Source of the DNA: an uncultured Clostridia bacterium
GTDB lineage: Bacteria > Bacillota > Clostridia > Christensenellales > DTU072
NCBI GenBank assembly: GCA_944362765.1
Contig: CALVTP010000004.1
Span: forward strand, 2,250-66,249
Direction: 5' to 3'
DNA: 64,000 nucleotides
The first letter of the stretch is position 1; every line of letters starts with the position of its first letter. Below are positions 1 through 64,000 of this stretch, piece after piece. The position numbers were made by a program, and so were the translations under genes. A model generated the notes under the pieces. That model did no database searches and was not told where the DNA came from. It saw only the letters and a list, made by a program, of their open reading frames with translations.

Positions 1-1
1 C

Positions 2-319
2 GATAACTATCCCGACGGCTACGAAGGAGATTACGATTTAAACACCTATCGCTATGTTGATAACGGCGGCGGGTTCGAATGGGTTTTCGACCCCGACTAC
101 ACCACCGACCCCGATGCACCGTTGTCCGTAGACGCGTTCCTTGACTTCTTCCGAAACATGGGATTGAACTTCACCGGTTTAGAGGAATCCTTATTCACGC
201 AATTAGGAAGGGTGTCGCTTGTCGGTAACGCGGACGGAAGCTATACTCTCACCGTGGGTGAGTGGGAGACCGTATTCGAAATCGGGCTTTCAACCGAAGA
301 GGAGATGTACGCCGAATAA
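2..319 (+). CDS. C-terminal fragment of an acidic hypothetical protein (starts before the window)
   Basis: Frame 2 is open from base 2 (DNYPDGYEGDY...) through the listed ORF 122..319 to TAA at 317-319. No recognisable motif. Confidence 0.6.
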   Translation, partial: DNYPDGYEGDYDLNTYRYVDNGGGFEWVFDPDYTTDPDAPLSVDAFLDFFRNMGLNFTGLEESLFTQLGRVSLVGNADGSYTLTVGEWETVFEIGLSTEEEMYAE

Positions 320-562
320 TCTTCATTAAAAGCGTCGGTTTTATCGGTGAGTTCGTGCGATTGCACGAAAATCGGCAATGAAGGCCGTCGGGCGGCGCAC
401 TGTTTCGGCATCATATCCGCCCGGTACATCAGCCGCAAAAAAGTTTCCGATTTAAAGCAAATACTACGACCGCCTGTCGGCAAAAGCCTTCGGGCGGTCA
501 TGTTTTACGGAGGAGACGCTTATTTTTCCGAGCGATATCTCCCCGATACACTCGCGCGGCGT

Positions 563-591
563 TTGACAGCGACGAATTTTTCGGGTATAAT
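563..591 (+). promoter_or_regulatory. sigmaA promoter of xpt
   Basis: TTGACA 563-568, 17-bp spacer, TATAAT 586-591; perfect consensus. Confidence 0.85.
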
Positions 592-620
592 TTATTCAAT
601 AACTACCAAAGAGGTTGAAG

Positions 621-1193
621 ATGAAACTTTTGGAGGACATGATTTTAAAGTATGGCGAGGTTCGTCCCGGGAACGTTTTGAAGGTGGACAGTTTTTTAAA
701 TCACCAAATTGACGTTAAATTGGTTGAAAAACTTGGGGAAGAGCTCTATAACGCCTTCAAAAAGGACAAAATCACCAAAGTTTTGACGATAGAATCCTCC
801 GGTATCGCCATCGCGATGATGACGGCGTTGAAGTTCGGAGTTCCGATGGTGTTCGCGAAAAAACGCAAGACCATCAATCTTTCCGACGACGTATATACCG
901 CACCCGTGCACAGCTATACCAACAACCGCGACTACGAAGTCATGGTCAGTAAGGACTATATCGATTCCGACGACGTTATTCTGATAGTTGACGACTTTTT
1001 GGCTAACGGTTGCGCATTGCGCGGCTTGGTGGATATCGCTCACCGTGCGGGAGCTGCCGTCGCCGGCGCCGGAATAGCCATAGAAAAGGGCTTCCAGGGG
1101 GGCGGAGACATGCTGCGCGCAGAGGGCTTGAAGGTGGTCTCCTTAGCCATCATCGAGCACATGACCGACGACTCCCTCGAATTCAGAAAATAA
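621..1193 (+). CDS. xpt: xanthine phosphoribosyltransferase
   Basis: LKVDSFLNHQID, KVLTIESSGI and the PRPP-binding motif ILIVDDFLANG. ATG 621 follows GAGGT. Confidence 0.93.
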   Translation: MKLLEDMILKYGEVRPGNVLKVDSFLNHQIDVKLVEKLGEELYNAFKKDKITKVLTIESSGIAIAMMTALKFGVPMVFAKKRKTINLSDDVYTAPVHSYTNNRDYEVMVSKDYIDSDDVILIVDDFLANGCALRGLVDIAHRAGAAVAGAGIAIEKGFQGGGDMLRAEGLKVVSLAIIEHMTDDSLEFRK

Positions 1194-1202
1194 CTCATTT
1201 TT

Positions 1203-1225
1203 AGCGGGCGTATCGCCTGCTTTTT
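1203..1225 (+). terminator. intrinsic terminator-like hairpin between xpt and folD
   Basis: AGCGGGCG-tat-CGCCTGCT followed by a T-run. Confidence 0.55.
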
Positions 1226-1243
1226 ATTAATTCGGAGGTGAAT

Positions 1244-2092
1244 ATGACCGATTACACCGATAAGATCCTGGACGGCAGAGCGGTAGCCAAACACATGGAG
1301 GCGGAAATTGCCCGAAAAATCGAACAGGAATTGGCGTCGGGCGCCGTAAGACCTGTGCTCGCTACTATAATAGTAGGGGAAAATCCTTCTTCCGTCACCT
1401 ACGTCAGGATGAAAGGGAACGCCTGTAAACGGGTCGGAATAGAACCGAGAAAAGTGGAACTTCCCGAAAACACCACTACTGAGGAACTCCTTTCCGTCAT
1501 CGACTCCCTGAACGCCGATCCCGACGTCTACGGCATACTCCTTCAGCATCCCGTACCGCGTTCCATCGACGAGCGCGCCTGCTTCGACAGAATTGCTCCC
1601 GAAAAGGACGTCGACGGCGTAGGCGTCAATTCTCTCGGGAAGACCGCTTTGGGGCTCCCCGGCTACCGCGCAGCCACCGCCAAAGCCATCATGAATATCC
1701 TGGAGTACTATAAAATCCCCCTTCAAGGAAAAGAAGCCGTCGTCATCGGCAGATCCCCGATACTCGGAAAGCCCGTTGCAATGCTGTTGTTGAATGCCGA
1801 TTGCACCGTCACCGTCACCCACACCAAAACGGTGGATATCGATAAAGTCGTCCGCCGAGCCGACATCGTCGTTGCCGCCTGCGGCGTGCCGCGATTCGTC
1901 AGACCCGAGTGGATAAAGCCCGGCGCAGTCGTCATAGACGCCGGATATAACGCGGGGAATGTCGGCGATGTCGATGAGGGAGCTTTCGAGAATGCGTCGT
2001 TGATGACTCCCGTACCCGGAGGAGTCGGTCCTGTCACAATCGCTTCTTTAATGCAGCAAACATTATTTTCTTTCTGCGATAGAAATAAATAG
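1244..2092 (+). CDS. folD: bifunctional methylenetetrahydrofolate dehydrogenase/cyclohydrolase
   Basis: YVRMKGNAC, GILLQHP, PEKDVDG, VIGRSPILGKP, TPVPGGVGPVT. RBS GGAGG 1234-1238 precedes ATG 1244. Confidence 0.95.
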   Translation: MTDYTDKILDGRAVAKHMEAEIARKIEQELASGAVRPVLATIIVGENPSSVTYVRMKGNACKRVGIEPRKVELPENTTTEELLSVIDSLNADPDVYGILLQHPVPRSIDERACFDRIAPEKDVDGVGVNSLGKTALGLPGYRAATAKAIMNILEYYKIPLQGKEAVVIGRSPILGKPVAMLLLNADCTVTVTHTKTVDIDKVVRRADIVVAACGVPRFVRPEWIKPGAVVIDAGYNAGNVGDVDEGAFENASLMTPVPGGVGPVTIASLMQQTLFSFCDRNK

Positions 2093-3304
2093 AGAAACGT
2101 TATTGCTCGCAAAATCGTTTATTTATAAAAAGCTTGTACCCCGTACGGGCTTTTTTCATAAGGAAAGACCTGATGCAGAAAGAAAAATGTTTGCTGCATG
2201 ACCCGCGTATCGGAACATATTTCACGGCACTTTCGGGCGAAAGAAACAAGTTTCCCGCAAGGGCTCCCTTGATTGTATGTCGATACTAATCGGCGGGAGT
2301 TTCGCCCGAAACCGCAGTCATTGATGCCTCCCGAGGCATAATTGCCTGCTTCGCCGCAAACTAACGCAATCCCGACATCAGTCTGTTTAAACAGCTTTTG
2401 CCTTTTGCTTGCCCCGATCCGCTCCGTACCCCGTACTTTACACGTTCGTCAACATATCGACGACTGTGTGTGATTTATATTGAGAGTTTGGTCGGTTGTA
2501 ACTTCTTTCTGCAAGAGAAATAAATAGAGAAACGTTATTGCACGCAAAGACGATATTGTGTAAAAAAGTTCGTACCCCGTACGAGCTTTTTTCATAAGGA
2601 AAAATATATGCAGAAAGAAAAATGTTTGCTGCATAAGCAAAGGACAGGAGCGAAGCGACTGTCCGTTTTGGAGCCAACTCTTATAATACCGAAGAGAAGG
2701 AAGAGATATAGTCTTAGAAAGATAGATTTTGCGGGTTATTAAAAATTTGTACATCAATTTTGCGGGGTCGTTATAAAACAACTTATACTATAAATTTAAG
2801 CGTAACAATGTTGACTATCGTGTAAAGTACGGGATACGGAGCGGATCGGGGCAAGCAAAAGGAATATAAGACGTTGGAGCAAGCATGAGCCTTGTTTGCG
2901 TTAGTTTGCGGCGAAGCAACCGGCGGAGGCGATAAAGCCTCTACCGGTTGCGGTTTCGGGCGAAATTGGCGAAGGGCTGTATCGACATACGCTCCGAGGC
3001 AACTCCCGTAGGGAGGAAACTTGTTTCTTTCGCCCGAAAGCGCCGTGAAATATGCCCCAAGCCGCGGCTATATAATTTTCTTCCCGCTCTATCCCTTCCT
3101 TATTGAAAAAGCTTATGCGTGCGTACAAGCTTTTCCATAAGGTTTTTCTTTGCGAGATATTAAAGTCCTCATACTCTAACTTTGCGGGAAGAAAATTATA
3201 AAAAATCGGTTGTAACTTCTTTCTGCAAGAGAAATAAATAGAGAAACGTTATTGCTCGCAAAAACGACATTGTGTAAAAAAGTTCGCCCGTTCGGGCGAA
3301 CTTT
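2051..3304. repeat. cluster 1 of modular palindromic repeats (modules X, P, Q, S, R), between convergent folD and sialidase
   Basis: X copies at 2066-2186, 2503-2619, 3071-3200 (inverted) and 3217-3304 (partial). P/Q at 2205-2456 (reverse) and 2808-3058 (forward). R at 2641-2734. All modules recur at 53379-56044. Confidence 0.92.
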
Positions 3305-3357
3305 CAAATGCGTTTAATTGATTCCGAGAGAAGTTTTATGGGCGCGGATTCGGGAAG

Positions 3358-4629
3358 CTACTTCAATTCGGAAAGGGAGAAGGTTGTGAATTTAATGTCT
3401 TCGTGCTTTGTGCAGTCTTCGAACAATACGGCGATTCTGCCGTCGGGGAGCTGAGCCGCGGAAGAATAAACGAATTCTCCGTCGGTTATCAACAGGCTGC
3501 GCGGGAAGGTCTTTCCGCCGTCGAAGGAAAGTCTTGCCGTTCCCAGGCGGCGTTTTTTAGGATCTGCCGCGTTGATGGTCAGAATTGCCTCTTTGCCGTT
3601 CTCCTCGACTCGTAAAGCTGTTATCTGACAGACGCATTGCGGTAGCTCCGGGTGAAGTTCGGGTTCCGTCCACGTTATGCCTGAATCGTTGGAACGGGAA
3701 ACCATAATCAAGCGTTTGGGATGATGATTCCTTAAAAACCATACCAATTCCCCGGAATCCAATTCGACTACCTGGCTTTCGGTAAGGTAAGTTCTCATCG
3801 GGAAAATCAAGGGGTTTTCTTTGCCGATATATCTGCCGCGGATAGGGGGCGTATCGGTGACCGACCAAGTCTTTCCGCCGTCGTCGGAGTAAATTAGGGC
3901 GGTAGTCAGTTTCATGGGCAGTTTGCCTAATCCGTAGTAAATCGGGAAAATCAATCTGCCGGCGTGCTCGCCGTGGCGCAGCTGAATTCCGTTTGCGGGA
4001 CCGGAGCCTATGAAGTGCCAGTTTTTGCCTTTTACCGAGGGGTTTAGCTCCAGGGGCTTTGACCAGGTTTTGCCGTGGTCGTCGGAACGTATCATCATCA
4101 GGAACGAAGTTTCGTACAGTTTATAGCCGCCTTCGCCGGTCAATACGTTGCCGCCGCTCCAGGTGCCGTCTTCGGCGACCGCATATTTTTCGGAGCCTGA
4201 CTCGTCGACCATTTCCCCGTCCTTCCACAAGAATTTTTTGCCGTTTCCGGTAACAAGCCTGGCGCCACCCGCATAGCCCGTCCCTTTCTTGCAGTTAAGA
4301 ATGCCGATACCCGCGGGGGTCATCGAATAGAGCATGAATACGGCGTCCTGCCGCTCGTCATAGAGCATGGCGGGGTCGATAGCCGCGGCGGAGTGCTTTT
4401 TGTCTTTACCGACCATTTTTACGGCGGTAATCTGCTCCGACCAGCTTTTTCCGCCGTCGGTAGAGATGCGGACGACCTTGTCGATGCGGTTCGGATTGTC
4501 GGCAGCGGTGAAAAAACGTTCGTCACAAGCTGCGACCAGAGTGCCGTCCTTCGTGCAGACGACGGAGGGAATGCGGTAGTTATCGGCATTGCCCGTAGCG
4601 CGTGAAAAAACAACGGAAAAATTATCCAT
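3358..4629 (-). CDS. exo-alpha-sialidase (GH33), no signal peptide
   Basis: YRIP motif near the N-terminus and five Asp-boxes (STDGGKSW, SDDHGKTW, SDDGGKTW, SNDSGITW, SFDGGKTF). Confidence 0.9.
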   Translation of the reverse strand: MDNFSVVFSRATGNADNYRIPSVVCTKDGTLVAACDERFFTAADNPNRIDKVVRISTDGGKSWSEQITAVKMVGKDKKHSAAAIDPAMLYDERQDAVFMLYSMTPAGIGILNCKKGTGYAGGARLVTGNGKKFLWKDGEMVDESGSEKYAVAEDGTWSGGNVLTGEGGYKLYETSFLMMIRSDDHGKTWSKPLELNPSVKGKNWHFIGSGPANGIQLRHGEHAGRLIFPIYYGLGKLPMKLTTALIYSDDGGKTWSVTDTPPIRGRYIGKENPLIFPMRTYLTESQVVELDSGELVWFLRNHHPKRLIMVSRSNDSGITWTEPELHPELPQCVCQITALRVEENGKEAILTINAADPKKRRLGTARLSFDGGKTFPRSLLITDGEFVYSSAAQLPDGRIAVLFEDCTKHEDIKFTTFSLSELK

Positions 4630-4714
4630 ATCAACCTCCTTTAAGCATTATACATTAAAATCGGCATTTTTTCAAGAGAATCCTATAAAAATAATCGATT
4701 GACAGGCGGGCTGC

Positions 4715-4743
4715 TTGCAAAACGTGCGTAGCTGTGGTAAAAT
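4715..4743 (+). promoter_or_regulatory. sigmaA promoter of the RimK-family locus
   Basis: TTGCAA, 17 bp, TG-extended TAAAAT. Confidence 0.6.
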
Positions 4744-4784
4744 GTTCAAATAGAAAACGCAAGTCCCGAACGGAGTTCACAATC

Positions 4785-5672
4785 ATGCAAAAAGCAGCCA
4801 TAATAATAAACGCATATCTTCGTCCGAAAAACGTCATACGACAAGCGGGACGGCTGTAAGAGGAGTTCGAAAAACGCGGAGTTTCGGCAGATATCATTCA
4901 AAATAACAGCTTTTTATGTCATTTGGAAGAGGACGGGGAAGTTTCCGTAAAGCTTGCCGGTTACGATTTTGTCGTCTATCTCGACAAAGATAAATACACG
5001 GCGCGGCTCCTGGAAAAGTCGGGCTTTTGCCTCTTCAACCGTTACGACGCGATAGAAAAATGCGACGACAAGATGACGACTGCTATCTTTCTTGCGGGAT
5101 CCGGGATACCGGTTCCGAAGACGCTCCCGGGGCTGTTGAGCTATTCCGAGGAGGACGAAATATCCGAAAAAAGTCTGAAAATCGTCGAAGAGGAGCTAGG
5201 ATATCCTATTATAATCAAGGGTTCCTACGGTTCGATGGGGCGTGAGGTCGACAAGGCGGACAACTTCTAGGAGCTTTTCCGCGCCGCAAAAAAATATCAA
5301 TTGAAACCGCACCTTTTTCAACGCTTTGTGTCGGAAAGCAGCGGCAGAGACATCCGCGTTGCGGTGATAGGAGGGAAAGCAATCCGGGCGATGGAGAGGC
5401 GCTCCGATATTGACTACCGCTCCAATATCGGGCTCGGTGCGGAAGGCGTTCCGTTCGATCCGCCCGCCGAAGTCGTCGAAATTGCCGAGAAGGCTGCCGT
5501 AATCTTGGGACTCGACTATTGCGGGGCGGATATTCTATTCGGTCGGCACGGTTATTACCTGACGGAAGTCAACTCCAATGCCTTTTTCGAAGGAATGGAG
5601 AAAGTCACCGGATGCAACATCGCCGCAGAATACGTCGATCACATCCTTTCAGAGGTCGGGAAGGGTAGGTAA
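4785..5672 (+). pseudogene. RimK-family ATP-grasp ligase interrupted by two in-frame stops
   Basis: One continuous frame from ATG 4785 with TAA 4857-4859 and TAG 5268-5270. Motifs CDDKMTT, IPVPKT, GYPIIIKGSYGSMG, DIRVAVIGG, DYRSNIGLG, CGADILF, EVNSN. Confidence 0.85.
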
Positions 5673-5747
5673 GTCTTGCGCTCCGGAAAGCTTTTCCGCT
5701 TTTTCAGGGAAGCGCTCGGGTGAGTATAAAAAAGCGATAAAAAACGC

Positions 5748-5776
5748 TTGATAAAATCGGCGGGGTGGTATATAAT
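5748..5776 (+). promoter_or_regulatory. sigmaA promoter of the DUF1858 gene/tRNA
   Basis: TTGATA, 17 bp, TATAAT. Confidence 0.7.
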
Positions 5777-5808
5777 AATTCATGACTTCACCAGGGAGGT
5801 TAAAAAGT

Positions 5809-6015
5809 ATGATAACCAAAGATATGGTCATCGGCGATGTGTTGGACAATGCAAAGAACCCCGAAGCGGTTGCCGAGGTTTTAATAGGACAATTCGGAAT
5901 GCATTGCCTGCAATGTCCCTGCTCCCGCAGCGAATCCATAGAGGAAGCCGCCATGGTGCACGGCGTGGACGCCGAAGTCATGGTCAAAGCGCTGAACGAA
6001 GCCGACAATAAATAA
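5809..6015 (+). CDS. DUF1858 (hybrid-cluster-associated redox) small protein
   Basis: [12 protein letters not shown]...[23 protein letters not shown] matches the family pattern; RBS GGAGG upstream. Confidence 0.85.
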
Positions 6016-6032
6016 TCCGTTACAGTCAATAT

Positions 6033-6106
6033 TGGAGTATGGTGCAATGGTAGCACAAGGGACTCTGACCCCCTTGATGTAAGTTCGATTCTTACTACTC
6101 CTGCCA
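6033..6106 (+). tRNA. tRNA-Gln(CUG)
   Basis: Cloverleaf folded by hand: acceptor TGGAGTA/TACTCCT, D-stem GTGC/GCAC, anticodon loop CT-CTG-AC, T-arm GTAAG-TTCGATT-CTTAC, discriminator G, encoded CCA. Confidence 0.93.
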
Positions 6107-6109
6107 CTG

Positions 6110-6133
6110 ACCCGCCGAAAAGGCGGGTTTTTT
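6110..6133 (+). terminator. intrinsic terminator after the tRNA
   Basis: ACCCGCC-gaaaa-GGCGGGT followed by a T-run. Confidence 0.85.
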
Positions 6134-6217
6134 GATGCCGAAAACGGTTATTATCGATATTATCCGGCGATGCCGCCGGCGAAATCAAAACTTTGTAGAA
6201 AAATTTATATAAATCAG

Positions 6218-6246
6218 TTGACAAAAATTTACCGCCATTGTATATT
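6218..6246 (+). promoter_or_regulatory. sigmaA promoter of the RHH-clpB operon
   Basis: TTGACA, 17 bp, TATATT. Confidence 0.75.
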
Positions 6247-6268
6247 ATTATCGAAAAAGGAGGCGCAT

Positions 6269-6925
6269 ATGAAAAAGAGCATGTACAGCCTGATGCTGGC
6301 GGACGAAGTCGTAAAAGCCGTTGACGAATTGGCGGCAGAACAGGGCACCAACCGTTCCAACATGATAAATCAGATACTTGCCGAGCGGCTGGAGCTGGTC
6401 ACCCCCGAAAAGCATGTCGGGCAGATATTCGACGTCATCGGCACGCTGATGGGCGGGCGCGGAGAGTACAGGATGTACTCCGAACCGAACAATCTCACCA
6501 TGTCGATAAAAAGTGTTTTAAAGTATCATTACCGCCCGACTATCCGCTACGAGGTCGAAATGCAGCGCAGCTTTACATCGACCGTCGGACAGCTGAAAAT
6601 CCTTTTCAGGACGACTTCGTCGGAGCTTTTAATGGAACTTACGCGTTTTTTCGGCTTGTGGATCAAGCTTGAAGGAATATACCTGAAGGAGTACTTCGGT
6701 GACCTCTTTCCGCACTACGGAATGGAGCCCGGACGCTTCACGAGGACGTTTGTGTCGTACGGTGAAAGCACTTACTCCGATAACGAAATAGGGGACGCGA
6801 TAGGTAACTACGTCGCTACATTCGACGAGATATTGAAAGGGTATCTTTCCGGAGAGTACAGGACGATGGAAGATATCGAAAACAGGTATATCGGGTACCT
6901 GAACAGCGGCGTTCGGTTGATATAA
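6269..6925 (+). CDS. protein with an N-terminal CopG/ribbon-helix-helix-like domain
   Basis: MKKSMYSLMLADEVVKAVDELAAEQGTNRSNMINQILAERL fits a beta-alpha-alpha RHH pattern; strong RBS AAGGAGG. Confidence 0.7.
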   Translation: MKKSMYSLMLADEVVKAVDELAAEQGTNRSNMINQILAERLELVTPEKHVGQIFDVIGTLMGGRGEYRMYSEPNNLTMSIKSVLKYHYRPTIRYEVEMQRSFTSTVGQLKILFRTTSSELLMELTRFFGLWIKLEGIYLKEYFGDLFPHYGMEPGRFTRTFVSYGESTYSDNEIGDAIGNYVATFDEILKGYLSGEYRTMEDIENRYIGYLNSGVRLI

Positions 6926-6955
6926 CTGCAATTTTCTAAAAAGGAGGCGAGATAT

Positions 6956-9553
6956 ATGAACGCACAGAAATTTACTAAAAAGTCGCTGGAAGCGCTGGGG
7001 AGCGCCGAAAGCATTGCAATAGAAAATCAAAACATACAGGTGATGCCCGAGCACCTTACCTACGCGCTTGTCGACCAGGACGGCGGACTTATACCGTCGC
7101 TTCTTAAAAAAGCGGGCGTCGACGTCGACAGGCTGCTGGCACTGTTGGACGGCGCTATTCAAAAGATTCCCGCCGTCAGCGGTTCGGGGAGAGAACCCGG
7201 GAAGATCTATATTTCCCCTCTCACCGATAAAATTCTGACCGGGGCGGAGCGCCTTAGGGACAAGTCGAAGGACGAATACGTTTCCGTCGAGCATATCATG
7301 CTGTCTGTTTTCGACCACGCGACGGAGGAATTGAAGTCGATTTTCCGCGCCATGGGCATTACCCGGACGGCGTTCGAAGAGGAGCTGAAAAAGGTCAAGA
7401 CCGACAGGGTGACTTCGGACGAACCCGAAAACGCCTATGACGCCCTGAATAAGTACGGTTTCGACCTTGTCGAGCGCGCCAAGCAGCAAAAACTCGACCC
7501 CGTCATCGGGCGGGACGCAGAAATAAGAAACGTCATTCGTATTCTTTCCAGGAAGACCAAAAACAACCCCGTTCTGATAGGTGAACCGGGCGTAGGCAAG
7601 ACAGCCGTAGTCGAAGGATTGGCTCAGCGTATTGTGCGCGGCGACGTCCCGGAAGGGTTGAAGGACAAGACGGTTTTTGCGCTGGATATGGGCGCGCTGA
7701 TAGCAGGCGCCAAGTTCAGGGGAGAGTTCGAAGAGAGACTGAAAGCCGTTCTGAACGAAATAAAAAAGAGCGAAGGCAGAATAATTTTATTTATCGACGA
7801 GCTCCATACCATTGTCGGAGCCGGCAAATCGGACGGAGCGATGGACGCGGGAAACCTTTTAAAGCCGATGCTTGCAAGAGGGGAACTTCATTGTATAGGC
7901 GCGACGACTTTGGACGAGTACAGAAAGTACATCGAAAAGGACGCCGCGCTCGAAAGGCGCTTCCAGCCCGTCACCGTCGACGAACCGACCGTCGAGGACA
8001 CGATATCGATACTGCGTGGGTTGAAGGAAAGGTACGAAGTGTACCACGGAGTACGCATTCACGATTCGGCGTTGATAGCGGCGGCTACGCTTTCGCACCG
8101 CTATATCTCCGACAGATTCCTCCCCGACAAAGCCATCGACCTTGTTGACGAAGCTTCTGCGACGATAAGGACGGAGATAGACTCCATGCCCGGCGAAATG
8201 GACGACATCAGACGGAGGATAATGCAGCTTGAAATAGAGGAAATTTCCCTTCAAAAGGAGTCCGACAAGCTTTCCGCCGAGAGGCTGGAGACCATTCGGA
8301 AGGAACTTGCCGACGACAAGGAAAAGTTCAACGCCATGAAAGCGGAATGGGCAAAAGAAAAGGAAAGTATCCACGCCGTATCCGACCTGAAAGCCGAAAT
8401 AGAGAAATTGAACGGCGAGATAGAGGCGGCGCAGCGTAACGGCGATTACGCCCTGGCGGCGGAGCTGAAGTACGGAAAACTTCCCCAATTACAAAAGAAA
8501 CTGGAGGATGCAAGCCGCGAATCGGGGAAAAAGTACTCCCTTTTGAGGGACACCGTCACCGAAGAGGAAATCGCCAAAGTCGTCTCCCGTTGGACGGGCA
8601 TACCGCTTACCAAGCTTATGCAGGGAGAGCGCGAAAAGATTCTCCATCTCGGGGACATCCTCCACGAGCGCGTAATAGGGCAGGACGAGGCGGTCACCAA
8701 GGTCACCGAAGCCATCATCCGTTCGCGGGCGGGGATATCCGACCCCAACCGCCCGATAGGCTCCTTCCTCTTCCTGGGACCTACCGGAGTAGGTAAGACG
8801 GAGCTTGCGAAAGCGCTTGCCGAAAGCCTTTTCGACGACGAGCACAACATCGTCAGAATCGATATGACGGAGTATATGGAGAAGTTTTCGGTCTCCCGTC
8901 TTATCGGCGCCCCTCCGGGATACGTCGGTTATGACGAGGGCGGACAGCTTACCGAAGCCGTCAGGAGAAAACCTTACTCCGTCGTGCTGTTCGACGAAAT
9001 AGAGAAGGCGCATCCTGACGTATTCAACATCCTTTTGCAGGTTTTGGACGACGGAAGGATAACCGATTCGCAGGGAAGGACAGTGGACTTCAAAAACACC
9101 ATAATAATTCTTACTTCGAATCTCGGTTCCCAATTTTTGCTGGACGGTATCGACGACAACGGCGAAATCTCGGAGGAAGCCAAGGAAAGCGTCGAAAAGC
9201 TTTTGAAGCAGAGCTTCCGTCCCGAGTTTTTAAACAGACTCGACGAAATCGTCTTCTACAAGCCGCTGACGAAAAAAGACGTCGTGAAGATTGTCGAACT
9301 GTTGGTAAAGGGACTCGAAAAACGGCTCGAAGACAGGCAGTTGAAGCTGGAAATCACTCCGAAAGCCAAAGAGCTCATCGCCGAGCTCGGTTACGACCCC
9401 GTCTACGGTGCGAGACCGCTGAAGCGGTTCATGCAAAGCAGGATCGAGACTCTTATCGCCCGCGTCATTCTCTCCGACGACCCCGCTCCCGGCGACGAGA
9501 TAGTCGTCGGCGCCGACAACGAAGATTTCCGCGTCGAAGTCAGGACGAAATAG
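6956..9553 (+). CDS. clpB: ATP-dependent chaperone ClpB
   Basis: Two AAA+ modules ([16 protein letters not shown]), coiled-coil middle domain, KYGKLP and GARPLKR motifs; 865 aa. Confidence 0.97.
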
Positions 9554-9593
9554 GCGTTCGGAACCTTCGATAGGCTCGGATTCGGGAATTTTG

Positions 9594-9619
9594 AAGCCCG
9601 CGAAACGTCGCGGGCTTTT
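9594..9619 (+). terminator. intrinsic terminator after clpB
   Basis: AAGCCCGCGA-aacg-TCGCGGGCTT plus TT. Confidence 0.8.
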
Positions 9620-9657
9620 CCGAGCGATTTTTTATCACGATCGGCGAAATTTGCTTA

Positions 9658-9686
9658 TTGACGAGAGGGAATATATATGCTAATAT
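9658..9686 (+). promoter_or_regulatory. sigmaA promoter of the ABC exporter
   Basis: TTGACG, 17 bp, TG-extended TAATAT. Confidence 0.6.
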
Positions 9687-9721
9687 ATATTTAAATATTT
9701 TAGATTGTGCAGGAGCCGCCT

Positions 9722-12700
9722 ATGTTTCGCCTATTCCGCAACTTAAAACCGATGGCATGGATGTTCGTTGTCATCGTATTGCTTGTCACGGGACAGGCGG
9801 TTGCGGAATTGTATCTTCCCGAGAAGATGTCCGAAATAATAGACGACGGAATATATATCGACTACGAACCCCTTTATAAATACGAGGAAATGAAGCGCCC
9901 CGACTCCCTTCCTGCCGTCGAATCCGACGCCACGCTGAAGGGCTACGACGAGGACACCATACCCGTCTTCGAAATGGTGGACGGCTTTTCGACGTATGAC
10001 CTGAAAGACGCCATCGAGGAAGAGGAGTCCCGCGCGGGCTCCGTCACCGTCGACTTCGTTTTCAGAGACATACCGGTAAAGGACTCCAAGGAGCTTTTCG
10101 ACAAGGTGCTGACTCCGTTTATGGAAGGGCTGGAAAAATATCAGCGCCAAGCTTTCGAATGGCGCGACAGCGACGAAAACGTGCCGGAAGCGGAACGTGC
10201 GGACTGGACTCCCGATTTCCGCGGCGAATATTTCTCGAAAGAAGACAGGCAGGCAATTTCCAATATCATAAACGTGCTGTTGGTGTTCGAATACGACGAA
10301 AACACATTGGAGTCTTCCTCTAACGAAGATTCGATAAAGATAGACGAGGACGATCCCCAAGTCATCGGCTCCGATGATAACACGATAACCGTAAACGACT
10401 TATTGAATCAGGATCCGAGGGACGAGGACTCCGACGCCATGGCTTCGGAATCCAACCGTACGATCCTCACCGCCTGCGTCAGCAGAATGAAACACTCCGT
10501 TTACGGAAACCTCACCCCCATCCCCGTCGACAAGGACGGGAACAGAATAGCTACCGACGAATACGGCAGGGCGCTGGATCCCTCGAAACTCGTTTACATA
10601 TACTCGGATTCCGACGGTAACGAGGTAGCCACCGCGGAAGAGTCCTATACCGGGCGCCCCGATCCGATGCCCGATTACGAGGTCATCATCTGCAACAACG
10701 TATTGGCTTACGCCTATAAATACGTCGGTGAAAAGTGGGTGGAGACTTCGCGCGGGATGACCGACTCCCGTGCGGCGGACAAGGCAATAGAGTACAACGA
10801 GGATATTCTCTTAGATGCCTTGATCGAAAACAACAAGCACTACGATGAATTCACCTCCGAGGAAATCAAAAAGATAAAAACAGGCATAAATAAAATCGTG
10901 TTAGAGTATACCGAAGCCGATGATATGGTATACCTTAGTAATCTTTTGCGGTATCAGGACAAAAAGGCTTCGAAGATAATTAAAGAATTAGGAAATTATT
11001 ATCAAATCGCCGAAGAAGACGGCGCTAGAAGCTACCGCTACCCTATGAAAGAGGGCGGCACGTTCGTTACCGAATGGCGGCAATTTTGGGCTAAGATAGG
11101 AAACTACCTGACGCTGTCGGCGACGGGTACTTCGAGGGAAAAATTCGAAGAGGAGATGGATAACGATTCCGTCGCGCGCTACGGCTCCGCCATCGTCGAG
11201 TTCAAGACTTATAAGGATATGATGCTCCCGGACGGAGAGACCACCCAGACCGACGACATGAACTTTATTCTGCGCCGCGGCGGTTTGATGTTGTTATTGA
11301 CTTTGGGCGCTTGCGCGGCGGCGATACTTGCCGCGATGTTTTCCAGCCGTCTTGCCGCCAACTTCTCGGCTATTATCAGAAGTAAGGTGTTCGGCAAAGT
11401 CGAAACTTTCTCCCTGGGCGAATTTGACGAATTCTCAACGGCTTCGCTGATCACGCGTTCCACGAACGACGTCAACCAGATCCAGCAGGTATTCCTGCTG
11501 ATATTGAGAACGGGGCTTATCGCTCCGATAACCCTTATCGGCGGCTTCATTATGTCGGCGGAAAAGTCATTCTATATGACGAGCGTGCTTTTCTATGACA
11601 TTCCCATTCTCGTCATCGCTTCGTTTGTGGCGGCGAAGGTGGTCTATCCGCTCTTCCAGGTCATTCAGAAGAAAGTGGACAGGCTGACGCTTATCACCAG
11701 AGAAGGGCTGACGGGCATCCGCGTCGTCAGAGCCTTCAACAAACAGGAAACGGAGAACAAACGCTTCGGCGAGGTCAACGATTCATTGACGAAGACCGCT
11801 ATCGTAGTCAACCGCTGGTGCGCGGTGCTGGCGCCGCTTATCGCCGTCGTCATGAACTGTTCGATGGTGGGCGTCGTCTGGCGCGCCAGCCAGCAGGTGG
11901 CGGGAGTTGCCGGAAACGGCGAGATAAACGTCGGCGACATGATGGCTGTCATCCAATATATGACGCAGATAATGATGGCGCTCGTCATGCTTGCGACGGT
12001 GTTCGTCATGTTCCCGAGGGCGACGGCTTCGGCAAAGCGTATTCTGGAAGTTTTGGATACCACAAACAAAATAAAGGATCCCGAAACTCCGGACAGGAAC
12101 TATACCGAGGTCGGTACCGTCCGTTTCAACCACGTCTATTTCAAATTCTCCAAAGACGCCGAGCACTACATATTGAACGACATTGACTTTGTCGCCGAAA
12201 AGGGTAAAGTCACCGCGATCGTCGGCGGCACCGGTTCCGGTAAGTCGGCTATAATTAACCTCATACCGCACTTTTACGACGTTCAGGAAGGGGAGATACT
12301 CTTCGACGGCGTCAATGTAAAAGACTACGTTCAGTCGGAGCTCAGAGACAAATTGGGCTTCGTGCCGCAAAAGTCGGTTTTGATGAGCGGCACAATCCGC
12401 TCCAACCTTCTTTACGGCAAGCCCGACGCCACCGAAGAGGAGTGCTGGGAGGCGCTCCGGATTGCGCAGGCGGACGCTTTCGTCAGGGAAAAGGACGGTG
12501 GGCTGGACGCCAAGGTGGAACAGGGCGGCGGCAACTTCTCCGGCGGTCAGCGTCAGCGCCTCGCCATTGCAAGGGCTATTATAAGGAAGCCGGAATTGTT
12601 GGTATTTGACGATTCCTTCTCTGCGCTGGATTTCAGAACCGACAAAAATCTGAGGGCGGCGCTGAAGGACATCACTCACGAATCGGCGACGATAATAGTC

Positions 12701-12859
12701 GCTCAGAGAATAGGTACGATAATGGACGCCGACAACATACTCGTGTTGGACGGCGGCAGAATAGTCGGGCAAGGAAGGCATGAGGAACTCATCCAAAATT
12801 GCTCGGTATACCGCGACATAGCGCTTTCGCAGATGAGCGAGGAGGAACTCGGACTATGA
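9722..12859 (+). CDS. ABC exporter subunit (TM287-like, degenerate NBD) with a large extracellular insertion
   Basis: TMD plus NBD: GGTGSGKS, FSGGQ, Walker B FDDS (no catalytic E), switch AQR (no H). About 465 extra acidic residues lie between TM1 and TM2. Confidence 0.9.
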   Translation: MFRLFRNLKPMAWMFVVIVLLVTGQAVAELYLPEKMSEIIDDGIYIDYEPLYKYEEMKRPDSLPAVESDATLKGYDEDTIPVFEMVDGFSTYDLKDAIEEEESRAGSVTVDFVFRDIPVKDSKELFDKVLTPFMEGLEKYQRQAFEWRDSDENVPEAERADWTPDFRGEYFSKEDRQAISNIINVLLVFEYDENTLESSSNEDSIKIDEDDPQVIGSDDNTITVNDLLNQDPRDEDSDAMASESNRTILTACVSRMKHSVYGNLTPIPVDKDGNRIATDEYGRALDPSKLVYIYSDSDGNEVATAEESYTGRPDPMPDYEVIICNNVLAYAYKYVGEKWVETSRGMTDSRAADKAIEYNEDILLDALIENNKHYDEFTSEEIKKIKTGINKIVLEYTEADDMVYLSNLLRYQDKKASKIIKELGNYYQIAEEDGARSYRYPMKEGGTFVTEWRQFWAKIGNYLTLSATGTSREKFEEEMDNDSVARYGSAIVEFKTYKDMMLPDGETTQTDDMNFILRRGGLMLLLTLGACAAAILAAMFSSRLAANFSAIIRSKVFGKVETFSLGEFDEFSTASLITRSTNDVNQIQQVFLLILRTGLIAPITLIGGFIMSAEKSFYMTSVLFYDIPILVIASFVAAKVVYPLFQVIQKKVDRLTLITREGLTGIRVVRAFNKQETENKRFGEVNDSLTKTAIVVNRWCAVLAPLIAVVMNCSMVGVVWRASQQVAGVAGNGEINVGDMMAVIQYMTQIMMALVMLATVFVMFPRATASAKRILEVLDTTNKIKDPETPDRNYTEVGTVRFNHVYFKFSKDAEHYILNDIDFVAEKGKVTAIVGGTGSGKSAIINLIPHFYDVQEGEILFDGVNVKDYVQSELRDKLGFVPQKSVLMSGTIRSNLLYGKPDATEEECWEALRIAQADAFVREKDGGLDAKVEQGGGNFSGGQRQRLAIARAIIRKPELLVFDDSFSALDFRTDKNLRAALKDITHESATIIVAQRIGTIMDADNILVLDGGRIVGQGRHEELIQNCSVYRDIALSQMSEEELGL

Positions 12860-14802
12860 ACGAAAACGAAGTGAAGAGCTCGAATCTCTCCGATACTCAG
12901 CAAGCTCAGGGGCTTGACCTCGGGCGCGCGCTCGGAGTGGGCGGTCCCGAGATAAAGGAAGTTGACAAGGCGGAAAACTTCCGCGCCACCGTCGTAAGGC
13001 TTATAAAGTACTTAAAACCGCAATATCCGATGCTTATCGCGATGATTCTGATTGCGGGAATCGGCGCATGGTTTGCCATTTGGGTGCCGGACATCATGAA
13101 GAAGGTCACCGACGCTCTCGCAAACAGCATAGAGTACTTTATCGACATCGGAAGACCGCCGGACGGCAACAACCAGCTCTATTCTTACATAGCGCCCATA
13201 CTTTGGACGTGCGCGGCGTTGTATGTGCTGAACGCGCTCTTCCAGTTCACCTCCGGGCTTATCGCCGCGTCGATGTCACAGAGGGTGGTAAGAAGGATGC
13301 GTAACGACGTCAAGCATAAGCTCGACAAAGTGCCGCTTTCCTACTTCGACGCCACGCCTACCGGCGACGTCATCGCGCGCTTCACCATCGATATCGAGAT
13401 GATCTCGACTACCCTTCAGGATTCCGTCAACCAGATCATCACCGGCGTCACCACCGTTATAGGCGTCTTTGTAATGATGGTGAGAATAGATTGGCTGCTG
13501 TCGATAATCGCGTTGGTCAGCCTGCCGATTCTGATTGTCGTTTCGGCGTTGATCGTCAAAAAGTCGCAAAAAGAGTTCGCCAAGCAACAGGAGCGTATAG
13601 GTATTCTGAACGGACACATTGAGGAAATGTACACCGCTCACAATATCGTTAAGCTCTATAACCACGAAAAAGAGAGCATCGAAATCTACGAAAAGATAAA
13701 TAAGGATTTAAAGCGCGCGACAAGAAAATCGCAGTTTTTGGCGAGTATAATCCTGCCGAGCATCAAATTTATCGACAACCTCGTGTATGTCGGGATCTGC
13801 GTCGGCGGCGGTCTCAGGGCAGGTAGCGGCATAGTCACGATAGGCGATATTCAGGCGCTTCTTTCGTATACCCGTCAATTTGCTCAACCCATCGAAAACA
13901 TCTCCAATATCGCAAACACCATTCAGTCGGCAATAGCCGCCGCGGAAAGAGTTTTCCAGGTCTTCGACCTTGAGGAGATGACTCCCGAGGGCAGCCGACA
14001 GATATCCGTCGCGGAGTGCAAAGGCACCGTCGATATAGAGCACGTGGCGTTCTCCTACGACAAGGACAAGCCTCTGATCACCGATCTTTCGTTGCACGTC
14101 AATGCGGGTGAATCGATAGCGATAGTCGGACCTACGGGTGCCGGAAAGACGACTTTGGTAAACCTTTTGATGCGTTTCTACGATATCGACAAGGGCAAGA
14201 TATCTATTGACGGCGTCGATATCAACGAATACTCGAGATCCGATCTTCGCTCTCTTTACGGCATGGTTCTGCAGGACACGTGGCTGTTCAATGGCAGCGT
14301 CGCCGACAACATAGCCTACGGTAACCCCGGCGCCACGCGCGAGGAAATAATAGAGGCGGCAAAGGAAGCACACGCCGACCAATTCATCGTGACGATGGAG
14401 CACGGCTATGATACCGAGCTTAAAGAGGGCGCCACGAATATCTCGGCGGGACAGCGTCAGCTGTTGACGATAGCGCGCGCGATTTTGAAAAAGCCGCGTA
14501 TCATCATTCTGGACGAAGCCACCTCCTCCGTAGACACCAGGACGGAAAAGTATGTCCAGAGCGCCATGCTCGCCATGATGAAGGACAAGACAAGCTTCGT
14601 CATCGCCCACCGCCTCTCGACAATCAAGCATGCAGCCGTCATTTTGGTCATGAACCACGGCGACGTAGTGGAGCAGGGGAACCACGAGACGCTGATGGCG
14701 AAGAAGGGCTTCTATTACGAACTGTACAACGCCCAGTTTGCGGGAGTTTCCGACGAAAACCGTGACGACGACACCGCGACGGCGCGTTTTCAACAGACCT
14801 GA
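12856..14802 (+). CDS. ABC exporter subunit (TM288-like, consensus NBD)
   Basis: GPTGAGKT, ISAGQ, LDEATSSVD, IAHR; ATGA overlap with the upstream gene. Confidence 0.92.
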   Translation: MNENEVKSSNLSDTQQAQGLDLGRALGVGGPEIKEVDKAENFRATVVRLIKYLKPQYPMLIAMILIAGIGAWFAIWVPDIMKKVTDALANSIEYFIDIGRPPDGNNQLYSYIAPILWTCAALYVLNALFQFTSGLIAASMSQRVVRRMRNDVKHKLDKVPLSYFDATPTGDVIARFTIDIEMISTTLQDSVNQIITGVTTVIGVFVMMVRIDWLLSIIALVSLPILIVVSALIVKKSQKEFAKQQERIGILNGHIEEMYTAHNIVKLYNHEKESIEIYEKINKDLKRATRKSQFLASIILPSIKFIDNLVYVGICVGGGLRAGSGIVTIGDIQALLSYTRQFAQPIENISNIANTIQSAIAAAERVFQVFDLEEMTPEGSRQISVAECKGTVDIEHVAFSYDKDKPLITDLSLHVNAGESIAIVGPTGAGKTTLVNLLMRFYDIDKGKISIDGVDINEYSRSDLRSLYGMVLQDTWLFNGSVADNIAYGNPGATREEIIEAAKEAHADQFIVTMEHGYDTELKEGATNISAGQRQLLTIARAILKKPRIIILDEATSSVDTRTEKYVQSAMLAMMKDKTSFVIAHRLSTIKHAAVILVMNHGDVVEQGNHETLMAKKGFYYELYNAQFAGVSDENRDDDTATARFQQT

Positions 14803-14835
14803 CCCGTCTGACCCGGGATGCGGAAAATTGTTTTT

Positions 14836-14860
14836 AAGCCCTCCGGAAGGCGGGCTTTTT
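14836..14860 (+). terminator. probable terminator
   Basis: AAGCCC...GGGCTT imperfect stem plus a T-run. Confidence 0.6.
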
Positions 14861-14975
14861 CATTGTCAAAAGACTGAAAGCAACAGCAAAACAACGATTT
14901 TTAGAGGTAAGATTACAGCTGACGGAAAGTTACCTTCGTTTTCTAAGCGATTAAGGTGCGCGCTGAAAAAACTAA

Positions 14976-15004
14976 TTGACAATATATACTATATAATTTA
15001 TAAT
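14976..15004 (+). promoter_or_regulatory. sigmaA promoter
   Basis: TTGACA, 17 bp, TATAAT. Confidence 0.85.
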
Positions 15005-15100
15005 ATTAATAAAGATATCTTGCGATTAAGATTTTCCTGCATTCCCGCCTGCCGTGGCAACGGTTCGGGCGGAGACGCAATAGTCCGCGTGGAGGGGAGT

Positions 15101-17083
15101 ATGTCTCGTAAACTTAAACTGTTTTTGGTGCTTGCGTTGTGCGTCGCGTGCGTCTTTACCATCCTTGCCGCCTGTAACGACAATGAGGAAGACTCCGTTG
15201 AGGACGTCGTCGTCCCGAACGAGGACGCATTTGCCGACCCCAACCAATTCGTTCCCTACACGACGGAAGGCGACGATTACTTTTTCGGCTCCTATCCGCA
15301 ATCGAAGGTTACGGACGAGACTGAAATATCCGCACTGAACGACGGGCTTAAAGAGCTTGTGGGGTACGAAGACGCCGATTCTGAGGAAACGATATATCTT
15401 CCCGGTGGAGGAAGAAGCGTTTCGCTCTGGAAAAACGACTTGGCTGCGGGAGAGCACATTTATTATCTCGATTTTCATTACGAGGGTAACGTATACAGAG
15501 CGCTTTATAAAGATACTTCTGCCGAAACCGCAGAAGGCGGAAATGCCGGCGAAGACGCGTTGGGTTCTGTTCAATGGTTCGTCTACGAGCCCATTCGTTG
15601 GAATGTAATTGCCGTCAAAAACGGTGGCGGCATCGAAAAGGTGACTTTATTAAGTAGTTTGGTCATCGATTACATGTACTTCGGCGGAGGGAATTTTGCA
15701 GGCAGCTACGTCAGAAACCGGCTGAACGGAAGCTTTTTGGAGGACGCCTTCGACGCCTACGAACAAGCAGTCATCGTCTCCGAATACTCGATAAACGATG
15801 AATCGACTTCCGGAGTGGCGGGCACCGACGGGACGACCACATATGACAAAATCTCTCTTGCGGCGCGTACGGAAGCGGAAAATTTGTCGGACGCCATCCT
15901 TAAAAAAGAGCCCTCCGGTTATGCCGAGGCGCTGGGAGCGGACGGTGATTGGTGGCTGCGTTCGACGGGCAATAACGGAGCGATGTTTGTCGATGAAGAC
16001 GGAGTCTTCAATTCCGAAAGCTCCGAAAGCTCCGAAAGCGGTAAAAACTTTAACGGAATCTCACCGATTATCGAGATATATCTTTGTTACGAGGGCGCTC
16101 ATAACCACGCCATGACCTCGGTGTCGGAGCTTCCCGATTGCTTCGAAGGCGGCTATAAGCCTTTCGAGGTCTGCCCGATTTGCTATTCGAGTTTCGGCGT
16201 CTCCCGCGATCAGTGCCTGCTGTCCGCGACGGGACATGATATCGAGGAAACCTTTGTGCCCTCGACGTACGAAAATAAAGGATATTACCAGACTTCCTGC
16301 GCCGATTGCGGGCTTTTCTACAGAAGAGATTATCAGGGCGAGCTTAGTGAAGGCGACCGCGTCGACGCTGCCGGCAAAGCCGACGAAAACGGCAAATACC
16401 TGGTTTTCGGCAGCTATCCGCAAACGGAAGTTACCGACGCCGCTTTAATCGGCAAGCTTGATGATAAGCTTGTGCTTGTCGGAAGTCCATTTAAGGAAAA
16501 ATCCGGATACGGCTATGAATACGCAGATATTGACTTCGATGATAATGAAAAATACAGAGCCGTTCGGATAACCACATACCTCGAAAACGTAGACCTAGGT
16601 CGTCCTGAAATCAACGGAAAATTGACGAATCAATACAAAAACGGCTACGAATCGGGAAAAACCAAAACCTATTGGTTTAAGTGGGAGCCCGTCAGGTGGC
16701 ATATCGAGTCCGAGGAAGACGGAAATTACACTTTAATTTCCGCGCTGATTCTGGGCGCCGCGGATTATAAGGACGCTCCGGAAGCGCTTGCCGGACTTTC
16801 CGATGATTTAGTTTTAGGTTTTGTCGTAAGCGAAGAGTTCGATAAGGATAAAATCAATATGCCCAAGGACTCCTCCGACTATGCTTTGGCAACCGGGCTC
16901 GGTAACGACACCTGGTGGCTCGGAAATAGTTACGACGAAGAATCAGAATTTGCTTGGTGCGTCAATTTCGACGGAAAGTGCACGGCTTCGGGCGGCGATT
17001 GCGTAAAAGACAAAGGCGATAAATCGGTAGGAGTCGTCCTGAAAACGACGTGGACAAAAAGCAGCGAGGTCGTAGCGGCTTAG
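15101..17083 (+). CDS. lipoprotein with two DUF6273-like domains
   Basis: Lipobox ILAAC. The module FGSYPQ...WF.(Y/W)EP.RW occurs twice, separated by a Cys/His-rich linker. The family name is recalled, not searched. Confidence 0.7.
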   Translation: MSRKLKLFLVLALCVACVFTILAACNDNEEDSVEDVVVPNEDAFADPNQFVPYTTEGDDYFFGSYPQSKVTDETEISALNDGLKELVGYEDADSEETIYLPGGGRSVSLWKNDLAAGEHIYYLDFHYEGNVYRALYKDTSAETAEGGNAGEDALGSVQWFVYEPIRWNVIAVKNGGGIEKVTLLSSLVIDYMYFGGGNFAGSYVRNRLNGSFLEDAFDAYEQAVIVSEYSINDESTSGVAGTDGTTTYDKISLAARTEAENLSDAILKKEPSGYAEALGADGDWWLRSTGNNGAMFVDEDGVFNSESSESSESGKNFNGISPIIEIYLCYEGAHNHAMTSVSELPDCFEGGYKPFEVCPICYSSFGVSRDQCLLSATGHDIEETFVPSTYENKGYYQTSCADCGLFYRRDYQGELSEGDRVDAAGKADENGKYLVFGSYPQTEVTDAALIGKLDDKLVLVGSPFKEKSGYGYEYADIDFDDNEKYRAVRITTYLENVDLGRPEINGKLTNQYKNGYESGKTKTYWFKWEPVRWHIESEEDGNYTLISALILGAADYKDAPEALAGLSDDLVLGFVVSEEFDKDKINMPKDSSDYALATGLGNDTWWLGNSYDEESEFAWCVNFDGKCTASGGDCVKDKGDKSVGVVLKTTWTKSSEVVAA

Positions 17084-17112
17084 AAGTTAGACCATATAAG
17101 TGGAAAATCCTT

Positions 17113-17140
17113 AAAAGCGCGGGCGACCCCGCGCTTTTTT
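17113..17140. terminator. bidirectional-type intrinsic terminator
   Basis: AAAAGCGCGGG-cgac-CCCGCGCTTTT plus TT. Confidence 0.85.
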
Positions 17141-17250
17141 CATCGGAGCAAGCCCTTCAAAGAAATAGAAAACGCATACCTCGCGCATCTTCTGAAGTGA
17201 CCGGCGCAAAAAAATATAAGCTAAACTTTCATGCGGAGGCGAGAAGTTTA

Positions 17251-17279
17251 TTGCAATTTTTCTTTCCGTGTGGTAATAT
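17251..17279 (+). promoter_or_regulatory. sigmaA promoter of prs
   Basis: TTGCAA, 17 bp, TG-extended TAATAT. Confidence 0.65.
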
Positions 17280-17314
17280 TAAAATATACTTCTAAGCCAC
17301 GGAGGAATTGTCTC

Positions 17315-18469
17315 ATGCCTACATTTTTTACGGAAGTTTTCGAAGACGCCTCGCCCGTAGCGCCGCTCGGGCTGATAGTTTTGAAGGGCGCCGAGGAGCT
17401 CGGCAAAAAGATAGATAATTACCTGGTCGAATGGTACAACCGCGACGTCGGCAATAAGAATCCCAAATTCAAAAAGAAATCGTTTATTATCGAAAACCAC
17501 TGCCCGCGTTTCACGACGGGCGACGCCAAAGGCATGATCGAGGACTCCGTAAGGGGTTTCGATATCTACATTTTGGTGGATGTAGGTAACTATAATTGTA
17601 CATATCCGATGTTCGGAAGGACGAATTGTATGTCGCCCGACGACCACTACGCCGACTTAAAACGCATCATCAGCGCCGCGGGAGGCAAAGCCGAAAGAAT
17701 TACCGTCATAATGCCGCTTTTGTACGGCGGAAGACAGCACAGAAGGAACTCGAGGGAATCGTTGGACGGCGCACAGATGCTGCAGGAACTCTATTCGATG
17801 GGAGTCAAAGACATCATCACCTTTGACGCGCACGACCCGCGGATCCAAAACTCTGTGCCGCTGATGGGATTTGACAACTTTTTCCCGACATATCAGATAA
17901 TGAAGGCACTTCTCCTTCAATACCCCAACCTCGAACTCGACGACAAACACTTCATGATAGTCTCCCCCGACGAAGGCGCGATGAACAGAAACATCTACTA
18001 CGCGTCGATACTCGGAGTCGATCTCGGAATGTTCTATAAGCGCCGTGACTACACAACCGTCGTCAACGGCAGAAACCCCATTGTCGCCCACGAATATATC
18101 GGAACTTCTGTTAAAGGCAAGGATATTTTGGTGGCGGACGACATCATCGCGACGGGCGATTCGGTATTGAGGCTGTGCCGCGAACTGAAAGAAAAAGGCT
18201 GTGGCAAGATCTTCCTGACGGCGACATACGGCTTGTTTACCGAAGGCTACGAAAAGTTCGACAAAGCCTATGAAGAAGGTTTGTTTACCTCGGTTATAAG
18301 TACGAATCTCACGTATAATACCCCGGAACTTCTGGGAAAGACGTGGTTTATCTCGGCGGACTTGTCGAAGTTCATCAGCTACATCATCTCTTCCTGTAAC
18401 CAAAACAAGTCCGTTTCACCCCTTCTCAATTCCGCCGACCGCATTCACGAGCTTCTCGGTAAGGCATGA
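17315..18469 (+). CDS. prs: ribose-phosphate pyrophosphokinase
   Basis: RFTTGDAK, LYGGRQHR, IITFDAHDP, VSPDEGA, LVADDIIATG; RBS GGAGG. Confidence 0.92.
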   Translation: MPTFFTEVFEDASPVAPLGLIVLKGAEELGKKIDNYLVEWYNRDVGNKNPKFKKKSFIIENHCPRFTTGDAKGMIEDSVRGFDIYILVDVGNYNCTYPMFGRTNCMSPDDHYADLKRIISAAGGKAERITVIMPLLYGGRQHRRNSRESLDGAQMLQELYSMGVKDIITFDAHDPRIQNSVPLMGFDNFFPTYQIMKALLLQYPNLELDDKHFMIVSPDEGAMNRNIYYASILGVDLGMFYKRRDYTTVVNGRNPIVAHEYIGTSVKGKDILVADDIIATGDSVLRLCRELKEKGCGKIFLTATYGLFTEGYEKFDKAYEEGLFTSVISTNLTYNTPELLGKTWFISADLSKFISYIISSCNQNKSVSPLLNSADRIHELLGKA

Positions 18470-18885
18470 GGAAAAACGCCGTTGTCAGCATCATCCCCGG
18501 TCCGGATGCTCCGATAAGCGTGCTTGCGACGCCTGCAGAGTACTGCTACTACGGTCACTTTGCCGAGATTCGTTTCAAACTCGACGACGAAGAGCAGCTT
18601 ATCGGCTTGAACGATGACAAAGTGAGCCTTTATAAGGAAGTCGTCGTAGATGAAAAAAAGCGGATCTTCAGGAAGGAACTGTACATTCTGACCAAGACAG
18701 CGGGAAAAGGGATAGTAGTCTATTTTTCCGATTACAGGCTGGAACTCGATCCGTTCGAACTTTTTATTGATTTCGACGCCGTCTCCGCCCGCGTCAAGGT
18801 GGATTGCAACATTTCTCCGAAGAAGGGCGGTAGCAAGTGCCACACCTTTATAGAGCTGAACTTAAAACTTCTGCCCGATCGGTAA
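18466..18885 (+). CDS. hypothetical beta-rich protein
   Basis: ATGA overlap with prs and ends before a terminator; no confident family. Confidence 0.65.
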   Translation: MRKNAVVSIIPGPDAPISVLATPAEYCYYGHFAEIRFKLDDEEQLIGLNDDKVSLYKEVVVDEKKRIFRKELYILTKTAGKGIVVYFSDYRLELDPFELFIDFDAVSARVKVDCNISPKKGGSKCHTFIELNLKLLPDR

Positions 18886-18933
18886 TCGCTGCACAAGTAG
18901 CAAAAATGGCGTTATTCGGTAGCTAAGAATACT

Positions 18934-18968
18934 AATAAGACCGTCTTTCGGGACGGTCTTATTTATTA
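18934..18968 (+). terminator. intrinsic terminator
   Basis: AATAAGACCGTC-tttcgg-GACGGTCTTATT. Confidence 0.8.
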
Positions 18969-19080
18969 TCGCATCAATACCGGGGAATGCAGGCTTTTAA
19001 AGAAGGCTTTACGGAATAAAAACGTCGGCTTTCAACGCCCGATCGATACCGAATAACGATATTAAATAGTTAAATGTATA

Positions 19081-19109
19081 TTGCAAAAATCCCGAGGAAG
19101 TAGTATAAT
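19081..19109 (+). promoter_or_regulatory. sigmaA promoter of the FGGY kinase operon
   Basis: TTGCAA, 17 bp, TATAAT. Confidence 0.8.
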
Positions 19110-19145
19110 AATTTATAATTTAAACGAAATTCTTCGGAGGAAGCT

Positions 19146-20735
19146 ATGGCAAATTACATAATCACATATGACGTCGGCACGACGGGCATCAAGACTTGCC
19201 TTTTCGATATAGGAGACACCATTCGTTTAGTCGACGCGGCGACTAAGGGCTACGGTTTGTATGTTCTTGAAGGCGGCGGCGCCGAACAGGATCCTTACGA
19301 ATGGTGGGACGCCATGTGTGAAACTACCGGAACGCTCCTGAAAGACACCGGCGTAGCGCCGGAGGAGATACAGGGGATTTCCTTCTGCTCGCAGATGCAG
19401 GGTCTGGTACTTGTCGACAAAGACGGCGAACCCGTAAGACGGGCGATGAGTTATATGGATCAGCGCGCCGTCGAGGAAATAAAAAAGGGGATAGCTTACG
19501 GATTCAAAATTGCGGGCGCAAATATTTTTAAACTTTTAAAATCGCTGTATTACACCGGGGCGGTCGCGGCTTCCGTCAAAGATCCCGTCTGGAAGTATAA
19601 GTGGGTGGAAGTGCACGAGCCCGAGGTATTCAAAAAGGTTTATAAGTGGCTGGACGTCAAAGAATTTCTTATTTCGAAGTGCACCGGAAAGATGGTTATG
19701 ACTTCTGACTCGGCGTTCGGCACGCTGATGCTGAATGTGCATACGGGGAAGTGGGCGATGCCCGTCGTAAAGATGCTCGGCGTCAACCCCGATCATCTTC
19801 CCGAGCTTATAGCTTCTACCGATTGCGTCGGCGGTATCACGAAGAAAGCCGCAGAGGAACTCGGGCTCAAAGAGGGAACCAAAGTTTTCGGCGGCGGCGG
19901 CGACGCCAGCCTTATAGGAGTGGGGGCGGGCGCCACGGCTCTCGGCGACACCCATATTTATTCCGGTACGTCCGGGTGGGTCGGCACCGTAGTCGACAAG
20001 TCTATGGTCGACGCCACTGCGATGATAGCCTCAATCGTCTGCGCTCAGAAGGGAAAGTATGTCTATTTTGCCGAGATGGAGACTTCCGGAAAGTGCCTGG
20101 AATGGGTCAAAGACCACCTTGCTCTCGACGAAATCGGCATATACCTTGAAAAGAAGCATATCACGGAGGACTTTGAAAGAAAGTATACCTCTTTATACGA
20201 TTACATGACGGACGTAGCCGACAACGCTCCTGCGGGCGCCGGCGGAGTCATCTTTACTCCGTGGCTCCACGGCAACCGCTGCCCCTTCGAAGATCCCGCT
20301 TCGCGCGGAATGTTTTTCAACATTTCGCTGGAAACCGGCAAGACCGAACTTATAAGAGCCGTCCTGGAAGGGGTTTGTTATCACAAGCGCTGGATGCTGG
20401 AAGCGCAGGACAAGAAAGTCAAAACTTCCTTAACCATCCGCTTTGTAGGCGGCGGAGCGCTTTCGGACTTCACTTCGCAGCTGCTTTCCGATATCACCGG
20501 AAGAACCATCGAAACGGTTGCCGCTCCGCAGAATGTCGGTGCGGTGGGCGCTGCGGCGGTAGTGGCGGTAGGTTTAGGGCTGATCGACTCTTTGGACGAG
20601 ATAAAACGATTTATTCCCGCCGTCAAGAGCTTCACTCCGAGAAAGGAATTGAAGAGCGTTTACGACAGGAATTTCGAAGTATTCAAATCGCTTTACAAAT
20701 GCAATAAAAAGGCGTTTTCAATATTGAATAAATAG
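19146..20735 (+). CDS. FGGY-family carbohydrate kinase (xylulokinase-like)
   Basis: YDVGTTGIK, GGGGDA, YSGTSGW, FTPWLHGNRCP, RAVLEG, VGGGA. Confidence 0.88.
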   Translation: MANYIITYDVGTTGIKTCLFDIGDTIRLVDAATKGYGLYVLEGGGAEQDPYEWWDAMCETTGTLLKDTGVAPEEIQGISFCSQMQGLVLVDKDGEPVRRAMSYMDQRAVEEIKKGIAYGFKIAGANIFKLLKSLYYTGAVAASVKDPVWKYKWVEVHEPEVFKKVYKWLDVKEFLISKCTGKMVMTSDSAFGTLMLNVHTGKWAMPVVKMLGVNPDHLPELIASTDCVGGITKKAAEELGLKEGTKVFGGGGDASLIGVGAGATALGDTHIYSGTSGWVGTVVDKSMVDATAMIASIVCAQKGKYVYFAEMETSGKCLEWVKDHLALDEIGIYLEKKHITEDFERKYTSLYDYMTDVADNAPAGAGGVIFTPWLHGNRCPFEDPASRGMFFNISLETGKTELIRAVLEGVCYHKRWMLEAQDKKVKTSLTIRFVGGGALSDFTSQLLSDITGRTIETVAAPQNVGAVGAAAVVAVGLGLIDSLDEIKRFIPAVKSFTPRKELKSVYDRNFEVFKSLYKCNKKAFSILNK

Positions 20736-20743
20736 GAGGACTT

Positions 20744-21775
20744 ATGCAAAACCGAATTACAGAGAAAGTGCGTCTTCTGGACGAAAACGGCGCGTTGACT
20801 TCCCCCGGTTACGCCACGGAGTACCTGATGGCATACGACAGGACGGATATCAAGGCTCCGAAATTCCGCATCAAGGAATGGGACTACTACTATGTCGGCA
20901 ACGACAAATACGCAATCTGTCTTACGGTAGCCGATATGGGCTATGTGGGAGCCATAAGTGCCACTTTTCTTGATTTTGAAGTTCCCACGCAAATTACGAA
21001 AAGTTCGATAAAGCTTTTCCCGATGGGTAGCTTTCATATGCCGAAATCGACTCTTACCGGGGACGTTGTCGGGACAAACGGCGGCGTCGAATGCGTCGTG
21101 ATCCTCGACTCCGGCGTAAGGCATATTTTCGGGAAATATCCGAAATTCGGGAATAACGGCGAGGAGCTGGCATTCGATTTTCATCTCAGCGATCCGCCGG
21201 AGGAAAATATGTATATCGCGACTCCTTTTTCAAAGCCGAAGCACTTCTACTATAACGCTAAGATCAATTGCATGACGGCGAAAGGGAAGTTTACCCTTGG
21301 CGACAAGGAGTACTCTTTGGACGGCGCCCTCGGCACCCTCGACTGGGGAAGAGGAGTCTGGACTTTCGACAACACCTGGTATTGGGGAAGTCTTCAGACG
21401 GTTTTACCGGACGGGAAAAAATTCGGGTTCAATCTGGGTTACGGCTTCGGCGACACCTCTGCAGCCACCGAAAATATGCTTTTCTACGACGGAAAGGCGC
21501 ATAAGCTCGAAGATGTCACCTTCAATATCCCCGGAGACGGCACCGATAACGTCGAATACATGAAGCCGTGGACGGTCAGCTCCTCCGACAACCGCGTCAG
21601 GCTGGATTTCGAGCCGCTCATCGACCGCCAGGCGCCGATCGATCTGAAAGTTTTCTGCATGATTCCGCACCAGGTCTTCGGTTATTTTTCGGGTGTCTGC
21701 GTCTTGGACGACGGCAGCGAAATAAAGCTTGAAAGAGTTTTGGGCTTTGCCGAGAAGGTGCACAACAAGTGGTAA
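20744..21775 (+). CDS. DUF2804-family protein
   Basis: KEWDYY, DWGRGVW, WYWGS, FGFNLG, ENMLFYDGKAHKL (pattern recalled). Confidence 0.75.
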   Translation: MQNRITEKVRLLDENGALTSPGYATEYLMAYDRTDIKAPKFRIKEWDYYYVGNDKYAICLTVADMGYVGAISATFLDFEVPTQITKSSIKLFPMGSFHMPKSTLTGDVVGTNGGVECVVILDSGVRHIFGKYPKFGNNGEELAFDFHLSDPPEENMYIATPFSKPKHFYYNAKINCMTAKGKFTLGDKEYSLDGALGTLDWGRGVWTFDNTWYWGSLQTVLPDGKKFGFNLGYGFGDTSAATENMLFYDGKAHKLEDVTFNIPGDGTDNVEYMKPWTVSSSDNRVRLDFEPLIDRQAPIDLKVFCMIPHQVFGYFSGVCVLDDGSEIKLERVLGFAEKVHNKW

Positions 21776-21813
21776 TCCGGGCTTGGACTGCTGAAAATTT
21801 CAAAATGAACGGT

Positions 21814-21838
21814 AAAGGCGCTTTCGGGCGCCTTTTTT
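21814..21838 (+). terminator. intrinsic terminator
   Basis: AAAGGCGC-tttcgg-GCGCCTTT plus TTT. Confidence 0.8.
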
Positions 21839-21919
21839 GACGGAAATATTCAATTAAGGGATGCTCGGTTTATAAAATCCGTCCCGAAAAACGGCTTTCC
21901 GAAGGGACATTTTTAAATA

Positions 21920-21948
21920 TTGACTTTTCAGCTAAAATTATATATAAT
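21920..21948 (+). promoter_or_regulatory. sigmaA promoter
   Basis: TTGACT, 17 bp, TATAAT. Confidence 0.8.
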
Positions 21949-21997
21949 AAATTAAACGCGCACGAGAAGCGTAGCGCATACACGATAAAGGACCGAG

Positions 21998-23503
21998 ATG
22001 AGCAAACTTTCCGGCATAAAAGCTTATTTCAAAGGGCTGTCGAAGCGGCAAAAGGTGATTTGGATAGTCGCCGTCGTGCTGCTGCTTTTATTGATAGCGG
22101 GCGGAATTGCCGCCGCGGTGCTGCTGACGCGGAAAGACGAAAGCCTTCCGGGCGTTCTGAAAAGAAAGGATTATTATTACGCGATACGCGCGACCGACGA
22201 AGACGGTTTTCGTTTAAGCGACGACTTTATCGCGGGGCTGCAACTTGATGACTTCGTGAAAACGACGCTTTCCGAAGCGGAGGGCGTGACGCTTTCGGAG
22301 GAACTTCTTTTGACCTCTTACGGCGCGACCCCCGGCGAGAAAGCCGAATATTCCTTTACATATAAGGGGTTGGAAATCGCGTCAATCACCGTCGAGGTGG
22401 TGTCAAACGACGCCATCGCCGTTTCCGACGCCGTGTCTTTGGGGAATATCGCTAACGGCACGGGGACGTATATTCTGACTTCCGATATCGATCTAACGCC
22501 GGTAACGGCGCAGATATCAAACTTTTCCGGGCGCCTTTTCGGCAACCATTTTACGCTGACGGGTTCTCTTCCCGCGGGAGGACTTTTCAAAAGGATTAGC
22601 GACGCCGAAGTGAGGGGGTTGGAGTTTTCGGTGAATTCCGAGATGAACTACTCCGCCGCCAACTTCCCTTCCGACGGGCTGAATATCGGTGTGCTCGCTT
22701 CCCGGACGGATGACTCGGATATTTCGGAGTGCTACGTAAAGGGGAGCATTGCGGTAAATTACAGTGCGCCGACGAACAACTCCGTCATCAGGATAGGGGG
22801 ACTCGTAGGTTTTGCGAAGGCGGGAGCCAGAAGTAACCTCAACACGCCCGTTTATTCGCTGATGCGCTGCGGGTCGGAAGCCGCCCTCACTGTCAGAGGA
22901 AACGGAGTCGTCTATATCGGCGGTATCTACGGCAGGGCGGAAAATATCGGCGCCGAAAATCTGAGGTGCTACGGGGAGATCTCGTTCGAAGGGTCGGCGA
23001 GCGCTCTGAAAGAGTTGTACGCCGGAGGTATAGGCGGTTATCACGGCAAAGAGTACGGTGCCGCGCTTCAGACCGGTCACGAACTCGAAAGTACGAACAG
23101 GATCTATTTCTACGGCACTCTAAGGCTGAATGTTCCGGGGGACTCCGGCAATGCCTACGCCATCAAGGCGGGCGGCATATTCGGTGCGGCGGAGCGCCTT
23201 TCGATGACCAACTCGGAATTCAGAGGGGTTATAGAGATAACGTCGGCTGCTCCGTTGCACTCGGGCGGCATAACGGGAGAGGCGTCATGTGACGCAAATG
23301 CCGTTATGCGCATAAACGGAGTGCGTTCGGTGGGTAAAATGACGCTGAACGCGACGGGAATCTGTTACGGAGGCGGAGTCGTCGGAGTGATGACGGGGAA
23401 CGCGGAATACCTGAACGTTGCCGAATCGATATTGCCCGAACTTACCGGCGAGAGCGATAAGACGCGCGTGGTCGACCGCGGAGCCGCACTGAAAGAACAA
23501 TAA
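21998..23503 (+). CDS. membrane-anchored protein with GLUG-like (beta-helix) repeats
   Basis: N-terminal TM (VIWIVAVVLLLLLIAGGIAAAVLL), YILTSDIDL...FSGRLFGN, repeated GG(L/I)xG motifs. Confidence 0.7.
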   Translation: MSKLSGIKAYFKGLSKRQKVIWIVAVVLLLLLIAGGIAAAVLLTRKDESLPGVLKRKDYYYAIRATDEDGFRLSDDFIAGLQLDDFVKTTLSEAEGVTLSEELLLTSYGATPGEKAEYSFTYKGLEIASITVEVVSNDAIAVSDAVSLGNIANGTGTYILTSDIDLTPVTAQISNFSGRLFGNHFTLTGSLPAGGLFKRISDAEVRGLEFSVNSEMNYSAANFPSDGLNIGVLASRTDDSDISECYVKGSIAVNYSAPTNNSVIRIGGLVGFAKAGARSNLNTPVYSLMRCGSEAALTVRGNGVVYIGGIYGRAENIGAENLRCYGEISFEGSASALKELYAGGIGGYHGKEYGAALQTGHELESTNRIYFYGTLRLNVPGDSGNAYAIKAGGIFGAAERLSMTNSEFRGVIEITSAAPLHSGGITGEASCDANAVMRINGVRSVGKMTLNATGICYGGGVVGVMTGNAEYLNVAESILPELTGESDKTRVVDRGAALKEQ

Positions 23504-23553
23504 AATATACTCGGGTTCAGATGCCGCCCGTCAAGAAGGCATCCGGAGGAGAG

Positions 23554-26500
23554 ATGCAATACGACGTCAAAAAGCGCGCCAACTACAAAAATTTCAAGGT
23601 TTTCAAAGACAACCGTCTCGATCACCGCGCCTACTTTATTCCGTTCGGTTCAAGGGCGGGGGCGGACATCGAGCTTACGAAAAAACGGTATTCTTCGGAC
23701 AGAGTGCAGCTGCTGAACGGCGAATGGGATTTCAAATATTACCCGAAGATCAAAGATCTTCCCGACCCGCTTGACACCGACAATGTGGAATTCGACAAAA
23801 TTCCGGTGCCGGGGGTGTGGAGCAGGTACGGTTACGAGCCGCCCTTCTATACCAACATCAAGTATCCCTTCCTCTGTACTCCGCCGAAGCCCTCCACCAC
23901 CCAGTTGGAAGGCGTCTACAAAGGCGCAGTCGACGGGGAAGAGTACGTTTGCAAGGAGCAATATAACTCAGTCGGAGTCTACCGCACCTTCATCGAGATA
24001 ACCGAGCTTGACAAACGCTATATTCTCTCCTTCCTTGGAGTGGCGGGCGCTCTCGAAGTGTATATGAACGGCAAATACGTCGGCTACTCGGAAGGCTCCC
24101 ACAACACGGCGGAGTTTTATCTGGATTCCTTTCTCCGTGAAGGCAGCAACGAACTTGTAGCCGTCGTCAGAAAGTGGTCGACGGGCTCCTACCTCGAAGA
24201 CCAGGATATGTTCCGCGAAAACGGCATTTTCCGTGACGTATTACTGTTTAAAAACGAACAGTCCTTTATTTTCGATTTCGAATTTTTCACTTCCAAAAGC
24301 AACGAGCGCTACGACGCCATCGTCAATGTCAAAGTGGTCGGCTTTGACGGCGCCACCGTTTCGGTCAGTCTGACGGACGCAAGTAACATCATTGCGATGC
24401 GCGTAGCCGAGGCGCAGCCCGAAACCAAACTGATGCTGGACAAACTCGACGTAGAGGAGTGGTCGGCTGAAAAACCGAAGCTGTACAGGCTGGACATCGT
24501 TTTGATGAGAGGAGGGAAAATAGTAGAGTACGTTTCGAAATTCGTCGGCTTCAAGACAGTGTCCGTCGAAGGGCGCGTTTTCCTCTTCAACGGCAGAAAA
24601 ATAAAACTTCTGGGTGCCAATCACCACGATACGGATGCCGAAACAGGCTATTACATGACTCCCGAAAAGATAGAACGGGACATAAAACTTTTCAAGGAAT
24701 ACAATATGAACGCCGTCAGGACTTCGCACTATCCTCCCGACCCATTGTTCATAGAGCTTTGCGATAAATACGGGCTTTACGTTGTCGACGAAGCCGATAT
24801 AGAAACGCACGGCACCAAGACGCCGGGACAGATCTCCGACCGCTCCAAGTGGCGCTATCACTACTGGGACAGGGTGGAAGGCATGTTCATGCGCGACAGA
24901 AACTCGGTATCGGTGACGATGTGGTCGCTCGGAAACGAATCGGGCGGCATCCGCTGCCACGACTATTGCTATAAAAAGCTTAAAGCGATGACGCTTATCC
25001 CGATCCATTACGAAAGGGCTATCTTTTGCAGGCGCGGCGGTTACGATGTCGCAAGTTCGATGTACACCTCCGTGCCCGAGCTTATAAAGGCTGCCGAGGG
25101 GCGCCCCTTCGCGTTCAAACCGGCAGGGCGGCGGGCGATAAAGAAAAAGCCTTTCTTCCTTTGCGAGTACGCCCACGCGATGGGCTTGGGACCGGGGAAC
25201 CTCAACGATTATGTCGAAGCATTCTTCAAATACGATTCTCTGATGGGCGGCTGCATATGGGAGTTTGCCGACCATGCGGTGAAACACGGCGAAGGAAAAC
25301 CTTACGAATACACCTACGGCGGTGACCACGGCGAGTATATCCACGACGGGGAGTTCTGCGTGGACGGGCTGTTCTATCCGGACAGAACGCCTTCGACCGG
25401 TGCAAGGGCAGCCAAAAACTGCTACCGCCCGCTGACGGCGCGTCTTATCGCCAACGGAGTATTGGAACTCAAAAACAGGCTGGCATTCAGGAATACTTCC
25501 TATATCACCTGCCGCGGCAAGGTGATGCTCGGCGGAGAAGCGGTTTTCGATTTTTCCTTTGTCACCGACATTGCGCCCGGTCAGACGCACATATACAACC
25601 TCAATTTCGAAGTCAACGGCGGCGACGTACAGATACTTTTAGACTATTTCGACGGCGATAAAGTGGTGGCGACGGAGTCGGTGGAAGCTTCTTTCGAGCT
25701 CCCGAAGAGGATTGCTCCCTGCCGCGGAAAAGGGGTTTACGCTGCCGACGAGGGCGGAGCGATAGGCGTACATTTCGACGCGGGAAGCGTGCGCTTTTCA
25801 AAGGAAAGCGGCGCCGTGATAGGTTACGACTACGCGGGAAAGGAGTTCCTAGCCGATCGTCCCGGAAACAAAGGAAACGGGAGAATCTACACCAATATTT
25901 ACCGCGCGCCTACCGATAACGACAGAAACATCAAAAACAGCTGGCACAAGTGGGGCTACGACAGATTGCTGACGGAGTGCAGGGATATTTATACGGTGTC
26001 CCGCGAAAATGCCGTGGACGTAGTTGTCGCGACGGCGCTGAAAGACGGCGACAAGACGCGCTTCACCGTTCGGGATGTTTATACGGTACACGCCAACGGT
26101 ATCGTGGACGTGAAAAGCGTACTGAAACCGGCTTCCCCGAAGCAACCGCTCATTCCGAAGGTAGGTAAGATAATCGAGACCCGTCCCGAATTTTCCGAAG
26201 TCATCTATTTCGGCGCGGGACCGTATGAAAGTTATCCCGACTTCAAAGAGCAATCCCGTCCCGGCGTCTATCACACCACGGTGGACGAGCTTTACGACAA
26301 CTATATCCGCCCGCAGGAGAGCGGCAACCGCACCGATATCCGTTATTGTCTGTGCATGAACGGAGAAGGAGCCGGGCTGATGTTCACGGCGGACTCCGTG
26401 CTTTTGAACTTCAACGGCAAGCGCTATACCGATACCGCCCTCGAAGGGTTCAGACACCGCGAAGATATCGTCAGGGAAGAGGACGTCATTTATTACTCGG

Positions 26501-26676
26501 TGGACGGCTATATGCTGGGTATCGGTTCCAACTCCTGCGGACCGATGACCCTTCCGAAATATCGCTTAAAATGCAACCGAAGCTATGCGTATTCGTTTAC
26601 GGTGACGCCGTTTACCGAACTCAGATATGTCATGGCGGAAATAGAAAATAAAAAAGAAAATCCGGAGGACAAATGA
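23554..26676 (+). CDS. lacZ: beta-galactosidase (GH2, LacZ-type)
   Basis: RTSHYP, WSLGNE (acid/base), CEYAHAMG (nucleophile), RPQESGN; RBS GGAGGAG before ATG 23554. Confidence 0.9.
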   Translation: MQYDVKKRANYKNFKVFKDNRLDHRAYFIPFGSRAGADIELTKKRYSSDRVQLLNGEWDFKYYPKIKDLPDPLDTDNVEFDKIPVPGVWSRYGYEPPFYTNIKYPFLCTPPKPSTTQLEGVYKGAVDGEEYVCKEQYNSVGVYRTFIEITELDKRYILSFLGVAGALEVYMNGKYVGYSEGSHNTAEFYLDSFLREGSNELVAVVRKWSTGSYLEDQDMFRENGIFRDVLLFKNEQSFIFDFEFFTSKSNERYDAIVNVKVVGFDGATVSVSLTDASNIIAMRVAEAQPETKLMLDKLDVEEWSAEKPKLYRLDIVLMRGGKIVEYVSKFVGFKTVSVEGRVFLFNGRKIKLLGANHHDTDAETGYYMTPEKIERDIKLFKEYNMNAVRTSHYPPDPLFIELCDKYGLYVVDEADIETHGTKTPGQISDRSKWRYHYWDRVEGMFMRDRNSVSVTMWSLGNESGGIRCHDYCYKKLKAMTLIPIHYERAIFCRRGGYDVASSMYTSVPELIKAAEGRPFAFKPAGRRAIKKKPFFLCEYAHAMGLGPGNLNDYVEAFFKYDSLMGGCIWEFADHAVKHGEGKPYEYTYGGDHGEYIHDGEFCVDGLFYPDRTPSTGARAAKNCYRPLTARLIANGVLELKNRLAFRNTSYITCRGKVMLGGEAVFDFSFVTDIAPGQTHIYNLNFEVNGGDVQILLDYFDGDKVVATESVEASFELPKRIAPCRGKGVYAADEGGAIGVHFDAGSVRFSKESGAVIGYDYAGKEFLADRPGNKGNGRIYTNIYRAPTDNDRNIKNSWHKWGYDRLLTECRDIYTVSRENAVDVVVATALKDGDKTRFTVRDVYTVHANGIVDVKSVLKPASPKQPLIPKVGKIIETRPEFSEVIYFGAGPYESYPDFKEQSRPGVYHTTVDELYDNYIRPQESGNRTDIRYCLCMNGEGAGLMFTADSVLLNFNGKRYTDTALEGFRHREDIVREEDVIYYSVDGYMLGIGSNSCGPMTLPKYRLKCNRSYAYSFTVTPFTELRYVMAEIENKKENPEDK

Positions 26677-29069
26677 AAATATATGCTCCCGACCGCGCAT
26701 TCGCGGTCTCCGATTACCTGGACGCGGAAGCGCTGAAAGGCTGCCCCGAAGGACGCAGCTTCGAATACGAATGCTCCATACACGAGTATTTTGTGGTGCA
26801 GTTGGTGCTGCTGTCCGATTACAACGTCAAAGACCTCTCCGTCACCGTCGGCGCCCTCTGTCCGGAAGGTAGCGAAAACGGGATAGAGAGAGCCGTTACA
26901 TCGCTGAACACCGAACCCGTCTTTCCGAACGGCGAAAAAAAGAGGGTCGGACTGAATTTACATGCCGGCGTGCTGCAACCCGTATTTTTCGGGGTGGACT
27001 TCAAAAAAGCAACGCTCGGAAACTACTCCGCAGTCGTCAATATCGGCGAAGAGAGGGTGGAACTGAAATTTAAGCTCAACGACGAATTGGTGTTCGCTTC
27101 GGGCGCCTTCGACGGGCAGAGGCTGTCGAGGCTCGGCTGGCTGAACTCGACGAAATACCGCGACAAGCGTCCGCTTAAATGCTTCGAAGAAATTTCGGTC
27201 TCCAAAAACGTCGTCAAATTGACGGGGAAGGAACTGAGCTTCGGCAATAACGGATTTATCGAAGGTGCCGATTTCTTCTTCAACGCCTCCAACGCGCTGA
27301 CGGAAGAAGTGCAGACTTCACTCTTTCAGGCGCCGATGGACTTCATTCTCGAAGGGCAGAAATTCAAATATAACAAGGTGAGGATCCGCCCCCGCGCCGC
27401 CTCCGCGCTGGTGGAAGCCGACGGCAGAAGCCGCGACGCGAGAATCGACGTGGAAGCGCTGATCGGCTATGTCGGCACCGTCGACTACACTATTAAAATT
27501 ACCGCAGAAAACAACTTTATCTCCACCTACGCCGACCTTGAATTTGTTCTCGGCAAAGCCGACTATGCCGCGGGACTCGGCATGAAAGGCGGAAAGTTTA
27601 AAAATTTCGAATACGACTGGAATTCCTTAACGGCATCCGATTCTCTCTTTGTGGGCGCGGTAAACGCCGGAATGATATTGAAACTTTACGAGCGTGATGC
27701 AGCGCTTCCCCCCTTCGGAATGTACAAAAAGAGAAAAAAAGCGGTGCCGGTCGAGTCCTGGTGCAACTACCAAAGAGGCTCGGTGACGCTTTCGGAAGGC
27801 GGAGACGGAGAAAAGCTCGTGACGGCTTCGGCAGGGCAGATAATAATGAAGGCGGGAGAGCAGAAAGTCTTCCGTTTCAGGCTGCTGTTTACCCCCTTCA
27901 AACCCCTCGAATTAAAGTATACTCTCGGTATGCGTCCCGCCGAAACGGAGCTTTTCACGTCTAAAACGGACGCGATATCGAAAGCACGCGAAAACGCCAT
28001 GCAATACATTGCGCTCCCCCGTCACTGCGCGGGAAACCCGTACAGGAATTATCCGTTTGACGAATATAAGGAGCTCCAAAAGCTTACTTTGGGAGCCCAT
28101 AAACAAAAAATCGGACTGGCAATTGAATACGACTCTTCCTCTTTAAGCGCACATGCGCCGGAAAGCGGAGCCATCGCTTCGATGGGGGACGAACTTATTT
28201 ACAGAAGGAGCGGCGAACTCACTCCCGCAAGCTGGATAGCGGGCGGCGTCGTCATAGAGGACGTTGAAATCGCCGGGCGGAAGGAACGCGACGCGTCATA
28301 TCTTCTGGTGCCCGGTTCCAGAATGGACAATTTCTTTGTCGAAGGCGTTGAGTTCCTCGCAAGGGAAGCCAAGGTGGACGGAGTGCTGCTTTCGGATACG
28401 TCCATGCAGCGCGACACCGCCGAGAGGGCTGCGAAATGCCTTGAAAGAAACAGGGGAGAGCGGGCGATGACGGAGCTCGGCTTCAGAGAGCGTTTCGATA
28501 AAGCCAACGGCTACCTCACCTCGCTTGTCGCTTACGCCGACATATTGCCGTTCATGAAAAGGCTGTATGCCATGGACAAACTCGACTTCGGCGCGCCGGA
28601 CAAAAACCTGTTTGAGCTCAGCGGCATTCCCTTCGGACTGGCGGGAGACTCGTCTCGAGACAGCTCCGTTTTAGGCTCTTTATTGTATGCCATGCTGCCG
28701 CGTTACGGCAAAAACTACGAGGCGGGATTTGCGATGAACGACATCCAGAAGATATTGAAGGAGTTCGATATCTCGTCCGCCAAATTACGCGGCTTTTGGG
28801 ATCCCGAAAACCCTGTAAGGGTCGACAATTCCAAGATTTTATGCACTTCGTTTATCAACGGCGAAAACATGATCACGGTGCTGTACAACATATCCGACAA
28901 GGACATCGTTTTCGAGGTCGGCGTCGAAAACAAGATGGGTTACACCACCGTCGGGAAGAAGGTCGTAAAGCCTTCGATAGAGGGGTTGCAGCGTTCGGGG
29001 CGCGTCAACTTCGGAAAGCCGATGAAATTGAAGGCGGGGCGGGGTATGCTTATCACGGTGACAAAATAA
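26673..29069 (+). CDS. divergent DUF6067-like (putative glycoside hydrolase fold) protein
   Basis: LGWLNS, FRLLFTPFKP, NPYRNYPF, ELSGIPFGL, GFWDPENPV; ATGA overlap with lacZ. Confidence 0.65.
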   Translation: MKIYAPDRAFAVSDYLDAEALKGCPEGRSFEYECSIHEYFVVQLVLLSDYNVKDLSVTVGALCPEGSENGIERAVTSLNTEPVFPNGEKKRVGLNLHAGVLQPVFFGVDFKKATLGNYSAVVNIGEERVELKFKLNDELVFASGAFDGQRLSRLGWLNSTKYRDKRPLKCFEEISVSKNVVKLTGKELSFGNNGFIEGADFFFNASNALTEEVQTSLFQAPMDFILEGQKFKYNKVRIRPRAASALVEADGRSRDARIDVEALIGYVGTVDYTIKITAENNFISTYADLEFVLGKADYAAGLGMKGGKFKNFEYDWNSLTASDSLFVGAVNAGMILKLYERDAALPPFGMYKKRKKAVPVESWCNYQRGSVTLSEGGDGEKLVTASAGQIIMKAGEQKVFRFRLLFTPFKPLELKYTLGMRPAETELFTSKTDAISKARENAMQYIALPRHCAGNPYRNYPFDEYKELQKLTLGAHKQKIGLAIEYDSSSLSAHAPESGAIASMGDELIYRRSGELTPASWIAGGVVIEDVEIAGRKERDASYLLVPGSRMDNFFVEGVEFLAREAKVDGVLLSDTSMQRDTAERAAKCLERNRGERAMTELGFRERFDKANGYLTSLVAYADILPFMKRLYAMDKLDFGAPDKNLFELSGIPFGLAGDSSRDSSVLGSLLYAMLPRYGKNYEAGFAMNDIQKILKEFDISSAKLRGFWDPENPVRVDNSKILCTSFINGENMITVLYNISDKDIVFEVGVENKMGYTTVGKKVVKPSIEGLQRSGRVNFGKPMKLKAGRGMLITVTK

Positions 29070-29158
29070 TCCGCCTTCCTTAATTCGCCGATTGCGGCGG
29101 AGAAGGGGAATTTTCCGCGGAAGCGTTAAAGTTCAGATAACTATGCTTTCCTTATCCG

Positions 29159-29195
29159 AAAGGGGCGTTCTCATATGCGGGAACGCTCTTTTTTC
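29159..29195 (+). terminator. probable terminator
   Basis: GGGGCGTTC...GAACGCTC plus a T-run. Confidence 0.6.
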
Positions 29196-29215
29196 GCCAA
29201 AGGCGAAATTTGATA

Positions 29216-29244
29216 TTGCATTTATTACGCGCGTATGATATTAT
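29216..29244 (+). promoter_or_regulatory. sigmaA promoter of the 1948-aa surface protein
   Basis: TTGCAT, 17 bp (contains palindrome TACGCGCGTA), TG-extended TATTAT. Confidence 0.65.
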
Positions 29245-29273
29245 AAAAATATAAAATCGTAGGGTGGCATTTC

Positions 29274-32200
29274 ATGACCAAAAAAGTTTTTCTGTTCGTT
29301 CCGATTTCTTTGATTATTATGGGAGCTTTGCTTGTCGCGGCGTTTTTTGCGGCATCGCCGGGAGCCGACCGAACGGCTTTTGCCGCCGATTTCCCGAGCG
29401 GACAGACGGGCGACGGAACAGCGGAAAACCCCTACATCATTTCCGACTACTCCGATCTTGAAAGGGTGGCGAAGCTTGTCAACGGCGGAACCGGCAATTA
29501 CGGCAGCGCATACTACTCGGTCAACGTCGATACCATAGAAGCCCCCTCCTCTTCGAGATGGACGCCGATAGGCACTCAGAAGTCACCGTTTTGCGGAGTT
29601 TTCCTCGGCAACGGCGTAATTATTTCGGGACTTTACGTCAATATGACCGCCGGAAGCTATTACGGCGGCTTTTTCGGATATATCGGAGAGGAAGGGAAGG
29701 TCTCCGGTGTCGGACTGTACAAAGCCTCCGTCGGCTCATCCGATTGTTTCGGCGGTATAGCAGGATACAATGCGGGGCGCATTTCGGAATGTTTTGTCGA
29801 CGGAACGGTATCGGGACTTGACCGCGTCGGCGGCATAGCGGGAGAAAACGCCGGGACGGGAGAAATAGAAAATTGTTTCTCCTCCGCAGATATCCGCCCC
29901 GCCTCCGGTTCGGTGCCGTTAAGTAATGCGGGCGGAATTGCGGGAAGCAATGCGGGCTCCATCCGTTACTCTTATACGATTTCCGCCGTCGAGGCGGCTT
30001 CCGGCTCCGATAGCGTAGGCGGAGCCGCAGGCGCGAACGACGGTTCGTTCACCAAGGCATATGCGTTGAGTATCACCGCGGGCGGGCTGAAAGCGGTAGG
30101 CGAAGGCTCCGCGGCGGGCGTAAACCTTCTTACCGGCTACAATCTTCAGACGTACGCCTTATCTTCGATGTTTTCGGACGCCACAGCCGCGCGGTGGAGG
30201 AGAGTGGAGAAATATTCCACCGGGGACGGAGCCTCTTTTTCGGGACCCGTGCAGGCTGTCTTCCGCGACAAAGCCTCGGATGTCACTGAATTCGACGGCA
30301 TACTTTTCGACGTCTTCTCATACAGATATTTTTCCGTTGCCGATGTCGCGCGATATGACGATTGGGGTACGACGGCGGAGAATCCTTATCTTATAAGTTC
30401 CGCGGAGGAGCTGAAAGATCTCGCTCTCCTGGTCTCCGCCCGTAACGTAGAGATGACCGGTTTGTCCGCTCAAAGTTACAGAGGAAAGTACTTTGCGCTT
30501 TCCGAAGATATAGAAATAGAAAACGCAGATTCCGTGCTGCCGGTCGGCAGCGGTTCCACGCCGTTTTCCGGGAATTTTTCGGGCAGAGGCCACAAAATAG
30601 AGGGCTTTAAGATTAACAGTACCGATGAATATACGGGACTGTTCGGATATCTGAGTTATGCTTCCGTTTCCGATCTTTATATCGAAAACGCTTCCGTTAC
30701 CGGCACCGGCGCCGCGGGCATAGCCGCGGGACGGGCGGTTTCTTCGACGTTGAAGAATATAGTCATAACAGCTTCTTTGCTGACCGCGTCGTCGAATTCC
30801 GGGGCGATCGTTGCCGTTTCGGACAACTCCGGCGGGACGCAGGGCGCAATAGAGTCGGTTTATGTCGAGGCGACGCTTGCCGCCCGAAACTCAAGCTCAG
30901 GAACTCCCTATGCGGACGTCGGCGTAATCAACGGTTCGGCTCCCTCTTCGGACGGAAATATCTGGTATGCGGGAAAGACCGTCGCCTCATCAAGGCTGCA
31001 GGCGACCTCTACGGTCGTTATGCGCGAGCCGGGAGCGGACGCTGTTCTTTCGGTGGACGGCTCGGAGGGCAGCTACCGCTTTACGCTGACCGCCAAGCCG
31101 AATGCAGGCACTTCGGTAGAATACCGCGATGCCGACGAGACGATAATAGCCGCCGACAACGCCGATGAAATTTCACTTGACTCGCTTCGCGACAGCGGTT
31201 CTCAGTACGGCACGAAGGTATTCTATCTGAGATTTGTGCGCACCGTCTCTATAGACGTCGAACCCCGAAACGGCGGCACGAAGGTTATCTCCGCCCGGTT
31301 TCTGATAAAAGGTGAGAGGGTGACGGAAGCATCCCTTTATGAAGGACAGAGCGCAACTATTGTAATAGAAGACCTCAGAACAGAGGCGAACAACAATATA
31401 TACTATATCTACGATATTGAGACGGAAGGCTCCGACATAGGGTTGAAGTTGACGAACCAAACCGGTGCCGCGACGATGCCGACTGTGGTGGGTGAGTTCA
31501 CGATGGACGATTCACTCGATGCCATAACCGTTGTACAGAGTTACGTTTCGACAGGTACCGATTATATCAATTTTCTGACCAACGAATACGACGGCAACAA
31601 GGTGGAATACGACAACACAAAATTGATTATCTCTTATTCGGGCGGCTCAGCCGAAACGCGGGTGGAATTTTCTTCGGGCTCGGCTCCGACAGACGTAGGC
31701 GAATATCTCGTAACCACCGATTTTTACGGAAAAGGCGGGATATTCGAGAATATCCTCCTGGGCTCCATTCGCTCCACGCTCGTCGTTAATCCGCGTGAAA
31801 TCACTTACGTTCCGGCTGACGATATAAAACTTAATCCGGAGCGCACGCCTACCGTTGCATGGGGCGACAGCGGCATTATTACGCTTGAAATCCCCGTCGA
31901 AGACAATAAGGGTATCGGGAAAGATCAATTCATCGAAGGCGACGTGCTCGGGATAAGCGCGACAGTCACTTTCGACGCCGCGGCGCTGCAGGTGCCCGGG
32001 GATAATAAATCGGTAAGCTATACACTTTCTCTCGTCGGGGAAGACGCGAAAAACTATAAGCTGACGGCTGAATCCGTTCAGAATGTGGGACTGGGCAAAG
32101 TAGAAAAGAGAAAGATAATCATAACCTTCGAATCCACTTCGAAAGTTTACGACGGTCAGCCCTTCGAAATAAATTCGTTCAAAGTCACAAACGCGCTGGA

Positions 32201-35120
32201 ATCTGCGGGAGCGATAGAACACAGTCATCTTTTGGTCGTAATCGTACCCGAAGACACGGTCATCGAAGCAGGGGATGTGGGAAAATATAAAGTCACCGTA
32301 CAATGGGCGGATGCGACGCCTGAGGTCGGTAACGGGCTCTCATTCAAAGACGTCTACGACATTTATATCGAAGACGGAAAATATTCTCTTAAATACGTGC
32401 CCGGCTCGGAAGGAATATTCTGTAGCGTACTTTCGAAGAAATTGGATGTGGAATACAGCTTGACCAACGGGGAAACCTCTTACGAGGAAGGCGATGAGAC
32501 CGTTTATAACGGAACGGAATTTATTCCGTCGGCAGCAAGCTTTACCGCGGCAAGCGGCGGAAGTACGGACTCCCTTGAAAATTATATTAAAATTTATCGG
32601 GTGAACGGCAGCACGGAAGAGGCGTCCGGCAATCCTTGTAATGCGGGAAATTATATCCTGAAAATCGACGCGGCAGCGCTTGCCGAAAAAGATATCGTTT
32701 ACAGAAACTACATATTCGAAGAGTATGCGTTCGAAATCAAAAAAGCCGTGCCCACAGCCAAGGTAAATTCCGAAAAGGAATATTACTATTCTCCGGAAAA
32801 CGTCACGGTGACTTTTGCGGACGCAGTCGTTATAGAATACCCGGGCGCCGAGGCGCTTAACGTGGAATATGTTTACGACGGGGAATCGGCAGAAAGTCAT
32901 AGCTTTACCGCCGCGGACGATTACGAGATAACGGTAAAAATAACGGGAGACGATAACCGCGAGTCGGTGGAAGTGAAGCTTTCCATAACCGTAAATAAGC
33001 GCCCGGTCACTTTGTCGGTAGCCGAAATCGAGGCGGAGTACGGTGACCCGATAGAATACCTTGACAACATCATCGTGACCGACGGTCGTCCCGATAATAA
33101 GGAGATAGCATTCTCGTCGCTCGGAATAACCGTCACCGCCAAAAATTCTTCCGGACAAGATATTCCCGATGTCGGAACCTATGACATTTTATTGTCGACG
33201 GAGAATGTTTCCTCCAATTACGATGTAACGTTGACGGAGGTAAATGAGGGCGCTCTCCGAGTGATACAAAAGAAGCTTTATATTTCCTGGGAAGAGGGGC
33301 TTTTCTCCGAATACGGACAGGAAATCTCCGTTCCGTACACGGCGTCGTACGAAGACGGGACGGTGCCGGAAAGCCCGCCCCTTGTCGGTGAGCTTCAGAT
33401 AGGAAAGTGGGAGACCGATAGCAATAATACGGATGAGGAGATCTTCGTTCCGGCTTCGGTAAACAAATATGATCGCTACGACGCAGGCACTTACGACATA
33501 GGCTGGACGGAGGAATTTGAGGAGAAGAATAAAAATTACCTCATCATTAAAAAAGGGACATATGCCTATCGGATAAAGAAGGCGGTTTTCGGTATCTCCG
33601 TTCAGTCGAACCAAAAGAACTTCGGCGAGGACGACCCCGAAGTAACATGGGGCTTGATAAACGTCTTTGATAAAGAGGCGGATAACGTCAAAAAAGCCTA
33701 CCAAGTGGCGGTAACGCGCCGGAGCGGCGAAAACGCTTATATTTCAGAAGACGGCGTAATCTCTTCTCCCGCGGTATACGCTTACTCCGTTGAGGTGAAG
33801 CTTAACGGAGAGGCGCCCGATAATTACGAGTACAAGTCAAGCCTGAATAAGCTTGGGAGTCTCAGCATCCTCCGCATAGCGCCCGTGGTGGAAGTTTCAG
33901 GGAACGCCGTCGAACCGAATACCGTTCTGGACGGCTCCGTCCCCGTCAACGCGGTTGCGTACGACTTGAACGGTTCGGAAATGGCGGGTATCTTCTCCTG
34001 GGCGACGGAAGAGGGCTTCGCCCCCGACTTTATAGGGAGCGCCTCCGTCACAGTCAAGGCAAAGTTCACCCCCGACTACGGCGTGCCGGAAAACGGCAAT
34101 TATTCCGAAACGGAATTCGATGTTATCCTTACGGTTATCCCCGCCGAGGTGGCAATCACGTGGGGGGTTATAAGGTATGTCTACTCCGGTGAGACCACTC
34201 CCGAGATGCATTATACCGCAGTCGCGGCAGGGGAGAGCGTTACGCTTCTCCTTACCTATTCCGGTGACAGGATAAATGTCGGCACCTATACCGTCACCGC
34301 CTCCATCCGGGATCCGAGATTTATTCTTCCCGCAAACAGTTCCGTCGAAGTGGAGATAGTTCCTGCCACAGTCACGGTATCTTTCAGTAGCCCAAGCTAC
34401 GAAATCATCGCAGGCGAACAACTTACCCCCGAAGTAGTCTATTCGGGCTTCGTCGGGGGCGAGACGGCGGAAGTACTGACAAGAGAAGCGGAGTTTACGA
34501 TGTACTCCGAGCCCGGTAATTATAAGCTGTCGCTTTCCGGAGCCGAAGCGGACAACTACGAATTCAAATACGTCGATTCCGACCTCATAATATACCGCGC
34601 CGAGCTTGAAGACGAGGAGGCGGGCGCAAAGTTCGAAGGCGCCTTCCCCGAGGAAGTCGGTCTGACCATTACCGTTGCCGACGACCTCAACGCAGGGAAT
34701 GCTCTGAACGAGTTCAGTCTGATAAAAGGAGCTTACAAATCGCTCTCCGGAAAGGTGTTGAATACCGTCTATTCCTTGAATTATTCCGGTCTTGACGGCT
34801 ACGTCAATAACGGCGAACTGACCGTCACCATGCCCGCATTCTCTGCCGAAAGCGCCGATTCCGTCAAATACCTCTATATCACCAACTCGGGCGAGATCGT
34901 GGTTATAGACGATGTCGGCTATAACGAAGACGGAACCGTCACGTTTACGCTCGAAGACGCGGCGTACATTCTGGTTTCCGTCGACGACGAGTCGCTTTTC
35001 GGCAGCATGACAATGTACGTTATAATAGGCGGAGTCGTCCTGGCGGTGATTTTATTGATAGCCGTTGTCACCGCCGTCAAACGACGCAGGAAGAGAAGAA
35101 TTATAAAATTCGACGACTGA
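29274..35120 (+). CDS. large surface protein: GLUG repeats, MBG/Ig-like repeats, C-terminal TM anchor
   Basis: Signal peptide, two GT(T)AENPY(I/L)I units with GGIAGxN repeats, many NY...I.K/R stalk units, C-terminal hydrophobic helix followed by KRRRKRR; no LPxTG. Confidence 0.85.
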   Translation: MTKKVFLFVPISLIIMGALLVAAFFAASPGADRTAFAADFPSGQTGDGTAENPYIISDYSDLERVAKLVNGGTGNYGSAYYSVNVDTIEAPSSSRWTPIGTQKSPFCGVFLGNGVIISGLYVNMTAGSYYGGFFGYIGEEGKVSGVGLYKASVGSSDCFGGIAGYNAGRISECFVDGTVSGLDRVGGIAGENAGTGEIENCFSSADIRPASGSVPLSNAGGIAGSNAGSIRYSYTISAVEAASGSDSVGGAAGANDGSFTKAYALSITAGGLKAVGEGSAAGVNLLTGYNLQTYALSSMFSDATAARWRRVEKYSTGDGASFSGPVQAVFRDKASDVTEFDGILFDVFSYRYFSVADVARYDDWGTTAENPYLISSAEELKDLALLVSARNVEMTGLSAQSYRGKYFALSEDIEIENADSVLPVGSGSTPFSGNFSGRGHKIEGFKINSTDEYTGLFGYLSYASVSDLYIENASVTGTGAAGIAAGRAVSSTLKNIVITASLLTASSNSGAIVAVSDNSGGTQGAIESVYVEATLAARNSSSGTPYADVGVINGSAPSSDGNIWYAGKTVASSRLQATSTVVMREPGADAVLSVDGSEGSYRFTLTAKPNAGTSVEYRDADETIIAADNADEISLDSLRDSGSQYGTKVFYLRFVRTVSIDVEPRNGGTKVISARFLIKGERVTEASLYEGQSATIVIEDLRTEANNNIYYIYDIETEGSDIGLKLTNQTGAATMPTVVGEFTMDDSLDAITVVQSYVSTGTDYINFLTNEYDGNKVEYDNTKLIISYSGGSAETRVEFSSGSAPTDVGEYLVTTDFYGKGGIFENILLGSIRSTLVVNPREITYVPADDIKLNPERTPTVAWGDSGIITLEIPVEDNKGIGKDQFIEGDVLGISATVTFDAAALQVPGDNKSVSYTLSLVGEDAKNYKLTAESVQNVGLGKVEKRKIIITFESTSKVYDGQPFEINSFKVTNALESAGAIEHSHLLVVIVPEDTVIEAGDVGKYKVTVQWADATPEVGNGLSFKDVYDIYIEDGKYSLKYVPGSEGIFCSVLSKKLDVEYSLTNGETSYEEGDETVYNGTEFIPSAASFTAASGGSTDSLENYIKIYRVNGSTEEASGNPCNAGNYILKIDAAALAEKDIVYRNYIFEEYAFEIKKAVPTAKVNSEKEYYYSPENVTVTFADAVVIEYPGAEALNVEYVYDGESAESHSFTAADDYEITVKITGDDNRESVEVKLSITVNKRPVTLSVAEIEAEYGDPIEYLDNIIVTDGRPDNKEIAFSSLGITVTAKNSSGQDIPDVGTYDILLSTENVSSNYDVTLTEVNEGALRVIQKKLYISWEEGLFSEYGQEISVPYTASYEDGTVPESPPLVGELQIGKWETDSNNTDEEIFVPASVNKYDRYDAGTYDIGWTEEFEEKNKNYLIIKKGTYAYRIKKAVFGISVQSNQKNFGEDDPEVTWGLINVFDKEADNVKKAYQVAVTRRSGENAYISEDGVISSPAVYAYSVEVKLNGEAPDNYEYKSSLNKLGSLSILRIAPVVEVSGNAVEPNTVLDGSVPVNAVAYDLNGSEMAGIFSWATEEGFAPDFIGSASVTVKAKFTPDYGVPENGNYSETEFDVILTVIPAEVAITWGVIRYVYSGETTPEMHYTAVAAGESVTLLLTYSGDRINVGTYTVTASIRDPRFILPANSSVEVEIVPATVTVSFSSPSYEIIAGEQLTPEVVYSGFVGGETAEVLTREAEFTMYSEPGNYKLSLSGAEADNYEFKYVDSDLIIYRAELEDEEAGAKFEGAFPEEVGLTITVADDLNAGNALNEFSLIKGAYKSLSGKVLNTVYSLNYSGLDGYVNNGELTVTMPAFSAESADSVKYLYITNSGEIVVIDDVGYNEDGTVTFTLEDAAYILVSVDDESLFGSMTMYVIIGGVVLAVILLIAVVTAVKRRRKRRIIKFDD

Positions 35121-35252
35121 TTTTTGTCGGCTTCGGCGTAGGTGAAACTAAGCCCTGCAAACAGGTTTTGCGGTAAGCGCCGGGTTCGTTATGCGCTTTT
35201 TTCGTAAGCGACGGTTTTTCCGGCGGCAAAATCATTGTGCTTTTAATTAAAT

Positions 35253-35281
35253 TTGACTTTTCGTCTTATATATAGTATAAT
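35253..35281 (+). promoter_or_regulatory. sigmaA promoter of the citrate synthase operon
   Basis: TTGACT, 17 bp, TATAAT. Confidence 0.8.
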
Positions 35282-35339
35282 AGCTATAATCACATTTTTA
35301 AGGGCTTAAACTCCCTTCATTTCAACAAGGAGGTATGTA

Positions 35340-36713
35340 ATGCCGAAAGCGGAAAACCCCAAAAAGGGCATTCAGAAGCGGGTCAAAGAACTCAGCGTTG
35401 TAGCAAAAAAGTCGACTATCATAAAGGAAGAATATTATGAACAGCACGATTGTAAGCGCGGGTTGAGAGACATAAACGGTAAAGGCGTTTTGGTGGGTCT
35501 TACCGAAATTTCCGAGATAATAGCGTCGAAAACCGACGAGAACGGCAACCGCATTCCCTGCCACGGGGAGCTCTATTACAGGGGAATTCTGTTGGACGAT
35601 ATCGTGCGCGGATTTGTCAAGGAGAAGCGCTTCGGTTTTGAGGAGACGACATACTTACTACTCTTCGGGCACCTTCCGAACGCAAAAGAATTGAAGGAAT
35701 TTTCGGAAATGCTTGCTGCGCTCAGAGTGTTGCCGTCCGGTTTTTTGAGGGACGTCATAATGAAGCGCCCCTCCGTCGATATGATGAACGTTCTGCAAAG
35801 AAGCGTTCTGACGCTTTACGCTTACGACGACAACCCCGACGACATAGGTATAGACAACGTCCTATTGCAATGTCTCGACCTCATCGCGAAATTCCCGATG
35901 CTTTCGGTATACGGCTACCATGTCTTCAAACACTACTACGAAGACGGCAGCCTCATCATTCACAAACCTGACCCGTCGATGTCGCTTGCGGAGTCTTTTC
36001 TCCACATGCTGAGGGCGGACGGGAGCTATACCGCTTTGGAAGCAAAGCTTCTGGATCTGTGCATGGTGCTGCACGCCGAACACGGCGGCGGCAACAACTC
36101 CACCTTCACCGACCACGTAGTGACCAGCTCGGGGACGGACACCTATTCCGCAATTGCGGCGTCCTTGGGTTCTTTAAAGGGTCCCAGGCACGGCGGCGCC
36201 AACGTAAAAGTCATCCGCATGATGCAAAACATCAAGGAAAACGTCAATATCAACAGCGACGACGCCATCCGCAAGTACCTGAACGACATTCTGGACAAGA
36301 AAGCTTTCGACAAATCGGGGCTCATATACGGCATGGGACACGCCGTCTATTCCATCTCCGACCCGAGAGCGAAGATATTGAAATCGTTTATAAAACCGCT
36401 TGCGATAGAAAAGGGGCTCGAAGAGGAATACAAGTTCTATGCGAGGATAGAAAAGATAGCTCCGGAGGTCATCTCCGAAAGAAGGCGCATCTATAAAGGC
36501 GTTTCGGCGAATATCGACTTCTACTCGGGACTTATTTACAGCATGCTCGGTATTCCGATGGAATTATTTACGCCGCTTTTCGCGATGGCGAGAATGTCCG
36601 GTTGGAGCGCCCACAGAATAGAGGAGCTCTCCAACAACGGTAAGATAATCCGTCCCGCCTACGACGCCGTAGCCGCCCATCAACCGTATATCAAACTGAC
36701 CGAAAGGAAATAG
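35340..36713 (+). CDS. gltA: citrate synthase
   Basis: GELYYRG, LHAEHGGGNNST, GPRHGGAN, IYGMGHAVY, DPRA, ANIDFYSG. Confidence 0.93.
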   Translation: MPKAENPKKGIQKRVKELSVVAKKSTIIKEEYYEQHDCKRGLRDINGKGVLVGLTEISEIIASKTDENGNRIPCHGELYYRGILLDDIVRGFVKEKRFGFEETTYLLLFGHLPNAKELKEFSEMLAALRVLPSGFLRDVIMKRPSVDMMNVLQRSVLTLYAYDDNPDDIGIDNVLLQCLDLIAKFPMLSVYGYHVFKHYYEDGSLIIHKPDPSMSLAESFLHMLRADGSYTALEAKLLDLCMVLHAEHGGGNNSTFTDHVVTSSGTDTYSAIAASLGSLKGPRHGGANVKVIRMMQNIKENVNINSDDAIRKYLNDILDKKAFDKSGLIYGMGHAVYSISDPRAKILKSFIKPLAIEKGLEEEYKFYARIEKIAPEVISERRRIYKGVSANIDFYSGLIYSMLGIPMELFTPLFAMARMSGWSAHRIEELSNNGKIIRPAYDAVAAHQPYIKLTERK

Positions 36714-36717
36714 ACAT

Positions 36718-38343
36718 ATGATAAATATCATTCCGCGTCCTCAATTTGCCGAGGAGCGCCTAGGAGAGTTCACCGTCACCCGCGACACCACCGTCTATGC
36801 CGACGACAGGCTGGCGTTTGCAAGGGACAGACTCATCGACGCCGTCGAAAACGCCTGCGGATTCAGGCTGCATGTCGCCGTCACCAAAAAAGCCGACATT
36901 CTCTTCGTTGTCGACCCGCATATAGCAAAAGAAGGTTACGTCCTCGAAGCCGATACCGAAAAAATGACTATCAGCGCTTCGCATATAGCGGGCGCATTCT
37001 ACGCAGTGCAAAGCTTCAGACAGATGACCTTGGCGGACATCATTTCAAACCCCGAAATGCTTTCGATGCACGCCGTCAAAATCGTCGACGAACCGAAGTA
37101 TCCTTACAGAGGTATCCTTTTTGACGAAGCGCGCTATTTCCACGGTGCCGACGTCGTCAAGACCCTTCTGGACATGATGGCGCTATACAAACTAAACGTT
37201 CTGCACTGGCACCTTACCGACAACGAGGGATGGCGCATAGAGATAAAAAAGTATCCCAAATTGATTGAAATAGGATCCCATAGACGTGGTTCTCAAAATC
37301 TCTCGTGGGGGAACAAATCGATAGACTGGACGGAGCACGACGGCTACTATACCCAAAGCGAGATAAAGGAAATCGTGTCATATGCGGCGAAGCTGAATAT
37401 CATGATAGTCCCGGAAATCGATATGCCCGCGCATATGGGCGCGGCGATCGCGTCGTATCCCGAGCTCAGCTGTTCCGACATTCATATGCAGGTTCCGATA
37501 ATCCACGGCGGTACCCCCGAAAGCAACGGTATCGGCGACATTATCGCCTGTGCGGGGAAGGAGACCACCTATAAATTTATCTACGACATAATCGACGAAC
37601 TGGCTTTGCTGTTCCCCGCTCCGTATTTCCACATAGGCGGCGACGAAGCTCCCAAGAAGGAGTGGAAGAAGTGCCCGCATTGTCAGAAGACGATGGAAAA
37701 AGAGGGGTTGAAGGACGAAGAGGAGCTTCAGGGCTACTTCAACAATAAAATAGCCGTCTATCTTTCCAGGAAGGGAAAGCGCATGATAGGCTGGAACGAA
37801 ATTCTGAAAGCAGGGATGCTCGAAAACAGTGTCATCGCCGAATATTGGACGCCGCAAAAGGATTCCGCCGTCGGCGAGTATCTGGAGGCGGGGAAAAACG
37901 TCATCGTCGCAAAGCATCAGGCATTCTATTTCGACATGCCTTATGCTCAGAACAGATTGAAGACCACATACAAATTCACCCCCGAAAAGTACGGACTCAA
38001 AGCCGAAACGGGCGGTATCCTCGGTATGGAAGGCGCCGTCTGGACGGAGTGGATCGCCACCGAAGAACGGGTCTGGTACCAGCTTTTCCCGAGGATGCAG
38101 GCACTGTCGGAAGTGGCTTGGACGGACGAAAAGCTTCGCAACTACCGCGATTTCTCGGCACGCCTCAAACGCGCTCTTCCGATGTTTGATAAATTTGGGA
38201 TAGACTATTGCCCGAGTTCGATGTGGAATCCGAAAAATCCGCTGAAACGGGCAAAGATAATGCGTTCCTTCTACAAAAACAACGCGCATATCGAATACAA
38301 CCGCGCGGTGCTCATCCGGAAACGGAGAAGATATAAACTTTAA
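36718..38343 (+). CDS. beta-N-acetylhexosaminidase (GH20), no signal peptide
   Basis: YRGILFDEAR, HWHLTDNEGWR, PEIDMPAH, HIGGDE, FPR. Confidence 0.92.
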   Translation: MINIIPRPQFAEERLGEFTVTRDTTVYADDRLAFARDRLIDAVENACGFRLHVAVTKKADILFVVDPHIAKEGYVLEADTEKMTISASHIAGAFYAVQSFRQMTLADIISNPEMLSMHAVKIVDEPKYPYRGILFDEARYFHGADVVKTLLDMMALYKLNVLHWHLTDNEGWRIEIKKYPKLIEIGSHRRGSQNLSWGNKSIDWTEHDGYYTQSEIKEIVSYAAKLNIMIVPEIDMPAHMGAAIASYPELSCSDIHMQVPIIHGGTPESNGIGDIIACAGKETTYKFIYDIIDELALLFPAPYFHIGGDEAPKKEWKKCPHCQKTMEKEGLKDEEELQGYFNNKIAVYLSRKGKRMIGWNEILKAGMLENSVIAEYWTPQKDSAVGEYLEAGKNVIVAKHQAFYFDMPYAQNRLKTTYKFTPEKYGLKAETGGILGMEGAVWTEWIATEERVWYQLFPRMQALSEVAWTDEKLRNYRDFSARLKRALPMFDKFGIDYCPSSMWNPKNPLKRAKIMRSFYKNNAHIEYNRAVLIRKRRRYKL

Positions 38344-38345
38344 AT

Positions 38346-38789
38346 ATGCCCAAACTCCTTCTTGCCTCCGGCAGGATAGGTACGGAGGCGTTGCACACGC
38401 ATATCCGCATTCCGTTCAGGCTTACCGAAGCAGTCGAGGAGCTTTCGATAAATTATTCCTATTCGCCGAAAAAGTACTTCGGCGAAGATGCATATTCGAT
38501 GGCGTACGCCGCCTTCAAACGGAGTTATCCCGAGTCGGAACCGATTTTTAAGGAAGTTGTGGACAGGGAACTTCCGCTGAACAACCACATCACCTTTTCG
38601 CTGGAAAAAGACGGCGTACTGCTCGGTACGGCGCACAGGCACTCCCCCCGGAACACCTTTAAAATTTCCGAAAAACAGGCAAGCTATGGCTTTTATCCGC
38701 AAAAACTCCTCCCCGGGGAGTATTTTGCGGTGCTCTCGGTGCATGCCGTGTTGGAACCCGTAGAATACACGCTGGAGGTCGAAGTATGA
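38346..38789 (+). CDS. hypothetical protein, coupled to the PHP gene
   Basis: Tight packing (2-bp gap upstream, ATGA overlap downstream); no recognised motif. Confidence 0.7.
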   Translation: MPKLLLASGRIGTEALHTHIRIPFRLTEAVEELSINYSYSPKKYFGEDAYSMAYAAFKRSYPESEPIFKEVVDRELPLNNHITFSLEKDGVLLGTAHRHSPRNTFKISEKQASYGFYPQKLLPGEYFAVLSVHAVLEPVEYTLEVEV

Positions 38790-39463
38790 GGTATTATCCC
38801 TTCGAACTCCATTGCCACACGGTGCATTCGGACGGTTCGTTTACACCGGAAGAGCTCGTCAAAGCTGCCAAGGCGCGCGGATTAAGCGGCATTGCTCTTA
38901 CGGACCACAACACCGCGTCGGGTGTTGCGGAAGCCGTCGAATACGGCAAAAAATACGGCGTTTTGGTGATACCGGGTATCGAGTGGACGACATTCTACGG
39001 GCATATCACGATATTGGGCGGACACTCCGATATCAATTGGACGACAGTCTCCCCCGAGACGGTGACGGAGAAATTGATAAAAGCCCGCGCCGCGGGGGAC
39101 GTCGCGATACTGGCGCATCCGTACCGCGTCGGATACCCGGTCTGCACCGGCGGGATGAACGAATTTCCGAAAGAGATATTCTCCGTTCTGGACGGTTACG
39201 AGGCAATTTCCGAGGACGTCGGAAAGCCCACCAACATTCGTCAGACCGAGGAATATTACAGACTTGTAAGCGAAGGATATTCTCTGTCCGCCGTATACGG
39301 CAGGGATTGGCACAGAAACTCCGAAGGTAAGTTTGCGGTAACCGAACTTGGCATTTCGGGGGACTTAAACGTAGAAAACGCGCTCGACGCCATTCGTTCG
39401 GGGCGCACAAAAATAACTTGCGGCAGCGGCGAATTACTTGTCACTGTCAAATACGGAGGGTAA
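38786..39463 (+). CDS. PHP-domain metallohydrolase
   Basis: ELHCHTVHSDG, ALTDHN, GIEWTTFYGH, AHP, DWH. Confidence 0.88.
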   Translation: MRYYPFELHCHTVHSDGSFTPEELVKAAKARGLSGIALTDHNTASGVAEAVEYGKKYGVLVIPGIEWTTFYGHITILGGHSDINWTTVSPETVTEKLIKARAAGDVAILAHPYRVGYPVCTGGMNEFPKEIFSVLDGYEAISEDVGKPTNIRQTEEYYRLVSEGYSLSAVYGRDWHRNSEGKFAVTELGISGDLNVENALDAIRSGRTKITCGSGELLVTVKYGG

Positions 39464-39467
39464 CGAC

Positions 39468-40106
39468 ATGATAACTGCACACGGCGGCGCTTTGGGCACC
39501 GGAAGAAACAGTCTGAAGTACTTCGAAGAGATGGAAAAGCATCCCGAGTTCGAAGCCATCGAAGTCGACATCCGCCGCGCGGGCGGCAAGCTTTGGTTGG
39601 GGCATGTAATAGTGCCTTTTTCGAAGGAGAAACGCATTCCTTTGGAGTTCGTTTTCGAATTTTGCAAGCGTACGGGAAAACGCGTCAACTGCGACGTCAA
39701 AGGGCGCGGGATGGTGCATGACGTTGTAAAAATCGCAAAGGATTTGAACGCCGTCGAGTATATTTACTTCACCGGCGCGGTGTCGAAGCATGAAATTCCC
39801 GATCTCGGCGGGGCGATAGCGTACCTGAATAACTCTTTTTATCCGTATTCGTTGAGGGACGCCAACGTTCCTGCGATAAAGGAGTATATCGCCTCTTTCA
39901 AAGCCCCCGGAATAAAGGGGTTGAATGTCAACTATAAGTTTGCCGACGAGAGGGTGCGCGAGGCGGTGACGAAGGCGGGTCTGGGACTGTCGGTTTTCAC
40001 CGTCGACGATCTTGACGCGCTGCAAAAGATAGTCAATTCCGGTTACGACAACGTCACTACCAACGAGCCCGTGAAGGCGTACGAATTTCTCGGTAAACAA
40101 GCGTGA
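39468..40106 (+). CDS. glycerophosphodiester phosphodiesterase-family protein
   Basis: ITAHGG, IEVDIR, LGH, DVK, VFTVDD, VTTNEP. Confidence 0.82.
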   Translation: MITAHGGALGTGRNSLKYFEEMEKHPEFEAIEVDIRRAGGKLWLGHVIVPFSKEKRIPLEFVFEFCKRTGKRVNCDVKGRGMVHDVVKIAKDLNAVEYIYFTGAVSKHEIPDLGGAIAYLNNSFYPYSLRDANVPAIKEYIASFKAPGIKGLNVNYKFADERVREAVTKAGLGLSVFTVDDLDALQKIVNSGYDNVTTNEPVKAYEFLGKQA

Positions 40107-41248
40107 AAAAATTTATAGTGGTAGGCGTGGGGCGGATGGGCTCCGTGCACGCCGACAACTTATATAAAGGAAGGGTGAAGGGAGCTACCCTTATAGGGGT
40201 GGTCGACAGCTCCCCCGAAGCGCTCGCGGCTTTTACGAAAAAGCACGGGACGCCCGCGTTTAAGGAGCTTGACGAGTGTCTTGAAAAGCTCTCTCCCGAC
40301 GCCGCAGTCATCGCCACTCCGCACTACTCACACGTGCCGATAGCGATAAAGCTTTTGGAAAGAGGGGTGTCGGTACTCACCGAAAAGCCCGAAGCCGTCG
40401 AAATAAAGGAAGCGATGAGGCTTAACGAGACTGCCCGAAAGCACCCGGAGCTTCTTTTCGGGATAGTCTACAACCAAAGGACGAATCCCTGTTATCGCTT
40501 CGCAAAAGAGATAATCGAAGGGGGCGGCATAGGTAAAATCAAGCGCGTTACGCTGATAATAACCGATTGGTACCGCTCTCAGCACTACTACGATATGGGC
40601 GGCTGGCGCGCCTCGTGGACGGGCGAAGGGGGCGGTCTGATGATAAATCAATGCGTCCATCAGCTGGATGTGTTGCAGTGGCTTGTGGGACTTCCGGAGT
40701 CGGTCGACGCCGAGGCGGGCACCAAAGGACGGGACATCTTCGTAGAAAACGAAGTCAACGTCCGTATGCGCTATCCGGGCGGAGCCGAGGGTACTTTCAT
40801 CGCTTCCGCGCACGAATTGAAAGGCACCAACATCTTGGAGATAGCGGGAGACAAAGGTAAGCTTTCGGTGGGGAAATACGCCGCAAAGTATTATAAGTTC
40901 ACGCCGTCGGAAGAGGAAGTAAACGCCACCGCCAAAAAGGGTTACGGCTCGGCTAAAATCAGCCGCCGCACCAGGCGCTACGGGCTTTTCAGACTTCTTC
41001 GCGACGCCCTGTACGGGCAGCAGATGCGGGTGTTGGAGGGCTTTACGAAGGCGTTGAACGGCGACGGATCGGCGCTTGTGGCGGACGGAAAGGAAGGTAT
41101 TAAGGCTCTTTCGTTCATAAACTCCGTCTATTTGTCGGCGTATACCGGGAAAGCCGTCTGCTGTCCGCCGGACGCCGAGGAATACTCCGAATGTCTCGAA
41201 AGGATGAAAACAGACGAGAGGGAAGGGGTGCGTTCCTTTGACAGATAA
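40103..41248 (+). CDS. Gfo/Idh/MocA-family oxidoreductase
   Basis: GVGRMG, ATPHYSH, EKP, GGGLMINQCVHQLD; GTGA overlap with the upstream gene. Confidence 0.9.
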   Translation: MKKFIVVGVGRMGSVHADNLYKGRVKGATLIGVVDSSPEALAAFTKKHGTPAFKELDECLEKLSPDAAVIATPHYSHVPIAIKLLERGVSVLTEKPEAVEIKEAMRLNETARKHPELLFGIVYNQRTNPCYRFAKEIIEGGGIGKIKRVTLIITDWYRSQHYYDMGGWRASWTGEGGGLMINQCVHQLDVLQWLVGLPESVDAEAGTKGRDIFVENEVNVRMRYPGGAEGTFIASAHELKGTNILEIAGDKGKLSVGKYAAKYYKFTPSEEEVNATAKKGYGSAKISRRTRRYGLFRLLRDALYGQQMRVLEGFTKALNGDGSALVADGKEGIKALSFINSVYLSAYTGKAVCCPPDAEEYSECLERMKTDEREGVRSFDR

Positions 41249-41340
41249 CGAAGCTTTTTTATCGATAATCTGAATTTTATCGGTAAATTAATGCGAAACG
41301 GAGATAAATTGCCGCCGACGTCGGCGGCGAGGAGGGAACT

Positions 41341-43281
41341 ATGGCTAAACAAAGTTTCGACAACGGCGCTCTCGTATACGAAGGCGATTTTCACGAGAGA
41401 TGTTTTTACGACATCTCCAACAATCTGCTGACTGCTCAATTCGACGGCAGAGGCGCCGTTTCGAAGTACGCCGTCGTCAACAAGTGGGATTTCATCGAGT
41501 GCTACTTCAACCAGATGTCGGTAAACGGCGAGCCTCTTGATTTCTATGCGCCGAAACGCGTCGTGATGACGGGGAGAATGCAGACCGCGGAAACGACTTT
41601 CGGCGGCGCGGAAATTGTCGTAAAACAGTTTGCGGATTCCGCCACGAACGCGCTGTTCACCGAGTTCGAGGTGACGGCAAAAGAGGGTGACGTCCGCTTT
41701 GAAAATACCGTAAATTTCGGGCTCAACATCACCTCGTGGATGAAGAACTTTTTCTCGGTGCGGTTTACGGCGCGGAATCTCATGCGGCTGATTTTCGGCA
41801 CGTTGTGCTCGGAGATAAAAGGGCACAAAAAGACCGAAAAACGTGAAAATATGCTGGTTATCCGCAACACGGTGATCGAAAATTTCTACTTCGATTTCGC
41901 CGTCACCGGCGAGGCGGAAGCACTGGAAAGCAATCACCTTTACATCAACCAGTTTGCCTCTTCGATAACGGTAAGGAAGGGAGAGACGGGGAGACTGCGC
42001 ATGGTGCTTTCCGCGGGCACGAAGAAGGACTTTTCCTATTGCGACGTAGCCGAATGCATGGAGAATTTCGACTCGTCCCTGGCTCAGGCAAAGGAATACA
42101 TCGACAAAATGCCTCTTCCGGAAAAGGCGGAAAGCGACTTTGAAAAAGCCTATTTCCGCTCCCTTCACAACACCGCAGTTTCGTTATACAAGGAGGTCGG
42201 CGATTTTAAAGGCTTTATCGCCGGCATCGTCTACCAGTCGCCGGCAAGAACTTATTACCGCGACGGCTACTGGACGGCGATATCGGTGCTGAAGGATCGC
42301 CCGGAATTGGTCAGAAACGAAGTGCTGACGCTCGCAAAGGGTATCGACAGGGACGGGAAGTGCCCCTCCGCCGTCAAGTTCAACTTCCGCAATTGGTGGG
42401 GGAATCACTATGATTCGCCCTCGTTTTTCGCGATTTTGTTGTACGATTACGTGCGCCTGACCGGCGATAAAGGCATTCTGCAAGAGCGCGCCGGCAGGAA
42501 TACCGTTCTCGAATCCGCCGTAAAGGTGGTCGAAAAGCTGTCCGAGTACGCAGACGAAACGGGGCTGCTTTACAAGAAAGGTCCGTATAATCGCCGCGAC
42601 TGGTGCGACAACGTCTTCCGCGAGGGTTACGTCACCTACGACGAAGCGCTTTACGCAAGGGCGCTGTACGCTCTCCATAAGCTTTTAAAGGAGTCCGACC
42701 CCGCGCTTTCCGACAGATTCTTCAAACGGCATAAAGCAGTCGTTAAAGCCATAAACGATATACTTTGGGATCCCGAACTCGGGTATTACGTAAACTATAA
42801 AAACGAAAATTATACAGAGAAGAACCTTTCGATAGACACCGTAACGACGGTATTGTACGGCGTCGCGACAGAGGAGAGGGCGCGCTCGGTACTTCAAAAC
42901 ATGGAGCGCACGCTGGAATCTAAAAACAATTCCCTGCAGAAGGCGGGAGACTTCGGCGTGCTCTCCGTCTACCCGTTCTACAAGCCGGACAGGTCGGTGG
43001 TTTTGAAATCCTCGCTTCCGTACTATTATCATAACGGCGGCGACTGGCCATATCTTTCCGCCGCTTACGCCTACGCAAAACTGATGTACGGCATGGAATA
43101 CCAATATCCGCTGACGCGCTGGTTTGAATACAATCTCGCAAAGGGGAATTTCACCCCCGTCGAATTTTTCGCGCCGCCGCACCCGGACGGCTCGCTGCTG
43201 CAGGGGTGGTCGGCTCTCGGTCAGCTGGCGTACTCCTACCCCGAGGGCGACTTTTTCTCCGACCGCGACCCGGCGGAATGA
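41341..43281 (+). CDS. six-hairpin (alpha/alpha)6 glycoside hydrolase-like protein
   Basis: YYRDGYW, DSPSFF..LLYDY, DWCD, YHNGGDWPY, QGWS; subfamily not assignable. Confidence 0.72.
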   Translation: MAKQSFDNGALVYEGDFHERCFYDISNNLLTAQFDGRGAVSKYAVVNKWDFIECYFNQMSVNGEPLDFYAPKRVVMTGRMQTAETTFGGAEIVVKQFADSATNALFTEFEVTAKEGDVRFENTVNFGLNITSWMKNFFSVRFTARNLMRLIFGTLCSEIKGHKKTEKRENMLVIRNTVIENFYFDFAVTGEAEALESNHLYINQFASSITVRKGETGRLRMVLSAGTKKDFSYCDVAECMENFDSSLAQAKEYIDKMPLPEKAESDFEKAYFRSLHNTAVSLYKEVGDFKGFIAGIVYQSPARTYYRDGYWTAISVLKDRPELVRNEVLTLAKGIDRDGKCPSAVKFNFRNWWGNHYDSPSFFAILLYDYVRLTGDKGILQERAGRNTVLESAVKVVEKLSEYADETGLLYKKGPYNRRDWCDNVFREGYVTYDEALYARALYALHKLLKESDPALSDRFFKRHKAVVKAINDILWDPELGYYVNYKNENYTEKNLSIDTVTTVLYGVATEERARSVLQNMERTLESKNNSLQKAGDFGVLSVYPFYKPDRSVVLKSSLPYYYHNGGDWPYLSAAYAYAKLMYGMEYQYPLTRWFEYNLAKGNFTPVEFFAPPHPDGSLLQGWSALGQLAYSYPEGDFFSDRDPAE

Positions 43282-43342
43282 AAAATGAAAGATATTTCGT
43301 GAAATTTTCATCCGAATTGCACGATAACTATCGGTAAAACCG

Positions 43343-43368
43343 AAAAAGCGTCGGAAACGGCGCTTTTT
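43343..43368. terminator. bidirectional-type terminator
   Basis: AAAAAGCGTCG-gaaa-CGGCGCTTTTT. Confidence 0.8.
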
Positions 43369-43418
43369 ATTTGCATGAAAGAAGGGAGAATTTTTTGCAA
43401 ATTTCCGCCAAATAGCTA

Positions 43419-43447
43419 TTGATTTTTCCGCGCGCTTATTTTATAAT
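43419..43447 (+). promoter_or_regulatory. sigmaA promoter of the Ig-repeat lipoprotein
   Basis: TTGATT, 17 bp (contains CGCGCG), TATAAT. Confidence 0.7.
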
Positions 43448-43475
43448 ATAAATAATTAATAAAGGCGGAGCCGAA

Positions 43476-46400
43476 ATGCGCAGAAAGATTTTGATGACAT
43501 TGCTTCTTTCAGTATGCATCGCCCTGACGGGGGCGGCGCTTTTTGCGTGCACCACATTCGAATCTTCGACCGACAAGGTGGCTTCCGTAGTTTTGAACAA
43601 TTATCCTTCTCAGTCCGTTACGGTCTATCAGAACGAGACTCCCGGGTTTGATGACTGCACTTTGCTGGTGACTTACGAATCCGGCAGGACGGCGGTAGTG
43701 CCGTTCGACGACCCCGGGGTGGAATTTTCCGGGCTCGCCACTCAAAACGCCGGCGAACAGACCTATACCGTTTCCTACGGCGGCAAATCCACGGTGGCAT
43801 TCGTTACCGTAATGCCGCTGGTAATAGAAAACATCGAAATAAGGGAGCGCCCCGAAACGATAATCGTCGTCGAAGGAAACGCTTTCGAGCCGTCCGGTAT
43901 CTCGCTTGCCGTCAACTACACCAACGGCAGTTCCGTTGTGATAGCGAGGGTCGGCGCCGAGATGGTCAGCGGTTATTCGACTTCTTTGAAACCCGGGGAA
44001 CACACCGTCTACATCTCATACCACGGCGCAAGTCTGCCGCTGACGATAACGGTGGTGCCGAAAAGTCTCAATTCGGTAGAAGTCGACACCTCTCCGACGA
44101 AGACCGCCTATTATCAGGGCGAAGAGTTTATACCTTCGGGGCTGAAACTTAAACTCAACTACAATAACGGCTCCTCCGAAGTGGTCTCATACGGCGATAA
44201 CCCCTCCGCCTTCACATTCTCTCTCGACCACTATATGGATCCCGAGACTTTGAAATTTTTCTCTTCCTCCAACGGCAGCCGCGTGGCGATGACGGTGAAG
44301 TATCTCGGCGCGAACGGCGAGTATGCCGATTCGGGAGCGCAGGCATCTTTCGAGGTTGAGATCCGCTCGGTGGCTCCGGAGTCAATAGTGCTGGAGAAAC
44401 TGCCCAAGACCATCGGCTTCAAGACTCCCGAAAACGAGGGCGACCCGTATTACGAATCGTACAGAGGCGTTTCCGAACTTACCGACGTGGTCAGAGGCGA
44501 CGGCGTGGATTGGTCCACCGGCGCTTTCAGAGCTATTTATAACGACGGTTCCGTCGTGGAGAACATTCCGATGTCCGGTAACGACGTCTATCTTTACGTC
44601 AACGGCACCGCCGACAGCAACAGAATAACTTACAAGGACAATTACCGTTTCGACACCGTGGGCTCGATGACGATATACATCACCTACGGCTCGACGGGAA
44701 GCTTTATTCAGATAACCGTCAACGTCACTGCGCCCGATCCGATAGCGCTGGAAATCGACTACCTCGGGGCAAAACCGCTCGAAGAGGAGACGTTCTTTGA
44801 CGGAGACAGGCTCTCCACCGACAATCTCGTTTACAACGTCTTTTACAATAACGCCACCGAAAAGTTCGAAGAGGGCGAAGAGGGCGCCGTTACCGATCGG
44901 ATGCTGGCGGCGGGCGAGACCTTCACGCTGGTCTACAACGAACTCAACGACGAGGACGGCGATGGCGTTTCCGCCGAGAAAATCACGCTGACATATTCCG
45001 ACGAGGCTACCGGCGAGCGCGCCGTTACGTACGACATCAGATTGAATGTCACCGCGCTCGAAGCCCTCGACTACTTTTACAGTCTCCCGTATAAAAGCTC
45101 ATATCTCAAAAATTCCGCTTCTCTCGATTTTACCGGTTCTTCGCTGAAAGTGGAGATGAATTCCGGGGCGGTGGAGTATTTCCCGGTGTGGGACGAGACC
45201 GTTACCGAAAATTCGGTATATTGCGACGTTGACGGCAATGAGAAAACGGCAAGCGAAGTTTTCTCCGCCGCGGGCAGCTATATTCTGAAAATAAACTATG
45301 CGGGCGCAGAAGTGGTGTTCGAGTTCGAAGTCGTAGAGGAAGATGTCGGGACGCTGGCGCTTTACAGAAACGGTGCTCCCGTGGCGTCCGGACAGATTTA
45401 TGAATTTGCGTCTTATGAAGACTTTATCGCCGCCGAAGCGGGATTCGAACTCAGAATAACTGCCAATGGCGCCACTGCCACCGTTCAGTGGGCAGACAGC
45501 GACCTTGATGTAAAAGGTAAGGACGGCTCCGGCGAAAGGACGATGGCGTTTATCTATAAAGAATACGCCTACGCTCTTGTCGGCGTCAATTTCTACGGCA
45601 GCAGGCTGGCTTCGCTGGAAATACAGACCGCTCCCGAAAAAACCGTTTACGCCCCCGGCGAAGACTTCGATCCGCAGGGATTGATATTAAAAGCCGTCCA
45701 CGACAACGGCAACATCGGCACCGTCTCTTCTACGGACGCTTCGATACTTTACGGTGAACTGCCGAAATCGGTCGAAAGACCCACCCTTTATTCGCTCCCG
45801 ATAACATATCTCGGAACAATGACATATCTCGATATCGTCCTCGTTCCCGAGGGCGTCACCGCTGTGGGCATTAAATTGTCGGACGAAGGACGGGCGGAGG
45901 ACGCCGAGTACGACTTCCTCGTCACAAAATCGGAAAGCCTGATGTTTTACTATGTTTCGGAGTCCGGCACCGTCGAGGAGCCCCGCTTCGTGGTTTCGTT
46001 CAGCGACGGAAGCACTGTCGCGATACCGCTGAGGCAAGCTTTCGTGCCGTATTCGGCGGATTACATAAACCCCGGAGAAAATCCCGTGGTCTCCGTCAAT
46101 GTCCGCTTTAACGGGCTCACCACTCCGCTGACGCTGTATTTCAGCGACAGGGTGCTGACGAGTATAGAAGTTTTCGAGTATCCGTCGCGGCTTAACTATG
46201 TGGAAGGGCAGGCGCTTTCCGTGGAGGGCGGCTTTATCCGCAGATTTTACGATAACGGCGAGAGCGATATCATACCTATGACGAACGGATTCGTGACGGT
46301 CAGAGGGTATAACTCTTCTCCGTTCACGTCCGGCACTTACGGAAACTCGATGTCGCAGACCGTCGAATTGGTCTATCGCGGCGCCCGCACTACGTTCACG

Positions 46401-47264
46401 GTGACCACTTATAAGAAGCTGAATCCGCTGGTCGCCTCTTCTCCCGGCGACGACGGCGTAGACTATGGCGTGACGATAGCTAACATTTCGCTGGAATACG
46501 GAAATTTCGATCTGTCACCCGCGCCCCGGATCAATATCCCGATCGCGGACTTCAACGATTTCGTGCCCGATATGACGATAGAGTATTTGTTGGACGGCGT
46601 CTGGACCGATTCCGTTCCCGTCTATCCCGGGAAATATGAGATGAGGGTCATCGTAGAGGGTAACGAGTGCTTCAACGGCGCAGAACTTTCTATACCGTAC
46701 AGCTTCGAGCGTTACAACAGACTCCTGACCGTTACCGTCATCAACACCACCAAAGTTTACGGAAGCAGCGATCCCTCCGCTTACGATTTCGTCATAGACG
46801 AAGGCGATCTTTTGGAAGGCGACTCGGTGGAATTCAACTTCGTAAGAACTCCGGGAGAAGACGTCGGCTCTTATGACGTCACCGTCGAATTTGCTTCGGG
46901 AGAGGGCAATCAGAACGGCTATTATTTGCTGATCCCGGTAAAAGGCAGCCTGAATATCACTAAGCGCGTCGTCAATAACTCTTCGGGACAGCAGACGGTC
47001 ACGGTGAACTTCCGACCGCTTTCGACAACGCATTATCACGACGGTGTGTTCACCTACACCGGGGAGCCGATAGCGGGGTTTGAAATCACGTATATAGACG
47101 AGACGGGCGCAACCGTCATCGTGAACGCGAGAGACGTCGTTTACTACGACGGAGAAGGCAAAAGGCTCGAATCTCCGCCTAGGGAAAGGGGGTATTACGA
47201 GGTGAGGATCTCGGATAACTACTCCATCAACGGGTCGAACAGGTTCTCCTTCTCGATTAAGTGA
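43476..47264 (+). CDS. lipoprotein with bacterial Ig-like (Big_3-type) repeats and MBG-like domains
   Basis: Lipobox ALFAC; repeated units such as P.KT.Y..GE.F.P.GL.L...Y.NG; TKVYGSSDP. Confidence 0.85.
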   Translation: MRRKILMTLLLSVCIALTGAALFACTTFESSTDKVASVVLNNYPSQSVTVYQNETPGFDDCTLLVTYESGRTAVVPFDDPGVEFSGLATQNAGEQTYTVSYGGKSTVAFVTVMPLVIENIEIRERPETIIVVEGNAFEPSGISLAVNYTNGSSVVIARVGAEMVSGYSTSLKPGEHTVYISYHGASLPLTITVVPKSLNSVEVDTSPTKTAYYQGEEFIPSGLKLKLNYNNGSSEVVSYGDNPSAFTFSLDHYMDPETLKFFSSSNGSRVAMTVKYLGANGEYADSGAQASFEVEIRSVAPESIVLEKLPKTIGFKTPENEGDPYYESYRGVSELTDVVRGDGVDWSTGAFRAIYNDGSVVENIPMSGNDVYLYVNGTADSNRITYKDNYRFDTVGSMTIYITYGSTGSFIQITVNVTAPDPIALEIDYLGAKPLEEETFFDGDRLSTDNLVYNVFYNNATEKFEEGEEGAVTDRMLAAGETFTLVYNELNDEDGDGVSAEKITLTYSDEATGERAVTYDIRLNVTALEALDYFYSLPYKSSYLKNSASLDFTGSSLKVEMNSGAVEYFPVWDETVTENSVYCDVDGNEKTASEVFSAAGSYILKINYAGAEVVFEFEVVEEDVGTLALYRNGAPVASGQIYEFASYEDFIAAEAGFELRITANGATATVQWADSDLDVKGKDGSGERTMAFIYKEYAYALVGVNFYGSRLASLEIQTAPEKTVYAPGEDFDPQGLILKAVHDNGNIGTVSSTDASILYGELPKSVERPTLYSLPITYLGTMTYLDIVLVPEGVTAVGIKLSDEGRAEDAEYDFLVTKSESLMFYYVSESGTVEEPRFVVSFSDGSTVAIPLRQAFVPYSADYINPGENPVVSVNVRFNGLTTPLTLYFSDRVLTSIEVFEYPSRLNYVEGQALSVEGGFIRRFYDNGESDIIPMTNGFVTVRGYNSSPFTSGTYGNSMSQTVELVYRGARTTFTVTTYKKLNPLVASSPGDDGVDYGVTIANISLEYGNFDLSPAPRINIPIADFNDFVPDMTIEYLLDGVWTDSVPVYPGKYEMRVIVEGNECFNGAELSIPYSFERYNRLLTVTVINTTKVYGSSDPSAYDFVIDEGDLLEGDSVEFNFVRTPGEDVGSYDVTVEFASGEGNQNGYYLLIPVKGSLNITKRVVNNSSGQQTVTVNFRPLSTTHYHDGVFTYTGEPIAGFEITYIDETGATVIVNARDVVYYDGEGKRLESPPRERGYYEVRISDNYSINGSNRFSFSIK

Positions 47265-47319
47265 GCGCAGAAAAAAATAAAAAACCTAATATATAGTGTT
47301 TAGGAGGTTATATATCACT

Positions 47320-48933
47320 ATGGACGACAACAGACAATACGGCGTAACTTTTTGGGAAGATCCCGATAAGATTTACGAAGCGCTGCACAAGCTGACCTCG
47401 CAACCCATCTACGAAGTCAAGAAAAGCGAAATGGATCGCATTCTTGTAGAGTATTTCGACACAAAATGCGCCAAATCGAAAGCCATTTCGACGGAAGCAA
47501 AGAAGTATATTCCGGGCGGAGTTCAACATAATCTTGCGTTCAACTATCCCTTCCCGATAGCAATCGCCAAAGCCAAAGGCGCTTACATGGAAGACGTCGA
47601 CGGCAACACATACATAGACTTTTTGCAGGCAGGCGGTCCGACCATTCTTGGCTCCAACAACGACGAAGTCCGTAACGAGGTCAAAAAGCTTATCGATTCC
47701 TGCGGACCCGTTACGGGGCTCCTTCACGAAGCGGAGCTTTTGCTTGCCAAGAAAATAAACGAGCATATGCCCGCGGTCGAGATGTTCAGAATGCTCGGTT
47801 CGGGCACCGAATCGGTGATGGCGGCTTTGAGGATCGCCAGGATCGAGACCAAGAACAAGAGAATCATCAAGATGGGCGGCGCATACCACGGCTGGTCAGA
47901 TCAGATGGTTTACGGCTTGAAGATCCCGGGAACCAGGCAGTTCCTCGAATCGCACGGCATTCCCGGCACCTGCTTCAAACTTACCGACGAGGTCAAACCC
48001 AACGACCTCGACATGCTCGAAAGAATGCTCCATAAGAACAAGTCCCGCGGCGGCACGGCGGCGGTCATCGTCGAACCGGTAGGTCCCGAATCGGGCACCC
48101 GTCCCGTTTCCAAGGATTACAACGCAGAGGCGATGAAGCTTGCGCATAAGTACGGCGCCTTGTTCATCTTCGACGAAGTCGTCACCGGCTTCCGTCTCGG
48201 TCTCGGCGGCGCGCAGGGCTACTTCGGCATAGAACCCGACCTCACTATCTTCGGAAAGATCATAGCGGGCGGCTATCCCGCGGCAGGCGGCGTCGGCGGC
48301 AAGAGACAATACGCATCGCTGATGGCGGCGGGCGTCGCGACGGGAAAACACCGCGCATACGTCGGCGGCACGCTGGCTGCAAACCCGATGAGCTCCCTTG
48401 CGGGCTACGAGTGCATAAAGCAAATAGAAGCCACAAACGCCTGCGTCAAAGCAGGACTTGCGGGCGACAGGCTGGCAAAAGGGCTTAAAGGGCTTGTCGC
48501 GAAATACAACCTTCCGTACGTTGTATACAACCAGGGTTCCATTGTCCACCTCGAATGCACCGGTGCGATGAGCTTCGATTTCAGCTCCTTCAACCTTTTG
48601 AAGTCGTTGAGCGGCATACTCACCCACCAAAGGATGATCTATAAGAGAAAGGACGCCATGGAACACATGGGCGCCGCGTATATGGCAAACGGCATAGTCA
48701 CGCTTGCAGGCAGCAGGCTCTACACTTCGCTTGCCGACTACGAGAACAACTTCGAGGTCATCGACGAGGCGTTGAGACGTTTCGACAAAGTGTTCGCGAT
48801 GGTCGAAAATACCGGCGAAGGCGTCGAGATCGACTCATTGATGGACGGCATCAAGAACGAGCTCAACAAGAAAAAAGCCAAAAAAGCCGCCGCGGCGAAA
48901 GCCGAGGCCGCTTTGAAGACGGAAGCCGAATAA
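47320..48933 (+). CDS. class III PLP aminotransferase (GSA aminomutase-like fold)
   Basis: DVDGNTYIDF, SGTESVMAALRIAR, YHG, FDEVVTGFR, PDLTIFGKIIAGG, GGTLAANP. Confidence 0.88.
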   Translation: MDDNRQYGVTFWEDPDKIYEALHKLTSQPIYEVKKSEMDRILVEYFDTKCAKSKAISTEAKKYIPGGVQHNLAFNYPFPIAIAKAKGAYMEDVDGNTYIDFLQAGGPTILGSNNDEVRNEVKKLIDSCGPVTGLLHEAELLLAKKINEHMPAVEMFRMLGSGTESVMAALRIARIETKNKRIIKMGGAYHGWSDQMVYGLKIPGTRQFLESHGIPGTCFKLTDEVKPNDLDMLERMLHKNKSRGGTAAVIVEPVGPESGTRPVSKDYNAEAMKLAHKYGALFIFDEVVTGFRLGLGGAQGYFGIEPDLTIFGKIIAGGYPAAGGVGGKRQYASLMAAGVATGKHRAYVGGTLAANPMSSLAGYECIKQIEATNACVKAGLAGDRLAKGLKGLVAKYNLPYVVYNQGSIVHLECTGAMSFDFSSFNLLKSLSGILTHQRMIYKRKDAMEHMGAAYMANGIVTLAGSRLYTSLADYENNFEVIDEALRRFDKVFAMVENTGEGVEIDSLMDGIKNELNKKKAKKAAAAKAEAALKTEAE

Positions 48934-49020
48934 TCTCTTCGGTCGTTCGGAATATTATAATTGTATAATGTGTACGCGTGTGTCCGTGCGGGTGCGCGCG
49001 TACAGGGAGGGTATTTAAAA

Positions 49021-49656
49021 ATGGTTGAACAAGCCGCAAAACTCCGCATACTCGACTGCTGCAAAAAGCTTTCGGAGCATCAGTTGACGGCTCCGGGTGA
49101 TGTTGTCAGCGTAAGAGCCGAGGGCGGAATGCTTATTACGAACCCCGAAACCGAGATGTCGTCGATTACCGAAAACGACATCCGTTTTGTGGGGAGAGAT
49201 GAGGCGAAGGGCACGCAGGAAGCACTGCACCTTGCAATTTACGCCCATCGTGAAGACATCAACGCCGTAATCATGAACCATGCGCCGTTCTGCGTAGGGA
49301 TAGCTAAAAGGCTGAAATCGTTCCCCGCAACTCTGGACGACATGGCGCAGATAATAGGGCATACCGCCAAGGTCTCTCCGTCCGAAGAAGCGACCGACAT
49401 TTTAAGGACGCTTACCGGAAGGAACGCCTGTCTTATCTCGGGCGGCGGCGTAATCGCCACGGGAAGGACGTTGGACGAAGCTTTTACCGGCTCTTTGGTG
49501 CTCGAAAAAGGCGCATTATGTTATGTCGGTTCCGCCATCATCGGAAAACCCGTAAAGATAGGGCTTTTCGACGCCGTTTTGATGAGAGCGGTTTACAAAC
49601 TGAAATACTCCAAAAAAGATCAGGCGGCAAAACTCAAAGAGGAGCAGGGAGGCTGA
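49021..49656 (+). CDS. class II aldolase/adducin-fold protein lacking Zn ligands
   Basis: LHLAIYAHREDINAVIMNH and ACLISGGGV: the HxH and NHG motifs are eroded. Confidence 0.75.
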   Translation: MVEQAAKLRILDCCKKLSEHQLTAPGDVVSVRAEGGMLITNPETEMSSITENDIRFVGRDEAKGTQEALHLAIYAHREDINAVIMNHAPFCVGIAKRLKSFPATLDDMAQIIGHTAKVSPSEEATDILRTLTGRNACLISGGGVIATGRTLDEAFTGSLVLEKGALCYVGSAIIGKPVKIGLFDAVLMRAVYKLKYSKKDQAAKLKEEQGG

Positions 49657-49657
49657 T

Positions 49658-50296
49658 ATGACGGAATCCGAAGTCAGGCAGGCGGTAAAGGACGCCGGCG
49701 TTAAATTACTCGAAAACAACCTCGTTCAGGGCACTTGGGGAAATATCTCGATACGCCTTAGCGACAAAAAGATGGTGGTCACTCCTTCGGGCATGGACTA
49801 TATCCGTATGCGTCCCGAGGACACCGTCGTCGTGGATATAGAAACATTGGAATACGTGTCCGAAGTAAAACCCACTTCGGAAAAGAAGATACATGCCGCC
49901 ATTTATCGCGATCGTCCCGAGATAGGCGCGGTTATCCACTCCCACCCGTTGTGGAGTTCGGCAGCCGCTGCGGCAAGGAAGGAGATCCCTGTGCTCTGCG
50001 AAGAGCATAAAAGATTGCTGGGCGGCGACACCGTCAGGGCGGGCGCCTACGGGCTTCCCGGCACTAAGAAGCTGACAAACGGCGCCGTAGAGGCTATGAA
50101 GGACAGGAACGCATGCTTTTTGTCCAATCACGGCATAGTTTGCTGCGCCGAGACGATAGAGGGCGCTTTCGAAGTCTGCAAGGCGATGGAAGAAAACAGC
50201 CGTGCTTATATAGAAAGCGTTGTAAAACGGGAACTCGGAAAGGATTCCGTCGATATCGACGATATCTTTGAAGTGTTTTATAAACGGATAAATTAA
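49658..50296 (+). CDS. class II aldolase (fuculose-phosphate aldolase-like)
   Basis: GTWGNIS, TPSG, PTSE..IH, IHSHP, SNHG intact. Confidence 0.9.
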   Translation: MTESEVRQAVKDAGVKLLENNLVQGTWGNISIRLSDKKMVVTPSGMDYIRMRPEDTVVVDIETLEYVSEVKPTSEKKIHAAIYRDRPEIGAVIHSHPLWSSAAAAARKEIPVLCEEHKRLLGGDTVRAGAYGLPGTKKLTNGAVEAMKDRNACFLSNHGIVCCAETIEGAFEVCKAMEENSRAYIESVVKRELGKDSVDIDDIFEVFYKRIN

Positions 50297-50312
50297 TTGT
50301 GGAGGCGGAGTA

Positions 50313-51938
50313 ATGGAAGGAAAGATGAGCTTTGCTCAAAAACTCAATGCGTTTTCCCATAAGCTGTTCGGAACAAAACCGAACGACGGGGACGTTCAGC
50401 CGAAAGAGGCTTGGAGCTACGGTATAACGGGTATCGGACAAAACTTTATTTGTACCGTTATAGGTTCGTATCTGACCGTTTTTATGACGGACGCGTTGGG
50501 ATTCAACAACGACATAAAACTTGGTACATTGACAGCGTCGGTCGCGGTGGCGATATTGATGTTGGTCGCCAGAATATTCGACGCGTTGAACGACCCGATT
50601 ATGGGCTCCGTAGTCGACTACACCCGTACCAAATGGGGTAAGTGCCGTCCCTATCTTTTGTGGATGGCTATTCCTATCGGTTTATTGACGATATTATGCT
50701 TCCTGCCCGTTTATCCGAGGGATATGGAAGGCTTCCTCGCCTGCGGACTTATCTATGTAGTGTGGTCGGTGGCGTACACGATAGCCGACGTTCCGTATTG
50801 GGGATTGTCCACCACGATGACGAACAACACCACAAAGCGCGGCAATATTCTGACAATAGTGCGTCTTATGTGTACGGCGGGAGCGGGTATCGTCACCATC
50901 TTCGTCCCGATTATCACCGATGCCGTCACCGCCGAATTTAAAAATTCCGACGGCTATGTACTGGCACAATATGCGGATCAATACAGAAATACGCTGCAAT
51001 GGACGTACTTTATTATAGCAATAGTTCTGGTTGTCATTTCAATCCCGATGTTCTATATCGGTTTCAAAAACACCAAAGAGCGCTTCGGAACGATACAAAA
51101 CGGAGAAAAACCCCGTTCGCTCGGTAAAAACCTCAAATTATTGTTCAAAAACGACCAGGTCATGCTCGTCGTTCTGTCGGGTATACTTGGCGGTGCGAGA
51201 ATGGTGTATACATATACCGGCGGATTGTATTTTTGCAAATACGCGTTGGGCTCCGAATCGGCGTACAGCATTCTGACAATGCTGGTCATTCCGGGCGGAT
51301 TGATAGCTTCGGTATTGTGCCCGTGGCTCACCAAAAAATTCACCAAGAAATGGTCGTTCATCGGCTCGCATATTCTGGGAGCAGCCGCAATGGTATTGAT
51401 GCTGTTCATGTGGGACTTCGACAACGGTAAATTCATCGGCGGCGGCGAAGTCGGCACGGCAGGGCTGGTGGTCGCGGTAATCTGCATGATAATCGTCGGT
51501 ATCCCGCAAGGTATCGCCAATATCATGAGTTACGCAATGATAGGAGACACAGTCGAATACCTCGAATGGAAGACCGGCGAGAGGGCGGAAGGTATCTGCT
51601 TCTCGATGCAGACATTTATTTCCAAGATAGGCATGGCTGTCGGCGCTTTCATCGGTGTCCTTGCTTACAATATGAGCGGTATAAGCTCCGATGACCCCGT
51701 CGGCTCTATGACGATTGAAGGCTTGAACGACTTGTGGCTGATGCTTGTTCTGTCGAGCGCCGTAAGCTTTGTCGCTTGCGTTATCCCGCTGTTCTTCTAC
51801 CACATCACCGAGGATAAACAGCGCTGGTACGTCGGTGAGATAAGAAAAAGAAAGATAGCTTCCGGCGAACTTGCAGCCGAAACCGCCGGAGACGCCGAGA
51901 ATGTCGAAATGACGGTCGGCGAAGACAATAACGATTAA
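50313..51938 (+). CDS. glycoside-pentoside-hexuronide (MelB-like) MFS symporter
   Basis: RIFDALNDPIMG..VD.TRTKWGKCRPYLL, YTIADVPYWGL, DTVEY.EWKTG.RAEG. Confidence 0.9.
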   Translation: MEGKMSFAQKLNAFSHKLFGTKPNDGDVQPKEAWSYGITGIGQNFICTVIGSYLTVFMTDALGFNNDIKLGTLTASVAVAILMLVARIFDALNDPIMGSVVDYTRTKWGKCRPYLLWMAIPIGLLTILCFLPVYPRDMEGFLACGLIYVVWSVAYTIADVPYWGLSTTMTNNTTKRGNILTIVRLMCTAGAGIVTIFVPIITDAVTAEFKNSDGYVLAQYADQYRNTLQWTYFIIAIVLVVISIPMFYIGFKNTKERFGTIQNGEKPRSLGKNLKLLFKNDQVMLVVLSGILGGARMVYTYTGGLYFCKYALGSESAYSILTMLVIPGGLIASVLCPWLTKKFTKKWSFIGSHILGAAAMVLMLFMWDFDNGKFIGGGEVGTAGLVVAVICMIIVGIPQGIANIMSYAMIGDTVEYLEWKTGERAEGICFSMQTFISKIGMAVGAFIGVLAYNMSGISSDDPVGSMTIEGLNDLWLMLVLSSAVSFVACVIPLFFYHITEDKQRWYVGEIRKRKIASGELAAETAGDAENVEMTVGEDNND

Positions 51939-52023
51939 AACAGGTTTCCGAAACTTCGGAAAAGGGAACCCTAAACAGCATTTAACATATACCTGCGCTG
52001 CAAGGCGCCGGGTGGAGGAGAGT

Positions 52024-53385
52024 ATGTGTAAACGTAAAAAATTGACCAGGGCAGAGAGACTCAGAAGAGAATTGGTCGAAGACCACATCAAGACCAGGCG
52101 CGAAATGTTTGAAGACAGAGCCCGGCTGAACAGGCACGTGTTCCGGTACGGCGCGCCGCCTCCCGGCTCGGTGCTGTATGACGAGCATCACGATATGTCG
52201 GCGGCAAACGGCGTCTTCGTGAACGGCAGACAGAAGGATGCGCTTACGGTAATACGTCCCTCCGGCAGGGGTTATGAAGACATCGGAACGGGAGCCTACA
52301 ACACCGAAAAACCGGATTTTTATCGTGTGGCTCTGGCAGGGCGTCCCTACGAACCGGTCTTCCCGACCGCGGAGTCGAAGAAGTTCTTCATCGGCTGCAT
52401 TAAAAGGGCGCTGCCGCTCTTTCCGATAGAGACGGAAAGCTATTCGATTCTCGCGAATTCGGCGTATTTTGTCTTTGCGTCGTACGACCAAACAAGGATA
52501 AGTCTGCAGCGCTTCGTTTCGTTGGTTATCGAAACTTATGCCGACTATTACAACGAGGCTTTCGGGCATTCGGGTACTCCGTTCAGGGGGAGACCCGAAT
52601 TGAAAAAGCTGGATAAGCTCGAAGAGATTGCCGACCAGATAACCTTGGTTCAAAGGCAGCCGATAGTGCGCGGACACCGCCCGGACTATCCCTTCTCTTC
52701 GATAGGCGAAGGCGAGGGCGGACTGACAAGCACAACCGCGTTCAACGATCGCTTCGGCGCCGCAGGCAAGAAGGCGTTGCAGGAGGCAAGTACCGAGGAG
52801 TATTCCAAGCTTCACGCCGTCGACCTTTCTACCAGGCTGTTCGGTTTGAATCCCCGCCTCACCGAAGTAATCGAGGAAACGCTTATCGATTACGGCTGCT
52901 TTACCAAGCGCGCAATGCCCAATTTCCTCATGCCTAAGGTCGTTGCCGAAGTCAACGAGCGCTCCGGAGCCTCCTTCAAAAAGATTTCGCGGAAAATGGG
53001 CGGCGGCTGGCGCACCAGGTATGAGCTTCTGGTCAAAACCATTTGCGAATTGATTATCGAGTCGAAGCGCACGTTCGACTACGCCTGGCGCACTTTGCAG
53101 GTGGAAAAGTACCAAAAACGCCCCGTCGCAATCGACGTTGCCGAGGAGCTTTTTGATCGCCTCGGCTACTCGATAGACCAAATCTTCCAAATGATGGGTT
53201 TTGCTTATTGCGCCGTCATCAACGGCACCGTCCAATACTATAATGAAGATCTCCTAGTTCGTTTGATAAAGGACTACGCCTTAGAGCACAATTGCCCCGT
53301 CACGAAGGTTATAGAGTTGTTCGGCATCCGTAACTCCCACGAAGATCCCCAAAGGGTACTGCGCGTCTCTTCTTATTTTATGTAA
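52024..53385 (+). CDS. catalytically degenerate Y1 HUH (IS200/RAYT-like) transposase-fold protein with tandem HTH-like repeats
   Basis: Manual alignment to the RAYT pattern over 52318-52704. NHxH reads NSAY (52456-52467), YNxxxxRxGHLFQGR reads YNEAFGHSGTPFRGR, RYIHxNP reads TLVQRQP, and DYxWSS reads DYPFSS. RBS GGAGG precedes ATG 52024. Confidence 0.75.
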   Translation: MCKRKKLTRAERLRRELVEDHIKTRREMFEDRARLNRHVFRYGAPPPGSVLYDEHHDMSAANGVFVNGRQKDALTVIRPSGRGYEDIGTGAYNTEKPDFYRVALAGRPYEPVFPTAESKKFFIGCIKRALPLFPIETESYSILANSAYFVFASYDQTRISLQRFVSLVIETYADYYNEAFGHSGTPFRGRPELKKLDKLEEIADQITLVQRQPIVRGHRPDYPFSSIGEGEGGLTSTTAFNDRFGAAGKKALQEASTEEYSKLHAVDLSTRLFGLNPRLTEVIEETLIDYGCFTKRAMPNFLMPKVVAEVNERSGASFKKISRKMGGGWRTRYELLVKTICELIIESKRTFDYAWRTLQVEKYQKRPVAIDVAEELFDRLGYSIDQIFQMMGFAYCAVINGTVQYYNEDLLVRLIKDYALEHNCPVTKVIELFGIRNSHEDPQRVLRVSSYFM

Positions 53386-53937
53386 TTTTCTTCCCGCAAG
53401 ATTAAAGTTAGAGAACTTTAATTGCTCGCTTGAACAAAGCCTTATGGAAAAGTTCGTACCCCGTACGAGCTTTTTTCATAAGGAAGGATTAATTGCGGGA
53501 AGAAAATTACATACCCGCGGCTTGGGGCATATTTCACGGCGCTTTCGGGCAGGACAGGAGCGAAGCGACTGTCCGTTTTGGAGCCAACTCTTATAATACC
53601 GAAGAGAAGGAAGAGATATCGTCTTAGAAAGATAGATTTTGCGGCGGAGTGACGAAATGAGAGAGCGGCATACGACGTATGCCGCGAAAGATATTTCTAT
53701 ACTCCGCCACAAAAGATAATTTGTAAGGCGATAGAAATTTCTTCGAAGCGGTATTATTTTGATTAAAGTGGGGTACTATAAGCCAATATAGAGACAGCAT
53801 AGGGCATTATTCAAACAAGCTTTAGTTGAAGAAGCTCTTACAAGAAGAAATATTATTTATTGAATCGGTATGCTATAATTTCCGCATGAAAACAAATATA
53901 AATCTGAAAATTAATTCAAAAAACTCAGCAAAAACTA

Positions 53938-53966
53938 TTGCAATTTATCCCCAATTATGATATAAT
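53938..53966 (+). promoter_or_regulatory. sigmaA promoter P1 with no downstream ORF
   Basis: TTGCAA, 17 bp, TG-a-TATAAT, followed by TATAGGGGA. Confidence 0.75.
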
Positions 53967-54517
53967 TATAGGGGACGGATACGGATAATCGATAAGCTCT
54001 CGTTCCGTCGGCTCGAAGGGTGTTTGCCCTTGGGGCAAACACTTGGGCTACGCACTTTTGCTACCACAAAAGTGCGCGCCCGCGCTCGCTCGAATCGTGG
54101 CAGAGTCGTTAATATCGTGGCAGTTTTACATCACAAGGTAGTCGCTTCGCTTCGATTAGACTAGACCCACCCAACCGCCCACAAGTTTGCCGCTATGCGG
54201 GATAGGAATATTAATATTAGTATACGCATACCGCTATCCCCTTTCGCGTTCTCATGGCGATAACATCACACAAGGTTGCCGCTACGCGGATGATGGGGAA
54301 TATATAAGCTATAATTTGTTTTAACGCATTACGATATTCTTTCAATTCGCTTATATACTGGCGATATTACATTTCAATGTGTTTCTTCGCTCCGATATGA
54401 TTTAACTATATAAGCATATGGAATATTATTGATATAACAAATCATTTTAATTATTTAATTTCAGCAGGAAATTAAATATAAAATCGAAAATTATATCAAA
54501 TAATTTAACAAAAAGTA

Positions 54518-54546
54518 TTGCATTTTTAGGCATAATGTGATATAAT
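54518..54546 (+). promoter_or_regulatory. sigmaA promoter P2, paralog of P1
   Basis: TTGCAT, 17 bp, TG-a-TATAAT, followed by TTAAGGGGA; 580 bp downstream of P1. Confidence 0.75.
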
Positions 54547-54644
54547 TTAAGGGGATAGGGTTGCGATTACCGCCGAGGGGCGGAAGGTTTGGTGTGCGCA
54601 CTTTGCCGGGCTAAGCTGCGCGGCGGGTGTCTGCTCGAATCGTG

Positions 54645-54918
54645 GCAGAGTCGTGAGTATCGTGGCGGTTTTACGGCGTTGTTTGTGAAGTAAGGCAGAG
54701 TGGTGGGTATCATGGCGGTTTTATATTTTTGTTCAAATCATAGCTAAGTTTTTAATATCCTGGCAATCTTACGGCGCTATTGTTGTAATAAGTCATAGTC
54801 GTAAGTATCGTAGCTGTTTTACGGCTTTTTCGGTAAGATACAGCATGGTCGTAATAAGCATGGCGTTCTTATTATCTTTTAAATCTTTGCGTAGTCGTGA
54901 TACATTTAGCAATTCTAC
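54645..54918 (+). repeat. degenerate ~50-bp tandem array, about six units
   Basis: Core TATCGTGGC variants start at 54658, 54708, 54756, 54806, 54856 and ~54902. Confidence 0.7.
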
Positions 54919-56133
54919 ATCACAAGGTGGTCGCTTTGTTCCGAGAAGACTAGACCCACCCAACCGCCCACAAGGTTGCCGCTGCGCGGGATAGGAATAT
55001 TAATATCAGGATACGCATATCGTTATTCCGCTTTCGCATTCTCATAACTACATCTTTCCACAAGGTTGCCGCTGCGCGGATTGGAAATATAAAATAGTCA
55101 TGCTGTTATTCTGTATTTCCATTACAGCAGTTTTCCTCAAGGTTCCCGCTTCGCGGATAAGTGAATGGAAAATAGGTAATTAGTTCAAGTACTCCTATCG
55201 GTGAAGCCTGCTTTACCGTTTATTATAGCAAATTTAATATATTTATAATACCCGGCTATATTTCAATAATACCGCTTCGAAGAAATTTCTATCGCCTTAA
55301 AAATTATCTTTTGTGGCGGAGTATAGAAATATCTTTCGCGGCATACGTCGTATGCCGCTCTCTCATTTCGTCACTCCGCCGCAAAATCTATCTTTCTAAG
55401 ACGATATCTCTTCCTTCTCTTCGGTATTATAAGAGTTGGCTCCAAAACGGACAGTTGCTTCGCTCCTGTCCTGCTACGCGGGTATAATTTTCTTCCCGCA
55501 TCAATAGCTCCTTATGAAAAAAGTCCGTACGGGGTACGAACTTTTCCATAAGGGTTTGTTTTAACGAGCAATAAAAGTACTCTTACTTAAATCTTGCGGG
55601 AAGGGCTACAACCGACCAAACTCTCACTATAAAATACAGCCGTTGAGATGTAGACGAGCGTGTAAACTGTGAGATACGGAGCGGATTGGGGCAAGCAAAA
55701 GACAAAAGCTGTTTGAGTAGACTAAAGTCGGGATTGCGTTAGTTTGCGGCGAAGCAACCGGCGGAGGCGATGAAGCCTCTACCGGTTGCGATTTCGTGCG
55801 AAATTGGCGAAGGGCTGTATCGACATACGCTCCGAGGCAACTCCCGAAGGGAGGGAACTTGTTCCTTTCGCTCGAAAGCGCCGTGAAATATGCCCCTAGA
55901 CGCGGGTATACTATAATTTTCTTCCCGCATTAATAACTCCTTATGAAAAAAGTCCGCACGGGTGGCGAACTTTTTTATAAGGGTCTGTTCTCGCGAGCAA
56001 TTATAGTTCTCTTACTTAAATTTCGCGGGAAGAAAATTATAGTAAAATATATATTATATATACGCGCGCGTATGATAGAATGAGATACGGAGAAGTCTGC
56101 CCAAAACTTCTCTCAACTCATTCAGAGGTAAGT

Positions 56134-59100
56134 ATGAGAAAGAAGAGTATTATTACGATTATTGCGATTTTGGCTATGGCGGTGACGGCGCTTATTTGTC
56201 TTTCCGCCTGTGAAGAGGAATACAATATCGATCACCTTGAGATCTATTCTTCGCCGAGGACGGATTACTTTGTCGGAGAGGAATTTGATTATTCCGGTGC
56301 TTCGATAAGGGTAGTCTACACAAACGGCACCGATCGCATAGTTCAGGTAGACGGCACCATGATTTCTTCTTTCGATTCTTCTGTTTTGGGCTCGCAATAC
56401 ATAAAGATTTATTATCGGAACCACAGCGTTTCCGTGAAGGTCAACGTCAACCGTTACGCTACCGCATCCAGCGCGCTGGAAATTCCCGACACGAATTACA
56501 ATCTTATAGAGGGGCAACCGCTCAATCTAAATGATTCTTATTTGCTGATAACTTTTGAGGACGGCTCCGTTCGGCGCATCCCGATAACCGAATCGATGTG
56601 CTCCGGTTACGACGCGGGAAGAGTGGGCTCGCAGGACATCAACGTCAGCTACACCTTCCCCGACGGCGAGGTTGTCAACGTTTCGTTCAGCGTCACCGTA
56701 GAGGAGCGGGCGATAGAGTCGGTTTCGATACAGACTCTTCCGGACAGGAGCATATACTATCAAGGCGATCGCGAAGTGGCGCTTGAGGGCGGCGAACTCC
56801 ACGTCGTATATAACAACGGCTACACCGAAAGGCTTCCCATGGTGACGGGCGGTGCTCTTCTCGAAGGGTTGGAAGTGGTCTCTTTCGATTCCTCCGTCGA
56901 GAGCGGTTCCGTCAAGGTTGCGCTGAGGTATTACAATTTCGACATAAGCTTCAATGTTTCCGTCGAAGAGCGCGACATAAGGTCATTCGTCTTTGACAAA
57001 GACGCCATTCCCGTTCAGCTGGAAGACACCGCGCTGAATCTGGACGGAATGCTCTTTTCGATAACGTACACCAACGATGAGCAGCTCCTTCTCGAAGCGG
57101 GAGACGAAAACTTCGGCGACTATATAGATATTCGCGGATACGATCCTTCTCGGATCGGCACGCAGGAGCTCGTTATCAGTTTCCTGTACGGCGGAGTTGA
57201 ATTGGCTACAAAGTGGACGATGTCGGTCACGGTCAGGGAGCGCTCGCTTACGGAAATCGGTGTGTCCGGAACCAATCCGGTCATATATCTCGGCTCCGAC
57301 TACGAGCTTAACGAATTCAACCTGGAGCTTCGCTACGACAACGGCAATATCGACTTAAAAAGCCTTGCCGATGACTCGGTAAGGGTTGTCGACGTTACCG
57401 GATCCGGTCAACCGGAAGAAGTTACGGGATCCTTTGTCTATTACGAGCATGCCGACAGGGTTTGGAGAGTGGTCTATACCGAAACCGACGCGGAAGGAAC
57501 GGTTACGGAGTACGAATGCGAACACACCTTCGAGGTGACTATCCCCGCAGTCGTCTCCCATGAATTTTCGGGTTACGACGCCGAGGGCTCGTTGGTTTAT
57601 TTCGAATACGTCGACGGAGAACCTCGCTTTACCGCGTTCGCGGACGGGCTGAAATTGAAACTTACATATAATTCCGGCGTCGAATTGACGAGGGAACTCG
57701 ATTCTCTTTCGGGCTCCGGCTACGAAATAGAAGTGTCGACAGCGGCTGAAAGCGCAGGAAAAGCCACAGCCGACCTGACTATTATCGATATATACGGAGC
57801 CGACAGGGCGGAGTACACGATAGAAGGCGTCGACGCCTATGTAGCGCGCACCATCGAACGGGTAACGGTGACGGCGGCGGAGACATTTGACTGCCATCTT
57901 GTCCCCGAGGACACTTTCTCCGACCAAGGACTTACCGTCGAGGTCAAATACCTTGACTCCGAGGAGATCACATACTCCCTTCCGGATCCCGACTTCTACG
58001 CGGCGTTTTATTTCCTTTCGGAGGGTGCCGTCGATATCGCGGGCGGCATATTGATGTTCCCGGAGGAAGGGGGATACCTTGTCACCGTGGGTTCTGCCGA
58101 CATTACCGAAAATACCGAGATAATCTACCCCGGAAACTCCGATGAGGGCGGCATTGCGATCACGGTCGACTCCCTTCCCGATTCCGTCATCGGCGTATAT
58201 ACCGACGACAATGGCTTGAACGAAGTCGGCATGAGTTCGTCGGAGCCCGGAATCAACGTGCCTTACGGCACCGATATTCCGTTGGATAAGTATTATCTCG
58301 GCGTAAGATACACCGGGAAGAAGGACGGCGCCGAAATAATAAAATATTTCCCGTTGTCCGACAAACGGATAGAAGTTTCTTCGACCAAAGAGATGGGGAC
58401 CGGACCCAAAGAGATAACGATAACCTTCGAGGACGAAGGGAAGAAAATCTCTTCCGAAGGCTACTATGTTTACGTAAGCGACAGGGTGCCTGTCGGTATA
58501 ACGGTCACTTTGCCGAAGACGGTGTTTTACTACTATCCTAACAACGAAATAGAGCAGCCTTCCACAAGCGGAGTTATCATCAGAGTAAACTACGATAACG
58601 GCACGTTTGAAACCATTGCATATACCGACGCCGAAGGCAGCGTTGTTTTGACAAACTACAGTTGGTCGAATGACTTGTCGGAGCGGGAGCAGGAAGTGAC
58701 GATAACCTACTCGACGGAGGGAGTCGTCCTTCAGACGACGGCGACAATTTATCTGAAAGAAGCGATGCCGCAATCGATAACGTGGGGTTCGGGTACGGCA
58801 ATGTACGCCACGATAGGCGCCGGCGTTGAATTTTCTTTGGAAAACCTTTCTTATGCCGTTATCGGAAGTGACGGCGAATATATCACTCAACAAGACACTA
58901 TCGTCGAGAAAACGATCACTGCCACCTACGAAACGCCGAACGGTCTGTACTACAGCACGGAAACGGTGCGCGATATTCTTGATGAAATCACCTTCGACCC
59001 CGCGTCGTTCAATTCCAATTCTCTTGTGGCGCAGGGGGTAAGGCTCAGCTATCTCGGCTGCACATTCACGATAAACGTCAAGATAATTCATGAGAGTTCG

Positions 59101-62100
59101 CTTACCTCCGTCACGATGAATACGGAACGTTTTTCGGTTATACGAGGCGGTACGATAGATATCAACGAGCTTGTCCTCAATCTCCATTTCGGCGAACTTG
59201 TCTACCAGGTACCGATGAGAGAGGAATATTTCGTCAAAGCTGCCGACCTTCAGGCGGACGAGCAGGGCGAATTGACCGGCATCGACGTTATCCTGCACCC
59301 GGACACAACGCCCGCTGAGTACAAAGCCAAGGTATCCTATACCTACAATGGCGTCACCTGCACGACAGAAGTCATCGTAGAAGTTCTGCAAAGAAAACTC
59401 ATCGAGATTCAATTCATGAACGTCAAGACGGAGTTCGTGGAGCACGAAGAGTTCGAAACGGGCGACGGCAGCTATATTCTGGCGATTTACGATAACGGAA
59501 GACAGGACGTCGTCTACCTTACGGACGCCGTGATCTACGACGGAAGCGACAATCTGACGAACGATAGTTTCTATGTGGACATCCGCAGCTTCGACAATTC
59601 CGAGATAGCTTCGGGCGGCAAGGTCAAGCAACAAGCCATCACCATATACTATACCGACAACAAGGTCTCCGGCGGCGAGTCGGCAAGTGATACTTATATC
59701 ATTTATATGCGCGACAGACGTTATCCGACGGTGACTTTCACACCGGATAACGTTTTCGAACGCACATATAAAGATGAAGGTGCGTCGAATCCCGTCAGCC
59801 TCACGGTGACGGGCTATCGTAACTATTCCGATGAAGGAAAGGATTTCCAGCCATGGAACGGCGAAGGCGAACCCGACGTCTACGAATACGAACTGTATTT
59901 CATCGGCGAGGACGGAACGGAATACGGCTCAGGGCGCGACGTGAAATTCCCGATAAATGCCGGCGTTTACGACATAGTCGTCCGTTATAAGGGCGACCCG
60001 CTCCATAACCCGATAGAGGTGCATTCGGAGACCCCGCTGACGATATTAAAGCGGTCGCTGACGATAACTTTCACCGACGAGAAGTTTGCAAGCGTCACGT
60101 CCCTCGAGAAAATTTACGGCGAAGCTACCGAAAAGCTGTATGTTTCGATATCGGGCTTGGCTGAGGGCGACGGCTATGAAGCTGTCTATGGCACTTTGCA
60201 GGATAATTGTTTAACCGTCTATCCCGAGGATTATTCCGCGGGGCTCAGCATATTCGATATAGCTTATCTTGATCTGCGCGGCAACGTCGTCGGCATGGAA
60301 GACAGGACGGCGGCAGGGATTTACGAATTGGCGCTTAACCCGAACACCGACAAGGTTTCAGTAAACTACGAAATAGTCGTTAAAGGAATTTATTACAACA
60401 TCGAGAAGCGCCCCGTCGAGGTGTATGCCGATTCGATAGAAGTCTCTTACGGCGACCCGGTGCCGCGGCTGACGTTCACTTACGAAGAGGATATCGGCTA
60501 CGGACGAGGAGTGCTTGACGGCGAGACGTTAAGCGGCGAATTGAGAAGAGAGTCCGGTTCCAACGCCGGAGTGTATCCGATAAACGCAGGTACGCTTTCC
60601 TCCTCCAACCCCAATTACGACATAGAATTTTACGAAGGAGCCGAAGTCACTCCTCCCACCGTTACCATTGTCGCAAGGCAGATTTATATCCGCATCGTAA
60701 CCGATTCGGTGATATACGGTACGGAGTACGTCGCGCCCGCCGTCATGGCGGAGTATTTCCGTGACGCCGCTCTCGAAGATTCCGAAAACGTCTTTGCCCA
60801 AGCGGATATTGCCGCCTACGGCGACGATCCCGAAGACATTTTGGGTGAATTGACGATAATTTATCGGCTGAACGGCGAGCCAGTAGCGGAGCCGTGGAAA
60901 CAAGGCGTGAACGAGTACGAGGTCGGGGGCGAATTCCGCTCGGCAAGCGATTTGGTCAGAAACAATTATAAGTGGGAGTTTGTCTTCGGCAGCCTGACGG
61001 TCACCAAGAGGAATGTCTCGGTTGAAGTATTGTCCGTCAGCACGGAGTACGGCATTCCTGTCGGCGAAATAGCGTTTGAATATAGGGTGGAAGAGCAGGG
61101 CGAAAACTCCGGACTGATGAAAGGCGACGAGCTGAGACTTAAATTCGGTGTGGCAGGCAGTGAAGACGAAGATATCCTCGGCTATGGCGCTCATTCCATC
61201 GAGCAGATCGTAACGGGTGAGGAAAACGCCAACTACGAACCGATCATAAGCTTTGCTACGCTTACCGTAACCGCGAAAGCGCTGGGTGTACGGATAGACG
61301 CGTCGGCGCTGAGTAAAGATTATGACGGGAAAATGCCTTCCGTTTCATACTCCTCGGAATATATTTCGTTTTTCGACGACGGCGAACGGTTTGACGACGG
61401 GAAGCTGACGGCGGAAGCCGGCTCGGCGCTCAGAGTAAATATTTCCGGTTCCTCGGCGAATGCGGGAAGCTATGCCGTGACGGTGAGTTCGGGAAGCCAA
61501 AACTTTACGTTCGAGCTCGAAGAAAGCGTGAATTTCGTCATAGATCCGCTTGAAATCGGCCTTACGGCGGATGACTACTACTATTCTCCGGAGGGGGACG
61601 AGTATTTCAAACTTAACGGGGCGGAGCTCGTTTATTCCGGTTTCGGATATTCGATTTCCGCACGCATACCCGAAGCCACTTCAGACGAAAACGGCAATTA
61701 TTTGCCGAATGGGCTGCAACCCGTCTACAACGCGTCCGGGACTCCCGCGACAGACGACGACAACAACGTCATATTCGATTCCGTCGTGGTCACCGTAACA
61801 TTAGGTTCCGTCACCAATGCCGGGGAATACACCGTGAAGGCGACGGCGTTCAGCAACAGAAACTACACTCTTACCGACGCCGAGGAGCTCACCTTTAAGG
61901 TAGCTAAAAAAGAGGTGACGGTCTATTTCAATACGTCCGGAGCCGACGAAGGCGCGCCGAACACCATTGTCCGTCAATACACCGGCGAGCCGCAGCAATT
62001 CATCCGCGGTTCCTACGAAGGCGGCGAAGTCGTAAACGGCGATTATGCGCTTACCGATGACTCGGTCGGCACGGTGACGGTAGTGCTCGAACGCAACGGC

Positions 62101-64000
62101 GTTGCCTACACCGACGCACTTCAGGATGTCGTATACGATGCCTCCGGAAATCCGTTGGTTTACGACATTAAAGTGGTGTCATCCTTGGACAGCAACTATG
62201 ATTTGAAGACAGCGGAGGAGTATAAGTTTATCCTCAATCCGCGCTCGATAATATTGAAAATTTATCCGGACGCGCTGACGATGGAGTATAACGGCGGCGC
62301 TCCCGGGAAAATCGAATCGTCTCTGTTTGATATAGTCTATGGCAGCGGCGCGGACGCTACCGACGCGGGCTTTGAAAAGAGCTGGGTGAACTTTATATAC
62401 TCCAGAGAGGATAACGACTATCGCTCCGGCTCCTCTGTGGGCACATATTCCATATCCGTATCGGTGGAAGACAAGAACTTCGAGGTATCTCTGGACTCCG
62501 TTTACAAATTGAGCATAACGAGAAAAGAATACAACTTCTCTCTTTCCGACAGTTCCCCCGAAAAGCAATATGACGGCGCGGGTATAGAGTTCACCAGAAA
62601 CGACGTCACTTTAAACATTCCGTCGAACTTGGATTTCCCGAGCATCCGTACCTTTGCTTACGACAGAATAATGTCCTCCGAAGGAGAAAACCGGTTTGTC
62701 AATCTTATGACGACCGCCGATGACATGCTGAGTGCTATAATCACGGCATACTTTGACGTGAGCGCAGCTTTCAACACAAGTACAAGTATCGGGGCTGTCG
62801 TCGAAAACGCGGAAGCGACGAAGAGGGAAGTCGAAGAGCTTCTCGCTCATTTCACAGCGGACGAAAATCGCGACGCGAGCCTTTTGATGAACGGCGACGC
62901 ATTGAGGGCAAGCCTCGTTACCCTTTCAGAGCGTCTGGATGCGATTGTGGCTGCCGCCGGCGCCGGCGGCATGTCCGATATCCGCAACGCGATGACGGCG
63001 TTCGAAACGGCGCTCGGTAACTTTGTGGATATATTCGACGAAGAAAACTACTACATGATCTTCGTTCTGGGCGAGGAAGGCACCTCGGAAATAAGCGGAA
63101 CGGGCGAGTATCCCCTCCACATCTATGCCAACGACTTCAACCGTGAACTTGTAGACCTGAATGCCGCAAGCGGTTATATTGTCGAGATAACTCCGAAAAT
63201 TCTGGAAGTGCAGATCGGGCACGACGAAGGGTACACCGGTCCCGTGGTTGTCGATAAAGGCAATGTCATAGCGGAGTACGGCGATGTTCCCGCGAACGCT
63301 TCGGAAGAACCCTTTATTCCGTACAGAATATACGACCCCGTCAGAGGCGAATATCTCGAAAGGGTGGGTGAGTACGACGAGGAGAACTACAACAATACAT
63401 CGACGGAATACTACTTCCGCTACAAAGGCGAAGAAGAAAATGTCGTCTATATTTACGGAAACCTGCATAAGGCGGCAGGCACGGCTATTAGCAACTACCC
63501 TGTGCTGCGCGGCACCCTCAAAGTCTATACGGACGCACAGCATAATACCGAAAACGAAAACGCAAACTACCAATTGACATTCAATGTAGGCAGCTACATC
63601 GTCTCCCGCCGCGCAATCACGCTGCGGTTCGAAGGGGATGAAACGACCACAGACGGCGAACCGATCATTCGGAGCGGAGTCAGTTACGGCGGATTGCTGG
63701 CGAAGAACAGCGGAAGCGTCTGGAGCGAGAAGCTTAAACTTGCCGACTTACCGTACAATGAATTACCGTACAATGAAAATATAGAGGACTTCAACTATGC
63801 CGATATTTCGTACACCTGCTATATCAACGGCAGTAACGCCATTAACAGTACGGCAACCGCCGCAGGTATTTTCGAGTTGGAAGCTTCTTTACCGGGTTCT
63901 GCCGCTCCGAACTATTCCATCACGATCCTGCCCGCGAAAATCAAAATAGAAAAGGCTCAGCTCAGAATGGGCTACACCGTTTCGGGCGCTACCGAAATCG
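56134..64000 (+). CDS. giant (>2600 aa, truncated by the window) lipoprotein with Big_3-type and MBG-like repeats
   Basis: ATG 56134 gives MRKKSIITIIAILAMAVTALICLSAC (lipobox), then PRTDYFVGEEFDYSGASIRVVYTNG. Spot translations in the same frame at 60001, 62701 and 63901 are open and repeat-like. It is absent from the ORF track, consistent with no in-frame stop in the window. Confidence 0.9.
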   Translation, partial: MRKKSIITIIAILAMAVTALICLSACEEEYNIDHLEIYSSPRTDYFVGEEFDYSGASIRVVYTNGTDRIVQVDGTMISSFDSSVLGSQYIKIYYRNHSVSVKVNVNRYATASSALEIPDTNYNLIEGQPLNLNDSYLLITFEDGSVRRIPITESMCSGYDAGRVGSQDINVSYTFPDGEVVNVSFSVTVEERAIESVSIQTLPDRSIYYQGDREVALEGGELHVVYNNGYTERLPMVTGGALLEGLEVVSFDSSVESGSVKVALRYYNFDISFNVSVEERDIRSFVFDKDAIPVQLEDTALNLDGMLFSITYTNDEQLLLEAGDENFGDYIDIRGYDPSRIGTQELVISFLYGGVELATKWTMSVTVRERSLTEIGVSGTNPVIYLGSDYELNEFNLELRYDNGNIDLKSLADDSVRVVDVTGSGQPEEVTGSFVYYEHADRVWRVVYTETDAEGTVTEYECEHTFEVTIPAVVSHEFSGYDAEGSLVYFEYVDGEPRFTAFADGLKLKLTYNSGVELTRELDSLSGSGYEIEVSTAAESAGKATADLTIIDIYGADRAEYTIEGVDAYVARTIERVTVTAAETFDCHLVPEDTFSDQGLTVEVKYLDSEEITYSLPDPDFYAAFYFLSEGAVDIAGGILMFPEEGGYLVTVGSADITENTEIIYPGNSDEGGIAITVDSLPDSVIGVYTDDNGLNEVGMSSSEPGINVPYGTDIPLDKYYLGVRYTGKKDGAEIIKYFPLSDKRIEVSSTKEMGTGPKEITITFEDEGKKISSEGYYVYVSDRVPVGITVTLPKTVFYYYPNNEIEQPSTSGVIIRVNYDNGTFETIAYTDAEGSVVLTNYSWSNDLSEREQEVTITYSTEGVVLQTTATIYLKEAMPQSITWGSGTAMYATIGAGVEFSLENLSYAVIGSDGEYITQQDTIVEKTITATYETPNGLYYSTETVRDILDEITFDPASFNSNSLVAQGVRLSYLGCTFTINVKIIHESSLTSVTMNTERFSVIRGGTIDINELVLNLHFGELVYQVPMREEYFVKAADLQADEQGELTGIDVILHPDTTPAEYKAKVSYTYNGVTCTTEVIVEVLQRKLIEIQFMNVKTEFVEHEEFETGDGSYILAIYDNGRQDVVYLTDAVIYDGSDNLTNDSFYVDIRSFDNSEIASGGKVKQQAITIYYTDNKVSGGESASDTYIIYMRDRRYPTVTFTPDNVFERTYKDEGASNPVSLTVTGYRNYSDEGKDFQPWNGEGEPDVYEYELYFIGEDGTEYGSGRDVKFPINAGVYDIVVRYKGDPLHNPIEVHSETPLTILKRSLTITFTDEKFASVTSLEKIYGEATEKLYVSISGLAEGDGYEAVYGTLQDNCLTVYPEDYSAGLSIFDIAYLDLRGNVVGMEDRTAAGIYELALNPNTDKVSVNYEIVVKGIYYNIEKRPVEVYADSIEVSYGDPVPRLTFTYEEDIGYGRGVLDGETLSGELRRESGSNAGVYPINAGTLSSSNPNYDIEFYEGAEVTPPTVTIVARQIYIRIVTDSVIYGTEYVAPAVMAEYFRDAALEDSENVFAQADIAAYGDDPEDILGELTIIYRLNGEPVAEPWKQGVNEYEVGGEFRSASDLVRNNYKWEFVFGSLTVTKRNVSVEVLSVSTEYGIPVGEIAFEYRVEEQGENSGLMKGDELRLKFGVAGSEDEDILGYGAHSIEQIVTGEENANYEPIISFATLTVTAKALGVRIDASALSKDYDGKMPSVSYSSEYISFFDDGERFDDGKLTAEAGSALRVNISGSSANAGSYAVTVSSGSQNFTFELEESVNFVIDPLEIGLTADDYYYSPEGDEYFKLNGAELVYSGFGYSISARIPEATSDENGNYLPNGLQPVYNASGTPATDDDNNVIFDSVVVTVTLGSVTNAGEYTVKATAFSNRNYTLTDAEELTFKVAKKEVTVYFNTSGADEGAPNTIVRQYTGEPQQFIRGSYEGGEVVNGDYALTDDSVGTVTVVLERNGVAYTDALQDVVYDASGNPLVYDIKVVSSLDSNYDLKTAEEYKFILNPRSIILKIYPDALTMEYNGGAPGKIESSLFDIVYGSGADATDAGFEKSWVNFIYSREDNDYRSGSSVGTYSISVSVEDKNFEVSLDSVYKLSITRKEYNFSLSDSSPEKQYDGAGIEFTRNDVTLNIPSNLDFPSIRTFAYDRIMSSEGENRFVNLMTTADDMLSAIITAYFDVSAAFNTSTSIGAVVENAEATKREVEELLAHFTADENRDASLLMNGDALRASLVTLSERLDAIVAAAGAGGMSDIRNAMTAFETALGNFVDIFDEENYYMIFVLGEEGTSEISGTGEYPLHIYANDFNRELVDLNAASGYIVEITPKILEVQIGHDEGYTGPVVVDKGNVIAEYGDVPANASEEPFIPYRIYDPVRGEYLERVGEYDEENYNNTSTEYYFRYKGEEENVVYIYGNLHKAAGTAISNYPVLRGTLKVYTDAQHNTENENANYQLTFNVGSYIVSRRAITLRFEGDETTTDGEPIIRSGVSYGGLLAKNSGSVWSEKLKLADLPYNELPYNENIEDFNYADISYTCYINGSNAINSTATAAGIFELEASLPGSAAPNYSITILPAKIKIEKAQLRMGYTVSGATEI

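Follow-up and report, generated by a model that had tools for sequence, protein, structure and literature searches.

Correia elements are MITEs of roughly 100-150 bp that have inverted repeats at their termini and duplicate a TA target, with promoters that often arise at the junction with the flanking DNA. In Neisseria, according to the account of Siddique et al. (2011; PMC3024310) that is given in PMC3575422, Correia elements bear strong sigma-70-type promoters at many unrelated loci, and Nijveen et al. (2012; PMC3575422) have described "putative mobile promoters". The BOX elements of Streptococcus pneumoniae and S. suis are composed of boxA, n copies of boxB, and boxC (Croucher et al., 2011; PMC3049150).

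Two units in the stretch of 64,000 nucleotides analysed here (the window) are built along lines similar to BOX. Both kinds of element are dispersed, species-restricted, intergenic and composite, with a fixed 5' module, a tandem array of a variable number of ~45-50-nt repeats and a fixed 3' module; both cluster with, and nest among, other repeats, including a terminator-like one (SPRITE in the case of BOX, module A here); and both are transcribable, in the units by prediction, and differ in array length among copies (PMC3049150). The units are unlike BOX in being several times larger (0.35-0.75 kb), in having a complete putative promoter of their own with an upstream A-tract, in having two leader types in a fixed order, and in having no terminal inverted repeats of their own. 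We regard them as working like BOX without filing them as members, the likeness being one of architecture, with no similarity found outside the species in the collections searched.

With Correia elements and mobile promoters the units share their nature as multi-copy non-coding repeats, predicted to take strong sigma-70-type promoters to many unrelated loci and to be able to rewire or add transcription beside genes. Unlike in Correia elements, the promoter is wholly internal, with a dedicated hairpin leader and then a tandem array downstream of it, the units are not consistently pointed at a gene, and their architecture is not that of a MITE: terminal inverted repeats were not found at the unit boundaries (~60 nt upstream of -35, and the T modules), the only inverted repeats being the flanking R and A modules. 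Taken together, we consider it probable that the units make up a species-specific family of about 25 promoter-bearing modular repeats, a mobile-promoter repeat of the BOX/Correia kind.

Two further systems invite comparison. The repeat mosaic around the units resembles REP/BIME mosaics, and REPINs with RAYT (TnpA-REP), in its short structured modules that occur in fixed combinations at gene 3' ends, in its GC-rich mini-hairpins (here of the GCG-N-AGC type, in the minus strands of T and R) and in the presence of a Y1/HUH-type gene. It is unlike them in that the modules are much longer than REPs and the Y1-like gene is conserved in species without the repeats; the co-occurrence typical of REPIN/RAYT was not seen, the HUH-like gene being present in 15 congeners and the units in none of 21, and the promoter units showed no REP doublet (REPIN) structure. 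CRISPR arrays likewise alternate conserved with variable segments behind an AT-rich, promoter-bearing leader, whereas the repeats of the units are only 68-71% alike, have a 48-50-nt period and occur at about 15 loci, with "spacers" of ~20 nt that fall into four or five classes recurring across loci. No cas genes are adjacent in the window, and a CRISPR-like or guide array was rejected on the degeneracy of the units and the recurrence of the "spacers" in few classes.

Organization of the Two Units

The layout of P1 and P2, the hairpins, the common motif and module T that the original prediction described are all present in the window (Table 1). Read directly, P1 has the -35 hexamer TTGCAA (53938-53943), a 17-nt spacer and TATAAT (53961-53966) with TG at -15/-14, followed by TATA and then by GGGGA from 53971; P2 has TTGCAT (54518-54523), a 17-nt spacer and TATAAT (54541-54546) with TG, followed by TTAA and then by GGGGA from 54551. 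A consensus scan returned P1 as the top promoter-like site of the region (10 of 12 matches, plus the TG), and P2 was absent from the list of promoter-like sites because TTGCAT agrees with TTGACA at just three of six positions; calling both promoters "consensus" was correct for the extended -10 and incorrect for the -35. The two 100-nt promoter modules (53876-53975 and 54456-54555) are 75% identical.

Table 1. Coordinates of features in and around the two units (positions in the window).
Feature	Position	Strand	Remarks
Palindromic module A	53379-53513	+	Starts on the stop codon of the HUH-like gene; two-way terminator-like hairpin
Repeat module R, left arm	53549-53758	+	
Unit 1 (type 1) promoter module	53876-53972	+	Upstream part AT-rich; invariant CAAAAACTA; likely start in GGGGA, ~53971-53973
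Type-1 leader	53973-54087	+	Three hairpins: H1 ~53974-54009, H2 54018-54044, H3 54045-54081
Common junction and single array unit of unit 1	54088-54129	+	Junction GCTCGAATCGTGGCAGAGTCGT at 54088-54109, leading into the array unit
Terminal modules of unit 1	T1 54128-54236, T2 54237-54310	+	Carry CACAAGGT-(G/T)NCGC-N-GCG motifs
Linker X, unit 1 to unit 2	54311-54455	+	Start is a degenerate array-like unit; end AT-rich
Unit 2 (type 2) promoter module	54456-54552	+	Likely start in GGGGA, ~54551-54553
Type-2 leader and common junction motif	54553-54654	+	Leader 54553-54632, junction 54633-54654
Degenerate tandem array of unit 2	54644-54920	+	48-50-nt period, six units
T1', T2' and T3 of unit 2	54917-55264	+	
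Repeat module R, right arm	55265-55474	-	99% complementary to the left arm
Further module A copies	55483-55603, 55909-56044	-	
Promoter-like block of the giant lipoprotein gene	56053-56081	+	ATTATA, 17-nt spacer, TG + TAGAAT; spacer CGCGCGCG

In the type-1 leader the hairpin arm GTGTTTGCCC (54020-54029) is complementary to GGGCAAACAC (54033-54042) and CGCACTTTTG (54051-54060) to CAAAAGTGCG (54067-54076), and H3 has an outer clamp, GGGC/GCCC. This leader folds at -60.4 kcal/mol (z = -4.7 relative to shuffled sequence). The type-2 leader reaches -42.3 kcal/mol on the plus strand vs -25.4 on the minus strand with a z of only -1.1, and neither it nor the array (z = +0.2) nor module T (z = 0.06) folds better than shuffled sequence. 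Significant structure is limited to the type-1 leader, and the GC-rich structured leader that had been expected in each unit was borne out statistically for P1 and not for P2.

Both leader types run into the same junction, which was read directly in both units, is found in nearly all copies and has the general form GCTCGAATCGTGGC(A/G)GAGTCGT. The array unit of unit 1 occupies ~54099-54129 and ends in ATCGTGGCAGTTTTAC. The plus strand of the unit 2 array is G+T-rich, with strong strand bias, and its units, which are 68-71% alike within the array, share a recurring head, ATCGTGGCRG. The 3' module common to both units is 81% identical between 54093-54240 and 54882-55029, and its continuation (54237-54291 and 55027-55081) is 80% identical. 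T3 carries a terminator-like hairpin, CGGTGAAGCCTGCTTTACCG + TTTATTAT (55199-55218), and another is found when the right arm of R is read on the plus strand (GCGGCATACGTCGTATGCCGC + TCTCTCATTT, 55338-55358).

A Dispersed, Species-Specific Family

In the 1.71-Mb genome we found about 25 promoter units, 15 of type 1 and 10 of type 2, where the count is that of a regular-expression search returning 20 units under strict and 25 under relaxed patterns. BLAST of the P, leader, array and T modules placed them in about 15 cassettes over 17 contig stretches, within a larger mosaic of repeat modules. In independent chicken-gut samples DNA read depth on the units was 13-25 times that of single-copy flanks, making it unlikely that the copies are assembly artefacts. 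The two units in the window are members of a dispersed, species-specific modular intergenic repeat with its own conserved putative promoter, and with about 25 copies of that repeat they are therefore not two RNA genes dedicated to the transposase next to them. The two-copy duplication of the original prediction is thus replaced by a genome-wide family, and, of its paralogous non-coding pair, the non-coding part stood and the locus-specific part did not.

Each unit runs from a promoter module of ~100 nt (an A-rich upstream part, TTGCA(A/T), a 17-nt spacer and TGnTATAAT) through a leader of either type and the junction to an array of one to eight ~50-nt units, whose variable halves belong to a few recurring classes, and then to T1/T2/T3. 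Cassettes begin with one type-1 unit ~120 nt after R and continue with zero to three type-2 units, which are preceded by X or T. R lies upstream of all type-1 units genome-wide, separated from them by a variable segment of 118-132 nt, and linker X lies upstream of seven of the ten type-2 promoter modules; T1 is present in 24 copies and T2 in 16.

The surrounding mosaic contains palindromic, terminator-carrying repeats that begin on the stop codons of ordinary genes, and module A is present in more than 100 copies. Genes upstream of the cassettes are unrelated to one another, with N-termini that, from reading the sequence, resemble DnaA, ribosomal protein L10, GAPDH and cysteinyl-tRNA synthetase. 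The next gene is co-directional at six loci and convergent at four or five, and the remaining cassettes are at contig ends. Because so many cassettes end contigs we considered tandem promoters in the style of rRNA operons, which were rejected: the complete loci lead into protein genes, with neither rRNA nor tRNA found.

The units were not found in 40 related genomes, including those of 21 congeneric species. At the orthologous locus the nearest relatives have a spacer of 240-900 nt with an ordinary terminator and a conserved giant-gene promoter, and no cassette; the transposase-like gene there directly precedes the terminator and the giant-gene promoter, and the 2.66-kb mosaic is therefore a species-specific insertion. 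A GTDB-wide pattern scan yielded 18 single chance matches in unrelated phyla and no true units. JGI metagenome contigs gave no true match (one hit was an unrelated high-GC terminator), a phage collection gave one AT-rich chance match only, and a plasmid collection gave none. For the units we identified neither an enzyme that could mobilise them nor a signature of insertion. The Rfam 15 covariance models had no match at E <=1 over 51500-56500 and none at gathering score at 10 other paralogous loci, such that the Infernal/Rfam search proposed earlier returned no known RNA family over 11 loci.

Constraint on Promoters and Stems

Variation among the copies is unevenly distributed. Among the 15 type-1 copies the hexamers have zero or one minor alleles per column vs up to 7 of 15 in the spacer, and among the 10 type-2 copies both hexamers are invariant; the difference between hexamers and spacer gave Mann-Whitney p = 0.0015 for type 1 and 0.0005 for type 2. 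In the type-1 leader there were 0.24 minor alleles per column at paired positions vs 1.12 at unpaired positions, and in the type-2 leader 0.07 in stems vs 0.75 in loops. One-sided stem changes comprised 10 G.U pairs, which are tolerated on the plus strand, vs 4 A.C. The best-conserved parts of the units are the promoter and leader, not the array.

As judged from this pattern, the putative -35, the extended -10 and the hairpin stems are under purifying selection across copies. That hexamers and stems are far more conserved than spacer and loops argues that the putative promoters work and that the plus-strand RNA matters. Copies diverge from each other by 4-11% and yet the promoters are intact throughout, which could reflect a host function rather than a parasitic one. 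Promoters of unrelated genes in this genome share the layout of A-tract, TTG.A., 17 nt and TATAAT.

Coding Potential and RNA Data

As had been predicted, there is no ORF of at least 60 aa in 53938-55160, where the longest has 56 aa and lies on the minus strand. A 30-aa frame opens with GTG at 54020, but GAAGG abuts its start without usable spacing. At 48-50 nt, the array period is no multiple of three. Small toxic-peptide genes, as in type I toxin-antitoxin systems, were rejected on the ORF lengths and on an array period that is not triplet.

The runs of study P6 that are labelled "RNA-Seq" behave as DNA, having the same repeat-to-flank depth ratio as DNA runs. In contigs of metatranscriptome X26 the units have a depth of 3-8 vs 3-4 for fusA, a comparison in which the EF-G/EF-Tu calibration is confounded by conserved segments of other organisms. 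Over the repeat modules the X26 profile scales with DNA copy number, and the promoter itself is included in one contig; the signal could stem from DNA carry-over or from read-through.

Alternative Explanations

The cassettes might be portable expression devices, that is, domesticated upstream promoters that drive or enhance expression of the gene downstream, giant surface lipoprotein genes above all, with a leader that possibly makes RNA polymerase terminator-resistant and with array length or R-arm inversion giving rise to strain or phase variation. We regard this as unlikely, although the neighbouring genes lend it some appeal: five of the six co-directional next genes encode secreted, membrane or lipoproteins, and three are lipoproteins of at least 1000 aa (1108, 4103 and 9651 aa), as compared with 3.9% of ORFs genome-wide and a binomial expectation of ~0.23 genes of that size in six, a share that hints at non-random placement of the cassettes and that tells against the reading we favour. 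Such a role would also fit the constraint on the promoters, the 99% identity of the local R arms, the lack of a strong terminator between unit and 9651-aa gene, and the position of the leader hairpins directly 3' of the start site, as in known processive-antitermination RNAs. However, 45 of the 48 genes of at least 1000 aa have no cassette, four or five cassettes aim at the 3' end of a convergent gene, and between P2 and the giant gene lie T3, R in minus orientation and two A modules, all with terminator-like hairpins. The giant gene, moreover, retains its own promoter-like block, which is kept in relatives that have no cassette, no Rfam antiterminator family matched, and R copies from different loci are up to 99.5% identical, hence the 99% seen here does not point specifically to inversion.

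A multi-copy family of trans-acting non-coding RNAs, for example a protein sponge acting through the repeated units or their CACAAGGU motifs, with copy number kept for abundance, would account for the conserved promoters and leader stems and for a G/U-rich, weakly folded body with repeated short motifs like that of sponge RNAs. CACAAGGU is one base off the CsrA-type motif, ACARGGA. We find this quite improbable: the family is in no congener, unit number and module content vary freely among copies, there is no Rfam match, and the summed X26 signal of ~25 copies amounts to only about that of one mRNA. Nor was a CsrA gene found (PF02599 had no match in this genome, which is 92% complete, and control genomes were positive), and a CsrA sponge, considered for the likeness of CACAAGGT to a CsrA site, was rejected on that ground.

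The arrays could also act as double-stranded DNA, presenting phased sites to a regulator or nucleoid protein with the promoter being incidental, a role for which their regular 48-50 bp period and recurring ATCGTGGCRG head might be suited. But 50 bp is 4.8 helical turns, and successive sites would therefore be rotated by ~85 degrees; the array units are just 68-71% alike, promoter and leader are the best-conserved parts, and the strong G+T strand bias indicates a strand-specific property, and we give this idea very little credence.

HUH proteins recognise GC-rich mini-hairpin substrates, and the original prediction had proposed the two transcripts as possible ligands of the adjacent protein. 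Adjacency in the window, the GCG-N-AGC mini-hairpins that T and R carry on their minus strand, and the presence in the genome of an intact Y1 transposase of the IS200 type would all be compatible with RNA or ssDNA ligands of a presumed catalytically dead HUH/Y1-type protein. Yet tblastn of the genome found the HUH-like gene in single copy, adjoining one of ~15 cassettes, with no paralogues beside the others; 15 congeners keep the gene, with the giant gene following in all eight flanks that were read, and the units are in none of the 21 congeneric genomes. Pfam shows no domain in the HUH-like protein that would predict RNA binding. The ligand proposal is therefore unsupported, and strikes us as barely credible.

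A more speculative possibility, and a very improbable one in our estimation, is that the cassettes are a domesticated "sterile transcript" device, in which transcription driven by a constitutive promoter and hairpin leader, and passing through an array whose non-template strand is G/T-rich, would form R-loops that open up the DNA and make the minus-strand T/R mini-hairpins accessible to Y1/HUH proteins (the RAYT-like protein, presumed dead, or the intact transposase of the IS200 type), coupling transcription to ssDNA recombination or mosaic spread, or to control of nearby giant surface-protein genes. There is a formal parallel with the promoter-plus-switch-repeat regions of immunoglobulin class switching.

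Predicted Transcription and Consequences

For the mobile-promoter repeat that we favour, the predicted course of events is that host sigma-A RNA polymerase would fire from each unit to give a non-coding plus-strand RNA with the hairpin leader first, which would then traverse the G/U-rich array and end at the terminator-like hairpins of T3, of R in minus orientation or of A. In the window this would produce RNAs of ~0.7 kb from P2 and up to ~1.3 kb from P1. The family probably spread as DNA, in the manner of a non-autonomous repeat, since conservation begins ~60 nt upstream of -35, and array length may shift as it does in boxB arrays, through slippage or unequal recombination. The chief cellular effect is expected to be cis-acting, by added outward transcription of whatever lies downstream, which at some loci is a giant surface lipoprotein gene. 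Neither a dedicated RNA acting in trans nor a partnership with the HUH protein forms part of our reading.

If the promoters fire, this 1.7-Mb gut bacterium would have ~25 additional strong starts with no counterpart in its sister species, dispersed downstream of housekeeping genes and ahead of some giant surface lipoprotein genes, and the family would be a clear natural case of repeat expansion propagating promoters. With hexamers and stems intact through 4-11% divergence, the case could show whether such promoters serve the element or the host. Annotators should mask the units, together with the terminator repeats anchored on stop codons, as a family of repeats instead of calling the units locus-specific sRNA genes or HUH partners.

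Flanking Repeat Modules

The ends of IS200 were considered as a source of the modules and rejected, the ends of the single intact copy of an IS200-type transposase being unlike them. Copies of R at different loci have a mean identity of 94.5%, and with the maximum given above, the 99% identity of the two local arms was rejected as a sign of inversion. Opposite-strand joints in Logan contigs match "R+ T3-" arrangements that occur elsewhere, and the 210-nt R arms are multi-copy.

Architecture and copy number of the units

The two promoter units, first described as a duplicated pair, recur genome-wide: a promoter regular expression applied independently of module mapping found 20 under strict and 25 under relaxed settings, and BLAST of 53376-56060 against its own 1.71-Mb, 68-contig assembly gave hundreds of matches on most contigs. 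We think it rather probable that the units are a BOX-like modular interspersed repeat with its own promoter, which multiplied in one species alongside a terminator repeat anchored at stop codons. The likeness is one of analogy, to BOX as a modular interspersed repeat (PMC3049150) and to Correia elements, or "putative mobile promoters" (PMC3575422), as repeats carrying their own promoter.

The region was divided into modules (A, L, R, Y, promoter, leader types 1 and 2, array, T1, T2, T3 and X), and each was mapped on the genome. Matches numbered 116 for A (a 135-nt palindrome), 54 for R (210 nt), 25 for the promoter modules, 15 for the type-1 leader and 10-11 for the type-2 leader. Module order is fixed: every cassette opens with a type-1 unit, 118-132 nt 3' of an R module, and type-2 units follow in tandem, preceded by X or T. 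The array 3' of the junction motif has 1-8 units of 48-50 nt each, whose variable halves belong to a few classes that recur at different loci; this makes the array a variable-number tandem repeat of degenerate units rather than a spacer archive, and a CRISPR array was rejected. DNA depth over the units was 13-25 times that of single-copy flanks in runs of independent chicken-gut studies, indicating that their copy number is no assembly artefact. The repeat clusters combined make up at least 3.5% of the assembly, and many contigs terminate in them.

Also found at the start of R was a 13-nt core, GGAGCGAAGCGAC, within a GGACAG...CTGTCC hairpin; in most copies genome-wide the 3' end of the array is marked by the reverse complement of this core, GTCGCTTCGCTCC. 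At GTCGCTTCGCTCC the continuation differs by copy, being T1, X or R-like sequence, and the GGAGCGAAGCGAC/GTCGCTTCGCTCC site has the look of a junction or recombination point. Between the 50-nt array and a 9651-aa gene there is another tandem repeat, AGGGTTGGCGAGGGTCGGCAGAGAC, with four units of ~25 nt. The array plus strand is G+T-rich, with GC skew up to +0.37, and the fold of the C+A-rich minus strand (-6.6 kcal/mol, z = +2.4) is significantly weaker than that of shuffled sequence.

Positions of the features (window coordinates unless a contig, C, of the window's own assembly G000 or an extracted locus, L, is named)
Feature	Position	Detail
Mosaic region	53376-56046	2.66 kb
Module A, window copies	53379-53513; 55483-55603; 55909-56044	
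Module A, examples elsewhere	G000:C17:28735-28854; C14:36911-37030	
Putative two-way terminator in A	53450-53478	GTTCGTAC-CCC-GTACGAGC
GGAGCGAAGCGAC and hairpin	53558-53580	start of R
P1 (type-1 promoter)	53938-53966	TTGCAA, 17-nt spacer, TG-TATAAT; then TATA, GGGGA
Hairpins 3' of P1	54020-54042; 54051-54076	
GCTCGAATCGTGGCAGAGTCGT	54088-54109; 54633-54654	one in each unit
GTCGCTTCGCTCC variants	54139-54151; 54929-54941	one and three positions different
P2 (type-2 promoter)	54518-54546	TTGCAT, 17-nt spacer, TG-TATAAT; then TTAA, GGGGA
Array folded on minus strand	54646-54795	
T3	terminator-like hairpin at 55199-55218	
R(-)	terminator-like hairpin at 55338-55358	
Giant-gene promoter-like block	56053-56081	congeners, e.g. 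L047:366-394, L048:446-474
AGGGTTGGCGAGGGTCGGCAGAGAC repeat	G000:C2:85985-86095	L009 ~1958-2068
IS200-type transposase, intact and broken copies	G000:C34:35-391; G000:C7:7728-8068	
A-Y repeat locus in relative G001	L055 ~6980-7100	

Promoters, leaders and putative RNA

Both promoter layouts were confirmed, as were the hairpins behind P1, the shared GCTCGAATCGTGGCAGAGTCGT, a 3' module common to the two units (80-81% identical) and the lack of any ORF of 60 aa or more in the unit region. The -35 hexamers match TTGACA at 4/6 (P1) and 3/6 (P2) positions, and a generic consensus scan passes P1 only; promoter strength would lie in the TG-extended -10. The prediction of structured leaders held statistically for the P1 type alone, which folds significantly better than shuffled sequence (z = -4.7). 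The P2 leader (z = -1.1), the array (z = +0.2) and module T (z = 0.06) show no such significant excess, and the complete putative transcripts, of 358 nt and 648 nt, gave z = -1.7 and -0.6.

Divergence among unit copies, at 4-11%, is sufficient for a test of constraint. The -35 hexamer and 9-nt extended -10 carry 0-1 minor alleles per column in the copies compared (15 of type 1, 10 of type 2), whereas the 14-nt spacer between them reaches 7/15 (Mann-Whitney p = 0.0015 for type 1, 0.0005 for type 2). Directly 5' of the -35, CAAAAA(C/G)TA is invariant, and conservation starts ~60 nt 5' of the -35; unrelated gene promoters in the genome have the same layout of A-tract, TTG.A., 17 nt and TATAAT. 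Paired leader columns average 0.24 minor alleles against 1.12 for unpaired ones in type 1, and 0.07 against 0.75 in type 2. One-sided stem changes on the plus strand comprise 10 G.U versus 4 A.C (binomial p ~0.09), several G.U pairs are fixed in leader stems, and the type-2 leader folds at -42.3 kcal/mol on the plus strand versus -25.4 on the minus. Together these constraint and folding data favour, short of proof, promoters that work and a plus-strand RNA in which the 5' hairpins are important.

Depths in RNA and DNA runs were taken from Logan contigs. Runs labelled "METAGENOMIC RNA-Seq" did not differ from DNA runs in their repeat-to-flank depth ratio. In X26, the one true metatranscriptome, unit contigs had depths of 3-8, similar to the 3-4 of the organism's own fusA; however, depth over the repeat modules follows their DNA copy number and the promoter itself lies within one of the contigs, as DNA carry-over or read-through would also produce.

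Distribution in relatives

No match to the 211-nt promoter, leader and junction stretch was found in 40 related genomes, 21 congeneric species among them. When one genome for each GTDB species was scanned, the junction motif gave nothing but scattered chance matches, the leader-hairpin pattern matched a single JGI metagenome contig sequence, an unrelated high-GC terminator, and phage and plasmid collections yielded nothing; in the collections searched, promoter units were thus not detected outside this species. Rfam assigned no family at 11 loci. A transposase-like HUH gene, upstream of the units in the window, occurs in 15 congeners, and in all eight with downstream DNA read the giant lipoprotein gene lies 240-900 nt 3' of it. 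In these congeners the intervening DNA has an ordinary terminator, a hairpin plus T-run, and a conserved promoter whose own spacer contains CGCGCGCG, which indicates that the 2.66-kb mosaic is a species-specific insertion. The window retains this promoter-like block, with its unusual CGCGCGCG-containing spacer and TG-extended -10, conserved over the eight congeners inspected. Four congeners have 1-4 weak copies of module A (68-81% identity), so the mosaic family predates its expansion in this species.

Genomic context and alternative functions

Every cassette is located 3' of a gene, behind A, (L) and R, and is directed away from that gene; by our reading of the sequences, the genes upstream of other cassettes have N-termini resembling DnaA, ribosomal protein L10, GAPDH and a cysteinyl-tRNA synthetase. 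The far-side gene is co-directional at 6 loci and convergent at 4-5, and other cassettes are at contig ends. Three of the six co-directional genes encode lipoproteins (1108, 4103 and 9651 aa), which exceeds chance (p ~0.001) given that, among 1237 ORFs of at least 100 aa, 48 reach 1000 aa or more, and no terminator-like element of note separates the unit from the 9651-aa gene. The units could on these grounds serve as portable cassettes for the expression or antitermination of downstream (surface-protein) genes, but no cassette accompanies 45 of the 48 giant genes, and in the window T3, R(-) and two A modules intervene before the giant gene, so we consider this unlikely. Some downstream genes may therefore be affected in cis, though this is not general.

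A trans-acting multi-copy RNA seems less likely still. The suggestion that the units are ligands of the HUH protein was not borne out, the gene being single-copy, adjoining one of ~15 cassettes and present in congeners that have no units, and we judge it very improbable; double-stranded DNA binding arrays we hold to be just as improbable. A CsrA sponge was ruled out because the genome has no csrA, and an rRNA leader was rejected since protein genes follow the complete loci and neither rRNA nor tRNA was found. The interspersed repeat with its own promoter is the reading we prefer.

The share of ORFs of at least 1000 aa (maximum 9651 aa) is unusually large for a 1.7-Mb genome, and many of them have lipoprotein-type signal peptides.

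Module A and an IS200-type transposase

At 33 or more genes, palindromic module A (>100 copies, core TAATTTTCTTCCCGC...GCGGGAAGAAAATTA) begins on the stop codon, in every case in the orientation of the gene. Its inverted repeat extends 2-18 nt past the conserved core into copy-specific flank, so that the last codons of the gene are mirrored on the far side (e.g., GAGTGGGAGTAA|...|TTACTCCCACTC); this pattern points to one of three origins: targets that were themselves palindromic, a target duplicated in inverted form, or template switching that extended the palindrome outwards. A candidate intrinsic terminator that would act in both directions lies within A: GTTCGTAC-CCC-GTACGAGC, with T6 behind it on the plus strand and T4 on the minus. 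The HUH gene in two related genomes (G010 and G007) ends in an ordinary CCGGCGCC...GGCGCCGG plus T7 terminator, and native terminators seem, from sequence comparison, to have been replaced by module A in this species. An IS200-type Y1 transposase is encoded intact in the genome (134 bits to PF01797), with ends that bear no resemblance to the modules; a second copy is broken. In the relative G001, an IS of this type has its right end immediately beside the single A-Y repeat locus.
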